A stretch of DNA of 64,000 nucleotides from NCBI GenBank assembly GCA_031409275.1, contig JANNXA010000016.1, positions 128,001-192,000 of the forward strand, written 5' to 3'. The notes beneath the pieces are model-generated. The model was given only the letters and a program-made list of their open reading frames with translations. It made no database searches and was not told the origin of the DNA. The DNA is from Planctomycetota bacterium (lineage in GTDB: Bacteria; Planctomycetota; B15-G4; SIAN01). Within the stretch, counting starts at the first letter, position 1. Every line of letters begins with the position of its first letter. Below, one piece after another: positions 1 to 64,000 of this stretch. The translations under genes were made by a program, and so were the position numbers.

Positions 1-1
1 G

Positions 2-475
2 GTGCGGCGCATCGCCGACGAGATCAGCATGGCGGACGCCTCCTCGCTCTCGACGGCGGCCGAGCCCCTCGGCGCGAACTTCCTCGACTTCCGTTTGCCG
101 CAGGTGATCGCCGCGGCCGGCGTGACCTGGGCGAACACGACGCGCATCGAACTCCAGGCCGACCCGAGGGACGTTGCGGACGGCACCGACAACGACGGCG
201 ACGGCGTGATCGACGAGGGGATCGTCGTGCTGCGCCGCAACGTCGGCCTCGTCAACGAGCAAGCCACGACCCTGGCGACCGGTGTCGCACCGCTTCTCGA
301 GGGCGAGACGGACAACGACGCCGACGACAACAACAACGATCTCGAGGACGAAGCCGGCCTGAGCTTCGAGACGGACGAGGACGGCATGGTGACCCTCCGG
401 CTCACCCTCTTCGCTGCGACCCGGACGGGCGTGCTGGTCTGCACGGCGGCCGCGGACGTCGTCCCCCGCAACTAG
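2..475 (+). CDS. 5'-truncated probable minor pilin/pseudopilin (PilW/PulJ-like C-terminal part) with acidic DxDxDG-like motifs
   Basis: Open from the window edge; DGTDNDGDGVIDEG and ETDNDADDNNNDLEDE motifs; directly upstream of a PilX-like gene. Confidence 0.5.
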   Translation: MRRIADEISMADASSLSTAAEPLGANFLDFRLPQVIAAAGVTWANTTRIELQADPRDVADGTDNDGDGVIDEGIVVLRRNVGLVNEQATTLATGVAPLLEGETDNDADDNNNDLEDEAGLSFETDEDGMVTLRLTLFAATRTGVLVCTAAADVVPRN

Positions 476-489
476 GAGTGCGCCGAATC

Positions 490-1932
490 ATGAAGCCCAC
501 CATCAATCGAGCGGTCGCAGCGCTCCGGAATCCACGGCGTGGACGACGCGAGGGCGGCAGCGTGCTGCTGGCCGCGATCGCGATCGCGTTCATCCTCGCC
601 GGACTCGCCGCCTCGACGCTGCGCATCGTCTACTCGGTGCAGAACGAGACGCAGCAGGAGCGCGACGACCTCGTGAGGCGCTACCTCGCCGAGTCTGCGG
701 CCGGCTTCGCCGAGCTCGACCTCGTGGCGGAAGGGAGCGGAAGCCTCGGCAGCGAGCAGGCACCGATCACGTTGAACGGAGGGGCGTACTGGACCGTCGC
801 GACCAGGAACGCGGACACGACGGTGCGGGTCGACTGCTTCGGCGCGTACCACGGCGGCACGCGCGCGATCTCCGCGACGTTCCTCGATGCGCCTGATCTC
901 TTCGACAACGCGGTGTTCGCCGGCAACTCGTCGGGCGATCCGAACTACTCGCTCAACTTCGGCGGCACCGGAGCTGACGCGGACGCGGTGTCGGGCGACA
1001 TCTACAGCGGCGGCGACATCGCTTTCAACGGCACCTCGACGATCACGGGAACGCCGCGCGCCAAAGGCGACATCACGGGAGCCGCGGGCAAGGAGGGGCA
1101 GACGCAGCCCCTGCCCGACCTCGCCGCGATGGACTACGCGAACACGGCCGACGTCGACGTCGTCGCCGACTTCACCCGCGCGACGCGCGCCTTCTACAGC
1201 GCCGGTGGATTCGCGTGGCAGCTGCCCGCGTCCGAGAAGGCGCACGTCTTTCGCAAGAACCCGAATGATCGAGCGGCCGAAATCGCTTCGACCACGAAGG
1301 ACGACTTCTTTCTCGAGGATCCCTACGAGCGCTGCCGTTCGGACTCGCGTTCCGACGGCTCCGACCCCTACGTGATCACGCTCAACGGCGACACGGGGAG
1401 GGCGGGTGGCGACGGCAACGGGCTGGTCTACTACATCGACGGCAACCTCTGGATCCACAACAAGAACACGATGTCGCTGCAGATCGAGGGACTCGGCTCG
1501 CTCGGCATCACCATCGTCGTGCGCGGCAACATCTACATCTCCGACAACATCTTCTACGAGGACAAGGACCGGGACGGCCTCGCCTTGATCGCGATGGCGG
1601 ATCCGAGCGTGAATGACAGCGGGAACATCTACTTCGGCGATCCGGTGTTCGGCACGCTCGAACACATGAGCGCCTACATGTACGCCGAAAACAACTTCTT
1701 CGACACCAACTTGAGCGCCTCCGGCTCCGCCCGAGTCTCCGTCGACGGAATGATGAGCGCCGGCAACCAGGTGGCGATCAACCGCGACTTCAGGGGACGC
1801 CACTCGCGCCTCACCGTGAACTACGACTCGCGCGTCCGCGATGGCCGCCTGAGGCTGCCGGGCCTGCCGTCCAGCTCGTCCGGCGGCGAGGTCACGTTCC
1901 TCGGCTGGCAGCACATGGCCGCGGGGCAGTGA
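490..1932 (+). CDS. PilX/GspK-like minor pilin with large C-terminal beta-rich domain
   Basis: RRGRREG|SVLLAAIAIAFILAGLAA prepilin-like N-terminus; RRYLAESAA helix; RBS TAGGAG before ATG 490. Confidence 0.65.
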   Translation: MKPTINRAVAALRNPRRGRREGGSVLLAAIAIAFILAGLAASTLRIVYSVQNETQQERDDLVRRYLAESAAGFAELDLVAEGSGSLGSEQAPITLNGGAYWTVATRNADTTVRVDCFGAYHGGTRAISATFLDAPDLFDNAVFAGNSSGDPNYSLNFGGTGADADAVSGDIYSGGDIAFNGTSTITGTPRAKGDITGAAGKEGQTQPLPDLAAMDYANTADVDVVADFTRATRAFYSAGGFAWQLPASEKAHVFRKNPNDRAAEIASTTKDDFFLEDPYERCRSDSRSDGSDPYVITLNGDTGRAGGDGNGLVYYIDGNLWIHNKNTMSLQIEGLGSLGITIVVRGNIYISDNIFYEDKDRDGLALIAMADPSVNDSGNIYFGDPVFGTLEHMSAYMYAENNFFDTNLSASGSARVSVDGMMSAGNQVAINRDFRGRHSRLTVNYDSRVRDGRLRLPGLPSSSSGGEVTFLGWQHMAAGQ

Positions 1933-1936
1933 CGCC

Positions 1937-3208
1937 ATGAGCCGAATGACCTCATTCGCAATCGCGTTGCTCCTTGCCGTGGCGGCACCGCCGCTGCTCG
2001 CGGACGACGACTGGGCCGCGATCGTGGCGGCCAGCAAGCGGGTCGCGGCGATCGTTCGCAACGACGCAGGACTCAATGAGAGCGCGCAGGTCGCGGCTCT
2101 CGTCGCGCTCGGCGATTCGACGATCCCCGCGCTCTTCGCGCTCCACCTCGGCATGCCGTTGCCGTCAGCCGCCGAGGGCGGCGACCCATCGGTGGCCGCG
2201 GACGAAGCCCCCACCGCGCTGGCGCTGGCGGCGCTGCGCGCGCTTCCGTCCGAGGCGGTCGACGACTTCCTGGTGACCGTCGCGGCTGGAGCGACCGACC
2301 CGCGCCGCGCGATCGACGTCGTGCGCGTCGCCGGCGAGCTCGCGCGCAAATCGTCGTTCGGCGTCCTGCTGCGGGTGACGGCGGCGATGGACGAGCTGCT
2401 GCAGGGGCATCCGGTCGTCAACGGCACCTTGCGCACCGCGCTGCAGTCGATCGTGGCGCACGCCTGCCCACCCCCCGCCGAGCTGCGAACCCTCGTCGCG
2501 TCGCTGCCACCCGCGTTCACCGAGACTGCGCTTGACGCCGTCGGAACGAAGCTGGCGGATGAACGCGCGACACTCTGCTGCGACCTCTTCGGCAAGCGCC
2601 AGGAACTCGATCGCACGGTGCTCGTCGAGCTCGACCGCCGGCCGCCTACCAACACCGCCGACGCGGATCGCGTCGCGCGGCTCCTGTGCTCGAATACCAA
2701 TGTCGAAGCGGTCGAGACCCGTCGCCTCGTCGCTCACGCGCTGCGGCGCTACCCGGCGCTCGAAAGCGCGGAAGCGCTGATCGACCTGCTGGCCGATGTC
2801 GACCCGCGCGTGCGCGCGGTGGCCCTCCAGTCGCTCGGTGAAGTCGCTGGAGTGACGCTGCCAGCGGACGCGACGTCATGGCGTGACTGGCGCAACGTCG
2901 AGCGCCGCTGGCGCGCCGAAGAACTCCCCGAGATCAAGCGACGACTCGAGAGCGCCGACGTCCAGGAAGCGCTGCGTTGGGTGGCGACGCTGTCGTTGAA
3001 ACGCGTCCATGCGGCGGAGGTCGCTGCAGTGGTCGGGCCGTTCCTGGAACACGAGCGGGCAGAGCTCCGCCGCGCCGCGTGCGAAGCGCTCGGCCGGCTG
3101 GCGACGCCTGCATGCACGGAGTGGCTGCGTCGGGCGCTGGTCGATCGCGACGCAGCGGTACGGGCCATCGCACAGAGAAGCCTGGCAAAGATGGGAGAGC
3201 GGTCATGA
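1937..3208 (+). CDS. Secreted HEAT-repeat protein
   Basis: Signal peptide; repeats LIDLLADVDPRVRAVA, FLEHERAELRRAACEALGRL, ALVDRDAAVRAIA. Confidence 0.75.
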   Translation: MSRMTSFAIALLLAVAAPPLLADDDWAAIVAASKRVAAIVRNDAGLNESAQVAALVALGDSTIPALFALHLGMPLPSAAEGGDPSVAADEAPTALALAALRALPSEAVDDFLVTVAAGATDPRRAIDVVRVAGELARKSSFGVLLRVTAAMDELLQGHPVVNGTLRTALQSIVAHACPPPAELRTLVASLPPAFTETALDAVGTKLADERATLCCDLFGKRQELDRTVLVELDRRPPTNTADADRVARLLCSNTNVEAVETRRLVAHALRRYPALESAEALIDLLADVDPRVRAVALQSLGEVAGVTLPADATSWRDWRNVERRWRAEELPEIKRRLESADVQEALRWVATLSLKRVHAAEVAAVVGPFLEHERAELRRAACEALGRLATPACTEWLRRALVDRDAAVRAIAQRSLAKMGERS

Positions 3209-3831
3209 GTGCTTCGACGGAACGACGTCACGGATTCGTCACCAAGCTGCTGTCGGGAGAGCGTCTCGAGTGGAGCCTCATCGGCCGACTCGCGGTCGTG
3301 CTTGCCGCCGCGTTCGTGACCTTCGCGACACTCTCGCTGACGATGCCGGCCGCGATCGGCTACTTCACCGGCACGCCGCAGCACGGCATCGCCGAAGTGC
3401 TGAAGCGCGGCGACCTGCTGCTCAACGCCGTGGTGCTGCCGTTGGCGGCGACGTTCTTGTGCCTGTTCGGTTTCTGCATCCGTGAGGCGCTTCGCGTCGC
3501 CGGGCCGGCGTACCGCTTGAACGACGTCGCGTGCCGGCTTCAGGAGCTCTCGGTGCCGCGCGGGGTTCGCGTCCGCAAGGACGACCATCTGCAGTTCGCG
3601 GTGAAGCAGCTGAGCGTCGGACTCGAGCGGATCCACGAGGAGCTGGCGGCGCTGCAGACGATTGCGCGACGCGCTGACGTCAACGATCCCGCTCGCGCAC
3701 AGGCGGCGTTGACGCAACTCAAGATGCGCCTCGAGAGCTTCACGCTCGTGACGGCGGCTCCGGAGTGCGCAGTGATCACGGACACGACGGTCGCCGTCGC
3801 CGATGCGGTGCGAGAGCCGGTGGTTCAGTAG
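3205..3831 (+). CDS. Membrane protein with two TM helices and a HAMP-like segment
   Basis: ATGA overlap with the upstream stop; two hydrophobic spans followed by RVAGPAYRL...VRVRKDDHLQ. Confidence 0.6.
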   Translation: MSASTERRHGFVTKLLSGERLEWSLIGRLAVVLAAAFVTFATLSLTMPAAIGYFTGTPQHGIAEVLKRGDLLLNAVVLPLAATFLCLFGFCIREALRVAGPAYRLNDVACRLQELSVPRGVRVRKDDHLQFAVKQLSVGLERIHEELAALQTIARRADVNDPARAQAALTQLKMRLESFTLVTAAPECAVITDTTVAVADAVREPVVQ

Positions 3832-3865
3832 CGACACCACGCGGCGGGGTCGACCGCCGGCGCGA

Positions 3866-4807
3866 TCAGCGCGGTTCCTGCTGTGAGCGCACGGCGCAGC
3901 GCACGCCGTCCGACGTGACGGTCACCGATCCGTGTTCGGCCGTGACGTAGACCTCCGCGCCGACGGCCCCGAAGACCCGCTTCGCCAGATCGCCCGGCGA
4001 GCGCGGCTTCTTGTTCGTGTAGTTCGCCAGGCACGAGACGACGACCGTGCGCGGGTGGACCGCATCGACGAAGCGCGCCTCGTCGAAGAATCCGTGGTGC
4101 GGCGCGACCAGAACCGTCGAACGCAACGTCTCGGCTGGGACTGTCGCGAGCAGGCTCTCGCTGCCTTCGTGCTCGAGGTCACCGGGCAGGAGGAAGACGT
4201 TGTCGCCGTGCTGGATTCGCAGCACGACGGAGTTGTCGTTCAACCGGTCGTCGTCACTCGACCGCACGCCCCCGATCGGAGGCGCCAGAACCGTGACCTC
4301 GAGCGCAGGATCCCACGGCAACGTGTCGCCCGCGTGCACGACGCGGTAGCCCTTCGCACGCTTCTGCGCGCGCTTGCGCAGGTCGAGGTACTCGGTGTCG
4401 ACCAGCGCCCCCTCGGCCCCCGCGTCGACGAACGTCGCCACCTCGAAGTGCTTCAACAGATACGCCGCGCCCTCGAAGTGATCGTGATGGGGATGGCTGA
4501 TCACGATGCCATCGATCGCATCGACGCCACGCGCGCGCAGGAACGGCGCGAGCGTGTCCTTGCCGGTGTCGCTGTCGCCCAACTTGTCGCCGGTGTCGAC
4601 GAAGTAGAGGGCGCCGGACGGGGTCTCGACGGCGATGGCGAGTCCGTGCCGGCTCAACCCGAAGACCGTGATCTGCAACGTGCCGGGCATGCGAGCGGCA
4701 GGCGGCGCGGTCTCGCCCGGCGATCGCGTGCACGCCAACGAAGCCGCGATCGCGATGCAACCGAGGATCGCGGCCTGCCAGCCTCGTCGCCGAATGGGGC
4801 GCCTCAT
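3866..4807 (-). CDS. ComEC/Rec2-type metallo-beta-lactamase-fold hydrolase, probable lipoprotein
   Basis: VDTG, ISHPHHDH, NDNSVV, LLPGD, APHHG motifs; SLAC lipobox; ATGA overlap with the TolC stop. Confidence 0.85.
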   Translation of the reverse strand: MRRPIRRRGWQAAILGCIAIAASLACTRSPGETAPPAARMPGTLQITVFGLSRHGLAIAVETPSGALYFVDTGDKLGDSDTGKDTLAPFLRARGVDAIDGIVISHPHHDHFEGAAYLLKHFEVATFVDAGAEGALVDTEYLDLRKRAQKRAKGYRVVHAGDTLPWDPALEVTVLAPPIGGVRSSDDDRLNDNSVVLRIQHGDNVFLLPGDLEHEGSESLLATVPAETLRSTVLVAPHHGFFDEARFVDAVHPRTVVVSCLANYTNKKPRSPGDLAKRVFGAVGAEVYVTAEHGSVTVTSDGVRCAVRSQQEPR

Positions 4808-6114
4808 GGATCGAACACCGTGCCCGTGGCGAGGTCGAGTTCGACGCGCGCCTTCACGCCGTCGAACCACGCCTGCGCCTGATCGCGACGGGCGTCGAGG
4901 ATTCGCGACTCGATCGTCCACCACTCGATCGCGTCCACTTCACCCGCCTCCAGCGCCGCCTTCATCAGCTGCTCGGCCTCGTCGAGCGCCTGCGGCAGCG
5001 GATCGGACGAACCGTGCCTTCGCTGATCTTGCGCCCGCCATCGCAGGACCGCGAGGTGAATCTCCTGGCGGACCCGCGCCAGCTGCGCCGCGTAGGCGGC
5101 CTCTGCCTGCTTCACCCGCGCTTCCTCGACGGCGATCGCCTTGTCGCCCGAATCGAACAACGGGATCTCGAATCCGGCCTGGAGCCCGAAGTCGTGGCCG
5201 AGGTGGTCCCCCTCGGCCGAAGGCTGCAGGAAGAGTGGCCACCATCCATGCGCCAATCGCGCGATCCGCAGCGTCTGCTGCTGCGCGTCGTACTCCTGCG
5301 CGCGCACCTGCAGATCGGCGCGGCGCGAGAGAGCGGCCTGCTCGAGCGCCGCCTCATCGGGCTCGACGAACTCGCGCTCCTGCGTCGCTTTGCGCACCCG
5401 CAAGGGCGCGTCGAACGGCGCCCCCACCAGCGCCGCGAGTTCCGTACGCGCCACCTCGAGCTCCGCTCTCGCAACCAAGAGTTCCTCGTCGAACTGAGCG
5501 CTGCGCAGCCTGGCGAACGCCGCATCGATGCCCTTGGCGGCTCGCGCGACCACCCTCTCCTTCACGAGCGTCGCCATGCGAGCGTGCAGAGCGCGCGCCG
5601 CTTCGGTGAGCGCGAGCTGCTCTTCGAGCATCACGACTCGCGCGTGAGCCAGCCGGGTCGCCGCGGCGACCTGCGACTCGCGATCGGCGATGCGGGCGAC
5701 GGCACGCGCGTCCAACGCCTGCGCACGCCCGACACGCGCATCACGTTCGCCCGGCACGCCAGGGAAGAAACGCAATCCGAGTGCGAGTGCCACCGGACTG
5801 CCGACGCTCGACGCGAGGTGGGAGAGGCTCGGCCGGAACTCGGGATTGCGCCACGCCCCCTCGGCGACGACCTCATTCGCGGCGATCTCGTGCTCCACGC
5901 GCAGCGCCACGAGGTCGGGATGGTGGACCAGCGCGAGCGCCATCGCCTGAACCGGATCGAGCCCCTCCGCCGGAACGTCGATCCTCGCCGCGCGCAGCTC
6001 CGCCAGCAGCGCCTCCGGATCCAGCGGCGGCGGCCGATCCGTGGAGCAGCTCGCTGCCGCCGCGAACGATGCGACGACCAGCCAGCGAACGGCGCGATTC
6101 GGGCGGCGGCTCAA
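4804..6114 (-). CDS. TolC-family outer membrane efflux protein (lipoprotein type)
   Basis: AASC lipobox; ALVHHPDL, ALSRRADL, FEIPLFD, ELDLATG motifs; TTG start overlaps the upstream TGA. Confidence 0.8.
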   Translation of the reverse strand: MSRRPNRAVRWLVVASFAAAASCSTDRPPPLDPEALLAELRAARIDVPAEGLDPVQAMALALVHHPDLVALRVEHEIAANEVVAEGAWRNPEFRPSLSHLASSVGSPVALALGLRFFPGVPGERDARVGRAQALDARAVARIADRESQVAAATRLAHARVVMLEEQLALTEAARALHARMATLVKERVVARAAKGIDAAFARLRSAQFDEELLVARAELEVARTELAALVGAPFDAPLRVRKATQEREFVEPDEAALEQAALSRRADLQVRAQEYDAQQQTLRIARLAHGWWPLFLQPSAEGDHLGHDFGLQAGFEIPLFDSGDKAIAVEEARVKQAEAAYAAQLARVRQEIHLAVLRWRAQDQRRHGSSDPLPQALDEAEQLMKAALEAGEVDAIEWWTIESRILDARRDQAQAWFDGVKARVELDLATGTVFDP

Positions 6115-7292
6115 TGGAACCTCACGTCGTAGATGGCGCCGACGATCGAATCGACCTGGCCCTGAAGCTCGAGGGTGATCCGCCGTCCCCACTGCGGCGA
6201 GTCGAGCGTGGGACGGAGTCGCAGCGGGACCTCCTCGATCAGCGGCCCCATCGACGTGACGCGCCCCTCGACCGCTCGACCGGGAAGATCGCGCGGCCGC
6301 AGCGTCGCCAGCGTTCCCACTTTCACCGCCTGGATCTGCCGGTCGACGATGTAGGCCGAGACCGCTCCCGCCGACGGCAACACGATGCACGCGATCTCCG
6401 CGCCGGCGACGCACCACTCTCCGGGTCGCACGAGGATCCGACTGATGGTGCCGCTCGCGGGGGCAGCGATGCGACACGACTGACGCTCGAGCTCGAGCTG
6501 CGCCACTCGCGCCTCCTGGCTCGCCCGGGCCAACTCGAGCGGGAGCAGGCTCGCCTCGAGGTCGAGCTCCTGCGAGGACTCCGGAGTCAGCGCGTCCCAC
6601 GCGACCACCGCGGCCTGAACTCTCTCGACGCTGGGGCCGCGCGACACGATCCGTTCGGCGAGCAGCGCGCGTCTCCGTTCGAGTTCCTCGACTCGATCGA
6701 CGGTCGTCAACTGCCGGTCGAGCAGCGCCTTCTGCCGCTCGATCTGCGGTGCGATGGCGGCGAGCTCGGCCTGATCGGTCGCCTGATCGGTCGCTTGCGC
6801 CGCGGCGGCAGCGCGCAGCCGGAGCCCTTCGCTCTCGAAGGTGGTGCGGCGCGCCAGCGCTTGCGCGCGACTCTCGATCGCGGTGATCCGAAGCGTGGCT
6901 CGCTCCGCTTCGATGTTCGACCGCGCACGGTCGAGTTCGCTGTGTGCGAGGCGCAAGCGCGCGTCGATGTCCCCTGGGTCGAGCGTCGCGATCGGATCGC
7001 CCGCCTGCACGACCTGGCCGACGGCGACGTCGATCGTCAGGAGGCGGCTGGCCACCGAAGGCGCGATGCGCAGCTCCGCTGCGCTCTCGCACGCGATCGC
7101 GTGGCTCTCCCCTGAACCACCGAAGTAGAGCCACGCCGCAGCGATCGCTGCGCCGCACCATGCCGTCAGCGGCCAGATGCGAAACGCCATGCGGGCGAGG
7201 CGGCGCGAGGTCGCGATCCTCGGCGGCGGCCGCGGACCGAGGCGTGGCGCATGGGCGCTCCGTGCGGTCTCGACTTCCGGTGCGATTCTCAT
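6111..7292 (-). CDS. HlyD-family membrane fusion (periplasmic adaptor) protein
   Basis: N-terminal TM; lipoyl half-motifs VAVGQVVQAGDPIATLD and IAAPASGTI..VRPGEW around a long coiled coil. Confidence 0.85.
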   Translation of the reverse strand: MRIAPEVETARSAHAPRLGPRPPPRIATSRRLARMAFRIWPLTAWCGAAIAAAWLYFGGSGESHAIACESAAELRIAPSVASRLLTIDVAVGQVVQAGDPIATLDPGDIDARLRLAHSELDRARSNIEAERATLRITAIESRAQALARRTTFESEGLRLRAAAAAQATDQATDQAELAAIAPQIERQKALLDRQLTTVDRVEELERRRALLAERIVSRGPSVERVQAAVVAWDALTPESSQELDLEASLLPLELARASQEARVAQLELERQSCRIAAPASGTISRILVRPGEWCVAGAEIACIVLPSAGAVSAYIVDRQIQAVKVGTLATLRPRDLPGRAVEGRVTSMGPLIEEVPLRLRPTLDSPQWGRRITLELQGQVDSIVGAIYDVRFH

Positions 7293-7294
7293 GG

Positions 7295-7987
7295 TCAGAC
7301 CTCGAGCCCGGGATCTTGCATCAGCAACGAGACGTCGTTGATCTCGTCCACGGAGCGGATCGCATCGATGAGGGAATGCTGGAACGACGGGTCGCGCAGC
7401 TTGATCTGGTAGGCGTGCTCGAGGCGCTTGCCTTGCGCGATCTCGCGCAGATTCACCAGCACGAACCGGCTGCAGTACTCGAGCAACACTCGCTTCAGCG
7501 GGAGGTCCGCTTCGGGACTGGCACCGCTGTTGAGCCGCAGCAGTCCATCGAACTGCTTGCGGCTCGCGAAGGGGCTGAACGTCAGGTGGATCATGAAGAG
7601 GCTGAACATCGCCGTCCCGATGCCGGCGATGAGGAAGGACTGCACCCCCACCGAGATCCCGACGGCCAGCGACGCGAAGATGAAGCTCATGTCGCGCACG
7701 TCGCGCAGCGTCGAGCGGAAGCGGATGACCGCGAGCGTGCCGAGCAGCCCGAGGCCGCGCGCCACGCTGTTGCCGATCGCCAGCATGAGCAGCGTCGCGA
7801 CGACACCGGTGATCGCCAGCGCGATCACGAATCCGCGCGAATAGGAGAGCCCGCGGAAGGTCCACGAGTAGACCGCCGCCAGCACCTGACACAACACGAA
7901 GGAGACCAGCATCGAGAGCAGGATCATCTGCCAGGAGAGTCCCGGCTCGTAGCGAAGGTACTGATCGAACAGCGCATCCATGGTCAT
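7295..7987 (-). CDS. DUF4956-family membrane protein
   Basis: IGNSVARGLGLLGTLAVIRFRSTLRDVRD signature; several TMs plus a C-terminal ACT-like domain; follows the VTC gene. Confidence 0.85.
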   Translation of the reverse strand: MTMDALFDQYLRYEPGLSWQMILLSMLVSFVLCQVLAAVYSWTFRGLSYSRGFVIALAITGVVATLLMLAIGNSVARGLGLLGTLAVIRFRSTLRDVRDMSFIFASLAVGISVGVQSFLIAGIGTAMFSLFMIHLTFSPFASRKQFDGLLRLNSGASPEADLPLKRVLLEYCSRFVLVNLREIAQGKRLEHAYQIKLRDPSFQHSLIDAIRSVDEINDVSLLMQDPGLEV

Positions 7988-8766
7988 CCCCTGACACTGG
8001 CGCGTCGATGGAACTCGACGCCGCCGGAGGCGCCATCGAGAAGACGCGTCATCGAGACGATGTACTTCGAGAATCCGCAGCGCACGAGATCGAGCTCGGC
8101 GACCAGGTCGGACATCCAGCGCGGGAAGTCGCGACTGAACTTGAGTTCGATGAGGAACGCGCGCGGCACGTCGAACATCTCGCCGGCGCCATCGATGTAT
8201 CTCCACCCCAACGGGTCCTCGATCGCGCCGTCGCCTTCGAACGACTGGTAGCACATCGCGCGATCGAACGTGATGCGGGCGTACTCCCCGAACACGCTCT
8301 CGTAGGCCTCGCGGGAGTACCGCGAGCGCATCACGGGAACGGCACCCGACCTCGTGGTTCGGTCGAGGAACGACGCGAGCGTCGGGTCGGCGCGGCCGGC
8401 CGCGAGCGCGAGCGGCCGACCGCAGAGCAGCCCATCGAGCTCTTCTCGCGACATCCGCGCCCGATCCTTCACGATCACTTGCCGGATCTTGCGCTTCACC
8501 TCACAGAAGATCTGCCCGTGCTCGATCGAGTCGTACCAGCGAACCCGCAACTTGTAGCGATCCGGAGCATCCCGCAGCCCGGCGTGATAGAGCTCGAGCG
8601 TCGGCGTGTCGAAGTAGATGCTGTGGATCGTGTAGGCATGGTCGACCGACTGCTGCGCATGCTCGTCGAGCCGGGTGTAGGGTCGAATGAAGCGTCGAAG
8701 CTCCTCGATCCGGTCTTCCGAGAGGAAGTACTTGTACTCGTAGCGTTCGAAATGGAGCGCCTCCAT
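7984..8766 (-). CDS. VTC-domain polyphosphate polymerase (CYTH superfamily)
   Basis: RYEYKY, SIYFDTP, RYKLRVRWY, EVKRK, YSREAY, RITFD, IELKF, FSKY motifs. Confidence 0.9.
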   Translation of the reverse strand: MEALHFERYEYKYFLSEDRIEELRRFIRPYTRLDEHAQQSVDHAYTIHSIYFDTPTLELYHAGLRDAPDRYKLRVRWYDSIEHGQIFCEVKRKIRQVIVKDRARMSREELDGLLCGRPLALAAGRADPTLASFLDRTTRSGAVPVMRSRYSREAYESVFGEYARITFDRAMCYQSFEGDGAIEDPLGWRYIDGAGEMFDVPRAFLIELKFSRDFPRWMSDLVAELDLVRCGFSKYIVSMTRLLDGASGGVEFHRRASVRG

Positions 8767-8922
8767 CGCCGTCAGTAGCCAGCGCGGCGGGCATGCCCCA
8801 CCGCCAACGCCACGACTGCCAACGTCCCGAACAGCAGCGTCGATCGGGCGAGCCACACGCCGATGCTGCGGATGAACCTGCGCGTCACGTCGAGTCTCCT
8901 GATGGTGTCCACGCCGCAGCGC

Positions 8923-10305
8923 TCACTGGTCGTAGGTGATCAGGACGGGCGCCGACATCTCCGCCGGCTTCGCGATCCCCGCCACTTGCACGACGATGTT
9001 CAGGTCACCGTTGAGGTCGGCGGGATCCAGCGAGAAGTCGATCGCGGCGCGACCGTTCGAGTCGAGGTCGAAGGGCAGCAGGAGGAAGTAGTTCGACGTG
9101 TACCACGCCTGGAAGCGGAACTTGTCGGAGAGCGGCACCGCGTCGAACGTCGCGCCCGCGCTGGATGCGCCGAACGTGGCGAAGATCCAGACCGTGCCAT
9201 CCGGCACGCCATGGTCGATCCAGAGCGTGTCGTCGAGGTCGAGCGGGGTGAGTCCCTGGCCCGACAAGTCGAGGCAGAGCGGAAGGTCGCGAGTGGCGAT
9301 CACCTGGAGGCAGGTGAGGTCGCTGCCGTTGCCGTCGAGGCCGAGGAACGAGCCGGTCGGCGATGCGGCGCCGCCGAGAGCGACGCCGTTCAACGTGGCG
9401 ATCGCGCCGCCCCCCGCGGTGGTCAGGATGCGAGGGCCGTTGTCCGAGCCGGCGTAGAGCAGGTTCGGCCACGCCGTGACGCCGTCGGCACCCACGAACG
9501 TCCCACCCGCGGGATCGACGTCGAGCGCCTGCAGGTCGCCGATGGTCGTGACAGGAACGCCGAGCGCATCGAGCAGCCCCGCGGCGACCACCTGCGCGTC
9601 CACGTCGGACTCGGCGAGGACGATCGCGACCGTGTCGCTGCCGAGGCTTGCGATGGTGCCGTCGGCGTTCCAGACGATGTCGTCCGCATCGAACGCGAGC
9701 ACGGCGCCGTCGCCCACGCTGACGAGGTCGCCGTGGATCAGCTCGTCGTCGCGGAACGAGACGTAGAGGTTGCCGTCCGCATCGAACGCCGCCGCATCGA
9801 CGTCGATCGACAGGGTCGTGCCGATCCCGGCCTGCAACGTCGGCTGCGACAACACGATGTCGATCACCGGCGCACCGACCGCCGGGGCGCGATGGAAGCG
9901 CCACAACGAGCCGTCGGTCACGATGGCCGCGTACGCCTCGCCGAAGTCGGACTTCGAGCTGAGCACGTAGTCGAAGATCGAGGGGCTGCCGTAGGGCGAG
10001 GCGACATAGCTCGGCGGCAGGGCGATCGCATCGATCTCGTCGAGCGCGGTCTCGAAGAAGTCGAGGTCGCCATCCTCGTCGCCGAGCAGCGCGTTCAGCG
10101 TCGCCAGGCCGACCGTCTTCTCGGCCGCGAGCGTTCCTGGCCCGGGAACCACCTCGCAGATCGTCTCGTCCGTGAGGAGGTCGAGTGGGGTGAGGCCGCC
10201 TCGGGTCGAGCAGTCGGCTTCGGGAACGAAGACGAGCGAGTGCTGGGCGCCGGCCGTTGCGGCGACGCCGATCTGCAAAACGAGGACGGCGATCGAGCGA
10301 TTCAT
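8923..10305 (-). CDS. Acidic secreted hypothetical protein, probable beta-propeller plus C-terminal beta-sandwich
   Basis: Signal peptide MNRSIAVLVLQIGVAATAGA|Q; repeated EIDAIAL / DVDAAAFD / DLQALDV strands; Asp-rich, Lys/Arg-poor. The ORF is open back to 10581. Confidence 0.7.
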   Translation of the reverse strand: MNRSIAVLVLQIGVAATAGAQHSLVFVPEADCSTRGGLTPLDLLTDETICEVVPGPGTLAAEKTVGLATLNALLGDEDGDLDFFETALDEIDAIALPPSYVASPYGSPSIFDYVLSSKSDFGEAYAAIVTDGSLWRFHRAPAVGAPVIDIVLSQPTLQAGIGTTLSIDVDAAAFDADGNLYVSFRDDELIHGDLVSVGDGAVLAFDADDIVWNADGTIASLGSDTVAIVLAESDVDAQVVAAGLLDALGVPVTTIGDLQALDVDPAGGTFVGADGVTAWPNLLYAGSDNGPRILTTAGGGAIATLNGVALGGAASPTGSFLGLDGNGSDLTCLQVIATRDLPLCLDLSGQGLTPLDLDDTLWIDHGVPDGTVWIFATFGASSAGATFDAVPLSDKFRFQAWYTSNYFLLLPFDLDSNGRAAIDFSLDPADLNGDLNIVVQVAGIAKPAEMSAPVLITYDQ

Positions 10306-10526
10306 GGGAGCTCCGGGTGCGGGGATGGAGGGCGTTCGTTGGCCGGCGCAACTCCACGCAACGAGGCCGGCACTCAACGGCTGCACGAACAGCAATCGCG
10401 ACGCCGGCGTGCCGTCGCGCCGCCTTGATTGCGTGTCGGGATCGCCCGCGGGCACCCGCGCCTTGGCGAGCGCTTCATTGAAATCCAATTCAGGATTGCC
10501 GTCCGCTCGACGTGCGATCGAGCACT

Positions 10527-10776
10527 GCGCGCTTCCGACGAGGTTCTGAATCGAACGGCCCAGCCGCAGCAGGGGTTTCATGAACCACGCGGGCTAGCCG
10601 CTTGACTCATGATCCCCGTCGCGAGGCGACGGGATGTCGGTCCAGGACGAGGAGGGAATGCGAGTCTCCGACGATGCGGGCTGGTGAGCCCGCTGAGGAA
10701 GGAACGCGCGTTTCCGACGAAGTACTGGATTGACAGACCAAGCCGCAGCAGGGGTTTCATGAGTCGAGCGGGCTAG
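10527..10776. repeat. Two ungapped 71-bp direct repeats (10527-10597 and 10706-10776), 179 bp apart
   Basis: Identical core AGCCGCAGCAGGGGTTTCATGA at 10562 and 10741, with matching flanks. Confidence 0.9.
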
Positions 10777-10823
10777 AGTCCGTCGCCGCTGGTCGGCGCC
10801 GCGGTCGTCGGAGCGCACCTCTC

Positions 10824-11501
10824 ATGCGTCTGTTGGTCGTCGAGGACTCGGAGCGGCTTGGGGAAACGCTGCGTGTCGGTCTGCGGAAGCTCGGCCACGC
10901 GGTCGATGTCGTCGGCGATGGGACGCGCGGCCTCTCCTATGCAAAGCTCAACCCGTACGACGTGATGATCCTCGATCTCATGCTGCCGGGCCTCGACGGG
11001 ATGTCGGTGATGCGCTCGATCCGCCAGCTCGGCAACTCGATCCCGATCTTGATCCTGACGGCCCGCGATGCCGTCGCGGATCGGGTCGCCGGGCTTCGGC
11101 AGGGCGCCGACGATTACCTGGTGAAGCCGTTCGCGTTCGACGAGCTGGTGGTCCGCATCGAGGCACTCGATCGGCGCGCGCGCGGAACGGCGAGCCCATC
11201 GATCGAGGTCGGCGACCTGCACATCGACACCGGCGCGCGACGCGTCTCGCGGTCTGGGAAATGGATCGAGCTCAATCGCCGCGAGTACGCCCTGCTGCTC
11301 TACCTCGCCCAGCGACGCGGAAAAGTGGTCACCCGGCTGGAAATCGAGGATCACCTCTACGACGAGCACCACTTCCCGAACAGCAATGTCGTGGCCTCCG
11401 CCATCTCGGAGTTGCGGGCGCGACTCGCCGTCGATGGTCGACCCGACATGATCCAGACTCGGCGCGGACTCGGCTATGTGCTCGAGGCCCCCACGTGTTG
11501 A
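10824..11501 (+). CDS. OmpR/PhoB-family response regulator (QseB/CusR-like)
   Basis: VVED, ILDLMLPGLDG, GADDYLVKPF, winged-helix IQTRRGLGY. Confidence 0.95.
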   Translation: MRLLVVEDSERLGETLRVGLRKLGHAVDVVGDGTRGLSYAKLNPYDVMILDLMLPGLDGMSVMRSIRQLGNSIPILILTARDAVADRVAGLRQGADDYLVKPFAFDELVVRIEALDRRARGTASPSIEVGDLHIDTGARRVSRSGKWIELNRREYALLLYLAQRRGKVVTRLEIEDHLYDEHHFPNSNVVASAISELRARLAVDGRPDMIQTRRGLGYVLEAPTC

Positions 11502-12964
11502 CGTCGATCCGCGCACGGGTGACGCTCGCCGCCTGCGCCATCGTGATCGGCGCGGTGGCCTCCGTCGGGATCACGATCGACGTGCTGATTCGTCGGCAGA
11601 TGGTCCGCCTGTACGACGAGTCGGTCGCGATGCGCGTGCGCACGCTGGCGACACTCGTGCATTCCTCCGACGCGATGCTGTTCTTCGACTTCGCCGGCGA
11701 ACTGATGCCCGAGTTCGAGCGCGCCGCTCACGCCGACTACTTTGAGGTGTGGGACAGCGACGGCGACGTCATCGAGCGCTCCCTTTCGTTGGACGACGCG
11801 CATCTTCCGCGAACGTTCGGATCGGTTGCCACGCCCGCGGCATTCGACCTCCGTCTCCCCGACGGGCGTCATGGACGCGCGATCGGCATCGAATTCGATG
11901 CCTCACCTGCCGAGGCGGATGAAAGCGTCGAGGGTCTCGACTCCTCACTGCACCCGCACCCATCGCAGAGCCACCGCGCGGTCATCGTGGTCGCCTCCGG
12001 GAGAGCTGGGCTCGACGACGCGTTCGTCGCGCTGCGTCGAGTCGTCGTGGCAAGCAGCGTCGTCGCGTCGCTCGTCGCGCTGATCGTGACGGCCTGGATC
12101 GTGCGGCGATCCATGCGCCCGCTGATCGGGCTCGCGCGACACCTGGAGCAGATGGATGCCGCCCGCCTCGATGAGCCGCTGGCGCGGATGGGGTTGCCCT
12201 CCGAACTGATCCCGATCTGCGAACGTCTCGACGACCTCTTCGCGCGAGTTCAAGCCGCGTTCGATCGGGAGCGGCGAATGACCGCCAACCTGGCACACGA
12301 GCTGCGGACGCCGATCGCCGAGCTGCGGGCGGCGACCGACGTGGCGGAGCGCTGGCCGGACGACGCGGCACTTCGCCTGAACGCGATCGAGACGGCATCG
12401 GACGTCGCAGCGCGCATGGGCGTCGCCGTCGACGCGTTGCTGAAGCTCGCCCGACTCGAGGCCGGAGAGGACGAAATCGAAGGCGACCGGGTGAATCTCG
12501 CCGCTCTGTTCGAGGACGCCTGGCGACCGTTGGTCCGCGGTTGCGCCGCGCGCGAGCTTCAGCTTGTCGACGAGATTCCGCGTGACCTCGAAGCGTCTAC
12601 GGACCGCGGTCTTCTGGCGCTGGTGGTCAGCAACATTGTGCGCAATGCCGTCGTGCACGCCGATGCGCCCGGTCCGCTCACCGTCTCCGCAGAGGCGACC
12701 CCAACGCGGATCCGCTGGATCGTTCGCAATCGCGCGTCTCGGCTGTCGCGGGCCGATCTGCCCTACCTCGATCAGCCGTTCTGGCAAAAACAACCCGCCG
12801 CCCCCCGCGGCACGCACGTCGGGCTCGGACTGGCGCTCTCCGACGCGATCCTCCGCTTCCTCGATTCGCACATGGAGTTCACCCTGGTCGCTGGTGAGCT
12901 GACGTTGACGCTCGACCTACCAAGAGCGGCCCCCAACGCCGGCAAACAACCGGGCATCGCCTGA
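11498..12964 (+). CDS. Sensor histidine kinase (two TMs, HAMP, HisKA, HATPase)
   Basis: ANLAHELRTP H-box, NIVRNA N-box, PFWQ, GLGLAL; TTGA overlap with the regulator. Confidence 0.9.
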   Translation: MTSIRARVTLAACAIVIGAVASVGITIDVLIRRQMVRLYDESVAMRVRTLATLVHSSDAMLFFDFAGELMPEFERAAHADYFEVWDSDGDVIERSLSLDDAHLPRTFGSVATPAAFDLRLPDGRHGRAIGIEFDASPAEADESVEGLDSSLHPHPSQSHRAVIVVASGRAGLDDAFVALRRVVVASSVVASLVALIVTAWIVRRSMRPLIGLARHLEQMDAARLDEPLARMGLPSELIPICERLDDLFARVQAAFDRERRMTANLAHELRTPIAELRAATDVAERWPDDAALRLNAIETASDVAARMGVAVDALLKLARLEAGEDEIEGDRVNLAALFEDAWRPLVRGCAARELQLVDEIPRDLEASTDRGLLALVVSNIVRNAVVHADAPGPLTVSAEATPTRIRWIVRNRASRLSRADLPYLDQPFWQKQPAAPRGTHVGLGLALSDAILRFLDSHMEFTLVAGELTLTLDLPRAAPNAGKQPGIA

Positions 12965-12991
12965 GCGCGATCCGTGGCAGCCGCCGCATAC

Positions 12992-13507
12992 CTACGTGTC
13001 GTCCTCCTCCTCATCCGCCGCCTTCGCCTTGACCGGCACTGGAAGAACGGGGCGATCGATGCGCGCCCCGGTCGCGTCGACTTCGAGGCTGCGCCGATGG
13101 CCATCCACGGTGAGCGCCACTTCGAAGTAACGCCGCGTCACTGACTCGACGCGGGTGACGACACCCCCCGGAAAGTCAGACTCGATACGCGCCTTCGCGG
13201 CGACAGAGAGGCGGTTCGCGTCGACGACGAGTTCCTCCTCGACGATCTCGCCCGCGCTGGTGACACGCAACGCGAGCGCGCCGTCTGCGGCGACGCCCTC
13301 AACCTCAAAGACATCGATCCCGTCGCGCGAGAACTTGCATCTCGCCAACGACCCGAAGCGCTGGCCGGCGGCCTTCGCCGCCGCGGGCGGAAGCTCCTCC
13401 GTGGGCGACGAGGGCGGAACCGCGAGGCGGGTCGCAGCCCCGCCGAGGCCGACAGCGAGAAGGAACAGGCACGGCGCGAACATGCGGCGTTGGCAGCTAG
13501 AGGTCAT
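12992..13507 (-). CDS. Secreted PepSY/BLIP-like protein
   Basis: Signal peptide; two repeats (FEVE...LRVTSAGEIV; YFEVAL...LEVDATG) linked by LSVAAKARIESDFPG. Confidence 0.6.
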   Translation of the reverse strand: MTSSCQRRMFAPCLFLLAVGLGGAATRLAVPPSSPTEELPPAAAKAAGQRFGSLARCKFSRDGIDVFEVEGVAADGALALRVTSAGEIVEEELVVDANRLSVAAKARIESDFPGGVVTRVESVTRRYFEVALTVDGHRRSLEVDATGARIDRPVLPVPVKAKAADEEEDDT

Positions 13508-13605
13508 CTTGCTCTCCGGTGCGACCGAGCGGGACACGCCCGGCGACGGGGTCGCGAACCGCCGCCGGGCCAAGAACACTCGCAAAGCGTCCGCGAGCCA
13601 GTGGT

Positions 13606-14286
13606 TCAGTGCGTCAAGAACGACTGCTCGACGAGGGTGACGTTGCCCGTCGCCGACTCGGCCGCGACGGCGAGCGAGTATTCGTTGCCGGGGATCAGCA
13701 ACCCGACCGGAACGGTGAACATCAACACATCGGCCGGAACCCGGAAGTTCAACTTGAGCCCGAGCAGCTTGTTCTCGACCTCGATGAGATAGCTGGTCGC
13801 GCCAACGACGGGCAACCAAGCGATCTCGGCGTCGTCCGCCGCGACGTCCGCGCCATCGCTGGGTGAGATCACGGGCTCGGCGAGCATCGAATGGGTGAGC
13901 GTCGCCTCCCCCTTGATCTTGCGGCCATCGAGGGTCTTCGCCTCGAATTTGTACATTCCTTCCGGGTAGGCCGCGAAGACGTCGTCAAGCGTCGGCTCGG
14001 CGCTCTCCAGCACGACCTGGCCCTGTCCGATCGCATCCTTCGAGGTGAGGGACATCGTGCTCTTCTTCCCGTCCGGGAAGGTGACCGAGAGCTCTTTCAT
14101 GCCTTCCGGCGACTTCACAACGATGAACCCCTCGCCATCACTATCCGTCACGTTCGTCTCGATGTGGATCGAGGCTTCATCAAACCGAAGTCGTTCGTCG
14201 ACCGGCGTTGCCATGGTGTACGCGCTGATCGGAACGACGATGGAAGCGAGGGAGAGCGCGACAAGAGCGTTGAAATTGATGTTCAT
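13606..14286 (-). CDS. Secreted hypothetical protein with Ig/Fn3-like C-terminal domain
   Basis: RBS GAGGA; signal peptide; IETNVTDSD, ESAEP, YPEGMYKF, IAWLPVVGATSYLIEV. Confidence 0.7.
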   Translation of the reverse strand: MNINFNALVALSLASIVVPISAYTMATPVDERLRFDEASIHIETNVTDSDGEGFIVVKSPEGMKELSVTFPDGKKSTMSLTSKDAIGQGQVVLESAEPTLDDVFAAYPEGMYKFEAKTLDGRKIKGEATLTHSMLAEPVISPSDGADVAADDAEIAWLPVVGATSYLIEVENKLLGLKLNFRVPADVLMFTVPVGLLIPGNEYSLAVAAESATGNVTLVEQSFLTH

Positions 14287-14340
14287 CGGGTGATCCTCGA
14301 GTCCGACGGCAGGCTTCGCCGTCGAACGCATCCTGAGGGT

Positions 14341-14359
14341 GTGAAACCAGGATGAAATC
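14341..14359 (-). promoter_or_regulatory. Candidate OmpR-type tandem binding site (TTTCA-N6-TTTCA)
   Basis: TGAAA at 14342 and 14353 (11-bp period), about 55 bp upstream of the 14286 start and near a two-component pair. Confidence 0.4.
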
Positions 14360-14522
14360 TAGTCGCGCGAAAACGCTGAAGATGACGCCAACGTGATCTG
14401 CGCCATCGCGGCGCGAGGCCGGCCAACAGCGCGAATCAGCGGCGAGTTTCAGTGAGGAGGCGCGACGATGCAGAGGCGGAGTGCCGCCGATACGGCGACC
14501 ACGCAACCACCGGGATCGGCTC

Positions 14523-14783
14523 TCAGTGCGAGTCGCGCCCGACCTTCGCCCTTGGCAGCGCCAGTGCGTTCGCGCGCGGGCGACGCTTCCAATCGCCGAC
14601 GGAGCCGGGGCTGCTCTTCGCGAGCTTGCCATCGCTCGGCGCTGCGTCGACCGGCTGCTGTGCCGCAGCCGCCGTCGCGGCGGCGAGTTCCGCCGTTCGC
14701 CGGGCGTCGTCGGCGGCAGCGCAGCAGCGCTTGTGCTTCTTGCCCGACCCGCAGGGGCAATCGTCGTTGCGTCCGACCTTCAT
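14523..14783 (-). CDS. Small SEC-C motif protein
   Basis: MKVGRNDDCPCGSGKKHKRCC. Confidence 0.8.
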   Translation of the reverse strand: MKVGRNDDCPCGSGKKHKRCCAAADDARRTAELAAATAAAAQQPVDAAPSDGKLAKSSPGSVGDWKRRPRANALALPRAKVGRDSH

Positions 14784-14949
14784 GGCGCCGTTCCCTTCGC
14801 CGAGGGAGCTCGCGGCGGACGAGTCGTTGGCAGCAGGTGCCAGCAGGCGCCTCCGCGAAGCGGTGACGATCGTCGCGTCCCGCGAGCGGAGTTGCCATCG
14901 CGATCTTGCGCGCGCCGGCGATTCGCGAAAAACAGGGCGCCGGCGCGCC

Positions 14950-16473
<1,524 letters not shown>

Positions 16474-16647
16474 TGGCGGCTCCCTCAAGCGGCGGACGAT
16501 GCCGGCGCTCGATCCCTCTCTCACGGCATTGAAGCGCTCCGGGGGCGACTCTCGCTAGCTTGCCGCCGCTCCGGGGCGGGGAATCACCTTGCAACCCGCC
16601 GCCGCGGGGCGCGCTCCTTTGCGCCGATGCAGGCCATCGAGGACACG

Positions 16648-17196
16648 ATGACGGGGTCGCCGGAGAGCGAGCTGGCCGAAGGGCTGCGCCGTGGAGACGA
16701 GCGCGCCTTCGAGGAGCTCTATCGCCTCTACGCGGACGGGCTCCACCACCTGGCCGAGCGGATGCTCGGCAGCACGGCCGACGCGGCCGACGTCCTCCAG
16801 GAGACCTTCGTCGCCGTCTTCCGGCGCATCGAGACGTGGCGCGGCGAAGGCTCGCTGAAGAGCTGGCTCTACCAGATCGCGGTGCGCTTCGCCCTGCGCG
16901 CGAAACGGCGCCGCCCGATCACCGTCGACTTCGACGACGAGGAGCAGATCCCGCCGCCCGCCGTGAATGACCCGCCGCCCTCCGAAATGGACTTCCGCTC
17001 GGCCGTCGATCAGGAGATCGCGCGACTGCCGACGCGCGCGCGCATGGTCTTCGTGATGCACACGGTCGATGGGATGACCCATCCCGAGATCGCCAAGGTG
17101 CTCGAGGTCGACGAGGGCACGTCGAAATCGCAGCTCCACTACGCACGCTCGCTGCTCAAGCGCCGACTCGCGAGGTTCGAACGTGAACTCGCCTGA
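16648..17196 (+). CDS. ECF sigma-70 factor
   Basis: GDERAFEELY, DAADVLQETF, KSWLYQIA, GMTHPEIA...GTSKSQLHYAR. Confidence 0.92.
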   Translation: MTGSPESELAEGLRRGDERAFEELYRLYADGLHHLAERMLGSTADAADVLQETFVAVFRRIETWRGEGSLKSWLYQIAVRFALRAKRRRPITVDFDDEEQIPPPAVNDPPPSEMDFRSAVDQEIARLPTRARMVFVMHTVDGMTHPEIAKVLEVDEGTSKSQLHYARSLLKRRLARFERELA

Positions 17197-17971
17197 CCTC
17201 GGCGCCACGGGCCTGCCGCCGCCCGAACCGGAGTTCACCGCCTTCGACGCGCGCATCGCCGACGCGGCGAAGTCGCTGCGCCGCCCGCTGCACCCCTCGC
17301 TGGCGCCCGCGCGCTTCGCTGCGATCCGTGCCGCCGCGCGCGATCCCGACGTGGCCCACGCGACGGCCGCCCGCACGCTGGTCGAGCCGGCGCCGCTCTC
17401 CTTCGCCGATGTGCGGGCACGCGCGCAGGACGAGACGCCCGACCGCTTCGATCGCGCGATCGCCGACGCCGCACGCACGCTGGTGCGGCCCGCACCGGCC
17501 GGGTTGCTGGAGCAGGTGCGCGCTTCGGCGCGGCCGCGCTGGACGCGCCGCGCGTTGCGGGTCGTCGCGCTGCGCCGCTTCGCGCTGGCGGCGGCGGCCA
17601 CGCTGCTGGCCGGCCTCGCGCTCTTCTTCGCGGCACAGAACCAGGCGAGCGCGGCGCCCCACCCCGCGCTCCTCTCCGCCAGCGCGCTCGAGCGCGCCGA
17701 GGCCGCGGAGTCGGCGCTCGCGACGCGCGCCGATTCGCTGGCCGCGCAGGTCGCCGCCGATCCGGCGCTCGCCGACGACGAGGCGCTGGCGCCGCTGCTC
17801 GAAGAGGCCGCCTTCCTCGATGGCGCCATCACGGAATGCCGCGCCGCGCTCGAGCTCTCGCAGGCGCACAGCCATTTGCGCGAGCAGCTGCGCGTGCTCG
17901 GCGAACGGCGGGTCGAGCTGCTGGCGCTGCTGGCGGCCGCGCGCGGGAACGACGGCGGAGCGGGCCGATGA
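17183..17971 (+). CDS. Probable membrane anti-sigma factor
   Basis: Overlaps the sigma gene; single TM; C-terminal LDGAITECRAAL helix; internal repeat FDARIADAAKSL / FDRAIADAARTL. Confidence 0.65.
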   Translation: MNSPDLGATGLPPPEPEFTAFDARIADAAKSLRRPLHPSLAPARFAAIRAAARDPDVAHATAARTLVEPAPLSFADVRARAQDETPDRFDRAIADAARTLVRPAPAGLLEQVRASARPRWTRRALRVVALRRFALAAAATLLAGLALFFAAQNQASAAPHPALLSASALERAEAAESALATRADSLAAQVAADPALADDEALAPLLEEAAFLDGAITECRAALELSQAHSHLREQLRVLGERRVELLALLAAARGNDGGAGR

Positions 17972-19275
17972 GCGCGCTCGCGACGCTCTTCCTCGCCCTC
18001 GCCACGCATGCGCCACGGCAGAGCGAACGCGTCATCGAGCTGCCCCTGCCGCTGGCGACGACCTATCGCATCCACCACTCCTTCGGACCGTGCAGCGTGC
18101 AGGTCAGCGCGCCGGGAACGGCGCCGAGCGCGCGCCTCGAACTGGTGGCCAGCGGCGGCACCGGCACGCGCGAACGCAGCTACCTCGATCTCTGCGGACT
18201 CGGCACCGAGTCGATCGACAGCGCCACGTGTGGCGTGAAGTCGGCCTTCCCGCCGCCCGAGCAGAAGGCGCAGGAACTCTCGTTCGCGGCGACGCTGCTG
18301 CTGCGCCTTCCCGCGGGCAGCGCCATCGAACTCGAGCAGCGTTTCGGCGCGGCGACCGTGACCGGCGCCTTCGGTCCCACCCGCGTGAAGTGCACGCTCG
18401 GATCGGTGCTGGTGGCGGACGTGCGCGGCGACGTGGAAGTGACCGGCGAGTACGGCGCCATCGCCGTGCGCGATCTCGGGGCGGCCGCCAAGCTCTCCAA
18501 CAAGAGCGCGGCCATCACCGCCGAGCGCGTCGCCGGCCACGTCGAAGCGCGCACCAGCGGCGACCGGATCTTGATCGACGGCGCCGGTTCGGCCCACGCC
18601 GAGAACCGCATCAAGCCGATCGAGATCCACCGCGTGCGCGGCGACGCGCGCGTGATCGCGCCGTTCTCGGAGGTCACCGCGCGCGACATCGGCGGCGACC
18701 TCACGATCGACGGCCAGAACCAGCCGATCCACGTCGAGCAGGTCGGCGGCCATCTGATCGTCCGCAACAAGAGCGGCGCCATCGATGCGCGCCGGATCGG
18801 CGGCAACGCGACGCTGCAGGGCAGCCTCTCGGCGATCACGCTCTCCGACGTCGTCGGCGACGTCGAAGCGCGCAGCCCCAACGCGCCGCTCAAGCTCTCG
18901 CGCATCGGCGGCCGGCTGGTGGCCGAGAACTCGGCGTTCGCGCTCGACCTCATCGACGTGAACGGCGATGTCGACGCCCACGCCAGCGGCGGCCTGTTGC
19001 GTGCGCGCTTCGCCACGCTCCCCGAGGGTGCGACGCCGCGCACCGTCGTCCTTGAGGCGATCGGCGGCGCGATCGAGCTCGAGTTGCCGGCCAACGGCTC
19101 GGCCGAACTCGAGCTCCTCAGCACCAGCGGGCAGCTCGACGCCGAACTGCCCGGAATCTCCATCACGCAGAACGGCGGCACCCGCATGGGAACGCTGAAG
19201 CTCGGCACCGGCCATGTGAAGCTGCGCGCCACCGCGGTCGGTGGCACGCTCCGCGCCCGTCTTGGCGGCTCCTGA
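17968..19275 (+). CDS. DUF4097 beta-strand repeat protein
   Basis: Many GDVEVT..GAI-type repeats; usual third gene of ECF/anti-sigma operons. Confidence 0.85.
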   Translation: MSALATLFLALATHAPRQSERVIELPLPLATTYRIHHSFGPCSVQVSAPGTAPSARLELVASGGTGTRERSYLDLCGLGTESIDSATCGVKSAFPPPEQKAQELSFAATLLLRLPAGSAIELEQRFGAATVTGAFGPTRVKCTLGSVLVADVRGDVEVTGEYGAIAVRDLGAAAKLSNKSAAITAERVAGHVEARTSGDRILIDGAGSAHAENRIKPIEIHRVRGDARVIAPFSEVTARDIGGDLTIDGQNQPIHVEQVGGHLIVRNKSGAIDARRIGGNATLQGSLSAITLSDVVGDVEARSPNAPLKLSRIGGRLVAENSAFALDLIDVNGDVDAHASGGLLRARFATLPEGATPRTVVLEAIGGAIELELPANGSAELELLSTSGQLDAELPGISITQNGGTRMGTLKLGTGHVKLRATAVGGTLRARLGGS

Positions 19276-19317
19276 CGCCGCTAGGACGAACGCATGAACG
19301 AACAGGATCGAGGAACC

Positions 19318-20655
19318 ATGAGCACCATCGGCCCCCGGACACGGAACGCGACCCGCTGGATGACCGGCTTGGGGATCGCCTTGCTCGCGCTGCTGCAGGC
19401 GTGCGCCACCGAAAGCCGCGTGCAGATCAGCTCGAATCCCGCCGGCGCACGCATCTTGATCGACGGCGCCGACTCCGGGCGCCAGACGCCGAGCAGCATC
19501 GTCCTGTCGACCAAGCGCGACAGCTACGACATCACGATCGAGAAGGCGGGCTACAACTCCGCCGGGCACGTCGTGCGGCTCGGCACCGACGTCGACGTGA
19601 TCGATGCCGACGAAGCGGTTTGCACGATCTGCGTCTCGCCGTGCTGCTGCTTCCTGCCGCTGCTGCGATTCCTCGATCCGGTCGACGTGCGCACGCGGTT
19701 CCGGCCGAGCGACTTGAACGTCGAGCTCGAAGTCGCCGGACAAGGGGCCCGCCTCGACATCACGCCGCCAAACGCCGAGGTCTACCTCGACGGCAACCTC
19801 GCCGCGCTGCTCGATGGCAACTACCTCGTCACCACGGTGGGCGACCATGCGCTGGAGATCCGCGCCACCGGCTACCGGCCGTGGACGCGCAGCCTGCGCA
19901 TCGACGAGCGCGTCTACCAGCGCCTCACCGTCGAGCTCGAGATCGAAGGACAGGGAGTGCTGGTGCGCGGCACGCCGGGTGGAGCGAGGATCTACCTCGA
20001 CGACCAGTTCCAGGGCGCTCTCGACGACGGAGCGCGGCGCGTACGGACCGAACCGGGCCCCCACCTGCTGCGCGTCGACGCCGAGGGCTTCAAGGGCTGG
20101 CAGGACGTGATCCAGGTCAACAGCGACCGCTACGAGGAAGTGGTGATCGACCTCGCGCTCGACGGCCAGGGCGTGCGCGTGCGCAAGCCTGAAGGGTTGC
20201 CGGCGCGCAATCCGGAGCTGCAGATCTTCCTCGACGGCCAGCTGCAAGGCAGCTCGTTCGACTTGCCGATCCGCACCAGCGCGGGCGAGCATGACGTCGA
20301 GATCCGAGTCGGCGGTCGCGAGACGCGGCGGCTGCGCATCAACCTCGCGCCCGGCCAGTTCCTCGACCTGCAGCCCGGGCCCAAGAGCGACCCCAAGGCG
20401 GCGCGCGCGCAGGCGCAGCTGTCCGGCGTCTGCATCTACGGCTCGCCCGAGATCGGCAGCGTCGCGCCGCAAGAGGTGCAGGTGCGCGTCGCGGGCGTGC
20501 TGGTCGGCCAGCGCCTTGGCGAGTTGATCGAGATGGCGCCGAGCCAGGAGGTCGAGATCGAGGTGGTGGTGCGCGGCTTCAAGCCATGGAAAGATCGCAT
20601 CGTCGTCGCCAAGGGTGGCGTGACCGAGATCTACCCGCGCTTCGAGAAGGAGTGA
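19318..20655 (+). CDS. PEGA-domain lipoprotein
   Basis: LQAC lipobox; ISSNPAGARILIDG, ITPPNAEVYLDG, GTPGGARIYLD repeats. Confidence 0.85.
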   Translation: MSTIGPRTRNATRWMTGLGIALLALLQACATESRVQISSNPAGARILIDGADSGRQTPSSIVLSTKRDSYDITIEKAGYNSAGHVVRLGTDVDVIDADEAVCTICVSPCCCFLPLLRFLDPVDVRTRFRPSDLNVELEVAGQGARLDITPPNAEVYLDGNLAALLDGNYLVTTVGDHALEIRATGYRPWTRSLRIDERVYQRLTVELEIEGQGVLVRGTPGGARIYLDDQFQGALDDGARRVRTEPGPHLLRVDAEGFKGWQDVIQVNSDRYEEVVIDLALDGQGVRVRKPEGLPARNPELQIFLDGQLQGSSFDLPIRTSAGEHDVEIRVGGRETRRLRINLAPGQFLDLQPGPKSDPKAARAQAQLSGVCIYGSPEIGSVAPQEVQVRVAGVLVGQRLGELIEMAPSQEVEIEVVVRGFKPWKDRIVVAKGGVTEIYPRFEKE

Positions 20656-20674
20656 GCCGATCGCGACGACACGC

Positions 20675-21883
20675 TTGCTGAACACGGCGTTCGAGCGCGG
20701 CCGCGCGCGATCGCGACGGGCGCCCTTCGGCGCGCTCGCCGCAGCAGTCGCGCTGGCCGGCTGCACCAGCACCGGCGAGGCCGGAACCGACGGCGCGATC
20801 GGCTTCTACCAGCGCTTCCTGGGCGACCAGTGGGCGTGGCACTGCGACTTCCAGCCGAGCTGCAGCAGCTTCGGCCGCCAGGCGATCGCCGAGCAGGGCG
20901 CGCTCGCGGGGCTGGTGATGACGGCGGACCGCCTGCAGCGCGACCATCAGTTCGACCGCGCCGAATATCCGCACGACGAATGGGGCCATCCGCTCGACCC
21001 GCCGGCGGCGCACGCGCTGTTCGGGCCGCGCGTCGAAGACGAGCCGTCCGCGCAGGATCCGCAGCTCGAGGCGGAACTCGCCGCCGCGCCGCCGCTCGCG
21101 CAGGACGACGCCGCGCAGGCCGCCTTCGCCGATCGGCTGTGGGACGCGCACGAATGGGCGCGCGCGCGCATCGAGTACGAGCGGCTCCTCTTCGCCCGAC
21201 CGACCACTCGCTTCGCGACGCACTGCCATCAGCGAGCCGCGCTCTGCCTCGCCAGGGTGCGTCGGCGCGGCGATGCGCTGGCGCACGTCGACAAGATCGC
21301 CGATGCGAGCGAGCGCGCGGCGACGCGCGCCCTCGTCGAGCGCGAGGTCGAGCGACCCGAGGCGGCGTTGCGAGCGGCCGACGTCGCCGGCGCGCCGCTG
21401 CTCGCCGGATTCCTCGCGCTCGAAGCCGAGCAATGCGCCGGCGCGCGCGAACGCTTCACGCCGTTGCCGGAGACGGTGCGCAGCGAGCTGCTCGCGACCG
21501 TCGATGCCATCGAGCAGCGGCCGCGCAAGTCACGGCTGCTGGCGGGCTCTCTGTCGGCGCTGCTGCCCGGCTCGGGACAGCTCTACATCGGCCGGCCGGG
21601 CGACGCGCTCGCCGCCTTCACCACCAACGCGATCCTGATCGGCGGCACGGTCGTCGCCGCGCGGCGCGATCAGGACGTGGCGGCGATCGCGCTCGGCTTC
21701 GTCGCCTTCGGCTTCTGGAACGGGAACATCTACGGCGCCGCCAACGGCGCGACGCTGCACGACCGTCGGCGCCGTGACGCGCTGCTCGACGAAGCGCGCG
21801 GTCGGCTGCGCCAGTCGGGCTTCTTCGGCGGCCTCGCCCCCGACGGCGACGGCGGCGCGCTCGGCATCTACTTCGGGTTCTGA
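20675..21883 (+). CDS. YidD-like (haemolytic domain) / TPR / TM2-like fusion lipoprotein
   Basis: LAGC lipobox; FYQRFL...CDFQPSCSSF...TADRLQR; TPR-like helices; KSRLLAGSLSALLPGSGQLYIG; C-terminal YFGF. Confidence 0.7.
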   Translation: MLNTAFERGRARSRRAPFGALAAAVALAGCTSTGEAGTDGAIGFYQRFLGDQWAWHCDFQPSCSSFGRQAIAEQGALAGLVMTADRLQRDHQFDRAEYPHDEWGHPLDPPAAHALFGPRVEDEPSAQDPQLEAELAAAPPLAQDDAAQAAFADRLWDAHEWARARIEYERLLFARPTTRFATHCHQRAALCLARVRRRGDALAHVDKIADASERAATRALVEREVERPEAALRAADVAGAPLLAGFLALEAEQCAGARERFTPLPETVRSELLATVDAIEQRPRKSRLLAGSLSALLPGSGQLYIGRPGDALAAFTTNAILIGGTVVAARRDQDVAAIALGFVAFGFWNGNIYGAANGATLHDRRRRDALLDEARGRLRQSGFFGGLAPDGDGGALGIYFGF

Positions 21884-21920
21884 GAGGACGGCGGCGGATC
21901 GAGCGCCGCGCCGCGAAGCC

Positions 21921-22979
21921 TCACGTCCAGCGGAAGATCTTGAGCGCGATGGCGAACCCGAGCCCGCCCCACGCGCCAAGGACGGCGAGCTGAGGAGCGG
22001 TGGCGGCGAGCGTGGCGCCATCGAGGATGACGGCGCGCAAGGCGTCGTTCAGCGCGGTGAGCGGCAGCGCCTTCACCAGCGGCTGCATCCAATCGGGAAA
22101 GTTGCCCGCCGGAAAGAAGACGCCCGAGAGCAGGAACATCGGCAGCGTCACCAGGTTCATCAAGCCGGCGGCCGACTGCGAGTTCTGCGCGCGCGACGCC
22201 ACGAGCAGGCCGACGCCTGAGAACGCGAGCGCCGACACCGACACCAGGACGGCCAGCGTGAGGTAGCTGCCGCGCGGCCAGAGCTTGAACGCGAGGATCC
22301 CGAAGAGGATCAGGAACAGCGCCTCGATCAGCGCGATCACGACTCGGAACAGCATGAACGAGAGCAGCAGGTCGCTGCGCCGCATCGGCGTGGCGGCGAA
22401 GCGCTTCAGCAGCTTGCGCGTGCGCATCAGCACCAGCGCCCAACCGACGCCCCAGACGCCGCCGCTCATCAAGTTCATCCCGAGCAGTCCCGGCAGCAGG
22501 AAGTCGATGTAACGCTGGCCGGGCGCCGTGACGACGTTCTCCTGCGTCGCCATGCGAGCTTTGGGGTCGTGCGCGAACTCGAGCGCGTCGCGCACGGCGA
22601 TCTCGGCGAGTCGGCTGCCGGCGCGGGTCGGATCGAAGGTGAAGCGCGGCGGGTCGCCGGGCTCGACGACCAGCAGCGCGCGACCAGAACGCAACAGCTC
22701 GGCGGCGGTGGCGGCGTCGACGCGGCGCGCCTTGAAGCCGTCGACCGCATCGATCGCGGCGGCGACGTCCGTGGCCGGCGCGTTCGTCGTCGAAAGCGCA
22801 GGTGCGTCGACGACCGCGATCGTGGCGACCTCGGGCGGACGATTGCGAAACGCCAGCCCGAGCGCGATCGCGAGCAGGATCGGGAAGCCGAACACCCAGA
22901 AGAGCACGCCCGGCTCGCGACGGAGCTCGCGCCAACGCGCGAGGAAGAGCTGCGCGAGCGGTCCTTGCGAGAAGGTCAC
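21921..22979 (-). CDS. ABC-2 type exporter permease
   Basis: RYIDFLLPGLLGM, LLKRFAATP, LSGVFFP..FPDWMQ. Confidence 0.92.
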   Translation of the reverse strand: MTFSQGPLAQLFLARWRELRREPGVLFWVFGFPILLAIALGLAFRNRPPEVATIAVVDAPALSTTNAPATDVAAAIDAVDGFKARRVDAATAAELLRSGRALLVVEPGDPPRFTFDPTRAGSRLAEIAVRDALEFAHDPKARMATQENVVTAPGQRYIDFLLPGLLGMNLMSGGVWGVGWALVLMRTRKLLKRFAATPMRRSDLLLSFMLFRVVIALIEALFLILFGILAFKLWPRGSYLTLAVLVSVSALAFSGVGLLVASRAQNSQSAAGLMNLVTLPMFLLSGVFFPAGNFPDWMQPLVKALPLTALNDALRAVILDGATLAATAPQLAVLGAWGGLGFAIALKIFRWT

Positions 22980-24010
22980 GACGCGACCTCCGGCTTGCGC
23001 CGGCGCGACTTCGCGTCGTGGACGCCCGCGACGCTCGCGGCCTGCGCCTCGTCGGCTCCGAGGCTCGTGCCGGTCAGCTCGACGAAGACGTCATCGAGCG
23101 TCGCGGTGCGAGTCGAGAGGCGGCTCGGCCGCGCGCCGCGCTTGCGCAGCTCGTCGATGACGAGCGGCAGCGTGGCGTGGATCTCATGCACCGTGAGTCG
23201 GAAGCCGCCGGGGTCGGGCAGGCAGGCGACGACGCCGGGAATCGCGGCGAAGAGCTCGGCGGGGAGCGGCGGCTCGCTGCCGACCTCGATGATCTGCTCG
23301 CCTCCCAGTCGCGCGATGAGCTCCGAGGGCGTGCCGAGCGCGATGATCTTGCCTTTGCGCATGATCGCGATGCGGTCGCAGAGCTTCTCGGCCTCCTCCA
23401 TGTAGTGCGTCGTGAGGAGCAGCGTGCGACCGCCCGCGCGCAGTCGACGCAGGATCTCCCATAGCGCACGGCGCGCGGCCGGATCGAGGCCGGTCGTCGG
23501 CTCGTCGAGGAAACAGAGTTCCGGGTCGGAGACGAGCGCGCATGCGATGGCGAGCCGCTGCTTCTGGCCGCCGGAGAGCTTCTCGACCCAAGCGTCCTGC
23601 TTGTCGATCAAGTCCACCTGCTCGAGGACGTCGGCGACCTCGAGCGGGTGGGGATAGAAGCTGCGAAACAGGCGCACGGTCTCGACCACCGAGAGCTTGT
23701 CGTAGAGCTCCGTTTCCTGCAGCTGGATGCCGATGCGCGCGCGCAGCTCGGTTGCGTGGCCGTCCCACGGCAGGCCGAGCAGCTCGACCTCGCCCGACGT
23801 CGCGCGCTGCAGTCCTTCGAGGATCTCGATCGTCGTGGTCTTGCCGGCACCGTTGGGGCCGAGCAGGCCGAAGCACTCGCCGGCTCGGACTTCGAGGTCG
23901 ACTCCATCCACCGCAGTGACCGCGTCGAAGCGCTTCACGAGGCCGCGGGTGCGGATCGCCGGGCGACTTGCCACCGGCGCGGCGATCGTCGGAGCATCGG
24001 GCGAGTCCAT
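22976..24010 (-). CDS. ABC transporter ATP-binding protein
   Basis: GPNGAGKTT, LSGGQKQR, FLDEPTTGLD, TTHYMEEA; start approximate. Confidence 0.95.
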   Translation of the reverse strand: MDSPDAPTIAAPVASRPAIRTRGLVKRFDAVTAVDGVDLEVRAGECFGLLGPNGAGKTTTIEILEGLQRATSGEVELLGLPWDGHATELRARIGIQLQETELYDKLSVVETVRLFRSFYPHPLEVADVLEQVDLIDKQDAWVEKLSGGQKQRLAIACALVSDPELCFLDEPTTGLDPAARRALWEILRRLRAGGRTLLLTTHYMEEAEKLCDRIAIMRKGKIIALGTPSELIARLGGEQIIEVGSEPPLPAELFAAIPGVVACLPDPGGFRLTVHEIHATLPLVIDELRKRGARPSRLSTRTATLDDVFVELTGTSLGADEAQAASVAGVHDAKSRRRKPEVAS

Positions 24011-24212
24011 CGCGGGGTCCCTCGAGCAGTCCATTCGCACGCGCCGCTCCGCGGCGTCGATGCGGTACAGCATGCCCCCGGCACGAGCCGCTCGAACCGC
24101 CTCTTTTTCTCGCACCCGCATCGGAGCGTCGTGGCGGCGAACGACGCGACGGCCGGGCCGCGATCCACGGGCTATCTTCGGCGCCGACATCGTCCCGCGG
24201 AGCCGCCGGTTC

Positions 24213-26540
24213 ATGTTCGACTCCTTGCTCACGCTGCTCGCGCTGTCGATGCCAACCGATCCACTGCCCCCGCTCCGCCACCACCCGCACGACATCATCG
24301 ACTGCGTCGAGCTCAGCCCCGACTACGGTCGCGATCGCACGTTGTTCGCGACGTCGAATGGAACCATCAATCTGGTGGTGAGGAGCTCCGACGGCGGCGT
24401 CACCTGGCGCGATTCGCGCAGCGGCGTCACGGGTCGCTGCGTCGACGCGATCGCGCTCGACCCGGGCTTCGGGAAGAACGGGCGAGCGTGGGCGGCGCTC
24501 GGCGAGGACGGCCTTGTCGCCAGCGACGATGGCGGCGTTTCATGGCGCGTGATCCCGTCGGGCGGGACCGCCCGCGTGCTGGCGCTGGGCATGCCGCGAA
24601 CGGACGCGACGGGCGATCGCGCCGGGCTGCCGACGCTCTACGTCGGAGGCAGCCACGGCCTGCACTCGATGCTGGCCGATGGCAGCCTGCCGGTGCCCAT
24701 CGCCCCTTCCATCTTCACGAAGCATCCGCCCACCGAGCTCGCGATCACCGCCGACGACACGCTCTTCGTCGCCACCGACAACAGCAGGTTGTGGCGACTC
24801 GACCGCGGGCGCAGGATCACCCGCGTCGCGCGCCTCGAGGCGGTGCGCAAGATCGCGCCGTCGCCCGCCTTTGCGACCGATCGAACCGTGTTCGTCGCCA
24901 CCTTCGGCCGCGGCGTCTGGGTGAGCCGCGACGCGGGCGACACCTTCACGCCGATGAATGACGGACTCGACGACCCGTTCGTGAACGACCTTGCGGTACC
25001 GCGCCGTTTCCCGGAGTGCCGAGAGCTCTTCGCGGTGACGAAAGACGCCGGCCTCTACCGCTTCGTCGACGGCAGCAATCGATGGGAACTCACGACGTTC
25101 GCGGTGCTCGAACGGACGTACCAGACGTCGAACCACCACCTCCAGGTACGGCTGGCTGCCGACTACCCGACGACTCCTGACGTCATCGTCGGGACCTTCG
25201 AAGGCCTCTTCGTCTCCAACGATCGCGCCGTCTTCACCTCGGGTTACGGGATGCTGCTCTCGACGTCGGACGACGCGGGGGAGAACTGGCGGTTCGGGGC
25301 GCGCGACGTGAGGGCGCTCAGCACCTACGCGCTTTCGGTCGCGCCCACCTGGCGCGACGAAGGGCTGATCGTGCTGGGGATCAACGAGGGGATCTGGCGC
25401 TCGCGAGACCGCGGCGCCAGCTTCGCGAAGGTCGACCTGCCGCCTCACCACCGTCTTGACGGTCCGCGCCGCGACCACGACATCTTCCAGGTCGCGTTCT
25501 CGCCCGCGTTCCAGGAGGACCGGACCTGCGCCGCGATCAGCTTCGGAGGCGTCTACGTGTCGAACGACGCTGCCGAGAGCTTCGTCACGACCGCTCCGCC
25601 CTGTGCGTGGCTCAAGGCCATCGCGTTCTCGCCCCTCTTTCCTGCCGACCGGACGATCTTCGTCGGCGGCGAATCGGTGCATCGATCCACGGACGGCGGC
25701 GCCACGTTCGAATCGGCGACGCTCCGAGAGCCGATCGATGGACTGTTGACCGCACGCGACTTCGGCAGTTCACGCCAGCTCTTCGCGATCAGCCGCGACA
25801 GCGGGGTCTTCCGATCCGACGACGGCGGACAACGCTGGACGAAGGCGAACCACGGCCTCGACGGCCATCGCCCATCCGCGATCGCGGAGACCGTCGACGA
25901 GGCGAGCCGCCCGACGCTCTTCCTGGCCACGTTGGGCGGCGGCCTGTTCATCTCGCACGATCGCGGAACGACCTGGCAGCGGCACGGGACACGCGACCAC
26001 CTTCTCCAGCACGTTCTCTCCATCGCGATCTCGCCGGCGTTCAAAGACGACGGGACGCTCTTCATCGGGACGCTCGACGGCGTCTGGCGCTCGCGGGATC
26101 GTGGCGCGACCTTCACCCTTTGCACGCGCCAGGAGGTCTACGACGACAACCGCGAGCCGTGGCAGGCTCGAGGCGGAACGTGGAGCAACTGGGGCCGGCC
26201 AGAGGCTTTCTGCATGACCGCGCACTTCGCGCGAGCGCCCGGCGCCGAGATGGAACTGCCATTCGTCGGCGACGGCGTGAAGCTGCTGATGATGCGAGGC
26301 CCCGAACTCGGCATCTCCGAAGTGCTGCTCGACGGCGCCGTCGTCGCGCGCATCGACCACTACGCGCCCGAGCGGCAGGGCGCCGTGCCGGCGTTCGAAT
26401 CGGCGAATCTGCCCTTCGGATTCCACCGGATCGTCGTGCGCGTCACCGGAGAGAAGAACGCGGCGTCGAGCGGCGTGCTCATCGGTGTCGATGCCGCCGA
26501 AGTGAGCTGCACCGCGCCCGAGCTCAAGTCGGCCCGGTAG
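24213..26540 (+). CDS. Secreted BNR/Asp-box beta-propeller protein with C-terminal carbohydrate-binding-like domain (paralog 1)
   Basis: Many SxDGGxTW boxes and SPxFxxDRT blades; C-terminal jelly-roll-like domain. Confidence 0.8.
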   Translation: MFDSLLTLLALSMPTDPLPPLRHHPHDIIDCVELSPDYGRDRTLFATSNGTINLVVRSSDGGVTWRDSRSGVTGRCVDAIALDPGFGKNGRAWAALGEDGLVASDDGGVSWRVIPSGGTARVLALGMPRTDATGDRAGLPTLYVGGSHGLHSMLADGSLPVPIAPSIFTKHPPTELAITADDTLFVATDNSRLWRLDRGRRITRVARLEAVRKIAPSPAFATDRTVFVATFGRGVWVSRDAGDTFTPMNDGLDDPFVNDLAVPRRFPECRELFAVTKDAGLYRFVDGSNRWELTTFAVLERTYQTSNHHLQVRLAADYPTTPDVIVGTFEGLFVSNDRAVFTSGYGMLLSTSDDAGENWRFGARDVRALSTYALSVAPTWRDEGLIVLGINEGIWRSRDRGASFAKVDLPPHHRLDGPRRDHDIFQVAFSPAFQEDRTCAAISFGGVYVSNDAAESFVTTAPPCAWLKAIAFSPLFPADRTIFVGGESVHRSTDGGATFESATLREPIDGLLTARDFGSSRQLFAISRDSGVFRSDDGGQRWTKANHGLDGHRPSAIAETVDEASRPTLFLATLGGGLFISHDRGTTWQRHGTRDHLLQHVLSIAISPAFKDDGTLFIGTLDGVWRSRDRGATFTLCTRQEVYDDNREPWQARGGTWSNWGRPEAFCMTAHFARAPGAEMELPFVGDGVKLLMMRGPELGISEVLLDGAVVARIDHYAPERQGAVPAFESANLPFGFHRIVVRVTGEKNAASSGVLIGVDAAEVSCTAPELKSAR

Positions 26541-26606
26541 TCACGATCCGGGGGCCGCGCCGCACACGGAGCCGACCGAAAGAGCCGCAGCACGGGGCCG
26601 GGGAAT

Positions 26607-28208
26607 CTAGTGCCCGTCGCCGCCGCGATCTTCCGTGCCATCGTCGGTGTAGCCGAGCGCGTCCATCTGCTTGCGCTCCTCGTCGGAGAGCTGGACTCCC
26701 TCGGGATCGGGTGGCGTCTTCGCGTACGCCGCGTCGACGAAGAGGTCGAGCTCCTCGCGCAGCGCCTCGAAGACCGCCGCCTCATCCTCGATGAGGTTCT
26801 TCGTCTCGCCCGGATCCGCCGCGACGTCGTAGAGCTCGTACTTCTTGCCGGACAAGAGCGCCGCCGTCTTCTGCGAGCCGATCTTGATGAGCTTCCACTT
26901 TCCACGGCGAATCGAGACGTCGTACTCCTTCGTGTAGCCCGACTCGACGAAGACCGGACGCGCGAGATCCGACGGAGCGCCGGAGTCGAGCCACGGCTGC
27001 AGCGACTGCCCCTCGAACTGCCATCCGTTCTGGACGTCGAGCAGGTCAAGCAGGGTCGGCGCGACATCCATCAGTGCGACCGGAGCCGCGACGCGGCGCG
27101 GTGCCCAATCGGGGTGAACGACCACCAGCGGAACGTGCGCGCAATCGTCGTATGGAAAGCGTCCGTGCTCGAAGAAGTAGTTGTGACCGCCGAGTCCCTC
27201 GCCATGGTCGGCCGTGAGCACGATCACGGTGCGGCTCAAGAGCTCCTGCGAGTTCATCCATTCGAGCAGCTTGCCGAGGTACTCGTCGAGGTAGCGGATG
27301 TCGCCGTCGTAGGCCGCGATGTAGTTGCGCAGCTGGTCCTTCTCTTTGACCCACGGATATCGGGCAGGGAAGTAGGCGTACGCCGGAATCATCCCGATGT
27401 CGTTCTGCTCCGGCGCGGCGGCGGCCGGGTTCTGCACTCGAGGATCGATCGCCATCGGAGCCGCGCTTCCCGCCTTCCAGTCGGCGTCACCGACGAAGAG
27501 CTCGAGGTGTCGCTTCGGCGGGATGTAGGGCGCATGCGGATCGAGGTAGTGCACCCACAGGAAGAAGTTCTTCGCCGGGTCGCGGGAGGCCAGCAACTCC
27601 TTCGCGCGCTCGGTGACGGTGTCGGCTCGACTCTCGGTGCCAGGGGTCACCACGAATCGATCGAAGCCCTGGTGGTACTGGAACTTCTCGGAGAGGCTGA
27701 TGTTCGAGACGACCCCCAGCGTGTTCCAACCCGCGCGCTGCAGCAGTTCCGGCAGCAGGTCGTAGTGCAACGGGACTTTGATCTTGAGCGTCTCGCGCAT
27801 CACGCCGCTGGTGGAGCCGTAGGTGCTGGTCAGCAGCGAGGCCATGCTCGGCCCGGTTTTCGGCCACTGGACGAGGCAGTTCTCGAACAGCGTGCCCTGC
27901 GCCGCGAGACGATCGATGCACGGCGTCGTCGGCCGGGAGTAGCCGTAGCTCGAGAGGTGGTCCGCCCGCAACGTGTCGATGGTGATCAGCAGCACGTTGA
28001 GCGGCGCGGGCGCCGGAGTGAGGTGCTCGGGCGAAGCGAGTCGCTGCCCGGCCGGCCGCGCTTGCGGAGGCGCCGCCACGGTCGACGCGTCTTTCCGCTC
28101 GGTTGCAGCACTCTCATCGGGAGTCGCCGTGCCCGCCTTCGTCGGCGAGCATCCACCTGCCAGGAGCAGCGCTCCGGCGGCGAACAGCGGCAAGCGACCA
28201 AGACGCAT
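26607..28208 (-). CDS. Sulfatase-like (alkaline phosphatase superfamily) lipoprotein, Thr at the nucleophile site
   Basis: NVLLITIDTLRADHL, KTGPSMASLLTS, HYLDPHAPY, TADHGE, ELYDVAADPGE. Confidence 0.85.
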   Translation of the reverse strand: MRLGRLPLFAAGALLLAGGCSPTKAGTATPDESAATERKDASTVAAPPQARPAGQRLASPEHLTPAPAPLNVLLITIDTLRADHLSSYGYSRPTTPCIDRLAAQGTLFENCLVQWPKTGPSMASLLTSTYGSTSGVMRETLKIKVPLHYDLLPELLQRAGWNTLGVVSNISLSEKFQYHQGFDRFVVTPGTESRADTVTERAKELLASRDPAKNFFLWVHYLDPHAPYIPPKRHLELFVGDADWKAGSAAPMAIDPRVQNPAAAAPEQNDIGMIPAYAYFPARYPWVKEKDQLRNYIAAYDGDIRYLDEYLGKLLEWMNSQELLSRTVIVLTADHGEGLGGHNYFFEHGRFPYDDCAHVPLVVVHPDWAPRRVAAPVALMDVAPTLLDLLDVQNGWQFEGQSLQPWLDSGAPSDLARPVFVESGYTKEYDVSIRRGKWKLIKIGSQKTAALLSGKKYELYDVAADPGETKNLIEDEAAVFEALREELDLFVDAAYAKTPPDPEGVQLSDEERKQMDALGYTDDGTEDRGGDGH

Positions 28209-28390
28209 CGGATGAGACCGCGGGTGGCGAAGGGCGCACGACGATTGGCGAAGCGAGCGGAGGATCGGCGGGAGTGTGCCTAGGGCTTGAAAGGGAGTCA
28301 AGGCGCGCCGCGCTGCGGTCGCGGGTGTCGCGTGGTCGATGGTCGAGCTATCGTCTCCACGTCTCCACCTGATGGGAAAAGGACACCACC

Positions 28391-30820
28391 TTGAGTTCCA
28401 TCGCATTTGTGCGCATTGCGATCCTAGCGGCCACGATTCCGACGCTGCCCTCGCTGCCGGCCCTCCCTCGCCACCATCCTCACGACATCATCGACTGCGT
28501 TCAGCTCAGCCCACAGTACGGGCACGACCGAACGCTCTTCGCGACCTCCGAAGGGACGATCAACCTCGTGGTTCGCAGCCGCGACGGTGGCACGACATGG
28601 AGCGATGTGCGCAGCGGCATCACCGGCCGCCACGTCTTCTCAATGGCCCTGGCCGACGACTTCCAGACGAGCGGCCTCGCGTGGGCGGCGCTCGGCGAAA
28701 ACGGACTGATCCGCAGCGAGGACGGTGGCTCGAGCTGGACGGTCACGCCCTTCCGCGCCGATTCGCGCCTGCTCGCGCTCGGCCCTCCGGTTCCACAGGC
28801 ACCCGGTCCGATCGGCAAGCAGCCGACCCTCTTCGTCGGCACCAACAAGGGGCTCTTCCGCGTCCTCGCCGACGGCAGCACGGCGCGCCCGCTCGGCGCC
28901 GACACGTTCCAGCGCAAGAACATCCCCCAACGGATGGTCGTTGCCAACGATGGGACGCTCTTCGTCTACAGCGCCGACGGCACGTTGTGGCGCAGTCGCG
29001 ACGACGGCGAGGTCTTCACGCGCCTGTGTCGGCCGGGCGACGTCCGGGCAATCGTCCCGTCGCCGACCTACATGAAGGACCAGACGCTCTTCGTGGCCAC
29101 CTTCGGCGCTGGCATCCTGGTCAGCCGCAATCGCGGCGCCACGTTCGAACCGATGAATCGCGGTCTCGACGACCTGATGGTGAATGACCTCGCGATTCCC
29201 AAGCGGTGGCCCGACTGCCAGGAGATGTTCGCCGTCACCAAGGACGCCGGCCTGTTCCGCTCGGTCGATGGCGGTCGCAACTGGCAGCTCACGCCATTCG
29301 CGGTGATCGAGAAGACCTACCAGACCACCAACCACCATCTGCACGTTCGGCTCCCCGCGGACTATCCGCAGACGCCCGACGTCGTGGTCGGAACCTACGA
29401 GGGGCTGTTCGTCTCGAAGGACCGCGGCGCGACTTTCCTGAAGAGCAACATCAACCCGACGCGCATCGGCCGTCGGCTCGCGATCTCGCCCGACTTCGCC
29501 GATGACGCAACCGTGTTCACTTCGGGCTACGGGATGCTGCTCTCCATCTCGAATGACGCCGGCAAGAGCTGGGACTTCAGCGCGCGCGACGTCAACGCTC
29601 TGAGCACCTACGCGCTGGCCGTCGCGCCTACATGGCGGACCGAGGGGCTGATCGTACTGGGCGTCAACGAAGGGGTCTGGAGCTCACGCAACCGCGGCGC
29701 GAGCTGGAACCTGGTGCGACTCGACCCGTTCGCTCGGCCCGACGGTCCGCGCCAGGACCACGACATCTTCCAGTTCGCCTTCTCGCCCGCATTCGCCACC
29801 GACCGCACCTGCTTCGGCGTGAGCTTCGGCGGTGTCTACGTCTCGAACGACGCGGCCGCCTCATTCGAGACGCGCGCGCCGCCCAGCCGTTGGCTGAAGG
29901 CGCTGGCGGTGTCACCCAACTTCGCCGAGGACAAGACCTTCTTCGTCGGGGGCGAGATGATCCATCGCTCCGTCGATGGAGGACTGACGTTCGAAGGGCC
30001 GCTGCTCACGGGGTCGATCGACGGAATGCTGTGCGCTCAGGACTTCAAGACGTCACGGCTCGCCTTCGCCGTGAGCCGCAAGGACGGCGTGTTTCGATCG
30101 AGCGACGGTGGCGACAGCTGGAAGCCCGCGAACGACGGCCTGAACGGCCACCGACCGACGACGATCCAGGGCACCGTCGACTCCGACGGCAAGTACGTCC
30201 TCTTCGTCGGCACGCTGGGCGGAGGGATCCACCGTTCGCGCGATCGCGGCCTCACTTGGGAGCGATTCGGGCGCAAGGATCCGCACCTGCAGAACGTGCT
30301 CTCGCTGGCCTTCTCGCCGAAGTACCGCGAAGACGGGACCTTCTTCGCCGGCGCGCTCGACGGTGTGTGGCGATCGACCGATCGCGGGCAGACCTTCGCG
30401 CTCACGACCCAGCGCGAGATCTACGACAACATGCGCGAGCCGTGGCAGCACTCGAGCGGCAAGTGGGAACGCTACGGCCGCGAAGGCGCGCACCAGGGAA
30501 TGGCCGACATGGCGCGCCGCGCCGGCGCCACGATGACCCTGCCGTTCGTCGGCTCGAAGGTCGAGCTGCTCACGACCCGCGGCCCCGACCATGGCATGGC
30601 CGAAGTCCTCCTCGACGGGGTGGTCGTGAGCGAGTTCGATGGCTACTCCGCGCAGCCCGAAGGTGCCGTCCCGATCTTCGCGAGCGCGGAACTGCGCTTT
30701 GGCGCGCATGTCCTTGCAGTGCGCGTGCTCGGAAAGAAGCGCGAAGCCTCGAGCGACGTGCTCGTCGGCGTCGACGCGGCGATCGTCTGGTGCACTGATC
30801 CAGCGCTGCTGCGTCCGTGA
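28391..30820 (+). CDS. Secreted BNR/Asp-box beta-propeller protein (paralog 2)
   Basis: Colinear with 24213-26540 (RHHPHDIIDCV, YQTTNHHL, DHDIFQ). Confidence 0.8.
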   Translation: MSSIAFVRIAILAATIPTLPSLPALPRHHPHDIIDCVQLSPQYGHDRTLFATSEGTINLVVRSRDGGTTWSDVRSGITGRHVFSMALADDFQTSGLAWAALGENGLIRSEDGGSSWTVTPFRADSRLLALGPPVPQAPGPIGKQPTLFVGTNKGLFRVLADGSTARPLGADTFQRKNIPQRMVVANDGTLFVYSADGTLWRSRDDGEVFTRLCRPGDVRAIVPSPTYMKDQTLFVATFGAGILVSRNRGATFEPMNRGLDDLMVNDLAIPKRWPDCQEMFAVTKDAGLFRSVDGGRNWQLTPFAVIEKTYQTTNHHLHVRLPADYPQTPDVVVGTYEGLFVSKDRGATFLKSNINPTRIGRRLAISPDFADDATVFTSGYGMLLSISNDAGKSWDFSARDVNALSTYALAVAPTWRTEGLIVLGVNEGVWSSRNRGASWNLVRLDPFARPDGPRQDHDIFQFAFSPAFATDRTCFGVSFGGVYVSNDAAASFETRAPPSRWLKALAVSPNFAEDKTFFVGGEMIHRSVDGGLTFEGPLLTGSIDGMLCAQDFKTSRLAFAVSRKDGVFRSSDGGDSWKPANDGLNGHRPTTIQGTVDSDGKYVLFVGTLGGGIHRSRDRGLTWERFGRKDPHLQNVLSLAFSPKYREDGTFFAGALDGVWRSTDRGQTFALTTQREIYDNMREPWQHSSGKWERYGREGAHQGMADMARRAGATMTLPFVGSKVELLTTRGPDHGMAEVLLDGVVVSEFDGYSAQPEGAVPIFASAELRFGAHVLAVRVLGKKREASSDVLVGVDAAIVWCTDPALLRP

Positions 30821-30827
30821 CGACGCC

Positions 30828-32183
30828 TCAGTGCGCGACGACGTAGCGGCGGCGGAAGTCGGCGTACTGCGCGTGCACGTCGGCGATCGAGCGATCGAGT
30901 GGCAGCCTCGCGCCGCCGCGCGCGCGGACTGCGGCGGCGGCGTCGAGCAACGCCCGCCGCAGCGCCGCCGCGTCGCCAGCCGCGAAGGCGCGGCCGCGCC
31001 CGGCCGGCACGCACTCGGTCATCCCGTCGAGGTCGCTCGTGACCAGCTCGAGTCCCGCCGCACGCCCTTCGAGCACGACGAACGGCGTGTTCTCCCGCCA
31101 CCGCGACGGGACGACCAAGACCTGCAGCTGCGAAAGCGTCGCGGAAAGCTGCTCGCGCGCGAAGGGGCCACGGAAGGTGATGCGCGAGTCCCCCGCTGCC
31201 AGCTCGCGCAACTTCGCGTCGTAGTCGGGAAAGTCGCCGAACCGTCCGAAGCAGTGCAGGCGCAGCTGCGGATCGTCGATCCCGCGCATCGCTTCGAGCA
31301 GCACGGCGAGCCCCTTGTGCGCGGCGAAGGTGCCCATGAATCCGACGTGGACGCCTTCCGGCGGCGGCGGCGCGAGGCGATCGAGCAGCTTCCAGTCGAT
31401 CGCGTAGGGGACCACCTCGAGCTGCGGCGGCTCCACCCCGGCGCGGCGCAGCGCCATCTGCACCGTGCGCGACGGCGACAGGACCCGCGTCGCGCCGGCA
31501 AGCGCCGCCGCCAGCCGCCGCGGCCGCTCGGTCATCGCGAACCCCGCCTGCTCGCCGCTCGTCTCGTCGAGCGGGAACTCGCCGGCTTCGCGGCGTTGCA
31601 CGTGGCGACCGCGCGCCCACGGCTCGCGCGCCCACGGCGCCATCGCGCCATGCACGCAATCGAAGCAGCCGTAGCCGCCGTCGGGCGGGCCGTCGCACTG
31701 GACGTCGCGCGCGCCGACCACGGCGCCGCTGGCGTCGAGTTGAGGCTCGTGACGCAGCAGCAGGAAGCTCGGACAGACCCACCAGAAGTCCATCAAGTGG
31801 ACGATGCTGGGGATGCCGCGCCGCGCGACCTGCTCGAGCCGATCGACGCCGACGAAGCGCAAGTGGAAGAAGTGCACCGCCTCCGGCCGGAAGTCGTCGA
31901 GCAGTTGCGCGAAGCTCGCTTCGTTCTGCGGATTCCACCAGTCGGCCAGCACGTGGTTCTTCACCGTCGATTTCGCGAAGGCGTGGCTCACCACCGGTAC
32001 GCCGGCGAAGTCGTAGCGATCGACGGTGGCCGGCCGCTCCGGATCGCGCCAATCGGGATCGACGGTGTAGACGCGGACGTCGTCGCCGGCAGCGCGGCCG
32101 GCGCGAGCGAGCGCGAGGACGTACTGCTCGGTGCCGGAAATGTACTTCGGGAAGAATTGATGGACGACGTAGAGCACGCGCAT
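30828..32183 (-). CDS. Glycosyltransferase family 4
   Basis: MRVLYVVHQFFP..SGTE, HKGL, VPSRWRENTPFVVLEG. Confidence 0.9.
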   Translation of the reverse strand: MRVLYVVHQFFPKYISGTEQYVLALARAGRAAGDDVRVYTVDPDWRDPERPATVDRYDFAGVPVVSHAFAKSTVKNHVLADWWNPQNEASFAQLLDDFRPEAVHFFHLRFVGVDRLEQVARRGIPSIVHLMDFWWVCPSFLLLRHEPQLDASGAVVGARDVQCDGPPDGGYGCFDCVHGAMAPWAREPWARGRHVQRREAGEFPLDETSGEQAGFAMTERPRRLAAALAGATRVLSPSRTVQMALRRAGVEPPQLEVVPYAIDWKLLDRLAPPPPEGVHVGFMGTFAAHKGLAVLLEAMRGIDDPQLRLHCFGRFGDFPDYDAKLRELAAGDSRITFRGPFAREQLSATLSQLQVLVVPSRWRENTPFVVLEGRAAGLELVTSDLDGMTECVPAGRGRAFAAGDAAALRRALLDAAAAVRARGGARLPLDRSIADVHAQYADFRRRYVVAH

Positions 32184-32458
32184 CACGGGCACGATACGGT
32201 GCGATGGGAAACGATCGCCCGATCGCCCCAGCGACCCTTGGCTGCCCCGCGACCGTCCCCGCCCGCTCTGCCGAAAGCGATGGTGGCCCGCTTCGCCCGC
32301 CTTTACGCGGCCCGCGCAGCGAGCTATGCAAGCGCCCTCGCATCGGCTCGTGCCCGCGACGTCCGCCAGCACCGACAAGTGCGCCGCCCCCACCCCTCGA
32401 ACAGGCAACGAAACCCGCTCCGCCGGTGCTGCGCCGACCGGTCGATCGACCGACGCCG

Positions 32459-33670
32459 ATGAAGATCGCCCTCCTCTCCTACGAGTACCCACCCGAGACC
32501 GGCTTCGGCGGGATCGGCACGTACGCGTGGTACCAGGCGCGGGCGCTCGCGAAGCTCGGCCACGAGGTGCACGTCCTTTCGGGCGCCACCGAAGTCACGC
32601 CGCTGCGCAGTTCCGCGCACGACGGTCTCACCGTCTTTCGCTATCGCGCCGGCGGCGGCTTCATGAAGGCGCTGAAGCGCCTCGACAAGCACAAGCTCTG
32701 GTGGACGAAGAATCGCATCGAGAACGGCTGGTGCATGCACCTCGGATTGAAGGAGCTGCGCCGCCGCTTCAGCTACGACGTGGTCGAGATGCCGGAGTGC
32801 GGCGGCGAGGGGCTGCTGCTCAACTGGCTGCAGCGCGCGAAGACCGTGATCAAGTTCCACTCGCCGGCGCAGCTGATCATGCCGACCTACGACGTGCGAA
32901 AGGCCGACCACCTCGCGTGCTCGTTCGTCGAGAAGCTGGCGATTCGCGGGGCGGACGCGTTCACCTCCTGCAGCCAGTTCCTCGCCGATGAGGTGCGCAC
33001 GAAGATGGGCGTGCGGCGACCCATCAAGGTGGTCGCCAACGGCATCGACCTCGATCTCTTCGACGCCGAACAGCAGATCGACGCGCGCGCCAAGTTCGGG
33101 CTGCCCGCCGGCAAACCGGTCATCTTCTTCGCCGGCCGCATGGAGAAGCGCAAAGGGATCCATCTCTGCCCCGAGATCTGCGAGACGATCCTGAAGAAGC
33201 ACGACGTCGCCTTCGCCTTCGCCGGCAGCGACCTGTTCGGCTTCATGGAGAAGGAACTGCTGCCGCGGATCAAGGGCCAGACCTTGAAGGGCTCGGTCCA
33301 CTACCTCGGCAAGCTCACCTTGCAGGAGGTCGGCTCCTGCCTGCGCCAGAGCGACATCTACTTCATCCCCAGCCTCTGGGAGAACTGCCCGTACTCGTGC
33401 CTCGAGGCGATGGCGGCCGGCCGCGCCATCGTCGCCAGCGACGCGGGAGGATTGCCCGAGCTGATCCGCGACGGCGAGAACGGATTGATCGCGAAGAGCG
33501 GGGAGGCTGCCGGTTTCGCCAGCGCGATCGAGCGCCTCATCGAGGACGCGCCGCTGCGCGCACGTCTCGGAGCCGCGGCGCGCCGCACCGTCGAGGAGCG
33601 CTATACCGACGTCGGAATCGCGCAGCAGTCGCTCGACTGCTGGAAGCAGGCGCTGCAGCTGGGAGCTTGA
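32459..33670 (+). CDS. Glycosyltransferase family 4
   Basis: EYPPETGFGGIGTY, GRMEKRKG, PSLWENCPYSCLEAMA. Confidence 0.92.
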   Translation: MKIALLSYEYPPETGFGGIGTYAWYQARALAKLGHEVHVLSGATEVTPLRSSAHDGLTVFRYRAGGGFMKALKRLDKHKLWWTKNRIENGWCMHLGLKELRRRFSYDVVEMPECGGEGLLLNWLQRAKTVIKFHSPAQLIMPTYDVRKADHLACSFVEKLAIRGADAFTSCSQFLADEVRTKMGVRRPIKVVANGIDLDLFDAEQQIDARAKFGLPAGKPVIFFAGRMEKRKGIHLCPEICETILKKHDVAFAFAGSDLFGFMEKELLPRIKGQTLKGSVHYLGKLTLQEVGSCLRQSDIYFIPSLWENCPYSCLEAMAAGRAIVASDAGGLPELIRDGENGLIAKSGEAAGFASAIERLIEDAPLRARLGAAARRTVEERYTDVGIAQQSLDCWKQALQLGA

Positions 33671-33671
33671 G

Positions 33672-36600
33672 ATGGGCGTCCTGCACATCGAAGGCGAACC
33701 CGAGCGCGACCTGTCCCGTGAAGCCTACGACCTGACGCGCCGCCTCCTGCTCGAGCCGAAGGCGGTCTGCCACGCGCCCTTCGGTGCGCTCCACCTCGGC
33801 GACCAGCTGCGGCAGTGTCGCCACGGCGCCGCGGACCTCGGCGATCCGCGCAGGACCACGCTGGCCCAGGCGTTCTCTGGCGTGCCGGCGGACCAGCTGC
33901 GCGAACGATTCCAGCGCTACCTCGTGCGCCGCGACGAGTGCGCGCGCTGCGTCGGCGACTGGGAGGATGGTGCCGCGGCCGAGAGCCCGGCGCTGCGCGA
34001 ATACGACGATGCGCTGCCGCCGGTGAACGGGCTGCCCCCGCAGCTGCGCGCGTTGTCGATCGACGCGAGCGGCGAGCTGCCCGCGGCTCGGCTCGCCGAA
34101 GTGCGCGAGCTCATGCCGCAGCTCGACCATCTGACCCTGATCTGCACGACGCTCGAACGCGGCACGCGCGCCGCTTCGCTCGCCAGCGAGCTCGACTCCT
34201 TGCGCAGCCGCGGTCGACCCAGGCTGCGAATCATCGCGCGCGGCTTCGTGCCGGAAGCCGCCGCCATCCCGCCGGGCGCGAGCGAGGTCGAGGTCGACCT
34301 GCCACTCACGGCCCCTCCACTCGACGCGCCGCAGCAGGAACGGCTCGCCGACCTCGCCGACGATCTGCGCGAACGCAAGGCGTCTCTGTCCGTGCAGTGC
34401 GAGATCGGGTGCTCCACGTGGAGCGCGCTGCGCGGCTGGCTCAGCCGCTGCGGAGCGTGCGGCGCGGCGGCGGCGCCGCTGCTGGTTCCGCGCGGCACGG
34501 ACGACTCGCTCGCGGCGCTCGACCCCGACCTGCTCGCGGTCCTGCACGGGATCTTCTTCCGTTGGGGCGTCGAGAGCGGCATCGCCGCCGAGGCGCAGCA
34601 CGGTGAGCCTTCGCAACGCGCCTTGCTGAATCGGCTGCGCGAGTGGCAGCGCGCCAGCGCCAGCGCCGCGACCAGCGGCAACGCGTCGCTCGATCTCCCG
34701 GCGCCCGACTTCAGCGAAGAGGGAGAGGCGCGGCGGCTCCTGCAAGACCTCCTTCGCGCCTACCACCATCCGCAGATCGAGCGCTGGCTGCGGGCGCTGG
34801 TGCAGGCCGATGGTTTCGTGGGCGCCGCGCGCGAACGGTTGAGCTTGCGCCTGGTCACGCTCTGGCTCGCCAACGTTTTCGAGCGCCACGAGATGGCCTC
34901 GCTGCTGCGCGACATCTACCGCGATGCCGAGGCGGCGCTGACGCAGATCGCCGCCGATCGCGCCACGCTGGCGCAATCGCCGCTGGCGAGCTGGCACGAC
35001 AACTGGATCGCCGCACTCGCGCTCGAACGCCCGCCGCGCAGCGCCACACCGTTCCAGATCGCGCCGGCTGCCGCGCCGACCTCCCGGCACGCGCAAGTGA
35101 CCGTGATCATCCCCTCGTACAACCACGAGCACTTCATCGGCCAGGCGATCGACAGCGCGTTGGCGCAGAGCGGACCGGGCGTGCGCGTGCTGGTCGTCGA
35201 CGACGACTCGACGGACGCCACCGTCGCGGTGGCGCGCCAGCGACGCGACCCGCGACTGCTGGTGCGACGCAACTCGCGCAACCTCGGCCTCGGCGAGAGC
35301 CTGCTGCGCGCGCTGCGAATCGTGCGCACGCCGTTCGTGGCCATCCTCAACTCCGACGACTTCTTCCATCCCGAGCGCATCGAGAAGCTGCTGGGCGCGT
35401 TGAAGCAGTCGCCGCGCGCCACCGTCGCCGCCTCGCTGGTGGTGCCCGTCGACACGCAGGGGCGCACGCTGACGCTCGCCGACGCCTCGCCGATCTTCGA
35501 CGGCAAGCGCATCCACGATTGGCTCTCCTGGTGGAGCCACGCCGGCACGCCACCGACCGACGGCGACCTGCTCGGTCCGCTGTTCGAGCGCAACTGGCTG
35601 ATCACTTCGAGCAACCTGGTCTGTCGGCGCGACTTCCTTCTGCGCAACGCGCGACTCTGGCGCGACCTCGAGTACTGCGTCGATTGGCAGCTCTTCCTCG
35701 CCGCCGCCGCCGAGGGCGGCCTGCGGGTGGTCGCGGAGCCGCTGCTGGGCTACCGGCTGCACGCCAGCAACACCGTCTGGTTCGACACCGAACGCAGCTG
35801 GCGCTTCTACGTCGAGTCGCATCGCGTCGTCGCGCGCGCGCTCGAACAACGGCTGCGGACCGATCGATCGCCGCCGAAGGACCGTTTCGAAGCCCACCTC
35901 GAACTGGTCGCGCGCCATGTCGCCGCGAACCCCGACGCCGACTGGGCCGGGATCTGGCTCGGCCAGATGCTCGAACGGCTGAAGATCCCGTCGCGCGCAT
36001 TGCGACTCGGCAAGAGCCGCCCGCTGATCGAGGTCCTCGAACGGCTGCGGGAGCTCCGCCTGAACGCACGCGACGTCGCGGCGGCCGTCGGTGACCGGCT
36101 CGCATGGTTCCATCGCATGCGCGGCGAGGAGCCCTACCTGCGCTCGGAGCGCAGCAGGGCCGAGGCGCTCGCCTCCGAGTTGTCGCGTCTGCACGGCGAA
36201 CTGCACGGCACGCTGCTCGACCGCCGCAACGTCGAGAAGCTGTGGCACCAGGCCGAGCGCGAGCGCGACGCGGAGATCACCGGGAAGAGCGAGCTCTATC
36301 AGCGGTTCGACGCGCTGAACGGCGAAGTCGAACACGCAACGCGCGAGCGCGACGCGGTGAAGCAGGCGGCGGCGGCGGCGCGCGACGAAGCCGCGACGGC
36401 TGCCGCGACGGCCGCCGCTGCAGCCGCCGCTGCCGCCGCTGCAGCCGCCGCAGCGCTCGCTCGCGCGCGCGAGGAACAGGCACACGCGATCGCGCGGGAA
36501 CGTGCCGTTGCCGAGGATCGCTTCCTGGCCGAGCAGGCGAATGCCGCAGCCAGGAGCGTCGCACTCGAACAGCAGGCGCAGCGGGAACGTGGCGAACTCG

Positions 36601-38249
36601 AACAGCTAGCACAACGGGAGCGTCGCGAACTCGAACAGCGCGCGCGAAAGGAACGTCTCGAACTCGAGCAGCGCGCGCGACAGGAACTCGACGAACTCGA
36701 GCAGCGCGCGCGACAGGAGCGCGAGGAGTTCGAACGCAACGAGCAGGCGCTCGCCGCGAACCTCGCCCGACTCGAGGGCGAGCTCGCCCAGCAGAAGTCG
36801 CTCTCCCACCAGCGCACTGCCGAGCGCGACGCCCTGCTGCGCACTCCCGAGTACCGCTTCGGCCACCTCGCGCTCAACAAGCTGCCGCTGAAGCAGCCGC
36901 TGCGCTTCCTCGAGAAGAAGGCCTCCAAGGCGAGGGCGGTCTGGAACGGCAAGCGCCTCGCGCTCGAGCGCCGGAGCGGCAAGCCGCGCGTCTTCGCGAC
37001 CATCTGCTGGAACTTCCCGATCTACTCGCAGACCTTCGTCTACCAGGAGCTGCTGCAGCTCGAGAGGCGCGGGTTCGACGTGCGCGTCGTCTACAGCAAA
37101 CTCGATCCGAAGGACCGCCTGCATCAGCAGTTCGAGAAGCTCTGGGACCTGAAGCGGCCGATGCACCTCGACCGCGTGGTCCACGAGTCCGATTTCCGTC
37201 TCTTCAAGGCGCGCTTCCCGGACCGGGTCGAGCGCCTCACGCAGCGGCTGTGCGCCGCTTCGGGCCTCGCGCGCGAGCAGCTCGAGCAGCACGACAACTT
37301 CCTGCAGGGATTCACCTACGCGCGCCTCGCTGAGGCATGGGGCGCCGAGTACCTCCACTCCTACTTCTTCTACGATCGCTCGCTGATGTCGCTGATCGCG
37401 GGCGAGGTGCTCCAGCTGCCGCACGGCGTGTCGTGCTACGCCGATCACGTGATGAAGGACTACGAGCTGAAGGTGGTGCCGCTGCACCTCGAGACGTGCG
37501 ACGTCGTCGTCGCCACTTCGCATCGCATCAAGCGCGAACTGCTGGCGCTGGCGCCCGATACGCCCGAGTCGCGGATCCTGGTCAAGCCCAACGCGATCGA
37601 CTGCACCCGCTTCCCGGTGCTGCCACGACCCGAGCCGCACCCTGGCCAGCCGTTCCGCCTCGTGGTCACCAGCCGCATCGAACCGAAGAAGGGGCTGATC
37701 TACCTGGTCGAGGCGGTGCACCTGCTGCGCGGCGCGGGCATCGACGTCGAGGCGCACTTCGTCGGCGACGCGGATCACGGCGTGCCCGCGTCGGAGAACT
37801 GCAAGGCCGAGTTGTGCGCCCGGATCGAAGCGCTCGGCCTTTGGGGCAAGGTCCATCTCGAAGGACGCCAGCCCGAGCAGAAGGTGCGCCACTTCCTCTC
37901 GATCGCCCACCTCTTCGTGGCGCCGTTCATCGAGACCGAGAGCGGCGACAAGGACGGCATTCCGACCGCATTGATCGAGGCGCTCGCGACCGGCCTGCCG
38001 GCGGTGGTCACCGATTCCGGCTCGATCCTCGAGGTGGTCGACGACCGCGTCGATGCGCGCGTCGTGCCGCAACGCGACCCGCGCGCGCTCGCCATCGCGA
38101 TCCGCGAACTGCTGCAGGACCCGTCCGGCCGTCGCTTCATGGCGATCAAGGCGGCGCAGAAGGCGCGCGAGAAGTTCGACGTCTCCGTGTGCGAACCGTG
38201 GTTCCACGAGCGCGTGCGCGCGGCGCTGGCCGCGCGACGCAAGGCATGA
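33672..38249 (+). CDS. Multidomain glycosyltransferase: Cys-rich SPASM-like N-terminus, GT2, coiled coil, GT4
   Basis: VIIPSYNHEHFI, VDDDSTD, LNSDD (GT2); SQTFVYQE, RIEPKKG, DGIPTALIEALA (WcaL-like GT4). Confidence 0.85.
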   Translation: MGVLHIEGEPERDLSREAYDLTRRLLLEPKAVCHAPFGALHLGDQLRQCRHGAADLGDPRRTTLAQAFSGVPADQLRERFQRYLVRRDECARCVGDWEDGAAAESPALREYDDALPPVNGLPPQLRALSIDASGELPAARLAEVRELMPQLDHLTLICTTLERGTRAASLASELDSLRSRGRPRLRIIARGFVPEAAAIPPGASEVEVDLPLTAPPLDAPQQERLADLADDLRERKASLSVQCEIGCSTWSALRGWLSRCGACGAAAAPLLVPRGTDDSLAALDPDLLAVLHGIFFRWGVESGIAAEAQHGEPSQRALLNRLREWQRASASAATSGNASLDLPAPDFSEEGEARRLLQDLLRAYHHPQIERWLRALVQADGFVGAARERLSLRLVTLWLANVFERHEMASLLRDIYRDAEAALTQIAADRATLAQSPLASWHDNWIAALALERPPRSATPFQIAPAAAPTSRHAQVTVIIPSYNHEHFIGQAIDSALAQSGPGVRVLVVDDDSTDATVAVARQRRDPRLLVRRNSRNLGLGESLLRALRIVRTPFVAILNSDDFFHPERIEKLLGALKQSPRATVAASLVVPVDTQGRTLTLADASPIFDGKRIHDWLSWWSHAGTPPTDGDLLGPLFERNWLITSSNLVCRRDFLLRNARLWRDLEYCVDWQLFLAAAAEGGLRVVAEPLLGYRLHASNTVWFDTERSWRFYVESHRVVARALEQRLRTDRSPPKDRFEAHLELVARHVAANPDADWAGIWLGQMLERLKIPSRALRLGKSRPLIEVLERLRELRLNARDVAAAVGDRLAWFHRMRGEEPYLRSERSRAEALASELSRLHGELHGTLLDRRNVEKLWHQAERERDAEITGKSELYQRFDALNGEVEHATRERDAVKQAAAAARDEAATAAATAAAAAAAAAAAAAAALARAREEQAHAIARERAVAEDRFLAEQANAAARSVALEQQAQRERGELEQLAQRERRELEQRARKERLELEQRARQELDELEQRARQEREEFERNEQALAANLARLEGELAQQKSLSHQRTAERDALLRTPEYRFGHLALNKLPLKQPLRFLEKKASKARAVWNGKRLALERRSGKPRVFATICWNFPIYSQTFVYQELLQLERRGFDVRVVYSKLDPKDRLHQQFEKLWDLKRPMHLDRVVHESDFRLFKARFPDRVERLTQRLCAASGLAREQLEQHDNFLQGFTYARLAEAWGAEYLHSYFFYDRSLMSLIAGEVLQLPHGVSCYADHVMKDYELKVVPLHLETCDVVVATSHRIKRELLALAPDTPESRILVKPNAIDCTRFPVLPRPEPHPGQPFRLVVTSRIEPKKGLIYLVEAVHLLRGAGIDVEAHFVGDADHGVPASENCKAELCARIEALGLWGKVHLEGRQPEQKVRHFLSIAHLFVAPFIETESGDKDGIPTALIEALATGLPAVVTDSGSILEVVDDRVDARVVPQRDPRALAIAIRELLQDPSGRRFMAIKAAQKAREKFDVSVCEPWFHERVRAALAARRKA
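36564..36728 (+). repeat. Five tandem 33-bp coding repeats (LEQxAxxExxE); a 15-codon poly-Ala tract lies upstream at 36411-36455
   Basis: CTCGAACAG/CTCGAGCAG recurring at a 33-bp period. Confidence 0.85.
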
Positions 38250-38262
38250 GCGCGGGCGTGGC

Positions 38263-39153
38263 ATGGCGCGCCTGACCTTCTGCGTCCCGACCTGGAACGG
38301 CGCGCCGTTCATCGAGCGGACGCTCGCTGCCCTGCTGGCAGTCGACGGCGCCGCGCTCGAGGTGATCGTCGGCGACGATGCGTCCGACGACGGCAGCGCC
38401 GATCTGGCGCAGCGCTTCGCGCGCGAGCGCCGGGACGCTCGCGTCCGCGTCCACCCCTTCCGCGAGCGGCTCGGTCTGGCCGGCAACTGGAACCGGACGT
38501 TGCGCCTCGCGCGCGGCGATTACGTCTGCCTGTTCGGGCAGGACGACCTCTGCCACCCGGACTTCGCGCAGCGTCTGGTCGGCCGCCTCGAACGCCACCG
38601 CGACTGCGCGCTCGCCTTCGGCCGCCGCGACTTCGTGATCGCCGACGAGCCAAGCCGCGCCGCGATGGGCGACTTCTTCGAGCGGCGCTACCCCGAGATG
38701 ATGCGGCCCTTCGAGGCGCACGTGCAGGCGCTCGGCGAGGTGATTCCGGCGCGCGTGATGCTGGACGAAGCGTTGCGCTTCCGCTTCGAGATCAACCTGA
38801 TCGGCGAGCCGAGCTTCGCGGTGTTCCGGCGCGACCATCCGGCGGTCGCCGTCGGCTTCGACGAGCAGATGCAGCAGATGATCGACTGGGAGTTCTTCAC
38901 GCGCTTCTTCGCCGAGGCACCGGTCGCTCGCTGCCATGACACGATCGGCAGCTACCACGTCCACGCGCGCGGTTCGTCGCTCGCGAACGCGAAGCTGTCG
39001 CGCCACTACCGCGAGTTCGACCACCTGCTGGGCGTCGTGCTGGAGCGGTTCGCTGCGACGCTGACCGCGATCGATCGCGGCGCGCTCGAGGAACGGCGCA
39101 ACGAGGCGCGCCGCCTCGCGCTCGAGCATGCCGCGCAGGAGGCTCGCTCATGA
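38263..39153 (+). CDS. Glycosyltransferase family 2
   Basis: CVPTWNG, GDDASDD, GLAGNWN, GQDD, NLIGEPS, IDWEF. Confidence 0.9.
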   Translation: MARLTFCVPTWNGAPFIERTLAALLAVDGAALEVIVGDDASDDGSADLAQRFARERRDARVRVHPFRERLGLAGNWNRTLRLARGDYVCLFGQDDLCHPDFAQRLVGRLERHRDCALAFGRRDFVIADEPSRAAMGDFFERRYPEMMRPFEAHVQALGEVIPARVMLDEALRFRFEINLIGEPSFAVFRRDHPAVAVGFDEQMQQMIDWEFFTRFFAEAPVARCHDTIGSYHVHARGSSLANAKLSRHYREFDHLLGVVLERFAATLTAIDRGALEERRNEARRLALEHAAQEARS

Positions 39154-41027
39154 GCGGCGCGCGCGGGCCGGCCGTGGCGTGCGCGCTCCTCGTCGCGCTG
39201 CTGGTCGGCGCAGCCACCGCCTTGCGCATCTCGATCACCCACGCGCAGCCCGGCTGGGATCGCACCTCGCCGGTCGGCCTGCTGAAGAGCGATCCGGCGC
39301 TCCTCTATTGGTTCACCGAACGCCACGCTGCAGATGCCAGCGCATCGAACGACGACCTCGCCGCGACCACCTCGGTGCAGTGGCCCGACCCCATCGATGC
39401 GCGCGTCGAGTTCCCGCAACTGCAGATGCAACTCGCGGCGATGACGTGGCGGTGGTTTGGCGCCGGGATGCCGCTGCACGAGTGGTGCGTGCTGCTCTTC
39501 TCGCTGCTCGCCGCGACCGCGCTTTGGGGCGTCTTCGGCCTCGCGCACGAGCTGACCGGGCGTCGCGACCTGGCACTGGCCGCGACCGCCGCCGCCTTCC
39601 TGCTGCCGGCGACGTGGCGCACCGCGAGCTTCGTGCTGCTGGGAGAGGACGTCGCGCTGCCGGCCCTGGCGTTCCACTTCTGGCTCGCAGCGCGCGCCGC
39701 CCGATTGCGTACGCCGGCCGCCTTCCTGCTGGCGGGGCTGCCGTTGGCCATCGCCATGGCGGCCTGGCACGCCACCGGGTTCTTCGTCGCCATCGAAGCC
39801 GGCGCCTTCTTCCTTTGGTACCTGCGCAGCGGAGCCAACCCCTTCTCGGTGGCGCGCGCGTGGCTCGTGCTGCTGCCCTTCGCGCTTGCCTGCGCAGTCG
39901 AGCCGATGCTTCGTGGCAAGCTGCAACTCCTCTCGCTGCCGATGCAGATCGCGCTGGCGCTGCTGCTGATGGCGGCGATCGAGTCGCGGCGAAAGCTGGC
40001 CTTTGCAACACGGATCGGCGCCGCGCTCGCGCTGGTGGCGGCGGGCGCCGGTCTCGCCTGGCTCGCGGCGCGCCTGATGGGCGGCGGCATCGGCGACTAC
40101 TCGCACGTGTTCCGGCTGCTGCTCTGCAAGCTGCGCTACCTCGGCGAGTTCCCCGCCGATCCCAACGAACTGCCCTTCGAGGTCCGCATCCTCTGGCAGG
40201 GTCCCTTCGACACCACACAACTCGGCGCGCTGCTGAAGAACCTCTCGGCTCCGCTCTTCGTCGGCCTGCTCGGCGTCGCGTTCGCGCTGCCGGCATGGCG
40301 ACGTGGCACCACGGTCGAGGCGGTCGAGCGCGCGCGGGCCGTGCTGGCGCCCGCCGTGCTGGTGGCGCTGCTGGCGTCGTGGCTCATCCAGCGCACGCTC
40401 GTGCTTTCGGCACTGCTCTTCCCGGTCGCCGCCGTAATCGCGATCGAGACGCTCGCCTCGTGCGCTGCGGTCGCGAATTGCCGCTTCGTGCGGGGGGGTC
40501 TCGTGGCGCTGCTGCTGCTGGTGCCGGCGGCGCAATTCCCCGAGTTCGTCCGTTTCGTCGAGCAGAAGAACCGCTGGTACGAGCCGCGCCACAGCGCCGA
40601 GATCCGCGCGGCGGTGGAAGTGATCTCGAAGCTCGTGCCGCCGGGCGAGGCGGTGGCCAGCGACGAGATCAACTCGACCGCGATGCTGGCCCACACCGGC
40701 CACCCGATCCTGGTGCAGCCGAAGTACGAGTCGACGGCGGCGCGCGAACGGCTCGAGGAGTACCGCACCGCAGCGACGCGCGGCACGCCGGCCGAGCTCG
40801 CCGACTTCCTGCGCCGCCACCGATGCCGCTATCTGCTATTCGACTGGTTCCAGCTGTTCGCGACGCGCTACCAGGCGGGGCTGCGTTACGACAGCAACGA
40901 GATGGACGGCGACAGCGCGCTCGCGATCACCTACCAGACGCCAGCGGCGCTTCCCGGGTTCAAGCTGCTCTGGCGCAGCGGCGGGCCGCGCGACGGAATG
41001 CGTCTCTACGTGCTCGAATCACCCTGA
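39150..41027 (+). CDS. GT-C fold membrane glycosyltransferase, DPY19-like
   Basis: About 11-13 TMs plus a C-terminal soluble domain; [44 protein letters not shown]. Confidence 0.7.
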
Positions 41028-41512
41028 CGGAAGCGGTCGAGCACTTTCTGGTTCTGCGCGAGGAACGCCTCGGCCCAGTGGTAGCGATCGAGCAACCCGG
41101 CGGTGTCGCGGCGCAGCATGGTGAATGCGGCGTAGATCGCCTCGATCGTGGCGAGCCCGTCATCGGGATCGGTGAGCTTCTTCGACATGCGCGGATAGGC
41201 GCTGACCAGCGGCGGCAGCGAGCGCACCGGCAGCTCGGCGTAGAGGCGTTCCATTCGCGGCGCCAGGCGCCACGTCGAGTCGATCACCAGCAGCCCCGCC
41301 TCCGCGTCCGCGACCGAGAGCTGCGGCCCGCCGATTCCCAACCGGACGTAGGCGTCGAGCGGCTCGCTGCCGCGCTGCGGATAGGGCCAGAAGCAGAACT
41401 CCCGATTCGCGCGGAGCGGTTCGACCGAGCACTTGCGGCGATTCTCGCGCGGATGGACCACGATGATGGTGGGAGGGTGGTTCACGCGGCGCGGCGCGTT
41501 CTCGACGTTCAT
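41006..41512 (-). CDS. DUF367/Tsr3-like aminocarboxypropyltransferase family protein
   Basis: [46 protein letters not shown]. Confidence 0.75.
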
Positions 41513-42147
41513 CGCGAACGCTCGACTGCGACCGCGCCGTTCCACTCGCCGTCGCTCCAGAGTCCCTCGTTGCCGGCGCGAGCGGCTGACTCGGCCGCAC
41601 GAAACGCGTCCGGGAAACGACCGGGACCGTACTTGTCGAAAAAGCGCGAGTAGCCCGCTCGCACCATCGCGAGATTCACGCAGCGACCGTCCAGCAGCAC
41701 GTAGGCCAGCAGGCGACCGTACTCGTCGCGCTTCGCGACATCGGGCTGCTCGAAGATCAATTGCACCTCGCGGCCGGTCACCAGTGCGACGAGCGCCGCT
41801 GTCGCGCGCTCGTAGCCGGGAGCATCGCGTTCAGGCGTGTTGATGTTCAGCAGCCGGACCTTCTCCCGCGGAGTGATCGAGCCGACCAGCTCGACGTGCA
41901 GTGTGTCGCCGTCGACGACTTTCACGACCGGGCCGGAAAGCGGCCGTTCGCCCGATTCGAGCGTGAGCTGGTCGTTCGCCGACCGGCCGACCGCGGCCGC
42001 GACCGGGGCGCGAGCGGGTTCCGTTCCACCCTCGGGGGCGGTCGAGCATCGCTGCGACTGCTGCCAAAGCAGCAGCAACACGACCACGATCAACGCCGGC
42101 ACCCCCCCGCGCCGCCGCCGGCGCGGCCCGCCCCACCGCATCGCCAT
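41509..42147 (-). CDS. Thermonuclease (SNase) family protein with N-terminal anchor
   Basis: [35 protein letters not shown]. Confidence 0.9.
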
Positions 42148-42266
42148 TCCCCGCTCCGCACACCACCAAACCCGCCGCCACGGCGCGCCACCGTATCATT
42201 CGCGCCTCGTTCCGCCGCTCCCGCGCGATGCCCGCGCCGCGGCCACTCAGTCGTGAGGAGGAAGTG

Positions 42267-43286
42267 ATGTTCGCAGCGATGGTGTTGGCGGCGTCGGCGG
42301 CTCTCGCCGGCGGCGACGACAAGGTTCCCGACTTCGGTGCCGTCGAGTGGTGGAACTCGATGCCGTTGACGACCGGACGCCTGAAGGGGCGCGCCATCTT
42401 CGTCGAGTCGTTCCGCACCTGGTGAGGCCCTTGCACCGGACAGCTCCCCCACTTGACGGCGCTTCACGAGAAGTTCCGCAAGAAGGGCGTGCTGGTCGTC
42501 GGCGTGTCCGACGAGACGCATGAACTCATCGACGAGTACGTGAAGAAGCACGCGATCGCCTTCCCGATCGCGCGGATCGACGAGAAGGGCGGCTTCGAGG
42601 CGGCGATCGGCGTCCAGGGCTTCCCGAGCGCGGCGTTGATCGGCGCGGACGGCAAGCTGATCTGGACCGGCCATCCGGCCGAGGTCGACGCCATGCTCGA
42701 CAAGGCGGCGAAGGCCTCGAAGATGACGCCGCTCCTGCCGGCGGCGTGCAGCGCCGCGGAGAAGCTGCTGAACGACGGCAAGAGCGGCCTCGCCTGGGCC
42801 GAGCTCGAAAAGGTCGCCACCGCCGGCACGTTGCAGGGCGACGACCTGAAGTCGGTGACCGACCTGATCGCCTACTTCGAGAAGGACGCCACGGCGCTCT
42901 GGAAGGAGGCCGAGGCGGCCGTCACCGCCAAGGACTGGATGAAGGCGGCGAGCGTTTGCGAGCGCCTGGTCCCGTACGCCGGCAAGGAGCCGGGTGATCT
43001 GGGCAAGGCGAAGCTCGCGGAGCTGCGAGCCGACCCGGCGCTGGTGAAGGAGATCGACGGCGCCAAACAGAACGCCACCGGAGCCGAGTTCGAGAAGGAG
43101 CTCGAGTTCAAGGAGGCGCAGAAGATCTACAAGCAGGTGGTCGCCAAGTTCGCCGGCAGCGAAGCGGCGAAGCAGGCGCAGAAGCGGCTCGACGTGATCA
43201 AGACGGACGGGCTGCTGAACATGGACAAGAACTGCGAGCTGTGCCGCGGGGGCAACCGCCCGTGCTCGCGACACGCGAAGGGCTGA
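42267..43286 (+). CDS. Secreted TlpA/redoxin-family protein with UxxC motif (probable selenoprotein; in-frame TGA at 42423-42425)
   Basis: GAGGAG RBS and signal peptide; FRTW-TGA-GPC continues in frame into the rest of the thioredoxin fold (VVGVSDE, GFPSAALI). Confidence 0.8.
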
Positions 43287-43432
43287 CGCCCGACGACGAC
43301 CATTCGACCGATCGAAGTTCAGGGACCCGTCGCCGCTCGTCGGTGGCGGGTCCCGTTCGTTCTGTCAGGCGCTCTAGCACCCCGCGCCGGTGGCGAACTC
43401 CGCGCCGGCGGCGCACGGGGACGCCGGTGGCG

Positions 43433-43628
43433 TGCGCACCGGTGGCGGGGATGTTTCCACCACTGCGCACCGGTGGTGCGCACCGGTGGCGGGGATGTTT
43501 CCACCACCGCAGAAATCTCGCCTTGCCCAGCGAGCGGCGCCGTTGACAGGCGCGACGGTTCATCGACCTCCGTAATCGCCGGGGAGCCGGGTGCGGAAAG
43601 GGCGGGAGAAAGATCCCCGCCACCGGTG
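43433..43628. repeat. REP/MITE-like cluster: two direct copies and one inverted copy of CACCGGTGGCGGGGATsTTTC
   Basis: Copies at 43433-43463 and 43477-43507, inverted at 43589-43628; lies between convergent genes. Confidence 0.8.
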
Positions 43629-43634
43629 GTGCAG

Positions 43635-44963
43635 TCAGCTCCGGTAGAGCGATTCGAACTGCTCGGCAATGGTCGCGGCGCTCGGGACCTCCTGCCGCGA
43701 GACCCGGAGGGCCTGCCAGAGACCCGGCTCGTTCACGAAGCGGGCGAGCGCGGCGAGCAGGTCGGCGGCGTCTCCGGGTCGAAACGCGAGGCCGTTGCCG
43801 CGCGCGGCGAGCAGCTCGTCCATGCCACCGTGACCCGCGACGATCACGGGCAATCTCGCGAGCGCGGCCTCATCGAGGGTGATCGGCGCGTTCTCGTACC
43901 AGCGCGACGGGACCACCAGCACGTCGATCGAGCCGAGCACCGCGGCCAGACGCGCGCGCTCGAAGCTGCCGTGGAACGTGATCGCCGAGTGGTGGAAGCG
44001 TGATTCGAGTCGCCGCGCGTAGGCACCGCCATCCCACGGCGACGTGCCATGGATCGCCAGCGTCGCCCTCGCCGGCCCACCGCCAGCGCCATCGATCAAC
44101 CGGCGGAACGCTTCGAGCAGCAGATCGGCGCCCTTCGAAGGCAGCAGCGATCCGACGAAGCCGAAACGCAGCGGTTTGCCAGGTTCCGCGCGCGGCGCGA
44201 GCGCCGCCGCCACTTCCGAAGCGACGCCGTTCGCGATGACGACTCCGCGCTCCATGTGCAGGCCGTGGCGGCGATGTTCGTCGAGCACGAAGCGCGACGG
44301 GGCGGTGATCACGTCCGCACGGCCGAGCTGCGCCAGCATCTCGGCGCTGCGCCGTCGAATGGCGATCGTGCCGAGGTTCTCGGCGAGGTAGCGCGGCAGA
44401 CCGGCGAGCGCCGCGAACGGCTCGCGCGCGAAGCGCTGCAACGCATAGCGCGCCCGCTTCTTGCCGATGCAGCGCGCGCAGCGCTGCGGTTCGATCTCGG
44501 CGCAAAGGTGGCCATCGGGCGTGAAGCGCTGGCCGCGCGCGCAGAGGTGCCAGAAGTCGTGCAGCGTGACGACGACGCGGGCACCGGCCTTTCGAGCCGC
44601 CTCGATCAGGTCGATCGAGAGTCCGAGCGTGTGGTGGAAGTGAACGACGTCGACCCCCGCCGCGAGCTCGCGCTCGAACGCGGCGTGAACGCCCGCATCG
44701 AGATAGGTGCCGCGCAAGGAGGTGGCGCGCTCCGGCAACGTCTTCAGCCGCGTCACCGCGACGCCTTCCACCCGCTCCCGCAGGGTGGCCAGCAACGGCA
44801 GGTCGGGCCAGCCGGTGCGCACGAAGGCACGCACGTCGTGGCCCCGTTCCAACAGCGCGCGCGCCAGCCAGTGGGCAGAGAGCTCGGCGCCGGCGTGCTC
44901 GCGCGGCGGGTACCCGTGCGCGACGACGAGGATGCGCAGCGGCGCGTTCAAGCTCGACTTCAT
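43635..44963 (-). CDS. Glycosyltransferase family 4 (related to 30828-32183)
   Basis: HGYPPREHAGAE, TLHDFWHLC, VPSRWYENAP. Confidence 0.9.
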   Translation of the reverse strand: MKSSLNAPLRILVVAHGYPPREHAGAELSAHWLARALLERGHDVRAFVRTGWPDLPLLATLRERVEGVAVTRLKTLPERATSLRGTYLDAGVHAAFERELAAGVDVVHFHHTLGLSIDLIEAARKAGARVVVTLHDFWHLCARGQRFTPDGHLCAEIEPQRCARCIGKKRARYALQRFAREPFAALAGLPRYLAENLGTIAIRRRSAEMLAQLGRADVITAPSRFVLDEHRRHGLHMERGVVIANGVASEVAAALAPRAEPGKPLRFGFVGSLLPSKGADLLLEAFRRLIDGAGGGPARATLAIHGTSPWDGGAYARRLESRFHHSAITFHGSFERARLAAVLGSIDVLVVPSRWYENAPITLDEAALARLPVIVAGHGGMDELLAARGNGLAFRPGDAADLLAALARFVNEPGLWQALRVSRQEVPSAATIAEQFESLYRS

Positions 44964-45147
44964 CGTCCCCCGATCCATGGAAGAGCGCGGCCATCATGCC
45001 GCGATCGGCCGCGTGGCCGAGCAACCCAACGAAGCGCGAACAGTCGAACAACTCCTTCCCCCGCGCCCTCGCCCGCGCAATCATCGGCCGCTCCGACTGC
45101 CTTCCGGCAGCGCCGGTGCCGTCCATCGATCTGCCGAGGGAACCGAA

Positions 45148-47238
45148 ATGAGCGCGATCGCCTCCGCCTCGACTACCGCGGCGACTCCGGCCCCCGCCAT
45201 CCCGACGAGCCATCCGCGCGGCCTCTACGGCCTCTTCATGACCGAGATGTGGGAGCGCTTCTCCTACTACGGCATGCGCGCGCTGCTGATGAACTACATG
45301 ACCGTCTACCACGGCTGGCTGCCGTCGCAGGCATCGGGCGTCTACAAGTGGTACACGAGCCTCGTCTACCTGATGCCGCTGTTCGGAGGCATGGCCGCCG
45401 ACCGTTGGCTCGGGCTGATGCCGTCGATCATCATCGGATCGGTCTTGATGGCGCTCGGCCACTTCCTGATGGCCTTCGAGCAGGTCGAGATCTTCTACGT
45501 CGCGCTTGGCGTGCTGGTGCTCGGCAACGGCTTCTTCAAGCCGAACATCTCGACCCTGGTCGGGAAGATGTACTACAAGAACGACCCGCGTCGCGACGGC
45601 GCCTTCACGATCTTCTACATGGCCATCAACCTCGGCGCGTTCCTGTCGCCGCTGGTGTGTGGTTGGCTGCGCTACAACATGGGCGCCGTGCCCGGCATGG
45701 GCTTCCATTGGGGCTTCGCTGCCGCCGGGATCGGGATGCTGATCGGCTGCCTGACGTTCGTCGTCTGCAAGCGACAGGTGATCCGCGACGTCGAGGTGAC
45801 CGGCAACGAGCTCAAGCTCGCCCGCCACCAGACGCAGTCGGCCGCGGCGAAGCAGTCCGCCGCCGACGAAGCCACCGGAGGCACCGGCGGTGTCGGCGGC
45901 ATCGTCACCAGGCTCTTCCCGTGGGTCTTCACCGCGGTCGGCCTGTTCCTGGCGGGCTACGCGATCAACGAGCTGATGGGCGCTGCCAAGATCGGCGGCA
46001 AGCAGATCGCCAGCGCGGTCATGCCCATCGCGTACGGCGCGATCTTCACCGTCATGAGCGTCACGCTGTTCCGGATCAAGGGCGCCGCACGCGACAAGAG
46101 CACGGTGATCTTCTTCGCCTTCATCTTCATGGTCATCTTCTGGATGGCCTTCGAACAGGCCGGCAACGCGCTCACGACGTGGGCCGAGCACAACACCGTG
46201 TTCGAGATCGGCGGCTGGCGCATGCCGTCGGAGTGGTGGCAGTCGGTGAACGCGGTGCTGATCGTCGCGCTCGCGCCGCTGATCTCCTCGCTCTGGCAGC
46301 GGCTCGGCAAGTACGAGCCGACGACGCCGACCAAGATGTTCCTCGCGCTCGGGTTCATGGCCGCGGCCTTCGTGCCGATGGTCGTCGCGGCGGGCAAGGA
46401 AGACGCGACGCGCACCCGCGTCCCGTGCGCCGCCTTGCCGGCGCAGTACGTGCTGGCGGACGCCGCGACCGGCACCTTCGGACCGGCCCCGGAGAACGCG
46501 GGCAACGCGGTGACCGGCGTCGACGCCGGACGCCTGCGCTTCAAGGACGGGCAGCTCGAGAAGGACGGAGCGCTCGGCCACTACCTCGTGATCGATCTCC
46601 TGAAGCCGACCGTCCCCACCGCGTTCGCCGAGCAGGTGCTCGGCGTCGCCAACGCCGACGGCGATCGGATCGGCGGACTCGATCAGTTCTGCCGCGGCGC
46701 CTCGAAGGAGTCGCCCAAGGTCCGCAAGTTCGAGGGCGTGCCGGCGGGCTACAAGCTGCCGTTCACAGCCGACGAACTGGCGAACCTCGGGATCGACTGG
46801 AATGTCGCGACCAGCACCATGACGTTCACCGCGTATGCCGAAGCGCCGACGCGGACCGAGATCCTCATCGCGGGCGCCACGCCCGAGTGGCGCGATTCCC
46901 TGATCGCGCTGCGGGAGCAGTCGAAGAGCGCGCGCGTCAGCGGCGTCTGGCTCTTCATCCAGTACCTCTTCGCGACGCTCGGGGAGCTGTGCATCTCCCC
47001 GGTCGGTCTCTCGCTGGTGACCAAGCTCGCGCCGCTTCGCTTCGCCGCCCTGTTCATGGGCGTGTTCCTGATGTCGAACTCGCTCGCGCAGTACGCGGGC
47101 GGCCTGCTCGGCGAATCGTGGGGCCTGATCCCGCCGGTCGACTACTTCACCTTCTTCGTGTGGACGTCGCTCGGCGGCTGCATCCTCGCCGGCCTGCTGA
47201 TCAAGCCGCTCAAACAGATGATGCACGACGTCCGATGA
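45148..47238 (+). CDS. POT/PTR-family proton-dependent oligopeptide transporter with large insertion
   Basis: EMWERFSYYGMR, GNGFFKPN, FYMAINLGA, FEQAG, ELCISPVGLS. Confidence 0.93.
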   Translation: MSAIASASTTAATPAPAIPTSHPRGLYGLFMTEMWERFSYYGMRALLMNYMTVYHGWLPSQASGVYKWYTSLVYLMPLFGGMAADRWLGLMPSIIIGSVLMALGHFLMAFEQVEIFYVALGVLVLGNGFFKPNISTLVGKMYYKNDPRRDGAFTIFYMAINLGAFLSPLVCGWLRYNMGAVPGMGFHWGFAAAGIGMLIGCLTFVVCKRQVIRDVEVTGNELKLARHQTQSAAAKQSAADEATGGTGGVGGIVTRLFPWVFTAVGLFLAGYAINELMGAAKIGGKQIASAVMPIAYGAIFTVMSVTLFRIKGAARDKSTVIFFAFIFMVIFWMAFEQAGNALTTWAEHNTVFEIGGWRMPSEWWQSVNAVLIVALAPLISSLWQRLGKYEPTTPTKMFLALGFMAAAFVPMVVAAGKEDATRTRVPCAALPAQYVLADAATGTFGPAPENAGNAVTGVDAGRLRFKDGQLEKDGALGHYLVIDLLKPTVPTAFAEQVLGVANADGDRIGGLDQFCRGASKESPKVRKFEGVPAGYKLPFTADELANLGIDWNVATSTMTFTAYAEAPTRTEILIAGATPEWRDSLIALREQSKSARVSGVWLFIQYLFATLGELCISPVGLSLVTKLAPLRFAALFMGVFLMSNSLAQYAGGLLGESWGLIPPVDYFTFFVWTSLGGCILAGLLIKPLKQMMHDVR

Positions 47239-47260
47239 GCCGATTCAGGCGAGCCCAGGC

Positions 47261-48094
47261 GTGATCCATCTGGAGGGTCGCATCGCCGTCGAGGCCGCGC
47301 TGGCGGCGGGTCGGCGGCGGGTCGAAGTCGTCCTGCTCGACGAGGGCAAGCACGCCGAGAAGCTCGATCCGCTGCTGGCGGCGGCGGCGCGGCGCAAGGT
47401 GGCGGTGCAGCGCGTGCCGGCCGGAGAGCTCGACGTGCTGGCGCACGGGCGCTCGCACGGCGGCGTGATGGCGCGTTGCGAGCCGCTGCCCGCGACGACC
47501 GAACGCGAGCTGCTGGCGACGCTCGATGGCCTCGGCAGCGCCCCGCTCCTGCTGCTGCTCGACGGGGTCGACGACGACCGCAATCTGGGATTCACGCTGC
47601 GATCGGCCGAGGCGCTCGGCGCGACGGCGGTTCTGGTGAAGAAGCATTCGCTCGACTTCGACGAGACCGAGGTCTCGCGCAGCTCGTCGGGCGCGTTCGA
47701 GCGTCTTCCCCTGGTGCATCTCGACCGCGAAAGCGGGCTGCTGCCCGAGCTGCGCCGGCGCCGCTTCGCGATGGTGGCCTGCGTCGCGAATGCCAAGCGC
47801 GCGATCTGGGAGCACAACTTCGCCGGTCCGACGCTTTTCGCCGTGGGCGGCGAGAAACGCGGGCTGTCGGCGGCGGTGCGCGACGAGTGCAGCGACTTCG
47901 CCCGCATCCCGATGCACTCCGAAGTGACGTCGCTGTCGCTCTCCCATGCGGCGGCGATCCTGCTGGCCGAAGCCGCGCGCCAGCGCCACGTCGCGGCCAA
48001 GTTCGCCGCCGCCGCGGCGGCGGCTGCGGCGCTGTCGGCGGCCGCCGCAGCAAACGTTCGACCTTCCCCGCCCGCTCCTGGAGCTCCCGCGTGA
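47261..48094 (+). CDS. TrmH/SpoU-family RNA 2'-O-methyltransferase (RlmB-like)
   Basis: LDGVDDDRNLG, VGGEKRGLS, RIPM..VTSLSLS. Confidence 0.88.
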   Translation: MIHLEGRIAVEAALAAGRRRVEVVLLDEGKHAEKLDPLLAAAARRKVAVQRVPAGELDVLAHGRSHGGVMARCEPLPATTERELLATLDGLGSAPLLLLLDGVDDDRNLGFTLRSAEALGATAVLVKKHSLDFDETEVSRSSSGAFERLPLVHLDRESGLLPELRRRRFAMVACVANAKRAIWEHNFAGPTLFAVGGEKRGLSAAVRDECSDFARIPMHSEVTSLSLSHAAAILLAEAARQRHVAAKFAAAAAAAAALSAAAAANVRPSPPAPGAPA

Positions 48095-48415
48095 CCGATT
48101 CGTCCAACTTCGAACTCGAGCGTGCAGTCGCGGCGGAGATCCGCGCGCAGCTCGACGCTCTCCCACGCGCGGGCGCGACCATCGACCCCTCTGCGATCGC
48201 TCGCGCGCTCGATCCCGAATGGCCTCGCCACTTGATGGCGACCGTGCGCGAGGTGGCGCGGCAGATGGCGGAACGCGGGGAGCTGGTGGTGACGCGCCAC
48301 GGGAAGCCCGTGACCGAGTGGCCGTGGCGTGGCGTCATCCGCCTGCGCGCCGTGATGCCGGGCGGTGTCAAACCGGGCGCAAGCGCTGCGGACGCAAATC
48401 CCGAGGAGGCGCCGC

Positions 48416-48435
<20 letters not shown>
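48091..48435 (+). CDS. DUF3253-like small winged-helix protein
   Basis: TIDPSAIARAL, LMATVREVA, VTRHGKPV...RGVIRL; GTGA overlap. Confidence 0.75.
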
Positions 48436-49048
<613 letters not shown>

Positions 49049-49182
49049 GGGCGCAGAGGATACGCGACGCCGGACGAGCGCGGCGCCGAAGCGAAGCGGG
49101 CGCCCCACCTTGCGATGGGACGCCCGCGAAACACCGTTCTGGAACGCTCCGGATCGGCCGGAGCTCGCGATCGAGCGGCTCG

Positions 49183-50778
49183 TTACTTGACCGGCGCTCC
49201 CACCAGTTCGGAGGCGAACGCGATCCACTCGTCGTTGACCTTCTTGAAGATGTCGAGGCCCGTCACCTCGAACAGCTCCTCCGACTTCTTGCGCCACTGC
49301 GGGATGAAGCCGCCAGGCACCGCCGCCGCATTGCAGCAGGCACGCAGCCAGCGCTGCCCCTTCTCGCCTTGGCTCTTGGCCACGAAGTTGAACATGCTGA
49401 ACGACTTGGCGACGTCGGGGTCGCCGAACTCGGCCAGCTTCTTCATCGCCAGCGTGTCGATCGTCGGCCCCTCTTCCAGCGCGAGGCGGTGGTAGATGTC
49501 GGCCGTGCCCTGACGCAGCGCGCTCTCTTCGCTGTTGTCGCCCTTGCCCTTCGTCGCGTACTTGCCGGTGTCGAACGCAACGCACTGCACCGAGTTGCGG
49601 CCGAGGTACTCGAGCGACAGCCAGTTGCCGACCCCTTCGTAGAGCCAGTCGGCCACGTCGTTCGAGCGATCCTGGTTGTAGTGGATGTTGACCAGGTCAT
49701 GGCCCATGTTGTGGGCGATCATCCCTTCGAGGTCGGACTGGTCGGCGGTGCGCCACTGGTGCACGTAGGCGGGCGCCGTGCCGCGGCGCATGCCATGGCC
49801 GGCGGCCTCGAGCTGCTTCTGCCGGTTGGGCCCCTCGAAGGTCATCCCGTAGTACTTGTTGAGGAACTTCTCGTTGAGGTTGATGTCGTCGGGCCCGAAG
49901 AAAGACTCGGTGAACAGCCCGTCGGGGATGTAGTCCTTGAAGTCGTCGGAGATGTAGGGATCGACGAACTGGACGCGGAACCCCTCGATCAGGTTCTCGC
50001 CGAGCTCGAGCAGGCTCTTCACGCGGTCGTCACCGCACTCCTCGCGGTAGATGATCCGCATGTGCTGGCTCTCGGCCGTGTGGAAGACCGTGGCGTCGCC
50101 GTAGACCTCCTTGCCGATCCGCGTGACGTCCTCGGCCGTCGGCACGATCTTGATCGACTGCTTGGCCAGCTCGATGCGCTGCGCATTGGCCTCCTTCGAG
50201 GCCTTCATCTCGGCGTCGATCTCGCGCTTGATCTTGCGCGACGCCTTGCCGTAGATGGTCGAGTCGAGCCAGGACTTGAGGCGCTCCATGGTCTGGATGA
50301 GCGCGGTCTGCTTGCTCTTCCATTCCGGCGTCCCCTTCTTCAGGGAGTCGCGCTGCTTCTTCAGATCCTCGATCTCGTCCTGGCGCTTGCCGTACTCCTT
50401 GGTCAGCCCCCACAGGCTCTGATCCCTCAGGAAGACGGAGATGTTCTTGATGTCGTCGCCGTTGACACTGACGCTCGCCTTGCCGCCCGCCTTGACCTTC
50501 TGCCCCTTCTCGAGCTTGTAGGGGCAGGCACGGGGGTTATCCATGTCGGCGACCCACAGCTCGTTGGTCTTCGGCGAGTAGGTCAGCTTGCCGGCGGTCT
50601 CGTCGAGCTCGATGCCCGACTTCGACTCACCGACCAGCAGCAGCTCTTCGTTCACTTCGATGCAGAAGGCCTTGAACTTCTTCGCGGTCTTCGGGTCCTT
50701 GAACTCGATCTTGAAGATCTGCGCGGTCGCGTTCGACGCGAGGCACAGCACGGCGAGGAGGGCGGCGAGCAAGCGCAT
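49183..50778 (-). CDS. Secreted Lys-rich hypothetical protein with degenerate gluzincin-like motif
   Basis: Signal peptide; coiled coil; AHNMGH...WLYEGVG. Confidence 0.75.
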   Translation of the reverse strand: MRLLAALLAVLCLASNATAQIFKIEFKDPKTAKKFKAFCIEVNEELLLVGESKSGIELDETAGKLTYSPKTNELWVADMDNPRACPYKLEKGQKVKAGGKASVSVNGDDIKNISVFLRDQSLWGLTKEYGKRQDEIEDLKKQRDSLKKGTPEWKSKQTALIQTMERLKSWLDSTIYGKASRKIKREIDAEMKASKEANAQRIELAKQSIKIVPTAEDVTRIGKEVYGDATVFHTAESQHMRIIYREECGDDRVKSLLELGENLIEGFRVQFVDPYISDDFKDYIPDGLFTESFFGPDDINLNEKFLNKYYGMTFEGPNRQKQLEAAGHGMRRGTAPAYVHQWRTADQSDLEGMIAHNMGHDLVNIHYNQDRSNDVADWLYEGVGNWLSLEYLGRNSVQCVAFDTGKYATKGKGDNSEESALRQGTADIYHRLALEEGPTIDTLAMKKLAEFGDPDVAKSFSMFNFVAKSQGEKGQRWLRACCNAAAVPGGFIPQWRKKSEELFEVTGLDIFKKVNDEWIAFASELVGAPVK

Positions 50779-50978
50779 GAGGTGGACGCTCCTTCGAGTC
50801 GGTCTCGGCGATCAGAGCACGCGGAGAGGTCGACCGTTGGGTGGTAGCCATTCGCGGGCGGTGCTGCCGCTCATGAGTGGGGCTGCGGATGATAGTCGCC
50901 CCTGAGGCGGCCGGGGAAGACGGCCGAGGAACGCGAGCGGCCCGGGCACCGGGACGCCGTCGCGCGGCCGCAGTCGCC

Positions 50979-52268
50979 TCAGTACGGACCGCGCCGGGCA
51001 GGAGTTCCGTGGAGCGCCGCCGCAAGACGGCTCAGGGCGCGGCGCAACAGCGGATCGACTCCTTGCGCGTAAGGCCCGGCGCGCTCGACCGCCTCGGTCG
51101 GCGCGACCCCGACCCCCTCGAGCGAGCTGCCATCGCCGACCGGGACCTCCATCAGCGGCGCTTCGAGGAAGTGGCCGCCGGGGAGCGGAAAGAACCCGGC
51201 GCCGAGCACCGCCCCTTCGGTCCGCTCTCCGATCAACGCACCCAGCCCCTCCGCCCGCACGTTCCAAGCGAGGATCTCCTTGGCGCTGCGCGTCCGATCG
51301 TCGATCAGGAAGGCGACCGGTCGACGCCACGGTGCCACGCTGCGCACCGTCGATCCCTTGCGCCCGGCCCGAAACGGCGCCAGCAGGCCCGGGATCTCGT
51401 CGGCGTAACCGCCGCGGCCGCGCAGGTCGACGATCAGCGCGTCGCAACGGGCCAACGGCCCGCGCAACGCGTCGGCCAGCATCTGCGCCGAACCACGCGC
51501 CACCATCCAGAGGTGGATCACGCCGATCCGGTGGCCGCCGTGGGAGACGATGCGAATGCTGCGCCGTCCCGCCTCGAGTCCGCTCGTCGACTCGGACGTG
51601 AGCTGCAGCCCACGCTCCGGTCCGCGCGCTTGCGACCGCACGCGCAAGTCGATCCCCTCGCCAGCCTCGTCGGTGGCGAGCGTGAAGAGGCGCGACTTCT
51701 CTTCGCCCGGGTCGTACCCGGCATCGACCACCCACTCGCTGTCGAACGGGACGTCGCCAGCCACCGCGACGATCTCATCGCCGATCCGCAGCCCCGCTTG
51801 CTCGGCCGGTCCACGCTCGAACAGCGCGCGGACGAACAGACGTCCCTCGACCATCTCCTCGAGCAGGACGCCGAACGTGGGCGACGGCTTGCCCGAAAGC
51901 TCGTTCATCATCGTTCGGTAGATCGGCTCGCTCAGCACCGCGGCGTGCGAGGCGCCGACTTCGGCCACCATCGCGTTCAGCACCTCGCGCAGCTCGAGTC
52001 CAGGAGCGGCGGCATCGGCGCGCGGTCGCCACTCGCGTTCGAGCGCACGCCAATCGATGTCGTCGCGCGAGCGCATGTAGGGCGTGCTGCGCAACGAGCG
52101 CACGCAAGCGTCGAAGGTCTTGAGCGTCGCATCGGAAGGCGCGAGAGCCGGCGCACGAGCGACCGCCATGGCGGGCGCCGCCCATAGCGCCGCGCTCGCC
52201 ACCATCAGAGAGAGCGCGGCCCGCCACGAGACCGCACCACGAAGCCGGCCGATGAGATTCGCGCGCAT
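50979..52268 (-). CDS. S41-family peptidase with PDZ domain
   Basis: ASH, GPAEQAGLRIGD, DLRGRGG, TRSAKE, GERTEG, EGVGVAP. Confidence 0.88.
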   Translation of the reverse strand: MRANLIGRLRGAVSWRAALSLMVASAALWAAPAMAVARAPALAPSDATLKTFDACVRSLRSTPYMRSRDDIDWRALEREWRPRADAAAPGLELREVLNAMVAEVGASHAAVLSEPIYRTMMNELSGKPSPTFGVLLEEMVEGRLFVRALFERGPAEQAGLRIGDEIVAVAGDVPFDSEWVVDAGYDPGEEKSRLFTLATDEAGEGIDLRVRSQARGPERGLQLTSESTSGLEAGRRSIRIVSHGGHRIGVIHLWMVARGSAQMLADALRGPLARCDALIVDLRGRGGYADEIPGLLAPFRAGRKGSTVRSVAPWRRPVAFLIDDRTRSAKEILAWNVRAEGLGALIGERTEGAVLGAGFFPLPGGHFLEAPLMEVPVGDGSSLEGVGVAPTEAVERAGPYAQGVDPLLRRALSRLAAALHGTPARRGPY

Positions 52269-52354
52269 GGTCGATTCGACCTCCTCGGTCCGTACGACGC
52301 CGCTGCCGCGATGTGAGCAATGATCTTCCGATTCGCGGTTCGCGCGGCGCGGCC

Positions 52355-53905
52355 TCAATCGTCGCACGCCCCCGGCTCGAGGCGATAGTCCTGCTCATCG
52401 TCGCCGACGTAGCCCAGTTCAAGGAGCTGCTCACGATCGGCCGGATCGACGCGATCGGCGGCGCCCGAGACCAGCGCCGCGAAGCGTCGCGAGTACTCGT
52501 CACCGACCTGCAGACGCAGCTCGTCGATGGTGGCGCGCTGCTCGCGCCAGAGGTTGCGCTGCTCGCGTGGATCGGCGCCGACGTCGTAGAGCTCGCGGCA
52601 CTCGACGAAGTAGCCGGGATCTTCGGGGCGCTCGAACGGCGGCAGCTTGGGGCGTGCGCCACGCGGGTTGAGGATGAATTTCCAGCGCGGCGTGCGCGCC
52701 GAGAGGATCAGGTTCTGCCATTCCGCCCAGGCGATCTCGCGGATCGGCGCCTCGGGCCGGCCACCGCGCAGGACCTCGGCGAAGGAAGCGCCATCGAGCC
52801 CCGCCGGCACTGTCCCGCCCACGTGGTCGAGCAGCGTCGGGAGCAGGTCGACGTTCTGCATCAGATCGCCAAACCGCCCGGCCTTCACGCCTGGCCCGCG
52901 CACGATCAGCGGAATGCGCAGCACCGCGTCGTAGACCGAATTGCCATGGAACCAGAAGCCGTTGTGGTCGGCGAGCTCCTCGCCGTGGTCGGCCGTGATG
53001 CAGATCAGCGTCGAATCGAGGAGCTTCGCCGCACGCAGCGCGCCGACGATGCGGCCGATGCGCTCGTCGGTCGCGCGGATGCCTCCGTCGTAGAGCGCGG
53101 TGACGTAGCGCGCGTCGGCGGGATCGAGCGGCGTGCGGGCACGCATCTTCTCGTCGAGGTGCGACTTGATGCGCGCGTTGAACGCCGACTCGGTGGGCGC
53201 CGGGTCGATCCGCAGCGTCCCGTGGTAGTCGCCGGCGAACGCGGCGTGGAAGCGCGGCGGCGGCGAGTAGGGCTGATGGACGTCGTAGAAGTGGATCCAG
53301 CTGAAGAAGGGCCGCCCGCCGCTCTTGCGCTGTTTCAGGAAATCGAGGAAAGCGTGCTCGACGGCGTCATCCCAGCGTTCGGTGCGTTCGCCCGGCATCT
53401 GCGGCTTGGCGTCGAACCAACTGCCGCGCTGCGGCGCAAAACGCGCGAAGGCGAGGGCGTGGCGCGTCGTCTTCTTGACGGGGAAGTAGGAGACGAAGCC
53501 GTGCGCTTCGTAGCCGAGCGCGACGAAGTCATCGACGAGGTCGCTGCCTTCGTCACGCAGTCCCTCGAAGTTGTCGAGCAGCCCGTGATTCGACGGGTAG
53601 AGGCCGGTCAGCATCGAGCTCAGCGACGGCCCGGTCTGGCCGCGCGGCGTGAAGAACGCGTCGCAGCAGAGCCCCTCGGCCGCCAGCGCGTCGATCGCGG
53701 GACTGACCGGCTCCGCGTAGGGCGAGTAGCCGTAGCAGCCGAGGTGATCCGCTCGCAGCGTGTCGACCGACACGATCAGCACGTTCGGGCGCGCCGCGGA
53801 CGACCCGCGGTCGGCGTCCTCCCCGCAGCCCGCGACGGCGCCCAGCAGCAGCGCAAGGCTGCTGACGGCAAACCGGCGACGTTTCGGGGAGACGGGGTAG
53901 CTCAT
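52355..53905 (-). CDS. Sulfatase-like lipoprotein, Thr at the nucleophile site
   Basis: VAGC lipobox; NVLIVSVDTLRADHL, QTGPSLSSMLTG, TADHGE. Confidence 0.85.
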   Translation of the reverse strand: MSYPVSPKRRRFAVSSLALLLGAVAGCGEDADRGSSAARPNVLIVSVDTLRADHLGCYGYSPYAEPVSPAIDALAAEGLCCDAFFTPRGQTGPSLSSMLTGLYPSNHGLLDNFEGLRDEGSDLVDDFVALGYEAHGFVSYFPVKKTTRHALAFARFAPQRGSWFDAKPQMPGERTERWDDAVEHAFLDFLKQRKSGGRPFFSWIHFYDVHQPYSPPPRFHAAFAGDYHGTLRIDPAPTESAFNARIKSHLDEKMRARTPLDPADARYVTALYDGGIRATDERIGRIVGALRAAKLLDSTLICITADHGEELADHNGFWFHGNSVYDAVLRIPLIVRGPGVKAGRFGDLMQNVDLLPTLLDHVGGTVPAGLDGASFAEVLRGGRPEAPIREIAWAEWQNLILSARTPRWKFILNPRGARPKLPPFERPEDPGYFVECRELYDVGADPREQRNLWREQRATIDELRLQVGDEYSRRFAALVSGAADRVDPADREQLLELGYVGDDEQDYRLEPGACDD

Positions 53906-53946
53906 CGAGGCGGCGATGTTAGGGCGAGGCCGTCACGCCGCAGCTA

Positions 53947-55284
53947 ATGTCGCGCCGCATGAGGATCCAGGACAAGTACGGCTCCCCCGATGAGCGCTAC
54001 AGCTACAAGAGCGCGCTGATCGACCGCATGCGCACCAGCAAGGAGCCGCTGCAGGCGGGTCGCCTCACGCTGCGCATCGCCGAGAAGCTCGGCTTCTGCT
54101 GGGGGGTCGACCGCGCCGTCGCCATGGTCTGGGACGCGATCCGCAAGAACCCGAGCCGGCGCCTCTGGCTGCTGAACCAGATCATCCACAACCCGAAGGT
54201 GAACGAGGACTTCCGCCAGAACGGCGTGCAGTTCATCTTCGGCAAGTACGCCGAGCCTGGCGGTTTCAGTCGCGTGCAGCGCGGCGACGTCGTGATCATC
54301 CCCGCCTTCTCCGCCGAGGTGGAGCACCTCATGCGGATGGAGGAGATCGGCTGCGAGATCGTCGACACCACCTGCCCATGGGTCGAGAAGCCGCATCGCC
54401 GCGTGAAGAAGTACGTCGAGGAGCGCTTCACCGTGGTGATCCACGGTCAGCCGGGTCACGACGAGACGCGCGCGACGTGCAGCCTCGTCGACAGCCTCGC
54501 GGGCAAGTGGCTCGTGCTGCGCAACCACGAAGATGCCGACCTGCTCTGCGCCTTCCTGCGCGGCGAGGTGCCCGCGGCGCTGCTGGCCGAGCGCTTCGCG
54601 AAGCAAGCCAGCAAGGGCTTCGATCCGACGCGCGACCTGCGCGAGATCGGCATGGTTAACCAGACGACGATGCTGGCCACCGAGTCGGCCGAGATCGCGA
54701 AGAAGGTCGGCGCCGCCGTCGCCGCGCGCGATGCCGTCGGCGCGAACGCTGCCGGCAAGTTCGCGAGCGGCGCGGTTCCGCTCCCCGCCGAGCTCTTCGC
54801 AGCAGATTTGAGCCGCGCGCCCACCACCCCCATCGGTCCACTCCCGGTGCTCGCGTCGGCTCCAAATCTGCCCGCACCGCCGCAGAAAAGCCCCACCAGC
54901 TTCAAAGATTTCGACACGATCTGCCCGGCGACGCAGGACAACCAGGACGCCGTGATCTCGCTGACGGCCGAGCAGGCGCCCGACCTCTTCCTGGTGCTCG
55001 GCGGCTACGACTCCTCGAACACCGCCAACCTCCTGCGCGCGGCGCACGCCAAGCACGGCGCCTACCACCTGCAGGAACCCTCCTCGATCACGCCCGACGC
55101 GATCCGCCATCGCGATCCAGCGACCGGCCTCGAAGTCGTCACGTACGGCTGGCTGCCCGCCGGCCCGCTGCAGGTCGCACTGTCGGCCGGCGCGTCGACG
55201 CCCGACACCGAGCTCGCCGCCGTGATCGGCAAGCTCGCCGAAGCGGTCGGTGCGCCGGTGCCGATGGTCGCGTCGACGAGCTGA
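53947..55284 (+). CDS. ispH: 4-hydroxy-3-methylbut-2-enyl diphosphate reductase
   Basis: GFCWGVDRA, IIHNP, DTTCPWV, NQTT, DTICPAT, SSNT, AGASTP. Confidence 0.93.
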   Translation: MSRRMRIQDKYGSPDERYSYKSALIDRMRTSKEPLQAGRLTLRIAEKLGFCWGVDRAVAMVWDAIRKNPSRRLWLLNQIIHNPKVNEDFRQNGVQFIFGKYAEPGGFSRVQRGDVVIIPAFSAEVEHLMRMEEIGCEIVDTTCPWVEKPHRRVKKYVEERFTVVIHGQPGHDETRATCSLVDSLAGKWLVLRNHEDADLLCAFLRGEVPAALLAERFAKQASKGFDPTRDLREIGMVNQTTMLATESAEIAKKVGAAVAARDAVGANAAGKFASGAVPLPAELFAADLSRAPTTPIGPLPVLASAPNLPAPPQKSPTSFKDFDTICPATQDNQDAVISLTAEQAPDLFLVLGGYDSSNTANLLRAAHAKHGAYHLQEPSSITPDAIRHRDPATGLEVVTYGWLPAGPLQVALSAGASTPDTELAAVIGKLAEAVGAPVPMVASTS

Positions 55285-55432
55285 ACCGTCGCGCGCACGC
55301 GAGATGGCCATCTTCCGCCGGGTCGCCACATCCTCCCGTGGCCGCGTTGGCGTGCGTCGCACCGCTTCCTGCGAGCCATCGACGCGTCAGAGGACGGATC
55401 GTGGCGGAGATGTCACGCGCTGCGACCCTCGC

Positions 55433-55912
55433 TCAGGTGCCGGCCGCCTTCTTCGCATCGCCCCTGTGCTCGGCGGCGGCCGCGATGTCGGCGAGGTCCT
55501 TCGCGCATTGCTTCACCATCAGCTTCGACATGATCGCGAAGAGTGGGGAGAGGAGGTTGGCGACGAAATTCAGCGGGCGCCCGACCACCTCCATCTCGAT
55601 ACGCGTGCCGTTCGTTCCGTTGGGCACGCAGCGAATCTCCGACGTGAACTCGAACCCAGCGGCGGAGCCGCGCAGCGAGTAGCTCCGCGGCGGGTTCCAC
55701 GCGGCGATCGTCATGTCGATCGTCGTCCCGCGGCTCCCCGGCGCCCCGCGCGTCTCGCGGATGACCGTGCCGGCGCGGATCGGTCCGGACGTCACGATCT
55801 CGACCTTCTGGATCGCACGGATGTTGTCACCCGCGTGCGCGAAGTCCGAGGCCACTTCCCACACTCGCGCGGGTGGCGCGGAGGAATCGTACGTGCAGAG
55901 CATCGGTTTCAT
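55433..55912 (-). CDS. SRPBCC/START-family protein
   Basis: APPARVWEVASD, GTVIRETR, C-terminal KDLADIAAAAE. Confidence 0.8.
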   Translation of the reverse strand: MKPMLCTYDSSAPPARVWEVASDFAHAGDNIRAIQKVEIVTSGPIRAGTVIRETRGAPGSRGTTIDMTIAAWNPPRSYSLRGSAAGFEFTSEIRCVPNGTNGTRIEMEVVGRPLNFVANLLSPLFAIMSKLMVKQCAKDLADIAAAAEHRGDAKKAAGT

Positions 55913-56080
55913 CGGGCGAGCCTCGCTGGTTTCATCGACGCTTCGGATCCCATCGCGATGCGGCCGATCGGTGCGCGTCGCGACGATCGATCCACGGCCG
56001 AGTCGGGGAATCTACTGCGCACTCCCGCCACCCGCGAGGCGCGCCGGCCGGAGCATCCGCACGGCATCGGGTCGCCCGTC

Positions 56081-56109
56081 CACCGACTTCCACGACGTGG
56101 CAGTCGGTG
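56081..56109. other. Intergenic hairpin (CACCGACT/AGTCGGTG stem), possible terminator or RNA element
   Basis: 8-bp plus 4-bp stem about 70 bp downstream of the methyltransferase stop; no U-tract. Confidence 0.3.
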
Positions 56110-56181
56110 CATCGTCGATCCAGGCAATCACATCCCCGACGAGGGTCCGGTCGAAGCGAGAGGTCGTTGGCGGCGCCTCGC

Positions 56182-56982
56182 TCAGCGCCGCTTCGCCGCC
56201 ACCTGCAGATGGCCCGCGAGCCCCCACCACTCGGGGCGCGAATGGACGCGCTCCTCGGCGGCGACGAGGTCACGCATCTGCGCGGGATCCTCGAGCCACG
56301 TTTCGTTGCTGCGCTGCACGAGGCAGGTCTTGGCGATCAGCGAGAGCGGCTCGAAGCCGGCGCGCTCGAGCAGCGTTTTCAGCTCGTCTGGCTCGAACAT
56401 CTTCATGCCGAACGCCTCTTCGCTGCGATCGCTGCGCCACTTGGTGCGACCGGTGCGCAGCAGGTCGAGCGCGGCGTCAGGCCCCTTCTCGCCGAGCAGC
56501 GACTTCACGCCGGCGATCCGACTGTCGACTGACAACACCACGTGGCCGCCCGGCTTGACGATGCGCGCCAGCTCGGCCAGCGCGCGCGACGGCTGCTCGC
56601 AGAAGGAGAGCGGATCGCCCTGCGCGGTCGCGAAGTCGAGCAGCCCGCTCTCGATCTCGCTCATCTGCTCCATGCCCGCCTGCACGAAGCGCGTCTCGAG
56701 GCCGCGCGATGACTCCGCTTCGGCGGCCTCGCGCGCCGCGCCGACCATCGCGCCGCTCAGGTCGAGGAAGACGACGTTCATGCCGCTCTTCAGCAGGCGA
56801 CAGCCAAACCACCCGGTCCCGCACCCAAGATCGGCCGCCCACGCCGGCCGGTTCACCGGCAGGAACGGCTTCAGATGGCGCCACGACACGTCGCGGTAGA
56901 AGCGCCAGTAGGGCGTGTCGTAGATCGTGTCGTACTTGCCGGCGACGCGATCGTGGTACTTGCGGTTGCCGTCTCGTCCCAT
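56182..56982 (-). CDS. Class I SAM-dependent methyltransferase
   Basis: ADLGCGTG, LDLSGAMV, RIVKPGG. Confidence 0.9.
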   Translation of the reverse strand: MGRDGNRKYHDRVAGKYDTIYDTPYWRFYRDVSWRHLKPFLPVNRPAWAADLGCGTGWFGCRLLKSGMNVVFLDLSGAMVGAAREAAEAESSRGLETRFVQAGMEQMSEIESGLLDFATAQGDPLSFCEQPSRALAELARIVKPGGHVVLSVDSRIAGVKSLLGEKGPDAALDLLRTGRTKWRSDRSEEAFGMKMFEPDELKTLLERAGFEPLSLIAKTCLVQRSNETWLEDPAQMRDLVAAEERVHSRPEWWGLAGHLQVAAKRR

Positions 56983-56994
56983 GGGGCGAGCAGG

Positions 56995-58779
56995 CTAGCG
57001 CAGCAGGACGACCACCTCGACGACCTTGCCGGCGCTCGCGAAGCGCGGGGCGCTCTGCCCCTCGCGCGTCGCGTCGCGCGCGAGGACGGTGTAGCGGCCG
57101 GGCGGCAGCGCGACGATCTGGCAGCGGCCGTCCGGCCCGCTCGTCCCGTCGCTTTCCGCGGCCATCGCGACGCCATCGGCATCGAACGCGAGCAGGTGCG
57201 CACCGACGACCGGCGCGCCTGCGTCATCGACGACCCGCACCGCGAGCCGCGTCTCGGCGCGCAGCGCGACGACGAGCGGCGCGTGCGGTCGATCGGAAAC
57301 GTCCAGTGCCGGCCTCACGACACGCCCCCACGGCACCACCGGCCGCGGCTGCTGGAACCGCAGGCCATCCGGCGCGCGCAATTCGTAGCGACTCGGCTCG
57401 AGGAACACGATCTCGAAGCGGCCGGAGTCGTCCGTCCACGCGCAGGCGATCGCGCTTTCATCGACGTCGGGGGCATCGCCCGCCCCAGCTCGCCGCAACG
57501 TGACCGGCACGTGGGCGAGCGGCGTCCCCCACGGATCGGTGAGGAGACCGCTCACTGCACCGCCGGGAAGCTCGAAGTCCGCGAGCGCGGTCGCGGCCGC
57601 GTGCTCCCCGCGGTCCTCCACCCGGCGTTCGAAGTGGCGCACCGACGACCAGCTCTTCTCGACGCGGAACCGCCAGCGACCGCTCGCGGCCAGCGGCAGC
57701 TCGAAGCGGCCCGCCGCGTCGGTCATGGCGCGCTGCCCGAGATCGTCCTGCTCCTCGAGCCCTTCGGCGGTCACCTCGAGTCCGGCCGTCGGCACGCCGC
57801 CGATCGTGACGCGCTCGCGAGCGACGACGTCGCGCGCATGCCTCTCGAAGCGCACCTCCCGCGTCGTCCCGTCCGCGAGCTCGAACTCGCGCCGGACTAC
57901 GGGCCACTCGGACGGCTCGATTTCCATCGAGCCGTCGAACCCGCGGTAGCGCGGCGCGCCTGGCACGTGCAAATGGATGAGGCTTCGCTGCGGCCAAGCA
58001 TCCTCGACGGCGAAGCGGCCGTTCGGGTCGCTGCGAGTCGAGCGCCACCCGCGAGTGCCGACGAACCCCAGGAGATCGACGCGTCGTCCAGCGGGATCGC
58101 CGAGCGATGGATCGATCTGGCCGATCACGCGCGTCCGCGATGCGACACGCAGCGTCACGTCGTGGGTCGACGCCGGCGCAAGGTCGAGCGCGAGCCAGCT
58201 CGTCGCGTCGGCGCACCGTTCGTTCGCGGAGAGCAGCACGGAGCGCGGCCGAACGTGGTCGAAACGGAAGCGGCCCGCTCCGTCCGTGCTTCCGAGCGGC
58301 TCGAGCGGGTCGCCGCGCGCCACGGCGCGCTCGAGTTCGGCTCGGTCGGCGACGAACACGGAAGCGAACGGGAGCGGCGCACCGGCCCCGTCGACCACCG
58401 TCCCAGAGAGCTGCGCTGGTCGCGCAAGGACGAGCTCGAGCGGCCGCGCACCGCCGGGCAGCGTGACGCGGTACGTCTCCGACTCGAGGTCGCCGTCCCC
58501 GAGCGCGGTGACCATACAATCGCCCGCCGCGAGTTCATCGAGCGCGAAGGCGCCTTCCCCGTCGAATGGATGCGCGAGGGAGCGCCGCTCGGTGCGGCAG
58601 GGAGCGCGCAGCTCCCAGGAGGGGTCATCGGCGCGGCGCACCTCGAGGAGGAAACGCGCGACCGGATCGCCGCGCTCATCGACCACGAGGCCGCGGAGGT
58701 GTTGGTCGGGAGCGCAGCCCGGGAGCAGCGCGGCCAGCGTCGAAAGCGCGAGCACGATCGAGCGCACGGCGGCGACCAT
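56995..58779 (-). CDS. Lipoprotein with carboxypeptidase-regulatory-like (transthyretin-like) repeats
   Basis: LPGC lipobox; repeated GxVVDxxGxP and TDxxGRF. Confidence 0.8.
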   Translation of the reverse strand: MVAAVRSIVLALSTLAALLPGCAPDQHLRGLVVDERGDPVARFLLEVRRADDPSWELRAPCRTERRSLAHPFDGEGAFALDELAAGDCMVTALGDGDLESETYRVTLPGGARPLELVLARPAQLSGTVVDGAGAPLPFASVFVADRAELERAVARGDPLEPLGSTDGAGRFRFDHVRPRSVLLSANERCADATSWLALDLAPASTHDVTLRVASRTRVIGQIDPSLGDPAGRRVDLLGFVGTRGWRSTRSDPNGRFAVEDAWPQRSLIHLHVPGAPRYRGFDGSMEIEPSEWPVVRREFELADGTTREVRFERHARDVVARERVTIGGVPTAGLEVTAEGLEEQDDLGQRAMTDAAGRFELPLAASGRWRFRVEKSWSSVRHFERRVEDRGEHAAATALADFELPGGAVSGLLTDPWGTPLAHVPVTLRRAGAGDAPDVDESAIACAWTDDSGRFEIVFLEPSRYELRAPDGLRFQQPRPVVPWGRVVRPALDVSDRPHAPLVVALRAETRLAVRVVDDAGAPVVGAHLLAFDADGVAMAAESDGTSGPDGRCQIVALPPGRYTVLARDATREGQSAPRFASAGKVVEVVVLLR

Positions 58780-58880
58780 TCAGCGGCTCCTCGGGCAGGG
58801 AAGGGCCTGTGGGTCTAACTCGTGGCGAACGAGCCGAGAAGACGGCCGAAGCCGCGCGTGGCGCGCCGCTCCTGCCGGAG

Positions 58881-59975
58881 CTACCCCTTCACCGTCGCGC
58901 CGCCGCAGCTCGAGCCGGCGCCGGCGGTGCAACCGAAGCAGTGCGGCGCCGTGAGGATCGAGCGCCCCTCGAGCAGCGTGCGCGGCGCGTCGTGGATGGT
59001 GAGCGGCCGGCCACCGGCGCCGGTCAACTCCATCTCGAGCATCTGGTTGAAGTCGCAGTCGAAGAGGCGGCCGTCCCAACCCACCGAAAGCGTGTTGCGG
59101 CACATGAGGCCGTCGACCGCGGCGGGGTTGAACGCGGCGACGAGCTTCGCCATGTAGTCGGCGAGGTTGCCCGACTCGGAGAGGAAGTCGAGGAAGCGGC
59201 TGATCGGCATGTTGGTGATGGCGAAGAGGCGGTCGAAGACGACGCCGAAGCGACGTTCGAGCTCGCGCTTCCACTCGCGTTCGAGCGACGCCTGACCGGC
59301 GGGCAGGAAGGCGCCGACCGGGTTGGTCACCAGGTTCAGCACGAGGCCCGATCCGGGCTTCCCGTAGCCGAGCGCGTTCAGCCGGCGCAGTGCGGCGATC
59401 GACTGCTCGAAGACGCCGTCGCCACGCTGCGCATCCGTCTGCTTGCCGGCGTAGAAGGGCAACGACGCGACGATCTCGACTTGATGTTCCGCGAGGAACT
59501 CCGGCAGGTCGGTGAAGCCGTTCGCGAGCGTGATGGTCAGGTTGCAACGATCCATCACCTTGGCGCCAGCGGCCCGCGCGCGCCGCACGAGGTCGCGGAA
59601 GCGAGGATGCATCTCGGGCGCACCACCGGTGATGTCGAGCGTCGGGATCTGCGCGTCGACCAGCAGCTTCATGCAGGCGTCGAGGACCGCGTCGCTCATC
59701 GACTCCTTGCGATCGGGGCCGGCGTCGACGTGACAGTGCTTGCAGGTCTGGTTGCAGACCTTCCCGACGTTCACCTGCAGGATCTCGATCTGCCCCGCGC
59801 GCAGCGGCGAGTGGCCGGCGCTTGCGCATGCGGCGGCGAAATCGCGAGCCAGCGGCAGCTCGCGCAGCTTGGCGATCTGACCGGCGGCGACCGCGAGCTC
59901 GTGGCCGCGGCGCGCGAGCGTCGGCTGGATCTTGATCGGGGCCGGCGCGCGGCCGGCGGAGTCTTGGGCGTTCAA
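58881..59975 (-). CDS. arsS: ArsS-like radical SAM protein (DUF3641 C-terminus)
   Basis: CNQTCKHCH, DITGGAPE, MCRNTLSVGWDG, DCDFNQML, HCFGCTAGAGSSCGG; start approximate. Confidence 0.85.
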   Translation of the reverse strand: MNAQDSAGRAPAPIKIQPTLARRGHELAVAAGQIAKLRELPLARDFAAACASAGHSPLRAGQIEILQVNVGKVCNQTCKHCHVDAGPDRKESMSDAVLDACMKLLVDAQIPTLDITGGAPEMHPRFRDLVRRARAAGAKVMDRCNLTITLANGFTDLPEFLAEHQVEIVASLPFYAGKQTDAQRGDGVFEQSIAALRRLNALGYGKPGSGLVLNLVTNPVGAFLPAGQASLEREWKRELERRFGVVFDRLFAITNMPISRFLDFLSESGNLADYMAKLVAAFNPAAVDGLMCRNTLSVGWDGRLFDCDFNQMLEMELTGAGGRPLTIHDAPRTLLEGRSILTAPHCFGCTAGAGSSCGGATVKG

Positions 59976-60006
59976 GGGAGCGGGGTCCTTTGCGGCTCGC
60001 CGGCCG

Positions 60007-60339
60007 TCACATCGACAGCTTGTGGACGTGGCCGCACATCTGCACGCCATGGACGAGCGTCGCGCCGCCGCGGATCGCCGCCGCGACGTGGACCGCCTCG
60101 GTCATCTGCGCCGCGTCGGCCCCCTTTTCGAGGCAGGTGGTCGAGTAGGCGTCGATGCAGTAGGGGCACTGCACCGCGTGGGCGACGGCCAGCGCGATCA
60201 GCGACTTCTCCCGCTCGCTCAGCGCGCCGTCGGCGAAGACGGCGCCGTACCAGGCGAGGAACTTCTGCCAGAGCTCGGGCGCGTCCTTGCCGATCGTGCC
60301 GAAGTCCTTCAGGTGCTGCGGGTCGTAGTAGTTCGACAT
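60007..60339 (-). CDS. AhpD/CMD-family peroxidase-like protein typically paired with arsS
   Basis: ALSEREKSLIALAVAHAVQCPYCIDAY, LVHGVQM. Confidence 0.9.
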   Translation of the reverse strand: MSNYYDPQHLKDFGTIGKDAPELWQKFLAWYGAVFADGALSEREKSLIALAVAHAVQCPYCIDAYSTTCLEKGADAAQMTEAVHVAAAIRGGATLVHGVQMCGHVHKLSM

Positions 60340-60446
60340 CAGGAACTCCGAAGGATCGTGCGGCGGCTATCGATGCCGCCAACGAGCGGCGGGAGTCTAC
60401 GCCGCTACGCAGCCGACGCGTGCCGCGGATGGAGGGCGGCGTTCCT

Positions 60447-60878
60447 TCACGTGCGTGGCGGCGGCGGCAGCGGCGCGAGGCTCCGCCACGGCTCGTCGTG
60501 GGCGACGTCGATCAGCGGAGGGCCCTTGCAGTTCGCCGGCGAGAGGATCGCGAGGAAGGTGCATGGCACCGCGAACACGTTGTAGCTGCCATGGACCGTG
60601 TCGCGCGGGATGTGGGCGAGCTCGCCGGCGCGCAGCAGCCGCTTCTCCCGGCCGACGAACTGCTCGATCTGGCCGTCGAGCACGTAGAGCGCCTCCTCGA
60701 ATTCCGGGTGGCGATGGAAGGCGTGCGCCTTGCCCGGCGGCATGCGGACGCGGACCACTTGCAGCTCGCGCGCGTCGGTCAGCCCAGGCCGGCACAACCA
60801 CTCGTGCGGCCCCCACGGCAGCTGCTCGATCTGGCACTCCGCATCGGTCACGAACTTCAGAAACTCGCACGCGCACAT
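60447..60878 (-). CDS. Cupin-domain protein
   Basis: HAFHRHPEFEEALYVLDG...HIPRDTVH. Confidence 0.88.
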   Translation of the reverse strand: MCACEFLKFVTDAECQIEQLPWGPHEWLCRPGLTDARELQVVRVRMPPGKAHAFHRHPEFEEALYVLDGQIEQFVGREKRLLRAGELAHIPRDTVHGSYNVFAVPCTFLAILSPANCKGPPLIDVAHDEPWRSLAPLPPPPRT

Positions 60879-60887
60879 CACCAGCTC

Positions 60888-61074
60888 CACCGGTGGCGGG
60901 GATCTTTCCACCGCCGTTCCCGCACCGTCCGCGCGCTCGTCTACCTCGATCGCCCCGGGAGAAGAAGTCGCGGATCGCGTCGGAACTCGAACCGACGACA
61001 GCCTGCTCGATCGCACCCCGACGCGTCCCCCGAGAACAGGGTGCGGAAACGGTGGTGGAAAGATCCCCGCCACC
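60888..61074. repeat. MITE/REP-like element with about 35-bp imperfect inverted arms, same family as 43433-43628
   Basis: Left arm 60888-60926 and right arm 61040-61074 are near reverse complements. Confidence 0.8.
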
Positions 61075-61343
61075 TGTTACGCGCGCGCCACCTGTTAGGC
61101 GCGCTGCGCCGAGCGCGATGGCGATCCGAAGTCGATGGCATCGCACGCCGCCAGCATCGTCGACCCCGCGAGCGGCACAAGTTTCCGTCCAAGAGGCCCG
61201 CTCGCAACGCCGTGCTGGCCAGATTCACTAAGCGCGCGCCCTGAACGCCACCGATCCAGAAGGAGCTTGTGGCGACGCTTCTCGCTCGTTGCACAATCGC
61301 CGTCCTACCGCATCAACGGAGCTCGACCTCGATGAGGATCTCG

Positions 61344-61850
61344 ATGACCACGAATGGCGCTGCTCGCCGCGGCTTCTCGCTGATGGAAGTGATCGTCGCG
61401 GTCTCGGTGCTCGCGTTGCTCGCCGGCGTGCTCACGCCGATGGTGGGCAGCGTGGTCGAGGAGAACAAGAAGTCGCGCGCGGCCGACGACTGCAAGGCGA
61501 TCGCGCAGGCGATCGGCGCCTACCTTGCCGACGTCGGCACCTATCCGCCCGGCATGCAGGCCGACTCGACCTACAACTACGGCAACGCCGCCTACTTCGA
61601 TTACGGCGCCGAGGTGCTGAACACGTGGCTCGTCGAAGGGCCGAAGAAGTACCTCGAGAAGCCGATCGGCAACGACCCGTGGGGCACGCCCTACAGCTAC
61701 CACTGCTACACGCGCAGCAACCCCTACATGGACGTCGCCGTCTTCTCGCACGGCCCGAACAAGGCGTGCGAGTCGTGGGACGGCGCGCTCTGGAACAAGG
61801 GCAAGTTCGGCGGCGACGACCTCGGAGCCTTCTTCGACTTCACGCGCTGA
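61344..61850 (+). CDS. GspG-like pseudopilin / type IV pilin
   Basis: RRG|FSLMEV N-methylation site; DVGTYP; DPWGTPY; SHGPN. Confidence 0.88.
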   Translation: MTTNGAARRGFSLMEVIVAVSVLALLAGVLTPMVGSVVEENKKSRAADDCKAIAQAIGAYLADVGTYPPGMQADSTYNYGNAAYFDYGAEVLNTWLVEGPKKYLEKPIGNDPWGTPYSYHCYTRSNPYMDVAVFSHGPNKACESWDGALWNKGKFGGDDLGAFFDFTR

Positions 61851-61977
61851 CGACAAAACGGCTCGGACGCGCCATCCTGTCCTCGGCGGCGAGCGCACGC
61901 CGCCTCGGACAACACCGACCACCGCCGAAAAGCCATTTTCAGCAGCGGTTTACGGCGAAAAAGTGCACCTCGTCAGA

Positions 61978-61995
61978 TCGGCACACCGCGTGCAA
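61978..61995 (+). promoter_or_regulatory. Candidate sigma-54 promoter for clpB
   Basis: TCGGCACACCGCGTGCAA: GG(61980-81)-N10-GC(61992-93), about 80 bp upstream of the ATG. Confidence 0.5.
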
Positions 61996-62073
61996 TGACT
62001 CCCATGCAAGGCCGGCGGACGGGGCTCGTGAGCTCGATTCCCCGCCGACCGAAGTCGCGATGGGGAGTCGTTC

Positions 62074-64000
62074 ATGAATCCGCAGAAGTTGACCGAGAGC
62101 GTCCAGTCGGCGTTGCAGGCCGCGCAGGCCGAAGCGACGCGCCGCAGTCAGCAGGCGGTCGATGTCGAGCACCTCGCGCTCGCGCTGCTGCAGCAGGACG
62201 ACGGCCTCTTCCGCCGCCTCCTCGAGCGAATGGGGAGCGATCGCGCCTTCCTCGAAGGGTCGCTCGCCAAGGCGCTCGATCGAGCGCCGCGTGTGGCGGG
62301 ACCGGGCAGCGAACCGGGTCAGGTCTACGTCGCCCAGCGCCTCTCGAAGCTGCTCGTCGACGCCGACGACAAGCGCAAGCGGATGAACGACGACTTCGTC
62401 AGCGTCGAGCATGTCGTGCTCGCGATGATCGAGGAGAAGGGCGACGCAGCGGCCGCGCGCGCGTTGCGCGAAGCGGGCGTCACCGCGAAGGGATTCGAGT
62501 CGGCGCTGAAGCAGGTTCGCGGCAGCCAGCGCGTCACCTCGAGCAACCCCGAAGGAACCTACGACGCGCTCTCGAAGTACGGTCGCGATCTCGTCGCGCT
62601 CGCCCGCGAAGGCAAGATCGATCCGGTGATCGGCCGCGACGACGAGATCCGGCGCGTCATCCGGACCCTGTCGCGCCGCACCAAGAACAACCCGGTCCTC
62701 ATCGGCGCGCCAGGCGTCGGCAAGACCGCGATCGTCGAAGGGCTCGCGCAACGCATCGTCCGCGGCGACGTGCCCGAGGGGCTGCGCGACTGCACGGTCT
62801 ACGCGCTCGACATGGGAGCGCTGATCGCTGGCGCCAAGTTCCGCGGCGAATTCGAGGAGCGGCTGAAGGCGGTCCTCGCCGAGGTCAAGCAGGCCGCCGG
62901 CCGCATCATCCTCTTCATCGACGAGCTGCACACGATCGTCGGTGCCGGCAAGGCCGACGGCGCGATGGACGCCGGCAACATGCTGAAGCCGATGCTCGCC
63001 CGCGGCGAGCTGCACTGCATCGGCGCGACCACGCTCGATGAGTACCGCAAGCACATCGAGAAGGACGCCGCGCTCGAGCGGCGCTTCCAGACCGTGCTGG
63101 TCGAGGAGCCCAACGTCGACGACACGATCTCGATCCTGCGCGGGCTGCGCGAGCGCTTCGAGATCCACCACGGCGTCCGCATCCAGGACTCGGCGCTCGT
63201 CGCCGCGGCCACGCTCTCCCACCGCTACATCTCCGACCGCTTCCTGCCGGACAAGGCGATCGACCTCGTCGATGAGGCGGCCGCGGGCATCCGCATGGAG
63301 ATCACCTCCATGCCGACCGAGCTCGACGAAGTGACTCGCCGCGTGACCCAGCTCGAGATCGAGCGCGAAGCGCTGAAGAAGGAGAGCGACGCGGCCTCGA
63401 AGCAGCGCCTGGCCACGCTGCAGAAGGAGCTCGCCGAGCTGAAGGCCAAGGCCGACACGATGACCGCGCAGTGGAAGTCGGAGAAGGAGGGCATCGATGC
63501 GCTGAAGGTCGTGCGCGAGGAGATCGAGCGCACCAAGCAGCGCGTCGCCGAGGCGGAGCGCGGCTACGACCTCGAGAAGGCGGCGACTCTCAAGTACGGC
63601 CGCATGCCGGAACTCGAGCAGAAGCTGAAGGATCTCGAGAAGAAGACCGGCGGAACCAATGGCGGCGGCGCGCGTCTGCTGCGCGAAGAGGTCACGCCCG
63701 ACGAGATCGCCGAAGTCGTCGCGCGCTGGACCGGCATCCCGCTCACCAAGCTGATCGAGAGCGAGAAGCGGAAGCTCCTGCAGCTCGATCTGCACCTGCA
63801 TCAGCGCGTGATCGGCCAGGACGAAGCGGTGCGCGCCGTCGCGCAAGCGGTGTTGCGCGCGCGGGCGGGCCTGAAGGATCCCAAGCGCCCGACCGGCGTC
63901 TTCCTCTTCCTCGGACCGACCGGCGTCGGCAAGACGGAACTCGCGAAGGCCCTGGCCGAGCAGCTCTTCGACAGCGAGGAGTCGATGGTCCGCATCGACA
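62074..64000 (+). CDS. clpB: Chaperone ClpB, 3'-truncated by the window edge (missing from the ORF track)
   Basis: [38 protein letters not shown], coiled-coil M domain, [11 protein letters not shown]. Confidence 0.96.

Follow-up and report, generated by a model that had tools for sequence, protein, structure and literature searches.

A conserved VTC–DUF4956–adaptor gene core in planctomycetes suggests a possible conduit for polyphosphate export

A core of three genes, encoding a VTC-domain enzyme, a DUF4956 membrane protein and a periplasmic adaptor, is conserved in planctomycetes, where it is restricted to a single clade of DUF4956 loci and is found with no RND, MFS or ABC exporter nearby. 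The best explanation, held at slightly less than even confidence, is that the three products may constitute a synthase-coupled conduit exporting polyphosphate (polyP).

The locus was analysed within a 64-kb stretch of DNA (the window) from a Planctomycetota bacterium, contig JANNXA010000016.1, in which the minus strand carries all the ORFs, intact, between positions 3866 and 10305 (Table 1). Neighboring genes overlap by 4 nt at 7984/7987, 6111/6114 and 4804/4807, and are separated by a 2-nt gap at 7292/7295. Intact frames, Pfam matches and junction coordinates confirm the five tightly coupled genes, and the families, given in a preliminary description, as well as the presence of an adaptor and an outer-membrane channel in an operon where Pfam searches and neighborhood inspection revealed no ABC, RND, MFS or CotH gene. 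The genes named there are real, but a 38-aa peptide gene was overlooked. A 71-nt repeat located upstream was considered as an operator and discarded, because copies of it are scattered over the whole genome (21 at E<1e-3).

Table 1. Genes of the locus, in window coordinates
Gene product	Position	Strand	Size and features
Acidic protein	8923..10305	-	460 aa; predicted secreted; β-propeller at about 22-339 and C-terminal Ig-like domain 340-460; accessory
Membrane peptide	8772..8888	-	38 aa; predicted single-pass; stop 5 nt 5' of the VTC start
VTC-domain enzyme (TTM tunnel), Vtc4-like	7984..8766	-	260 aa; Pfam PF09359 3.9e-41
DUF4956	7295..7987	-	230 aa; 4-5 membrane helices and C-terminal ACT-like domain; Pfam 3e-11
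EmrA-type periplasmic adaptor (MFP)	6111..7292	-	393 aa; HlyD_3 2e-15; N-terminal membrane anchor
TolC-family outer-membrane factor (OMF)	4804..6114	-	436 aa, TTG start; OEP 7.5e-25, two repeats; likely lipoprotein
ComEC-type MBL-fold hydrolase	3866..4807	-	313 aa; Lactamase_B 3e-9; likely exported; accessory

The neighborhood survey proposed in the preliminary description shows that linkage of the adaptor is conserved. The adaptor is the next gene in 40 of the 120 planctomycete genome DUF4956 loci having at least 1.2 kb downstream, and VTC lies directly upstream in 40/42 adaptor genome loci. The DUF4956 proteins linked to an adaptor group in a single clade (SH-aLRT 100, quick tree), composed of 53 sequences, 47 with the adaptor, 1 without it and 5 truncated; gene linkage exceeds chance by far. 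In one locus (L129) DUF4956, adaptor and VTC are accompanied by a weak OMF match (E 0.003), and the gene order is permuted. Tree distances correlate at 0.83 between adaptor and DUF4956 and at 0.64 between either of them and VTC (partial correlation 0.71), which is weak evidence, since the genes are co-inherited. A plasmid search, taken at the level of matches and not of gene contexts, detected 8 distant DUF4956 matches. What survives of the five-part machine originally proposed is therefore the VTC–DUF4956–adaptor core: a TolC gene on the DUF4956 strand is found in 15/47 adaptor loci (and in 0/80 non-adaptor loci), MBL homologues near 6/47, and the acidic β-propeller protein in 3/47, and these three are accessory. 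No description of the adaptor-linked system was found in the literature searched, whose coverage excluded most subscription journals and supplements.

The VTC protein matches the Vtc4 structure 3g3q (E=1e-7), and residues R8, E10, K12, R74, R76, K91, E207, K209 and K234 are invariant in 45/45 adaptor-linked homologues. R74, R76 and K234 align with Vtc4 R264, R266 and K458; the HMMER alignment is displaced by three around E207 and K209, which were therefore equated with Vtc4 E426 and K428 from the motif. At the acidic-patch positions R8 and K209 are basic, as in the polymerase, and E10 is acidic, which makes two of three basic, with the fourth unmapped. The complete acidic patch of CYTH/TTM triphosphatases is missing, the motif being RxExK and not ExExK, with ExK at 207-209. 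E10 is an invariant Glu where Vtc4 has Thr198, and forms a partial hydrolase-type metal site. On the identity of its residues the active site is polymerase-like and keeps the Vtc4 catalytic residues, in line with the polyP synthesis initially proposed. PPK1 is also encoded in the source genome (G000), and VTC is therefore unneeded for a cytosolic polyP pool.

The same machine might instead serve another cargo: VTC would be a triphosphatase or an energiser, while ATP, PPi/PPPi or a cation would leave through the conduit to reach kinases and phosphoesterases at the surface. CotH kinases use ATP, the invariant E10 is hydrolase-like and the linkage evidence fits such a cargo equally well. In addition, the tunnels of TTM polymerases and hydrolases are very similar (PMC4641920). 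R8, K209 and K234, however, match the polymerase and not the acidic patch, and the alternative is rather unlikely.

The best solved relative of the adaptor is EmrA (4tko, E=2.4e-29). Its anchor Trp, W45, is invariant in 47/47 adaptor loci and absent in 9/9 control adaptors for which that column is shown; clade-specific residues occur on both adaptor and DUF4956. The expectation that no cognate pump would be found beside the adaptor was borne out: RND, MFS or ABC exporters are nearby in 0/47 adaptor loci, 11 of which have less than 3 kb downstream, whereas 17 of 18 control adaptors (next-scoring, non-clade) abut an ABC ATPase or MFS gene. In the source genome, 92.9% complete, each of the four RND pumps (4/4) owns a separate adaptor, no EmrB scores above cut-off, and most of the 6 ABC_membrane matches are located away from any adaptor. 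Partnership with a pump encoded elsewhere appears unlikely. A reciprocal adaptor search was largely circular, 34 of the 35 strong matches being training sequences and the 35th being cut by a contig end, and missed two known distant members (G310 and G371).

The EmrAB-TolC MFS pump (4tko, 8zal, 8zar) is similar in its TM-anchored adaptor, EmrA being the nearest solved relative, and in its TolC-family duct; according to PMC13139468, the MP domain is missing from EmrA-type adaptors, and a single TM helix of EmrA contacts EmrB. Here, in contrast, no 14-TM MFS protein is encoded nearby or, above cut-off, anywhere in the genome, an enzyme is built in, and the protein proposed as partner has 230 aa and would need to oligomerise. 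DUF4956 is rather likely to be the membrane partner of the adaptor. A complex prediction of DUF4956 with adaptor residues 22-393 scored 0.01, against a mark of 0.32, and counts neither for nor against contact.

The structure model of DUF4956 (pLDDT 84) has a MgtC-like architecture, with a TM bundle followed by a C-terminal ACT-like domain. Fold searches retrieved the ACT fold, including the MgtC C-domains 7qa5 (Z 8.9, rmsd 3.5, 89 aligned) and 2lqj (Z 8.4). Vtc1 was not among the fold-search matches listed, but the ACT domain dominated these and the TM part was barely probed; the DUF4956 profile gave nothing significant against PDB sequences, and Pfam MgtC did not match at E 0.01. Some DUF4956 homologues are named YhiD by JGI. 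K/R residues are found at 89, 91, 95 and 98 in 47/47 adaptor-linked homologues, and at 51 in 91%, but no conserved charged residue, and no basic one, lies mid-membrane.

The yeast VTC complex (Vtc4/Vtc3/Vtc1; 3g3q, 8i6v, 7ytj) is similar in its TTM domain, in the same catalytic residues and in the small multi-pass protein beside the enzyme; PMC9911596 describes a channel lined by K/R and a proposed coupling of synthesis to translocation. The planctomycete enzyme, a candidate polymerase, differs in being a separate soluble protein, a single 260-aa domain devoid of SPX and of fused TM domains. Its putative membrane partner, which has an ACT domain, resembles MgtC rather than Vtc1 and lacks mid-membrane K/R, and an adaptor and an OMF are added.

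The 38-aa peptide gene has an AGGAG Shine-Dalgarno and a GTG start. Homologues were found directly 5' of VTC in seven metagenome loci (L024, L028, L030, L031, L032, L035, L036), those of L028 and L030 being identical, and differences by codon position number 213/145/270. In the representative library 9 of 11 matches are short stand-alone homologues; among 42 genomes of the class the peptide was found only in the source genome, besides one marginal match within a long frame. A probable role of the peptide would be to regulate DUF4956. MgtC pairs with a small peptide, MgtR, and a short hydrophobic peptide as neighbor is a further resemblance, one of position and size. Pairing with an adaptor is not known for MgtC.

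These features would also suit a DUF4956 acting as a MgtC-like regulator or as the membrane anchor of VTC, rather than as a channel, with adaptor and TolC being co-regulated and using a pump located elsewhere. The MgtC architecture, the MgtR-like upstream peptide, the unpaired ABC_membrane genes of the source genome and the two thirds of DUF4956 loci without adaptor are in its favor, as is the action of MgtC on ATP synthase and PhoR, in the summary given by PMC12345266. The contrast in pump frequency between adaptor loci and controls, the location of the adaptor directly behind DUF4956 in one clade and the clade-specific residues on both proteins argue against it, and make it rather improbable.

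CotH genes are located near 19 of 42 adaptor genome loci, compared to 68 of 80 non-adaptor loci. The preliminary description was right that no CotH kinase is present in the operon; the genome nevertheless contains four CotH-domain genes, the closest about 17 kb beyond the MBL gene and outside the window, and since loci of the adaptor type often adjoin CotH, its lack here is a trait of the sub-clade. CotH genes of adaptor loci carry an LTD in 19/23 cases and a shared C-terminal domain in 12/23, compared to 7/80 and 1/80 for non-adaptor loci, the profile of the shared domain having been built iteratively from these same proteins, of one clade. This enrichment fits clients outside the outer membrane; the shared domain is absent from all 4 CotH proteins of the source genome. 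Loci L066 and L058 combine VTC, DUF4956, adaptor and TolC with a CotH of the LTD type.

The VTC and DUF4956 (TM and ACT) pair also occurs in the cotH-PPP-DUF4956 genes of Gram-positive pel clusters (10.1101/768473; PMC12345266, SIR_1592-1594), usually with CotH; an adaptor or OMF is not described for them. The present locus differs in having neither CotH nor pel genes, and in the presence of the MBL, the propeller protein and the peptide. In Streptococcus intermedius, according to PMC12345266, lower aggregation is reported after deletion of the DUF4956-like gene or of CotH, and not after that of the polymerase domain, and Pel shifts in opposite directions in the DUF4956-like and CotH deletions; these differing phenotypes do not fit a simple linear pathway.

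Among the accessory genes, an OMF is present in no more than 14 of the 36 adaptor loci whose downstream flank is 3 kb or longer. The MBL protein (NCBIfam ComEC, 8e-23; PDB 9ic4, 1.3e-26) has the fold of the ComEC β-lactamase-like domain (9ic4, 30bt), and its metal motifs HxHxDH, GD and HHG are complete in 6/6 homologues; it is likely a phosphoesterase. It differs from ComEC in being a stand-alone MBL domain with its own export signal and without the competence membrane channel domain; a split ComEC was excluded, because a separate, full-length paralogue of 749 aa is encoded elsewhere in the genome. The acidic protein (14% D+E and 3% K+R in the mature part) matches no Pfam or NCBIfam family, and in the Atlas corresponds to unnamed planctomycete clusters, recognised just below threshold. 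Homologues abut VTC in L012, L025, L100, L101 and L131, and its C-terminal domain is also carried by CotH kinases. Its model (pLDDT 79.5) gave only weak matches to generic propeller and Ig folds (best Z 8-9), and no enzymatic function could be attributed to it.

An inward flow, by which surface phosphoesterases free phosphate, the conduit imports it and VTC traps it as cytosolic polyP, is suggested by neighbors such as the ComEC-type MBL (6 loci), a phosphate porin O/P after the MBL (L012), PhoD (L072), a DSP phosphatase (L050), another MBL (L076) and DUF3616/phytase-like propellers (L097, L129, P0158), and by Salmonella MgtC, which reportedly promotes phosphate uptake; it is improbable, as adaptor/TolC assemblies are exporters, cytosolic storage is already served by PPK1, and the adjacent regulator scores best as a heavy-metal family member, not as PhoB, both below cut-off.

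In the preferred polyP conduit, cytosolic ATP would supply the phosphate that VTC strings into a chain; this would cross the inner membrane through a predicted oligomer of DUF4956, and adaptor and TolC would take it across the periplasm and the outer membrane, chain growth, perhaps aided by the membrane potential, standing in for a pump. Once at the surface, polyP could donate phosphate to secreted CotH kinases or serve as a cation-binding coat; in the sub-clade without CotH the ComEC-type phosphoesterase and the acidic surface protein would be the likely users or trimmers. The fully specified version, in which a MgtC-like oligomer, as inner-membrane component, and the adaptor/TolC conduit, powered by a docked Vtc4-type polymerase, secrete a polyP donor for surface CotH kinases and are tuned by the microprotein, is tentative and, taken as a whole, doubtful. 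Counting against a polyP conduit are E10, the mid-membrane composition of DUF4956, the incomplete OMF occurrence, the rarer CotH, the Streptococcus phenotypes and the unpaired ABC_membrane genes.

If correct, the polyP conduit would bring a further inner-membrane family into the set of adaptor/TolC systems known so far, amounting, when all adaptor/OMF assemblies are counted as one kind, to a new class inside it and not to a new kind. It would provide a function for DUF4956 and for bacterial VTC domains, together with a dedicated route of bacterial polyP secretion, and would turn the phosphate-donor source of extracellular kinases into a testable question. The yeast VTC logic, in which synthesis is combined with translocation, may thus have a counterpart in prokaryotes.

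ORF inspection found the six genes of the preliminary description uninterrupted and in frame, and rechecking of the coordinates confirmed the 4-nt overlaps and the 2-nt gap reported there. Pfam and NCBIfam between them returned VTC (a Vtc4-like tunnel enzyme), DUF4956, the adaptor and the outer-membrane factor (OMF), and the MBL protein is ComEC-like; no family match for the acidic protein was obtained in either database. The gene list was incomplete in one respect, a 38-codon ORF having been overlooked. The nearest VTC relatives detected by sequence search are from Planctomycetota. Three VTC, three DUF4956 and four CotH matches were found in the source genome (G000, 92.9% complete), as well as PPK1; PPK2 was searched for there and not found. 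The VTC-DUF4956 pair of the operon has no CotH neighbor, the remaining VTC and DUF4956 genes adjoin CotH genes, and the nearest CotH on the downstream side, about 17 kb from the operon, is not linked to it.

Features in the window, in the source genome (G000, contigs C) and in comparison loci (L)
Feature	Position	Strand	Remarks
Pseudopilin/PilX-like-looking genes and HEAT-repeat protein	window 1-3831	plus	convergent cluster; first genes by sequence reading, no Pfam match
38-codon ORF	window 8772-8888	minus	between acidic protein and VTC; Shine-Dalgarno sequence; single hydrophobic stretch
71-nt element	window 10527-10597, 10706-10776		two copies, 82% identical; 21 dispersed genomic copies at E<1e-3, several close to contig ends; MITE- or REP-like
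OmpR-type two-component pair	window 10824-12964	plus	divergent; best score heavy-metal family, below cut-off
Two exported-looking proteins	window 12992-13483, 13606-14286	minus	no family; after two-component pair
DUF4956-367aa-CotH-VTC	G000 C44:50103-55406		partial module, no adaptor
VTC-CotH	G000 C22:269238-271707		partial module, no adaptor
DUF4956-CotH	G000 C40:16761-19102		partial module, no adaptor
Phosphate-selective porin O/P	L012:15108-16343		directly behind MBL gene, same-genus genome
Short-hairpin adaptor (277 aa)	L035:1787-2620		followed by MBL, no TolC gene in between
Propeller-fused clade adaptors	L129:4759-6636, L133:348-2231		C-terminal fusion; weak DUF3616 or phytase-like matches

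DUF4956 matches were detected in 116 of 401 genomes of the phylum. The locus set comprised 120 regions around such matches, leaving out the weakest ones and three at contig edges, and 13 further regions; two duplicates were removed, and five loci with a distant DUF4956 type (L040-L044) were missed by our profile. The adaptor lies directly behind DUF4956 in 42/128 genome loci (40/120 among those with at least 1.2 kb downstream), with VTC directly upstream in 40 of the 42; metagenome loci bring the adaptor set to 47. In a quick ML tree the adaptor-linked DUF4956s form one clade (SH-aLRT 100; 47 members with adaptor, one without, five truncated), spanning many families, and the adaptor label changes twice, versus 38 times in shuffles. 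Since the clade is one, the linkage has a single origin, rather than 47 independent ones.

Of the five-gene machine originally proposed, the adaptor linkage is conserved, but the OMF and MBL parts are not general: a same-strand OMF gene occurs in 15/47 adaptor loci (14/36 with at least 3 kb downstream) versus 0/80 others, and the MBL gene in 6/47, every one belonging to the close sub-clade. Six loci encode the acidic protein, three of which are adaptor loci. L155 has its OMF gene on the opposite strand; in L129 the four genes are all kept but rearranged, the adaptor carrying a fused propeller and the OMF match being only weak. The clade adaptors P0158 and P0160 carry the same fusion as L129 and L133, in L097 a separate DUF3616 gene lies ahead of VTC, and P0150-P0155 are short adaptors similar to that of L035.

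The claim that no ABC, RND or MFS pump accompanies the adaptor was borne out. Every called gene in the 47 regions was screened for membrane helices and Walker A motifs, and nearly all flagged proteins were compared with Pfam: no RND, MFS or ABC exporter was found in any region, whereas 17 of 18 control adaptors, the best by score of 34 non-clade matches, adjoin a Walker A protein (15) or an MFS protein (2), one adjoining neither. Flagged proteins were importers and unrelated proteins only, including a branched-chain amino acid ABC set (L097, same strand, about 3 kb upstream), a cobalt ECF set (L129 and L133, opposite strand), and SSF, Na/Ca exchanger, CLC, pilus ATPase and SMC proteins. At L178 (G345:C44), no pump was found on the strand of a non-clade adaptor within about 4.5 kb. 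Each of the four RND pumps of G000 is paired with an adaptor of its own, and no EmrB match exceeded the cut-off in this 92.9% complete genome. A partner pump may still act in trans, because most of the six ABC_membrane matches in G000 have no adaptor beside them.

The closest adaptor relative of solved structure is EmrA; adaptors of this type lack a membrane-proximal domain and contact the pump partly through a TM helix (PMC13139468, available portion). W45, in the membrane anchor, is found in 47/47 members of a family otherwise 30% identical, and in 0/9 controls, counting those with that column displayed. The predicted structure of DUF4956 has five helices in residues 19-137, followed by an ACT-like domain, as in the MgtC architecture; four TM segments are predicted for a published homologue (PMC12345266, available portion). 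Basic residues cluster at 51, 89, 91, 95 and 98, more strictly in the adaptor clade, presumably on the cytoplasmic face, and the conservation check revealed none in mid-membrane. Over 43 loci, the tree-distance correlation is 0.83 for adaptor and DUF4956, versus 0.64 for each of them and VTC, which weakly favors their association. DUF4956 is probably the membrane partner of the adaptor.

VTC retains the equivalents of Vtc4 R264, R266, E426 and K458 (residue reference from excerpts of PMC9911596 and PMC4641920). Polymerase and hydrolases are distinguished by an acidic patch, according to the excerpt of PMC4641920; in essentially all VTCs sampled, two mappable positions are basic, as in Vtc4, and one, E10, is acidic, as in hydrolases.

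Homologues of the 38-codon peptide end at most about 10 nt from the VTC start in seven metagenome loci (two identical). Among seven distinct sequences, the same residue is encoded in 324/588 codon pairs, 144 of these 324 differing synonymously, and third codon positions are the most variable. A profile search gave 11 matches, nine of them short stand-alone homologues. The peptide was not found in L034, L038, L012 and L025, where CotH or the acidic protein adjoins VTC, nor in L011, L014, L027 and L029, and thus marks only part of the close sub-clade. At a guess, it might regulate DUF4956, by analogy with MgtR.

CotH kinases are encoded inside the fetched region in 19/42 adaptor genome loci versus 68/80 others. 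Those of adaptor loci are mostly large, with LTD in 19/23 and a shared C-terminal domain in 12/23, versus 7/80 and 1/80. This domain recurs in the acidic protein and in further G000 proteins that are probably secreted, by a profile iterated on these same proteins, whose first unbiased match was weak (E 0.003); CotH and the proteins sharing the domain would be located at the surface. In L100, L101 and L131 the acidic protein lies between CotH and VTC, which makes a kinase-substrate role plausible. In L136, L140 and L147, two to four lipoprotein-like CotH genes stand in tandem beside VTC and DUF4956. The MBL protein, described as a lipoprotein, has the fold, as a stand-alone ComEC-type domain with complete metal motifs. 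Its Cys is kept in four of the five homologues that include an N-terminus, although the lipobox departs from the canonical form.

As to the surroundings, VTC of L014 is immediately preceded by a gene whose product is a homologue (E 1e-14) of the window 13606 protein, and a regulator similar to the OmpR-type one follows the adaptor in L020; a shared regulon may therefore exist. The convergent cluster appears unrelated to the operon.

In the literature searched, which covered article texts, no description of the adaptor-linked form was found. A cotH-polymerase-DUF4956 trio is recorded next to Gram-positive pel genes (10.1101/768473, in part) and also appears in a table on C. perfringens (PMC2879425, in part). 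The sole genetics found for related genes is from S. intermedius, where DUF4956-like and CotH deletions lowered aggregation and shifted Pel in opposite directions, no such aggregation effect being reported for the polymerase deletion in the available portion of the paper (PMC12345266). These phenotypes, from a monoderm, count against a simple pathway.

VTC-DUF4956-adaptor is a real, conserved, pump-less unit, to which an OMF and surface clients are optional additions; polyphosphate export is tentatively suggested as its job. It would work like a hybrid between EmrAB-TolC and the yeast VTC complex, though it lacks a defining trait of each. The window adds to it a sub-type in which CotH is absent from the locus and a ComEC-type hydrolase and a dedicated membrane peptide are present.

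Follow-up and report, generated by a model that had tools for sequence, protein, structure and literature searches.

The tryptophan C-mannosyltransferases DPY-19 of C. elegans (CeDPY19) and DPY19L1-L4 of humans (PF10034, GT98; structures 7ZLG, 7ZLH and 7ZLI), which move mannose from lipid-P-Man to C2 of tryptophan, carry out a modification that, in the available sections of PMC6801728, is described as confined to metazoa and alveolates; section 2.1 of that article defines the EL2 motif as Rx6LRE in DPY19 and as Rx6DNE in STT3. The available portions of a 2026 review (PMC12990085) name no prokaryotic enzyme and contain no prokaryot- or archae- wording, and those of PMC4973528 leave DPY unmentioned. 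We found no paper describing bacterial DPY19 members in the open-licence literature; some members of the family described below are already tagged Dpy19 by automatic databases. For CeDPY19, the available parts of PMC10154233 report that: (i) the E71D variant retains ~80% activity, human DPY19L4 having Asp at the same position; (ii) exclusion of glucose is ascribed to the catalytic Glu71 side chain; and (iii) mutation of Lys473, which is needed for reading the second tryptophan of WxxW, leads to a 90–100% loss of activity.

Here we describe a bacterial protein that very probably belongs to the DPY19 branch of the GT-C glycosyltransferases. Its gene lies at 39150..41027 in a 64,000-nucleotide stretch of a Planctomycetota genome (the window, to which all coordinates refer; + strand unless stated otherwise), and encodes 625 residues with 13 predicted membrane helices and a C-terminal extracytoplasmic dome; the codon usage of the open reading frame is gene-like (GC3 0.90). 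New from the window are a clade with Asp at the position of the catalytic Glu and two findings on the negative side, namely that neither a conserved operon nor a WxxW footprint was detected.

Relation to DPY19

We compared the window protein with known families by profile and by structure. As a single query against the PDB it returned no GT-C match, only a spurious one to uS2m, and NCBIfam returned no family. The initial annotation had suggested weighing Pfam Dpy19 against STT3 and PMT_2; Dpy19 is the sole Pfam match, with no match to PMT_2, but its score of 23.9 bits (E 1.4e-5) lies just below the gathering score of 27.2 bits. The cut-off is narrowly missed by the window protein and reached by the family, as judged by a paralog in the same genome at 54.9 bits and by nine of ten tested relatives that carry Glu at the catalytic position (Glu-type). 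Among 41 aligned members searched against Pfam at E≤1, 38 match Dpy19 (best 5.9e-21), seven match STT3 (best 0.01) and one matches PMT (E 0.31).

Family profiles searched against the PDB with HMMER sharpen the comparison. CeDPY19 ranks first with a 41-row profile (2e-17, versus 6e-4 for STT3A) and again with a 50-row profile (8.7e-35 and 123 bits, versus 1e-16 and 64 bits for STT3A). The AlphaFold2 model (pLDDT 94.7) has 13 membrane helices and a dome, and the three top-ranking Foldseek matches are CeDPY19 structures with TM scores of 0.80–0.81; STT3 proteins reach at most 0.74, AglB at most 0.68 and ArnT 0.37. Structural alignment with VIA-align gives the same order: CeDPY19, Z 31.1, rmsd 3.5 over 594 aligned residues; AglB, Z 27.5, rmsd 4.2 over 574; yeast STT3, Z 27.2; Pmt4, Z 18.3; and ArnT, Z 16.4. 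By profiles and by the whole-chain model the best PDB match is 7ZLG, which bears out the DPY19-like identity given in the initial annotation and leaves no solved structure closer than DPY19 in either the profile or the whole-chain comparison. Sequence identity to CeDPY19 is 13–14%, not above that to STT3 or AglB.

The dome (residues 465–625; 40542..41024) calls for a separate assessment. A profile of the C-terminal domain (73 rows) matches CeDPY19 alone among 177,635 PDB sequences at E≤10 (3.5e-7), but the fold of the isolated dome is tied between DPY19 (Z 14.5), AglB-S2 (Z 14.0) and STT3B (Z 13.6), and Foldseek places AglB-S2 first. In a language-model search with the C-terminal half, STT3/PglB-core clusters (0.95) come ahead of that of eukaryotic Dpy19 (rank 20, 0.92). 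Since the profile matches DPY19 alone but the fold is tied with AglB and STT3, the DPY19 signal of the dome resides in its sequence and not in its fold, and a DPY19-specific dome fold is unsupported. A concern voiced with the initial annotation, that the best hits might be of the ArnT, PMT or AglB type with no DPY19-specific C-terminal domain, is thus answered by the whole chain and the C-terminal profile, both of which favour DPY19, but not by the isolated dome.

Conserved active-site residues

Residues of CeDPY19 described in the available parts of PMC10154233 were mapped onto the window protein through HMMER profile alignments to 7ZLG. The EL1 motif KSDPALLY (39285..39308) places Asp48 at the position of the catalytic Glu71, as had been predicted. 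Arg157 in the EL2 motif R157-x6-L-G-E166-D (39618..39650) corresponds to Arg211, and in AWHATGF (39762..39782) Trp206 corresponds to Trp262, a contact of the donor phosphate and lipid, with Ala in place of Phe264. The EL5 motif (40176..40208) ends at Phe353, which aligns approximately with Phe401, and Tyr395 corresponds to Leu348 or to the invariant Trp349, the register being uncertain by one residue. In IQRTLV (40386..40403), Arg415 corresponds to Arg471 and Leu417 occupies the site of the essential Lys473. The dome contributes the invariant Asp505 and the QPKYE loop, where Pro524 and Tyr526 correspond to Pro576 and Tyr578. The sequence blocks that the initial annotation had likened to DPY19 motifs are all found in order (KSDPALLY, 46–53; VQWPDPID, 76–83; LLGEDVALP, 163–171; AWHATGF, 205–211; YSHVFRLL, 317–324; VASDEINS, 502–509; a ten-residue block at 518–527; and RER, 532–534) and match the 7ZLG alignments, except that the parallel drawn for VQWPDPID is loose.

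Conservation was counted over 155 full-length members out of 206 proteins collected. Asp occupies position 48 in 143 of them, and Glu in the other 12. Throughout the 143 Asp-type members Arg157, Glu166, Trp206, Trp349, Phe353, Arg415, Asp505 and Glu527 are invariant, position 526 is always aromatic, and Pro524 is present in 140; the acidic Asp505, fixed in this clade, is absent from DPY19. The whole family conserves the P-x-aromatic-E loop and the EL5 aromatics, which in DPY19 hold the indole. EL2 comes closer to the DPY19-type layout than to Rx6DNE of STT3: Rx6LGE in the window protein, exactly Rx6LRE in the paralog, and Rx6[LIMV]RE in 91 of 147 members. The position of the STT3 metal-ligand Asp in EL2 is never Asp in the 143 Asp-type members and is V, I, L or M in 141 of them. 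The WWDxG motif of STT3, already reported missing from the window protein, is found in none of the 147 close and none of the 32 distant members (179 sequences).

Three features of DPY19 are not kept. At the Lys473 site, the seven most frequent residues across the 155 members do not include Lys; position 208, equivalent to Phe264, is Ala or Gly in the Asp clade; and no cysteine occupies an invariant or near-invariant column, so that a counterpart of the disulfide between dome and EL5 is not found. Because the window protein falls below the Pfam cut-off and lacks both Lys473 and the disulfide, classifying it among the WxxW C-mannosyltransferases would be unwarranted.

Set beside DPY19 as a whole, the window protein shares the 13 helices and dome and the Rx6-hydrophobic-x-E pattern in EL2, and keeps the equivalents of Glu71 (as Asp), Arg211, Glu220, Trp262, His375, Lys383, Arg393, Phe401, Arg471, Pro576, Tyr578, Glu579 and Arg584; the metal-ligand Asp and WWDxG are missing from both. 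It differs in being bacterial, in the substitutions listed above, in an EL5 one residue shorter between the equivalents of Arg393 and Phe401, and in the additional Asp505. With STT3, AglB and PglB (PF02516, GT66) it shares the overall fold, the EL1 Asp, the EL2 Arg and Glu, and the EL6 Arg, but it has neither WWDxG, nor the Asp of Rx6DNE, nor a match in the C-terminal profile, and the profile scores STT3 about half as high as DPY19. ArnT, PMT and AftD/AftA share the conserved GT-C module, with a much weaker structural match (Z≤18.3). The Asp-Pro pair at EL1 of the window protein, which we take to be an STT3/AglB-like trait, counts against the DPY19 reading.

Genomic context

Upstream of the gene lie a GT4 gene (32459..33670), a gene for a 1525-residue GT2–GT4 fusion (33672..38249) and a GT2 gene (38263..39153), with intergenic gaps of 1 nt (GT4/fusion) and 13 nt (fusion/GT2); the stop codon of the GT2 gene overlaps the ATG of the DPY19-like gene in an ATGA. 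A scan for promoters and terminators gave none above chance. In the fusion, some 470 N-terminal residues with several cysteines have no Pfam match and are followed by the GT2 domain, a coiled stretch rich in Ala, Glu and Arg, and the GT4 domain. A small gene on the - strand (41006-41512) runs head-on into the DPY19-like gene, sharing ~22 nt with the latter's 3' end; its product matches Pfam Ribo_biogen_C (PF04034) and DTW, both above the cut-offs, and the gene is retained at locus L002. Ribo_biogen_C we take to be Tsr3-like.

The initial annotation had treated the GT4, fusion and GT2 genes, coupled to the DPY19-like gene, as one system. Using a simple codon model, we predicted genes around 80 genome loci (the best 80 of 114) and 79 metagenome loci, with an upstream flank of at least 2.5 kb in 68 of the 80. 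The three upstream genes accompany the DPY19-like gene at one of the 80 genome loci and at none of the 79 metagenome loci; homologs of the upstream GT2 and fusion occur, among these loci, at L002 only. A genome of the same genus (G004) retains the layout with upstream GT genes. Neither locus L003, whose product is 58% identical and for which 8 kb upstream was covered, nor the paralog in the same genome has such neighbours. With linkage this rare, a conserved operon was rejected: the family is normally solitary, and the upstream GT genes are a local arrangement. Solitary occurrence would be easier to reconcile with an enzyme of general modification than with the final step of a dedicated glycan locus.

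Neighbours at other loci vary, and include sulfatases, PPIase, MamK-like actin, radical SAM enzymes and other GT-C-like genes; a weakly PMT_2-like GT-C family abuts the gene at seven of the best 80 of 114 genome loci. Sulfatases were considered as partners, being near the gene at 23 of the same 80 loci, at a density of 23.9 per Mb versus backgrounds of 10.0 and 14.6, and at none of the 79 Glu-type loci; a partnership was not adopted, as the loci are related to one another. At L071:1080-2129 a MamK-family actin gene (427.6 bits versus an NCBIfam cut-off of 400) lies directly upstream of the DPY19-like gene, and this family occupies that place at seven of the best 80 of 114 loci. At L118-L120 (G327:C3:2195001-2255000) a Glu-type gene with a TPR tail stands amid at least seven long membrane genes resembling TPR-tailed GT-Cs, alongside repeated small secreted-looking proteins; an Asp-type copy is also present in G327. 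At L045:4761-10870 (Myxococcaceae) the gene lies between a two-component pair and what by eye resembles a prepilin peptidase gene, and a link to pilins is possible.

Sugar-donor supply and acceptor motif

The GT2 of the window bears no resemblance to a lipid-phosphate-sugar synthase. Elsewhere in the genome, GT2s resembling such synthases gave three matches, all below cut-off, and there are a GtrA-family gene and 12 PMT_2 matches that pass the cut-off; at 93% completeness, the genome shows no STT3-family gene that does so. A synthase-like GT2 is found in the examined flank of six of 79 Glu-type loci.

A secreted BNR propeller encoded in the window (paralog 1, 24213..26540) contains WSNW at residue 657, which had been offered as a weak hint of an acceptor. 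We counted WxxW motifs against an expectation from shuffled sequences, with signal peptides assigned from hydropathy by a crude rule. In this genome, the proteins predicted to be secreted contain 158 motifs versus 123 expected (1.28-fold) and cytoplasmic proteins show a 1.03-fold ratio; the value for WxxW with a small +1 residue is only 1.09. In a genome of the same order that is 91% complete and has no match to the family (G035), secreted proteins contain 50 versus 35 (1.43-fold; 2.4 of 5.3 Mb covered). The excess being as large in this relative without the gene, there is no enzyme-specific WxxW footprint between these two genomes. Across three propeller copies the site is WSNW, WERY and WERW, and from this sequence pattern it looks structural. 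Given the equal excess in the relative and the loss of Lys473, the hint from WSNW finds no support, and an acceptor role of the propeller is likewise unsupported. A second secreted BNR propeller (28409-30820, +) is 58% identical to the first, with a sulfatase gene between the two; G004, of the same genus, has a single propeller at the corresponding place.

Proposed reaction and alternatives

We tentatively propose that the window protein is a metal-independent GT-C enzyme that would transfer one sugar from a polyprenyl-phosphate to tryptophan residues of exported proteins, in a sequon other than WxxW. Of the components of this proposal, a protein acceptor is probable; C-linkage to tryptophan is conceivable, and we hold to it with distinctly less confidence. 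The reaction would be an inverting one on the outer side of the inner membrane, acting on unfolded exported proteins, with the donor supplied by one of the synthase-like GT2s elsewhere in the genome and not by the adjacent operon. By analogy with CeDPY19, as described in the available parts of PMC10154233, Arg157 and Arg415 would stabilize the leaving lipid-phosphate without a metal, Asp48 would serve as both acid and base, and Pro524, Tyr526, Phe353 and Trp349 would stack the acceptor indole. The loss of Lys473 makes WxxW an improbable sequon. Since Asp replaces Glu71, to which the exclusion of glucose is ascribed in CeDPY19, and Ala replaces Phe264, mannose is not the only conceivable donor sugar. 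A bolder version, in which bacteria perform tryptophan C-glycosylation of exported proteins with a DPY19-type enzyme, the Planctomycetota Asp clade recognizes a novel sequon and transfers a non-mannose sugar, and eukaryotic DPY19 has the wider bacterial family as its sister group or origin, appears rather unlikely as a whole.

The same scaffold, with a lipid-phosphate-monosaccharide donor, might instead carry out O- or N-transfer to Ser, Thr, Tyr or Asn, with tryptophan chemistry arising only in eukaryotic DPY19. Loss of the Lys that lines the +3 pocket, the extra acidic Asp505 of the Asp clade and a dome fold that is equally AglB-like are consistent with such an enzyme, and the TPR tails of deeper members presumably resemble those of TMTC O-mannosyltransferases, which we count in its favour. 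The family-wide conservation of the indole-holding P-x-aromatic-E loop and EL5 aromatics argues the other way, and Asn chemistry would need WWDxG and the metal-ligand Asp, both absent; we regard transfer to these other residues as somewhat doubtful. If, as with ArnT and AftD, the sugar went to a lipid or a surface polysaccharide, the protein would be an enzyme that decorates the cell envelope. This would fit the transcription unit that it shares with GT4 and GT2 genes in the window, the other GT-C-like membrane genes that adjoin at some loci (such as the PMT_2-like family noted above), and the luminal dome that arabinosyltransferases also have according to the available parts of PMC10154233. 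It is, however, improbable given that ArnT and Aft align far less well (Z≤16.4 versus 31.1), that DPY19 and STT3/AglB, the families closest to it, are all protein-glycosylating, and that no conserved polysaccharide locus surrounds the gene among the best 80 of 114 genome and the 79 metagenome loci. Least likely, and in our judgement very improbable, is the system proposed in the initial annotation, in which the adjacent GTs would build a lipid-linked oligosaccharide for transfer to protein in the manner of an oligosaccharyltransferase: translational coupling in the window, retention of the arrangement at L002 and in G004, and the lack of an STT3-family gene over cut-off in the 93% complete genome speak for it, but the linkage is all but confined to these cases, being absent from L003 and the paralog, and the protein lacks the metal ligands that a pyrophosphate donor would call for.

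A bacterial family with the DPY19 catalytic set makes the existence of bacterial carbon-linked glycoproteins a testable question, and likewise the origin of DPY19 from an STT3/AglB scaffold. The Asp clade, with Asp48, Ala or Gly at 208 and Asp505 fixed, is a natural variant for probing the choice of donor and sequon. Should the acceptor not be tryptophan, the family would still represent a new GT-C specificity.

Family and distribution

A word-indexed search collected 62 proteins, the query included, and a full scan gave 598 representatives at E≤0.001 and 131 at 1e-30. Of 114 confirmed genome loci, the best 80 comprise 64 labelled Planctomycetota and 16 labelled otherwise, for example Myxococcales, Desulfococcus and Acidobacteriota. 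Within the class of the host the distribution is patchy, with a match in three of four other genomes of its family and in none of 25 others. The second copy in the genome, on contig C42, is 42% identical to the window protein and is the paralog that passes the Pfam cut-off.

The deeper Glu-type relatives (P0196, P0214, P0216 and others) are recognizably of the same family, with ~22–33% identity, the same loops and solitary genes. They differ from the window protein in having Glu at position 48 (28 of 29 rows), F, L or V at position 208 and no Asp505, and often carry TPR tails. A quick tree was built from 49 selected rows, each trimmed to 680 residues, with no eukaryotic DPY19 included, rooted on three long STT3-like branches and with one row (P0179) wrongly labelled Asp. 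It places the window protein in an Asp clade of 23 rows that has a long stem (SH-aLRT 100) and lies amid Glu-type lineages. At G006:C51:111664-113772 a homolog is present in two adjoining pieces, suggesting a frameshift or an assembly error. Among the 29 Glu-type rows, eight are without an equivalent of Arg211 and five have Gln for Glu220 (alignment A4: P0217, P0221, P0222, P0225-P0228), sequence changes hinting at altered specificity in these members.

Follow-up and report, generated by a model that had tools for sequence, protein, structure and literature searches.

Within the window, by which is meant the whole 64,000-nucleotide stretch of Planctomycetota DNA analysed, a gene for a redoxin-type protein carries an in-frame UGA that is almost certainly decoded as selenocysteine (Sec), and the signal directing this decoding is likely a SECIS element of long range. 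In the proposed arrangement the coding sequence just after the UGA would fold out as a spacer, and SelB would bind the G-U loop of a hairpin at +74..+92 (numbered from the U of the UGA, position 42423, as +1). Selenoproteins of the redoxin type are a known kind, and the likely long-range SECIS is the new aspect. It is put forward as a candidate class of SECIS supported by covariation, with 52 natural examples (31 genes, and 21 more from a held-out set) and sister genes that switch between near and far forms. Features of the gene are collected in Table 1.

Table 1. Features of the selenoprotein gene and its immediate surroundings (positions in the window)
Feature	Position	Strand	Basis
Shine-Dalgarno-like AGGAGG, 5 nt upstream of ATG	42256..42261	+	sequence
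Selenoprotein gene, 339 aa	42267..43286	+	sequence, profile match, homologues, model
Likely signal peptide, residues 1-14, no basic n-region	42267..42308	+	11-residue hydropathy 2.15
Thioredoxin-fold redoxin domain, about residues 17-152	42315..42722	+	Pfam, model, fold search
In-frame UGA, likely Sec53, position 1 of U-G-P-C	42423..42425	+	homologues, contig coverage, Sec machinery
Predicted spacer, one long irregular stem-loop, +19..+72	42441..42494	+	folding, covariation
Upper part of spacer, 42452-42482, with ACGA tip at 42466-69	within spacer	+	0/5000 synonymous variants as stable
Likely SECIS proper, 7-bp hairpin +74..+80/+86..+92	42496..42514	+	covariation, held-out genes
Loop CGUGU of that hairpin; G 42504 and U 42505 predicted SelB contacts	42503..42507	+	prediction
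All-helical C-terminal domain, about residues 153-314, common to the family	42723..43208	+	model
C323-x2-C326-x6-C333-x2-H336 tail (CELC-x6-C-x2-H)	43233..43274	+	motif
Intrinsic-terminator-like hairpin past the true stop	43322..43354	+	1 found against 0.8 +/- 1.0 in shuffles, weak on its own

Decoding of the in-frame UGA

The gene is a single frame from ATG 42267 to the stop TGA at 43284-86, with one internal TGA, at 42423-25, in the context F-R-T-W-U-G-P-C. Gene calling with translation table 11 yields just a 277-aa fragment starting at TTG 42453, which is also the entry in the protein collection (P0002), and eight close relatives there are likewise cut near the same place, at 253-277 aa. 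In the original prediction two ORF-track fragments were joined in one frame, with the TGA exactly at the first Cys of the active-site motif, as a hidden selenoprotein with a redoxin (TlpA/ResA-like) fold. That reading is upheld by the 339-aa frame, the confirmed TGA, the Sec machinery and the existence of Cys homologues. Misassembly does not account for the TGA, as the contigs of runs X1, X3 and X4 that span it agree without a single difference. The three runs belong to one study, X1 possibly being the source sample, and the TGA is bridged by at least 31 bases in X1 and X4 only. Orthologues in other genomes have TGA at the identical position.

Homologues were sought at the level of the order (42 genomes, with matches in 35) and of the phylum (301 genomes, with matches in 157), and the stronger matches were taken. 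Of 127 loci, 117 aligned across residue 53 (10 did not), and removal of 2 duplicates left 115 distinct loci; one Sec locus had less than 300 nt of downstream sequence, and 2 loci are missing from alignment A1. Position 53 is TGA in 88 of the 115, Cys in 16 and another residue in 11, and among the 101 full-length loci the counts are 80, 10 and 11. Coding is intact to either side of the TGA column, which is conserved over identities of about 22-86%.

All four components of the Sec machinery, selA through selD, were found in this genome (93% complete): selA, selB and selD score above curated cut-offs, and a tRNA-Sec has the anticodon UCA. The SelD gene itself contains an in-frame TGA and a GGU-loop hairpin, and the C-terminus of SelB aligns to the RNA-binding SelB structures 2PLY, 1LVA and 1WSU with SRK(F/Y) kept. 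Across the order, 40 of 42 genomes yielded selA. Of the two that did not, G034, which is 73% complete, has TGA members of the family, selB and tRNA-Sec, and selD was not found in it. The assignment of Sec thus rests on the TGA at a redox Cys, the complete machinery and the alternation of Sec and Cys among homologues.

The distal hairpin and the predicted spacer

The published bSECIS consensus places the apical loop 16-37 nt from the UGA (PMC13188914), and the functional stem-loop of E. coli fdhF covers +15..+31, with G23 contacting SelB (PMC8659212). Exceptions are on record. bSECISearch misses 13% of known selenoprotein genes (PMC12013277), and some genes fail the bSECIS model, from which distinct classes are implied, with none described in the text consulted (PMC13188914). 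Atypical elements are mentioned, without definition in the parts consulted, in PMC13188914, PMC12013277 and PMC10778597. Full-text searches of open articles, with passages of PMC4807772 and PMC9402790 among the text consulted, listed no long-range bacterial SECIS.

A SECIS had originally been proposed close to the UGA, formed by GTGAGGC (42422-28) and GCTTCAC (42461-67) around an apical GGA-CAGC-TCC hairpin. These segments are all present, with the loop 15 nt past the UGA, and the pairing can be drawn on paper but is not favoured on folding. Its probability is 1.5e-5, the lower stem has -9.0 kcal/mol versus -14.1 for a rival stem sharing GCUUCAC, and covariation is absent in 86 Sec genes (278/500 shuffles score as high). 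The apical hairpin has -2.7 kcal/mol and is gone once the ribosome-covered bases +1..+12 are masked; its loop G is A in an orthologue 86% identical to this gene (L013), and across +10..+30 synonymous variants are as stable in 4607 of 5000 cases. Two further points of the original prediction hold. Any SECIS here is indeed non-canonical, as no consensus bSECIS passes in this gene and the likely element is 77 nt away, and the codons called atypical, CCT, GGA and TTG (also CTT), account for 4.1, 8.5, 8.3 and 3.4% of their amino acid genome-wide. The rare TTG and CTT provide pairs U31-A59 and U42-A49 of the spacer stem, not of the SECIS first proposed.

With the published constraints (PMC13188914) coded by us as a filter, 59 of 88 Sec genes pass, as do 10 of 27 non-Sec controls, which marks the filter as permissive. 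This gene fails, having no passing hairpin within 16-37 nt, and 20 of 20 hand-picked other Sec candidates of the genome pass. When the 29 failing genes were compared with synonymous variants in sliding windows, two signals appeared, at +28..+63 and +64..+99. The stem at +30..+60 with the ACGA tip had been considered as the SECIS itself; it was demoted after the signal at +64..+99 and is now read as spacer. Another candidate, a hairpin at +63..+87 with a GUCGU loop, was dropped as it is not retained in L013. The distal element was found post hoc, several windows having been examined beforehand.

At +74..+92 the distal hairpin has 7 bp and a 5-nt loop, and a stability of -10.2 kcal/mol. With at least 6 contiguous pairs it occurs in 24 of the 29 filter-failing Sec genes, where synonymous codons would give 2.2; the five without it are L076, L087, L108, L109 and L046. 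It is present in 5 of 19 Sec genes whose best consensus loop lies at +32-37, in 2 of 40 with a proximal SECIS (0.5 expected) and in 2 of 27 non-Sec (Cys or other) genes (0.4 expected). Among Cys genes, L015 retains hairpin and spacer, and L102 has a hairpin whose loop is without G. The normal SECIS and the distal element are thus used nearly to the exclusion of each other. RNAalifold on the 29 genes returned the distal hairpin alone. In its columns 94% of cells are paired, with 21 double changes and 0/500 shuffles as good, versus 55% paired and 275/500 shuffles in the 40 proximal-SECIS genes.

The changes are those of compensated pairs: 76:90 occurs 14 times as G-C and 10 times as A-U, and 78:88 occurs 16 times as C-G and 10 times as U-A. 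At codon level, among the 31 carriers, ATC goes with GAT in 11, GTT with AAC in 9 and GTC with GAC in 4, and in other genes ATC is accompanied by GAC. Loops are N-G-U-N-N in 31 of 31 carriers, an invariance that is confounded with protein conservation since the loop G-U begins a Val codon; among the ordinary proximal SECIS elements of this genome, too, there are CGUGU and CGUGA loops. In the terms of the bSECIS model the hairpin falls within the 3-9 nt loop, the 4-16 bp stem and the MFE of -7.5 or below, and its CGUGU loop carries a G at one of its two leading positions, mostly followed in the model by G or U. Its 77 nt from UGA to loop lie outside the allowed 16-37. Judged on its sequence, the element agrees with the three testable bSECIS criteria and departs in spacing, and so is bSECIS-like and outside the consensus class. 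In this gene taken singly the signal is less clear: there is a competing fold, the hairpin probability is 1.0, 0.32 or 0.78 according to where the folded segment is cut off, and dinucleotide-shuffle z values are weak for the hairpin (-1.2) and modest for +13..+98 (-2.05).

Between the UGA and this hairpin lies the predicted spacer, which in this gene has -27.1 kcal/mol, 11.2 better than its synonymous variants, with 0/60 as stable; the region +28..+62 is more stable than 5000 of 5000 such variants. Over +13..+73 the 31 carriers gain a mean of 10.7 kcal/mol over synonymous variants, and 28 of them reach p<=0.05; the gain is 2.7 in 57 other Sec genes (16/57 at that level) and 0.85 in 27 non-Sec genes (4/27). 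The base helix of the spacer, 17-26 with 63-72, covaries in the 29-gene set (0/500 shuffles) and at most weakly in the 40 proximal genes (57/500 for pairing, 20/500 for covariation). In 31 of 31 carriers the spacer starts at +14..+19, ends at +71..+73 and abuts the hairpin directly.

A pattern fixing bases only at the amino-acid level (the loop G-U included) was used to scan 401 genomes for held-out genes, and gave 56 matches with TGA, in 53 genomes, and 6 with a Cys codon. Excluded were those that duplicated earlier rows over 93 nt and L164, a short Cys match judged spurious. Among the 25 new distinct TGA genes the hairpin is found in 21 (1.8 expected), and in 15 of the 16 without a consensus SECIS; 6 of the 9 that pass the filter carry the distal hairpin too. 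Of the four hairpin-less genes, three possess a strong proximal hairpin and one shows a single mismatch. Spacer significance is reached by 19 of the 25, and covariation recurs. One gene, L154, has good proximal and distal hairpins and no stable spacer. Of four held-out Cys genes one, L163, has the hairpin (0.3 expected), with a spacer short of significance (p 0.07); no Sec machinery was found above cut-off in its genome.

In a tree built without the residues of the element, carriers fall into four well-supported clades and one lone branch. The carrier label changes 11 times on this tree, and as carriers are related by descent the counts given above overstate independence, at least 5 of the changes being forced. 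The hairpin is broken in sister genes that have a proximal SECIS (L103; L026/L032/L033; L068) or Cys (L053), L015 being the exception. Rfam, over 42000-43600, gave nothing near gathering score, a scan of viral contigs for the element gave 0, and a crude, non-exhaustive scan of 118 coding-like TGA candidates in this genome (G000) gave no convincing second long-range gene.

A proposed long-range SECIS and competing explanations

In the most likely course of events, once the ribosome has arrived at the UGA, 55-60 bases of the coding RNA beyond it would be paired away as spacer, and this fold-out would put the 7-bp G-U-loop hairpin at the mRNA entrance of the ribosome, where SelB-GTP-Sec-tRNA could bind the conventional G82-U83 at an fdhF-like distance. 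We infer such folding in vivo, the binding of G82-U83 by SelB and the geometry. Subtraction of 59 nt (+15..+73) does bring +74 to +15 and G82 to G23 of E. coli fdhF; U83 presumably becomes U24 by the same subtraction. The element is like the consensus bSECIS and fdhF in lying within coding sequence on the 3' side of the UGA, in its 7-bp stem, in its 5-nt loop with G in second place followed by U, and in the presence of a normal SelB. It is unlike the consensus in that the loop is at 77 nt, about twice the limit, with a separately selected stem-loop of about 55 nt in between. With the 3'-UTR SECIS of archaea and eukaryotes it would share action at a distance through mRNA folding, but those have another RNA motif and other factors, whereas here the element is intra-ORF and bacterial in type, and its geometry appears to be fixed by the paired spacer.

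An alternative, to which a small chance is allowed, is that Sec is inserted with SelB reading a nearer loop (the ACGA tip at 40 nt, or GGA-CAGC-UCC), the distal hairpin being accessory. The +30..+60 stem is under strong selection in this gene, with 0/5000 synonymous variants as stable, and covaries in the 29-gene set (0/500), and some of its tips have G in first or second place (GGAA, GGGA, AGGA, AGAA). The tips vary freely, however, and some have no G at all (AUAA, AAUAAA), and at least 7 of 8 pairs are formed in that register in 12 of 29 genes only, compared to 24 of 29 for the distal hairpin. The GGA-CAGC-UCC hairpin is unstable and its G is lost in L013.

It is similarly unlikely that the structure serves mainly to stall the ribosome at the UGA or to regulate expression, for example as a SelB-binding attenuator, with Sec insertion depending weakly on a SECIS. 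Translation could be slowed, or the release factor kept out, by a long stable stem positioned at the mRNA entrance, the Cys gene L015 keeps the whole structure, and a SelB-binding regulatory element is described for the E. coli selAB leader in the text available (PMC13449736). Against such a role, the element and the proximal SECIS are nearly mutually exclusive (24/29 vs 2/40), as substitutes would be, and the register of the element is that of the fdhF SECIS; the Cys-type SelD with a SECIS-like hairpin in the genome of L015 fits recent changes from Sec to Cys that left relics.

Less probable again, and very much so, is that the hairpin has no RNA function and merely follows from the protein motif V/I-G-V-T/S-D/N-E and from common descent. 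The motif can pair with common codons (V-G-V-S-D here by chance in 3%, and up to 47% in some genes), and carriers are grouped on the tree. For an unchanged amino-acid sequence, however, the hairpin was seen 24 times vs 2.2 expected, and 21 vs 1.8 in the held-out genes; GTT, which is rare (3% of Val here), and GAT occur where they restore pairs; motif-compatible genes have the hairpin in 24 of 24 cases without a normal SECIS and in 2 of 5 with one; and the spacer is under independent selection. That the UGA is a real stop (in a pseudogene, a split gene or one restarting at TTG 42453) or encodes Trp or Cys hardly merits consideration, for although databases have the downstream fragment only, TGA is the main stop codon of the genome (1310 of 1656 long ORFs) and no consensus SECIS passes in this gene, the codon is shared by 88 of 115 loci in a single alignment column, across identities of about 22-86% and between intact flanks, with Cys in 16, the Sec machinery is complete, and the read-through model is one domain across the site.

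A long-range SECIS, then, remains the preferred explanation, and it may bear on the protein sequence next to the active site. A TlpA-type Pro stands just after UxxC in 30 of 31 long-range genes versus 34 of 57 other Sec genes, and the gain of the long-range form was likely the freedom to keep this Pro. If the explanation is true, SECIS-based gene finding would change, and the main limit on selenoprotein production in bacteria, namely that the SECIS dictates the residues after Sec, might be eased. A broader proposition, that this is a second bacterial SECIS architecture used by many selenoprotein families, explaining a good part of SECIS-less genes and engineerable for Sec insertion in E. coli with the neighbouring residues left as they are, is tentative, and we would hold it rather more doubtful than not.

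The protein family and its genomic setting

The N-terminal domain scores above cut-off for Redoxin (PF08534, 58.5 vs 26.6 bits) and AhpC-TSA (PF00578, 52.6 vs 26 bits). A structure model computed from 92 sequences (pLDDT 95.6) has a ResA/TlpA-type thioredoxin domain followed by helices, with the read-through protein a single domain spanning the UGA site; a single-sequence fold (pLDDT 49.6), in which the stop codon was taken as an additional Cys, was set aside. Fold search gave Z of 17-18 to chains of the ResA/DsbE/SOQ1 type. The active site is U53-G-P-C56, and Pro120, the conserved Pro opposite this motif, is the sole invariant column among the 92 sequences. No NCBIfam model reached its cut-off (ResA NF002854 63/170, TlpA NF047696 24/230 and WAxxUGC_long NF041054 43/300 bits). 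A hydrophobic N-terminal stretch comparable to that of this gene is found in 98 of 99 full-length homologues, and export of the protein is suggested by this hydrophobic N-terminus. In this gene, as in L008, L013, L016, L022 and L023, the apparent signal peptide begins with the hydrophobic stretch, without a basic n-region.

The product is perhaps a thiol/selenol-disulfide reductase, exported and related in kind to ResA/TlpA, that would receive its electrons from the DsbD of the genome, an assignment that we favour with some reserve. It shares with ResA, TlpA and CcmG(DsbE) the fold (Z 17.7 to ResA 2F9S, 14.0 to TlpA 1JFU), a WxxxC-type active site, the invariant Pro of G-F-P, the hydrophobic N-terminus and a DsbD in the genome. 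It is unlike them in having Sec for the attacking Cys and an extra helical domain, and in its NCBIfam ResA score of 63 against the cut-off of 170; cytochrome c maturation genes were not recognised among the neighbours scanned. UxxC redoxins are themselves already predicted selenoproteins in PMC13188914 (Table 1) and PMC2398784. The present family shares domains, UxxC and Cys homologues with three UxxC selenoproteins of the first, namely Redoxin family protein (PF08534), Prx-like thiol:disulfide oxidoreductase (PF00578) and thiol-disulfide isomerase-like (cd02966), and with Prx-like 3 of the second, and as these are described it is set apart by some 160 aa of helical domain and, in part of its members, by the CxxC-x6-CxxH tail. 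An apparently exported redox family extending across the Planctomycetota is thereby uncovered, of which the entries seen in databases are truncated fragments.

For the helical C-terminal domain no Pfam family, TPR included, was found. Matches to CpoB/YbgF/BamD are weak and below cut-off, and the fold-search lists were filled by the thioredoxin domain, so that "TPR-like", as the helices had been called, is retained as a description of a domain that is helical in the model. It is likely a partner-binding scaffold that would select partners. The tail, for which a Zn site had been suggested, could be either a Zn site or a disulfide; it is present in 9 of 101 full-length homologous loci and in the Cys-type full-length database proteins P0059-P0061. 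One other CxxC-x5-7-CxxH was seen among 4905 GC3-rich ORFs, on contig G000:C22 (minus strand, in an ORF near reverse-strand offset 95497), where it sits directly after an apparent signal peptide, and perhaps the motif moves between exported proteins as a module. In 11 of the 115 family members (as listed, L027, L041, L054-L057, L077, L113, L122, L125 and L126) Ser, Asp, Ile or Lys replaces Sec or Cys and the second Cys is mostly retained; these may be non-catalytic or single-Cys forms.

The likely electron donor, DsbD (L128, G000:C51:106234-109197, minus strand), also appears to be a selenoprotein. It is the only DsbD above cut-off in the genome, and the thioredoxin-like domain at its C-terminus contains an in-frame TGA, in F-T-U-I-N-C, with a proximal SECIS-like hairpin alongside. 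With U-I-N-C in DsbD, it becomes plausible that two steps of an exported reducing chain use Sec. A paralogue of similar layout (G000:C43:52591-53766, minus strand) reads W-G-T-R-U-G-P-C and then helices. It has an ordinary proximal SECIS, with the loop CGUGCC at 20 nt, so that near and far forms appear to coexist under one SelB. Three more genes with W-G-(Y/F)-W-U-G-P-C, on contigs C47, C7 and C9, have GGUC loops at 31 nt.

A further observation concerns genome G014 (loci L015, L053 and L183), in which selA, selB and tRNA-Sec(UCA) are present, yet SelD and both family members have Cys codons. A SECIS-like hairpin follows the Cys-type SelD, and L015 retains the full long-range element. The pattern looks like a recent conversion of Sec to Cys that left relics, a reading that it fits without proving. 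Insertion of Sec at UGC through a variant tRNA was ruled out there by the UCA anticodon of its tRNA-Sec.

No conserved operon was seen around the gene, the flanking ORFs differing, by eye, in distant loci. Neighbours within 41006-42147 (minus strand) and 43635-44978 (minus strand) comprise a divergent staphylococcal-nuclease homologue, a DTW/Ribo_biogen_C-like gene and a convergent GT4 glycosyltransferase; two neighbour references, possibly out of frame, matched no Pfam family. The intergenic sequence at 43380-43640 consists of GC-rich repeats of GCACCGGTGG and GGGGATGTTTCCACCA units with a REP-like look, and part of this region recurs in other contigs of run X1.
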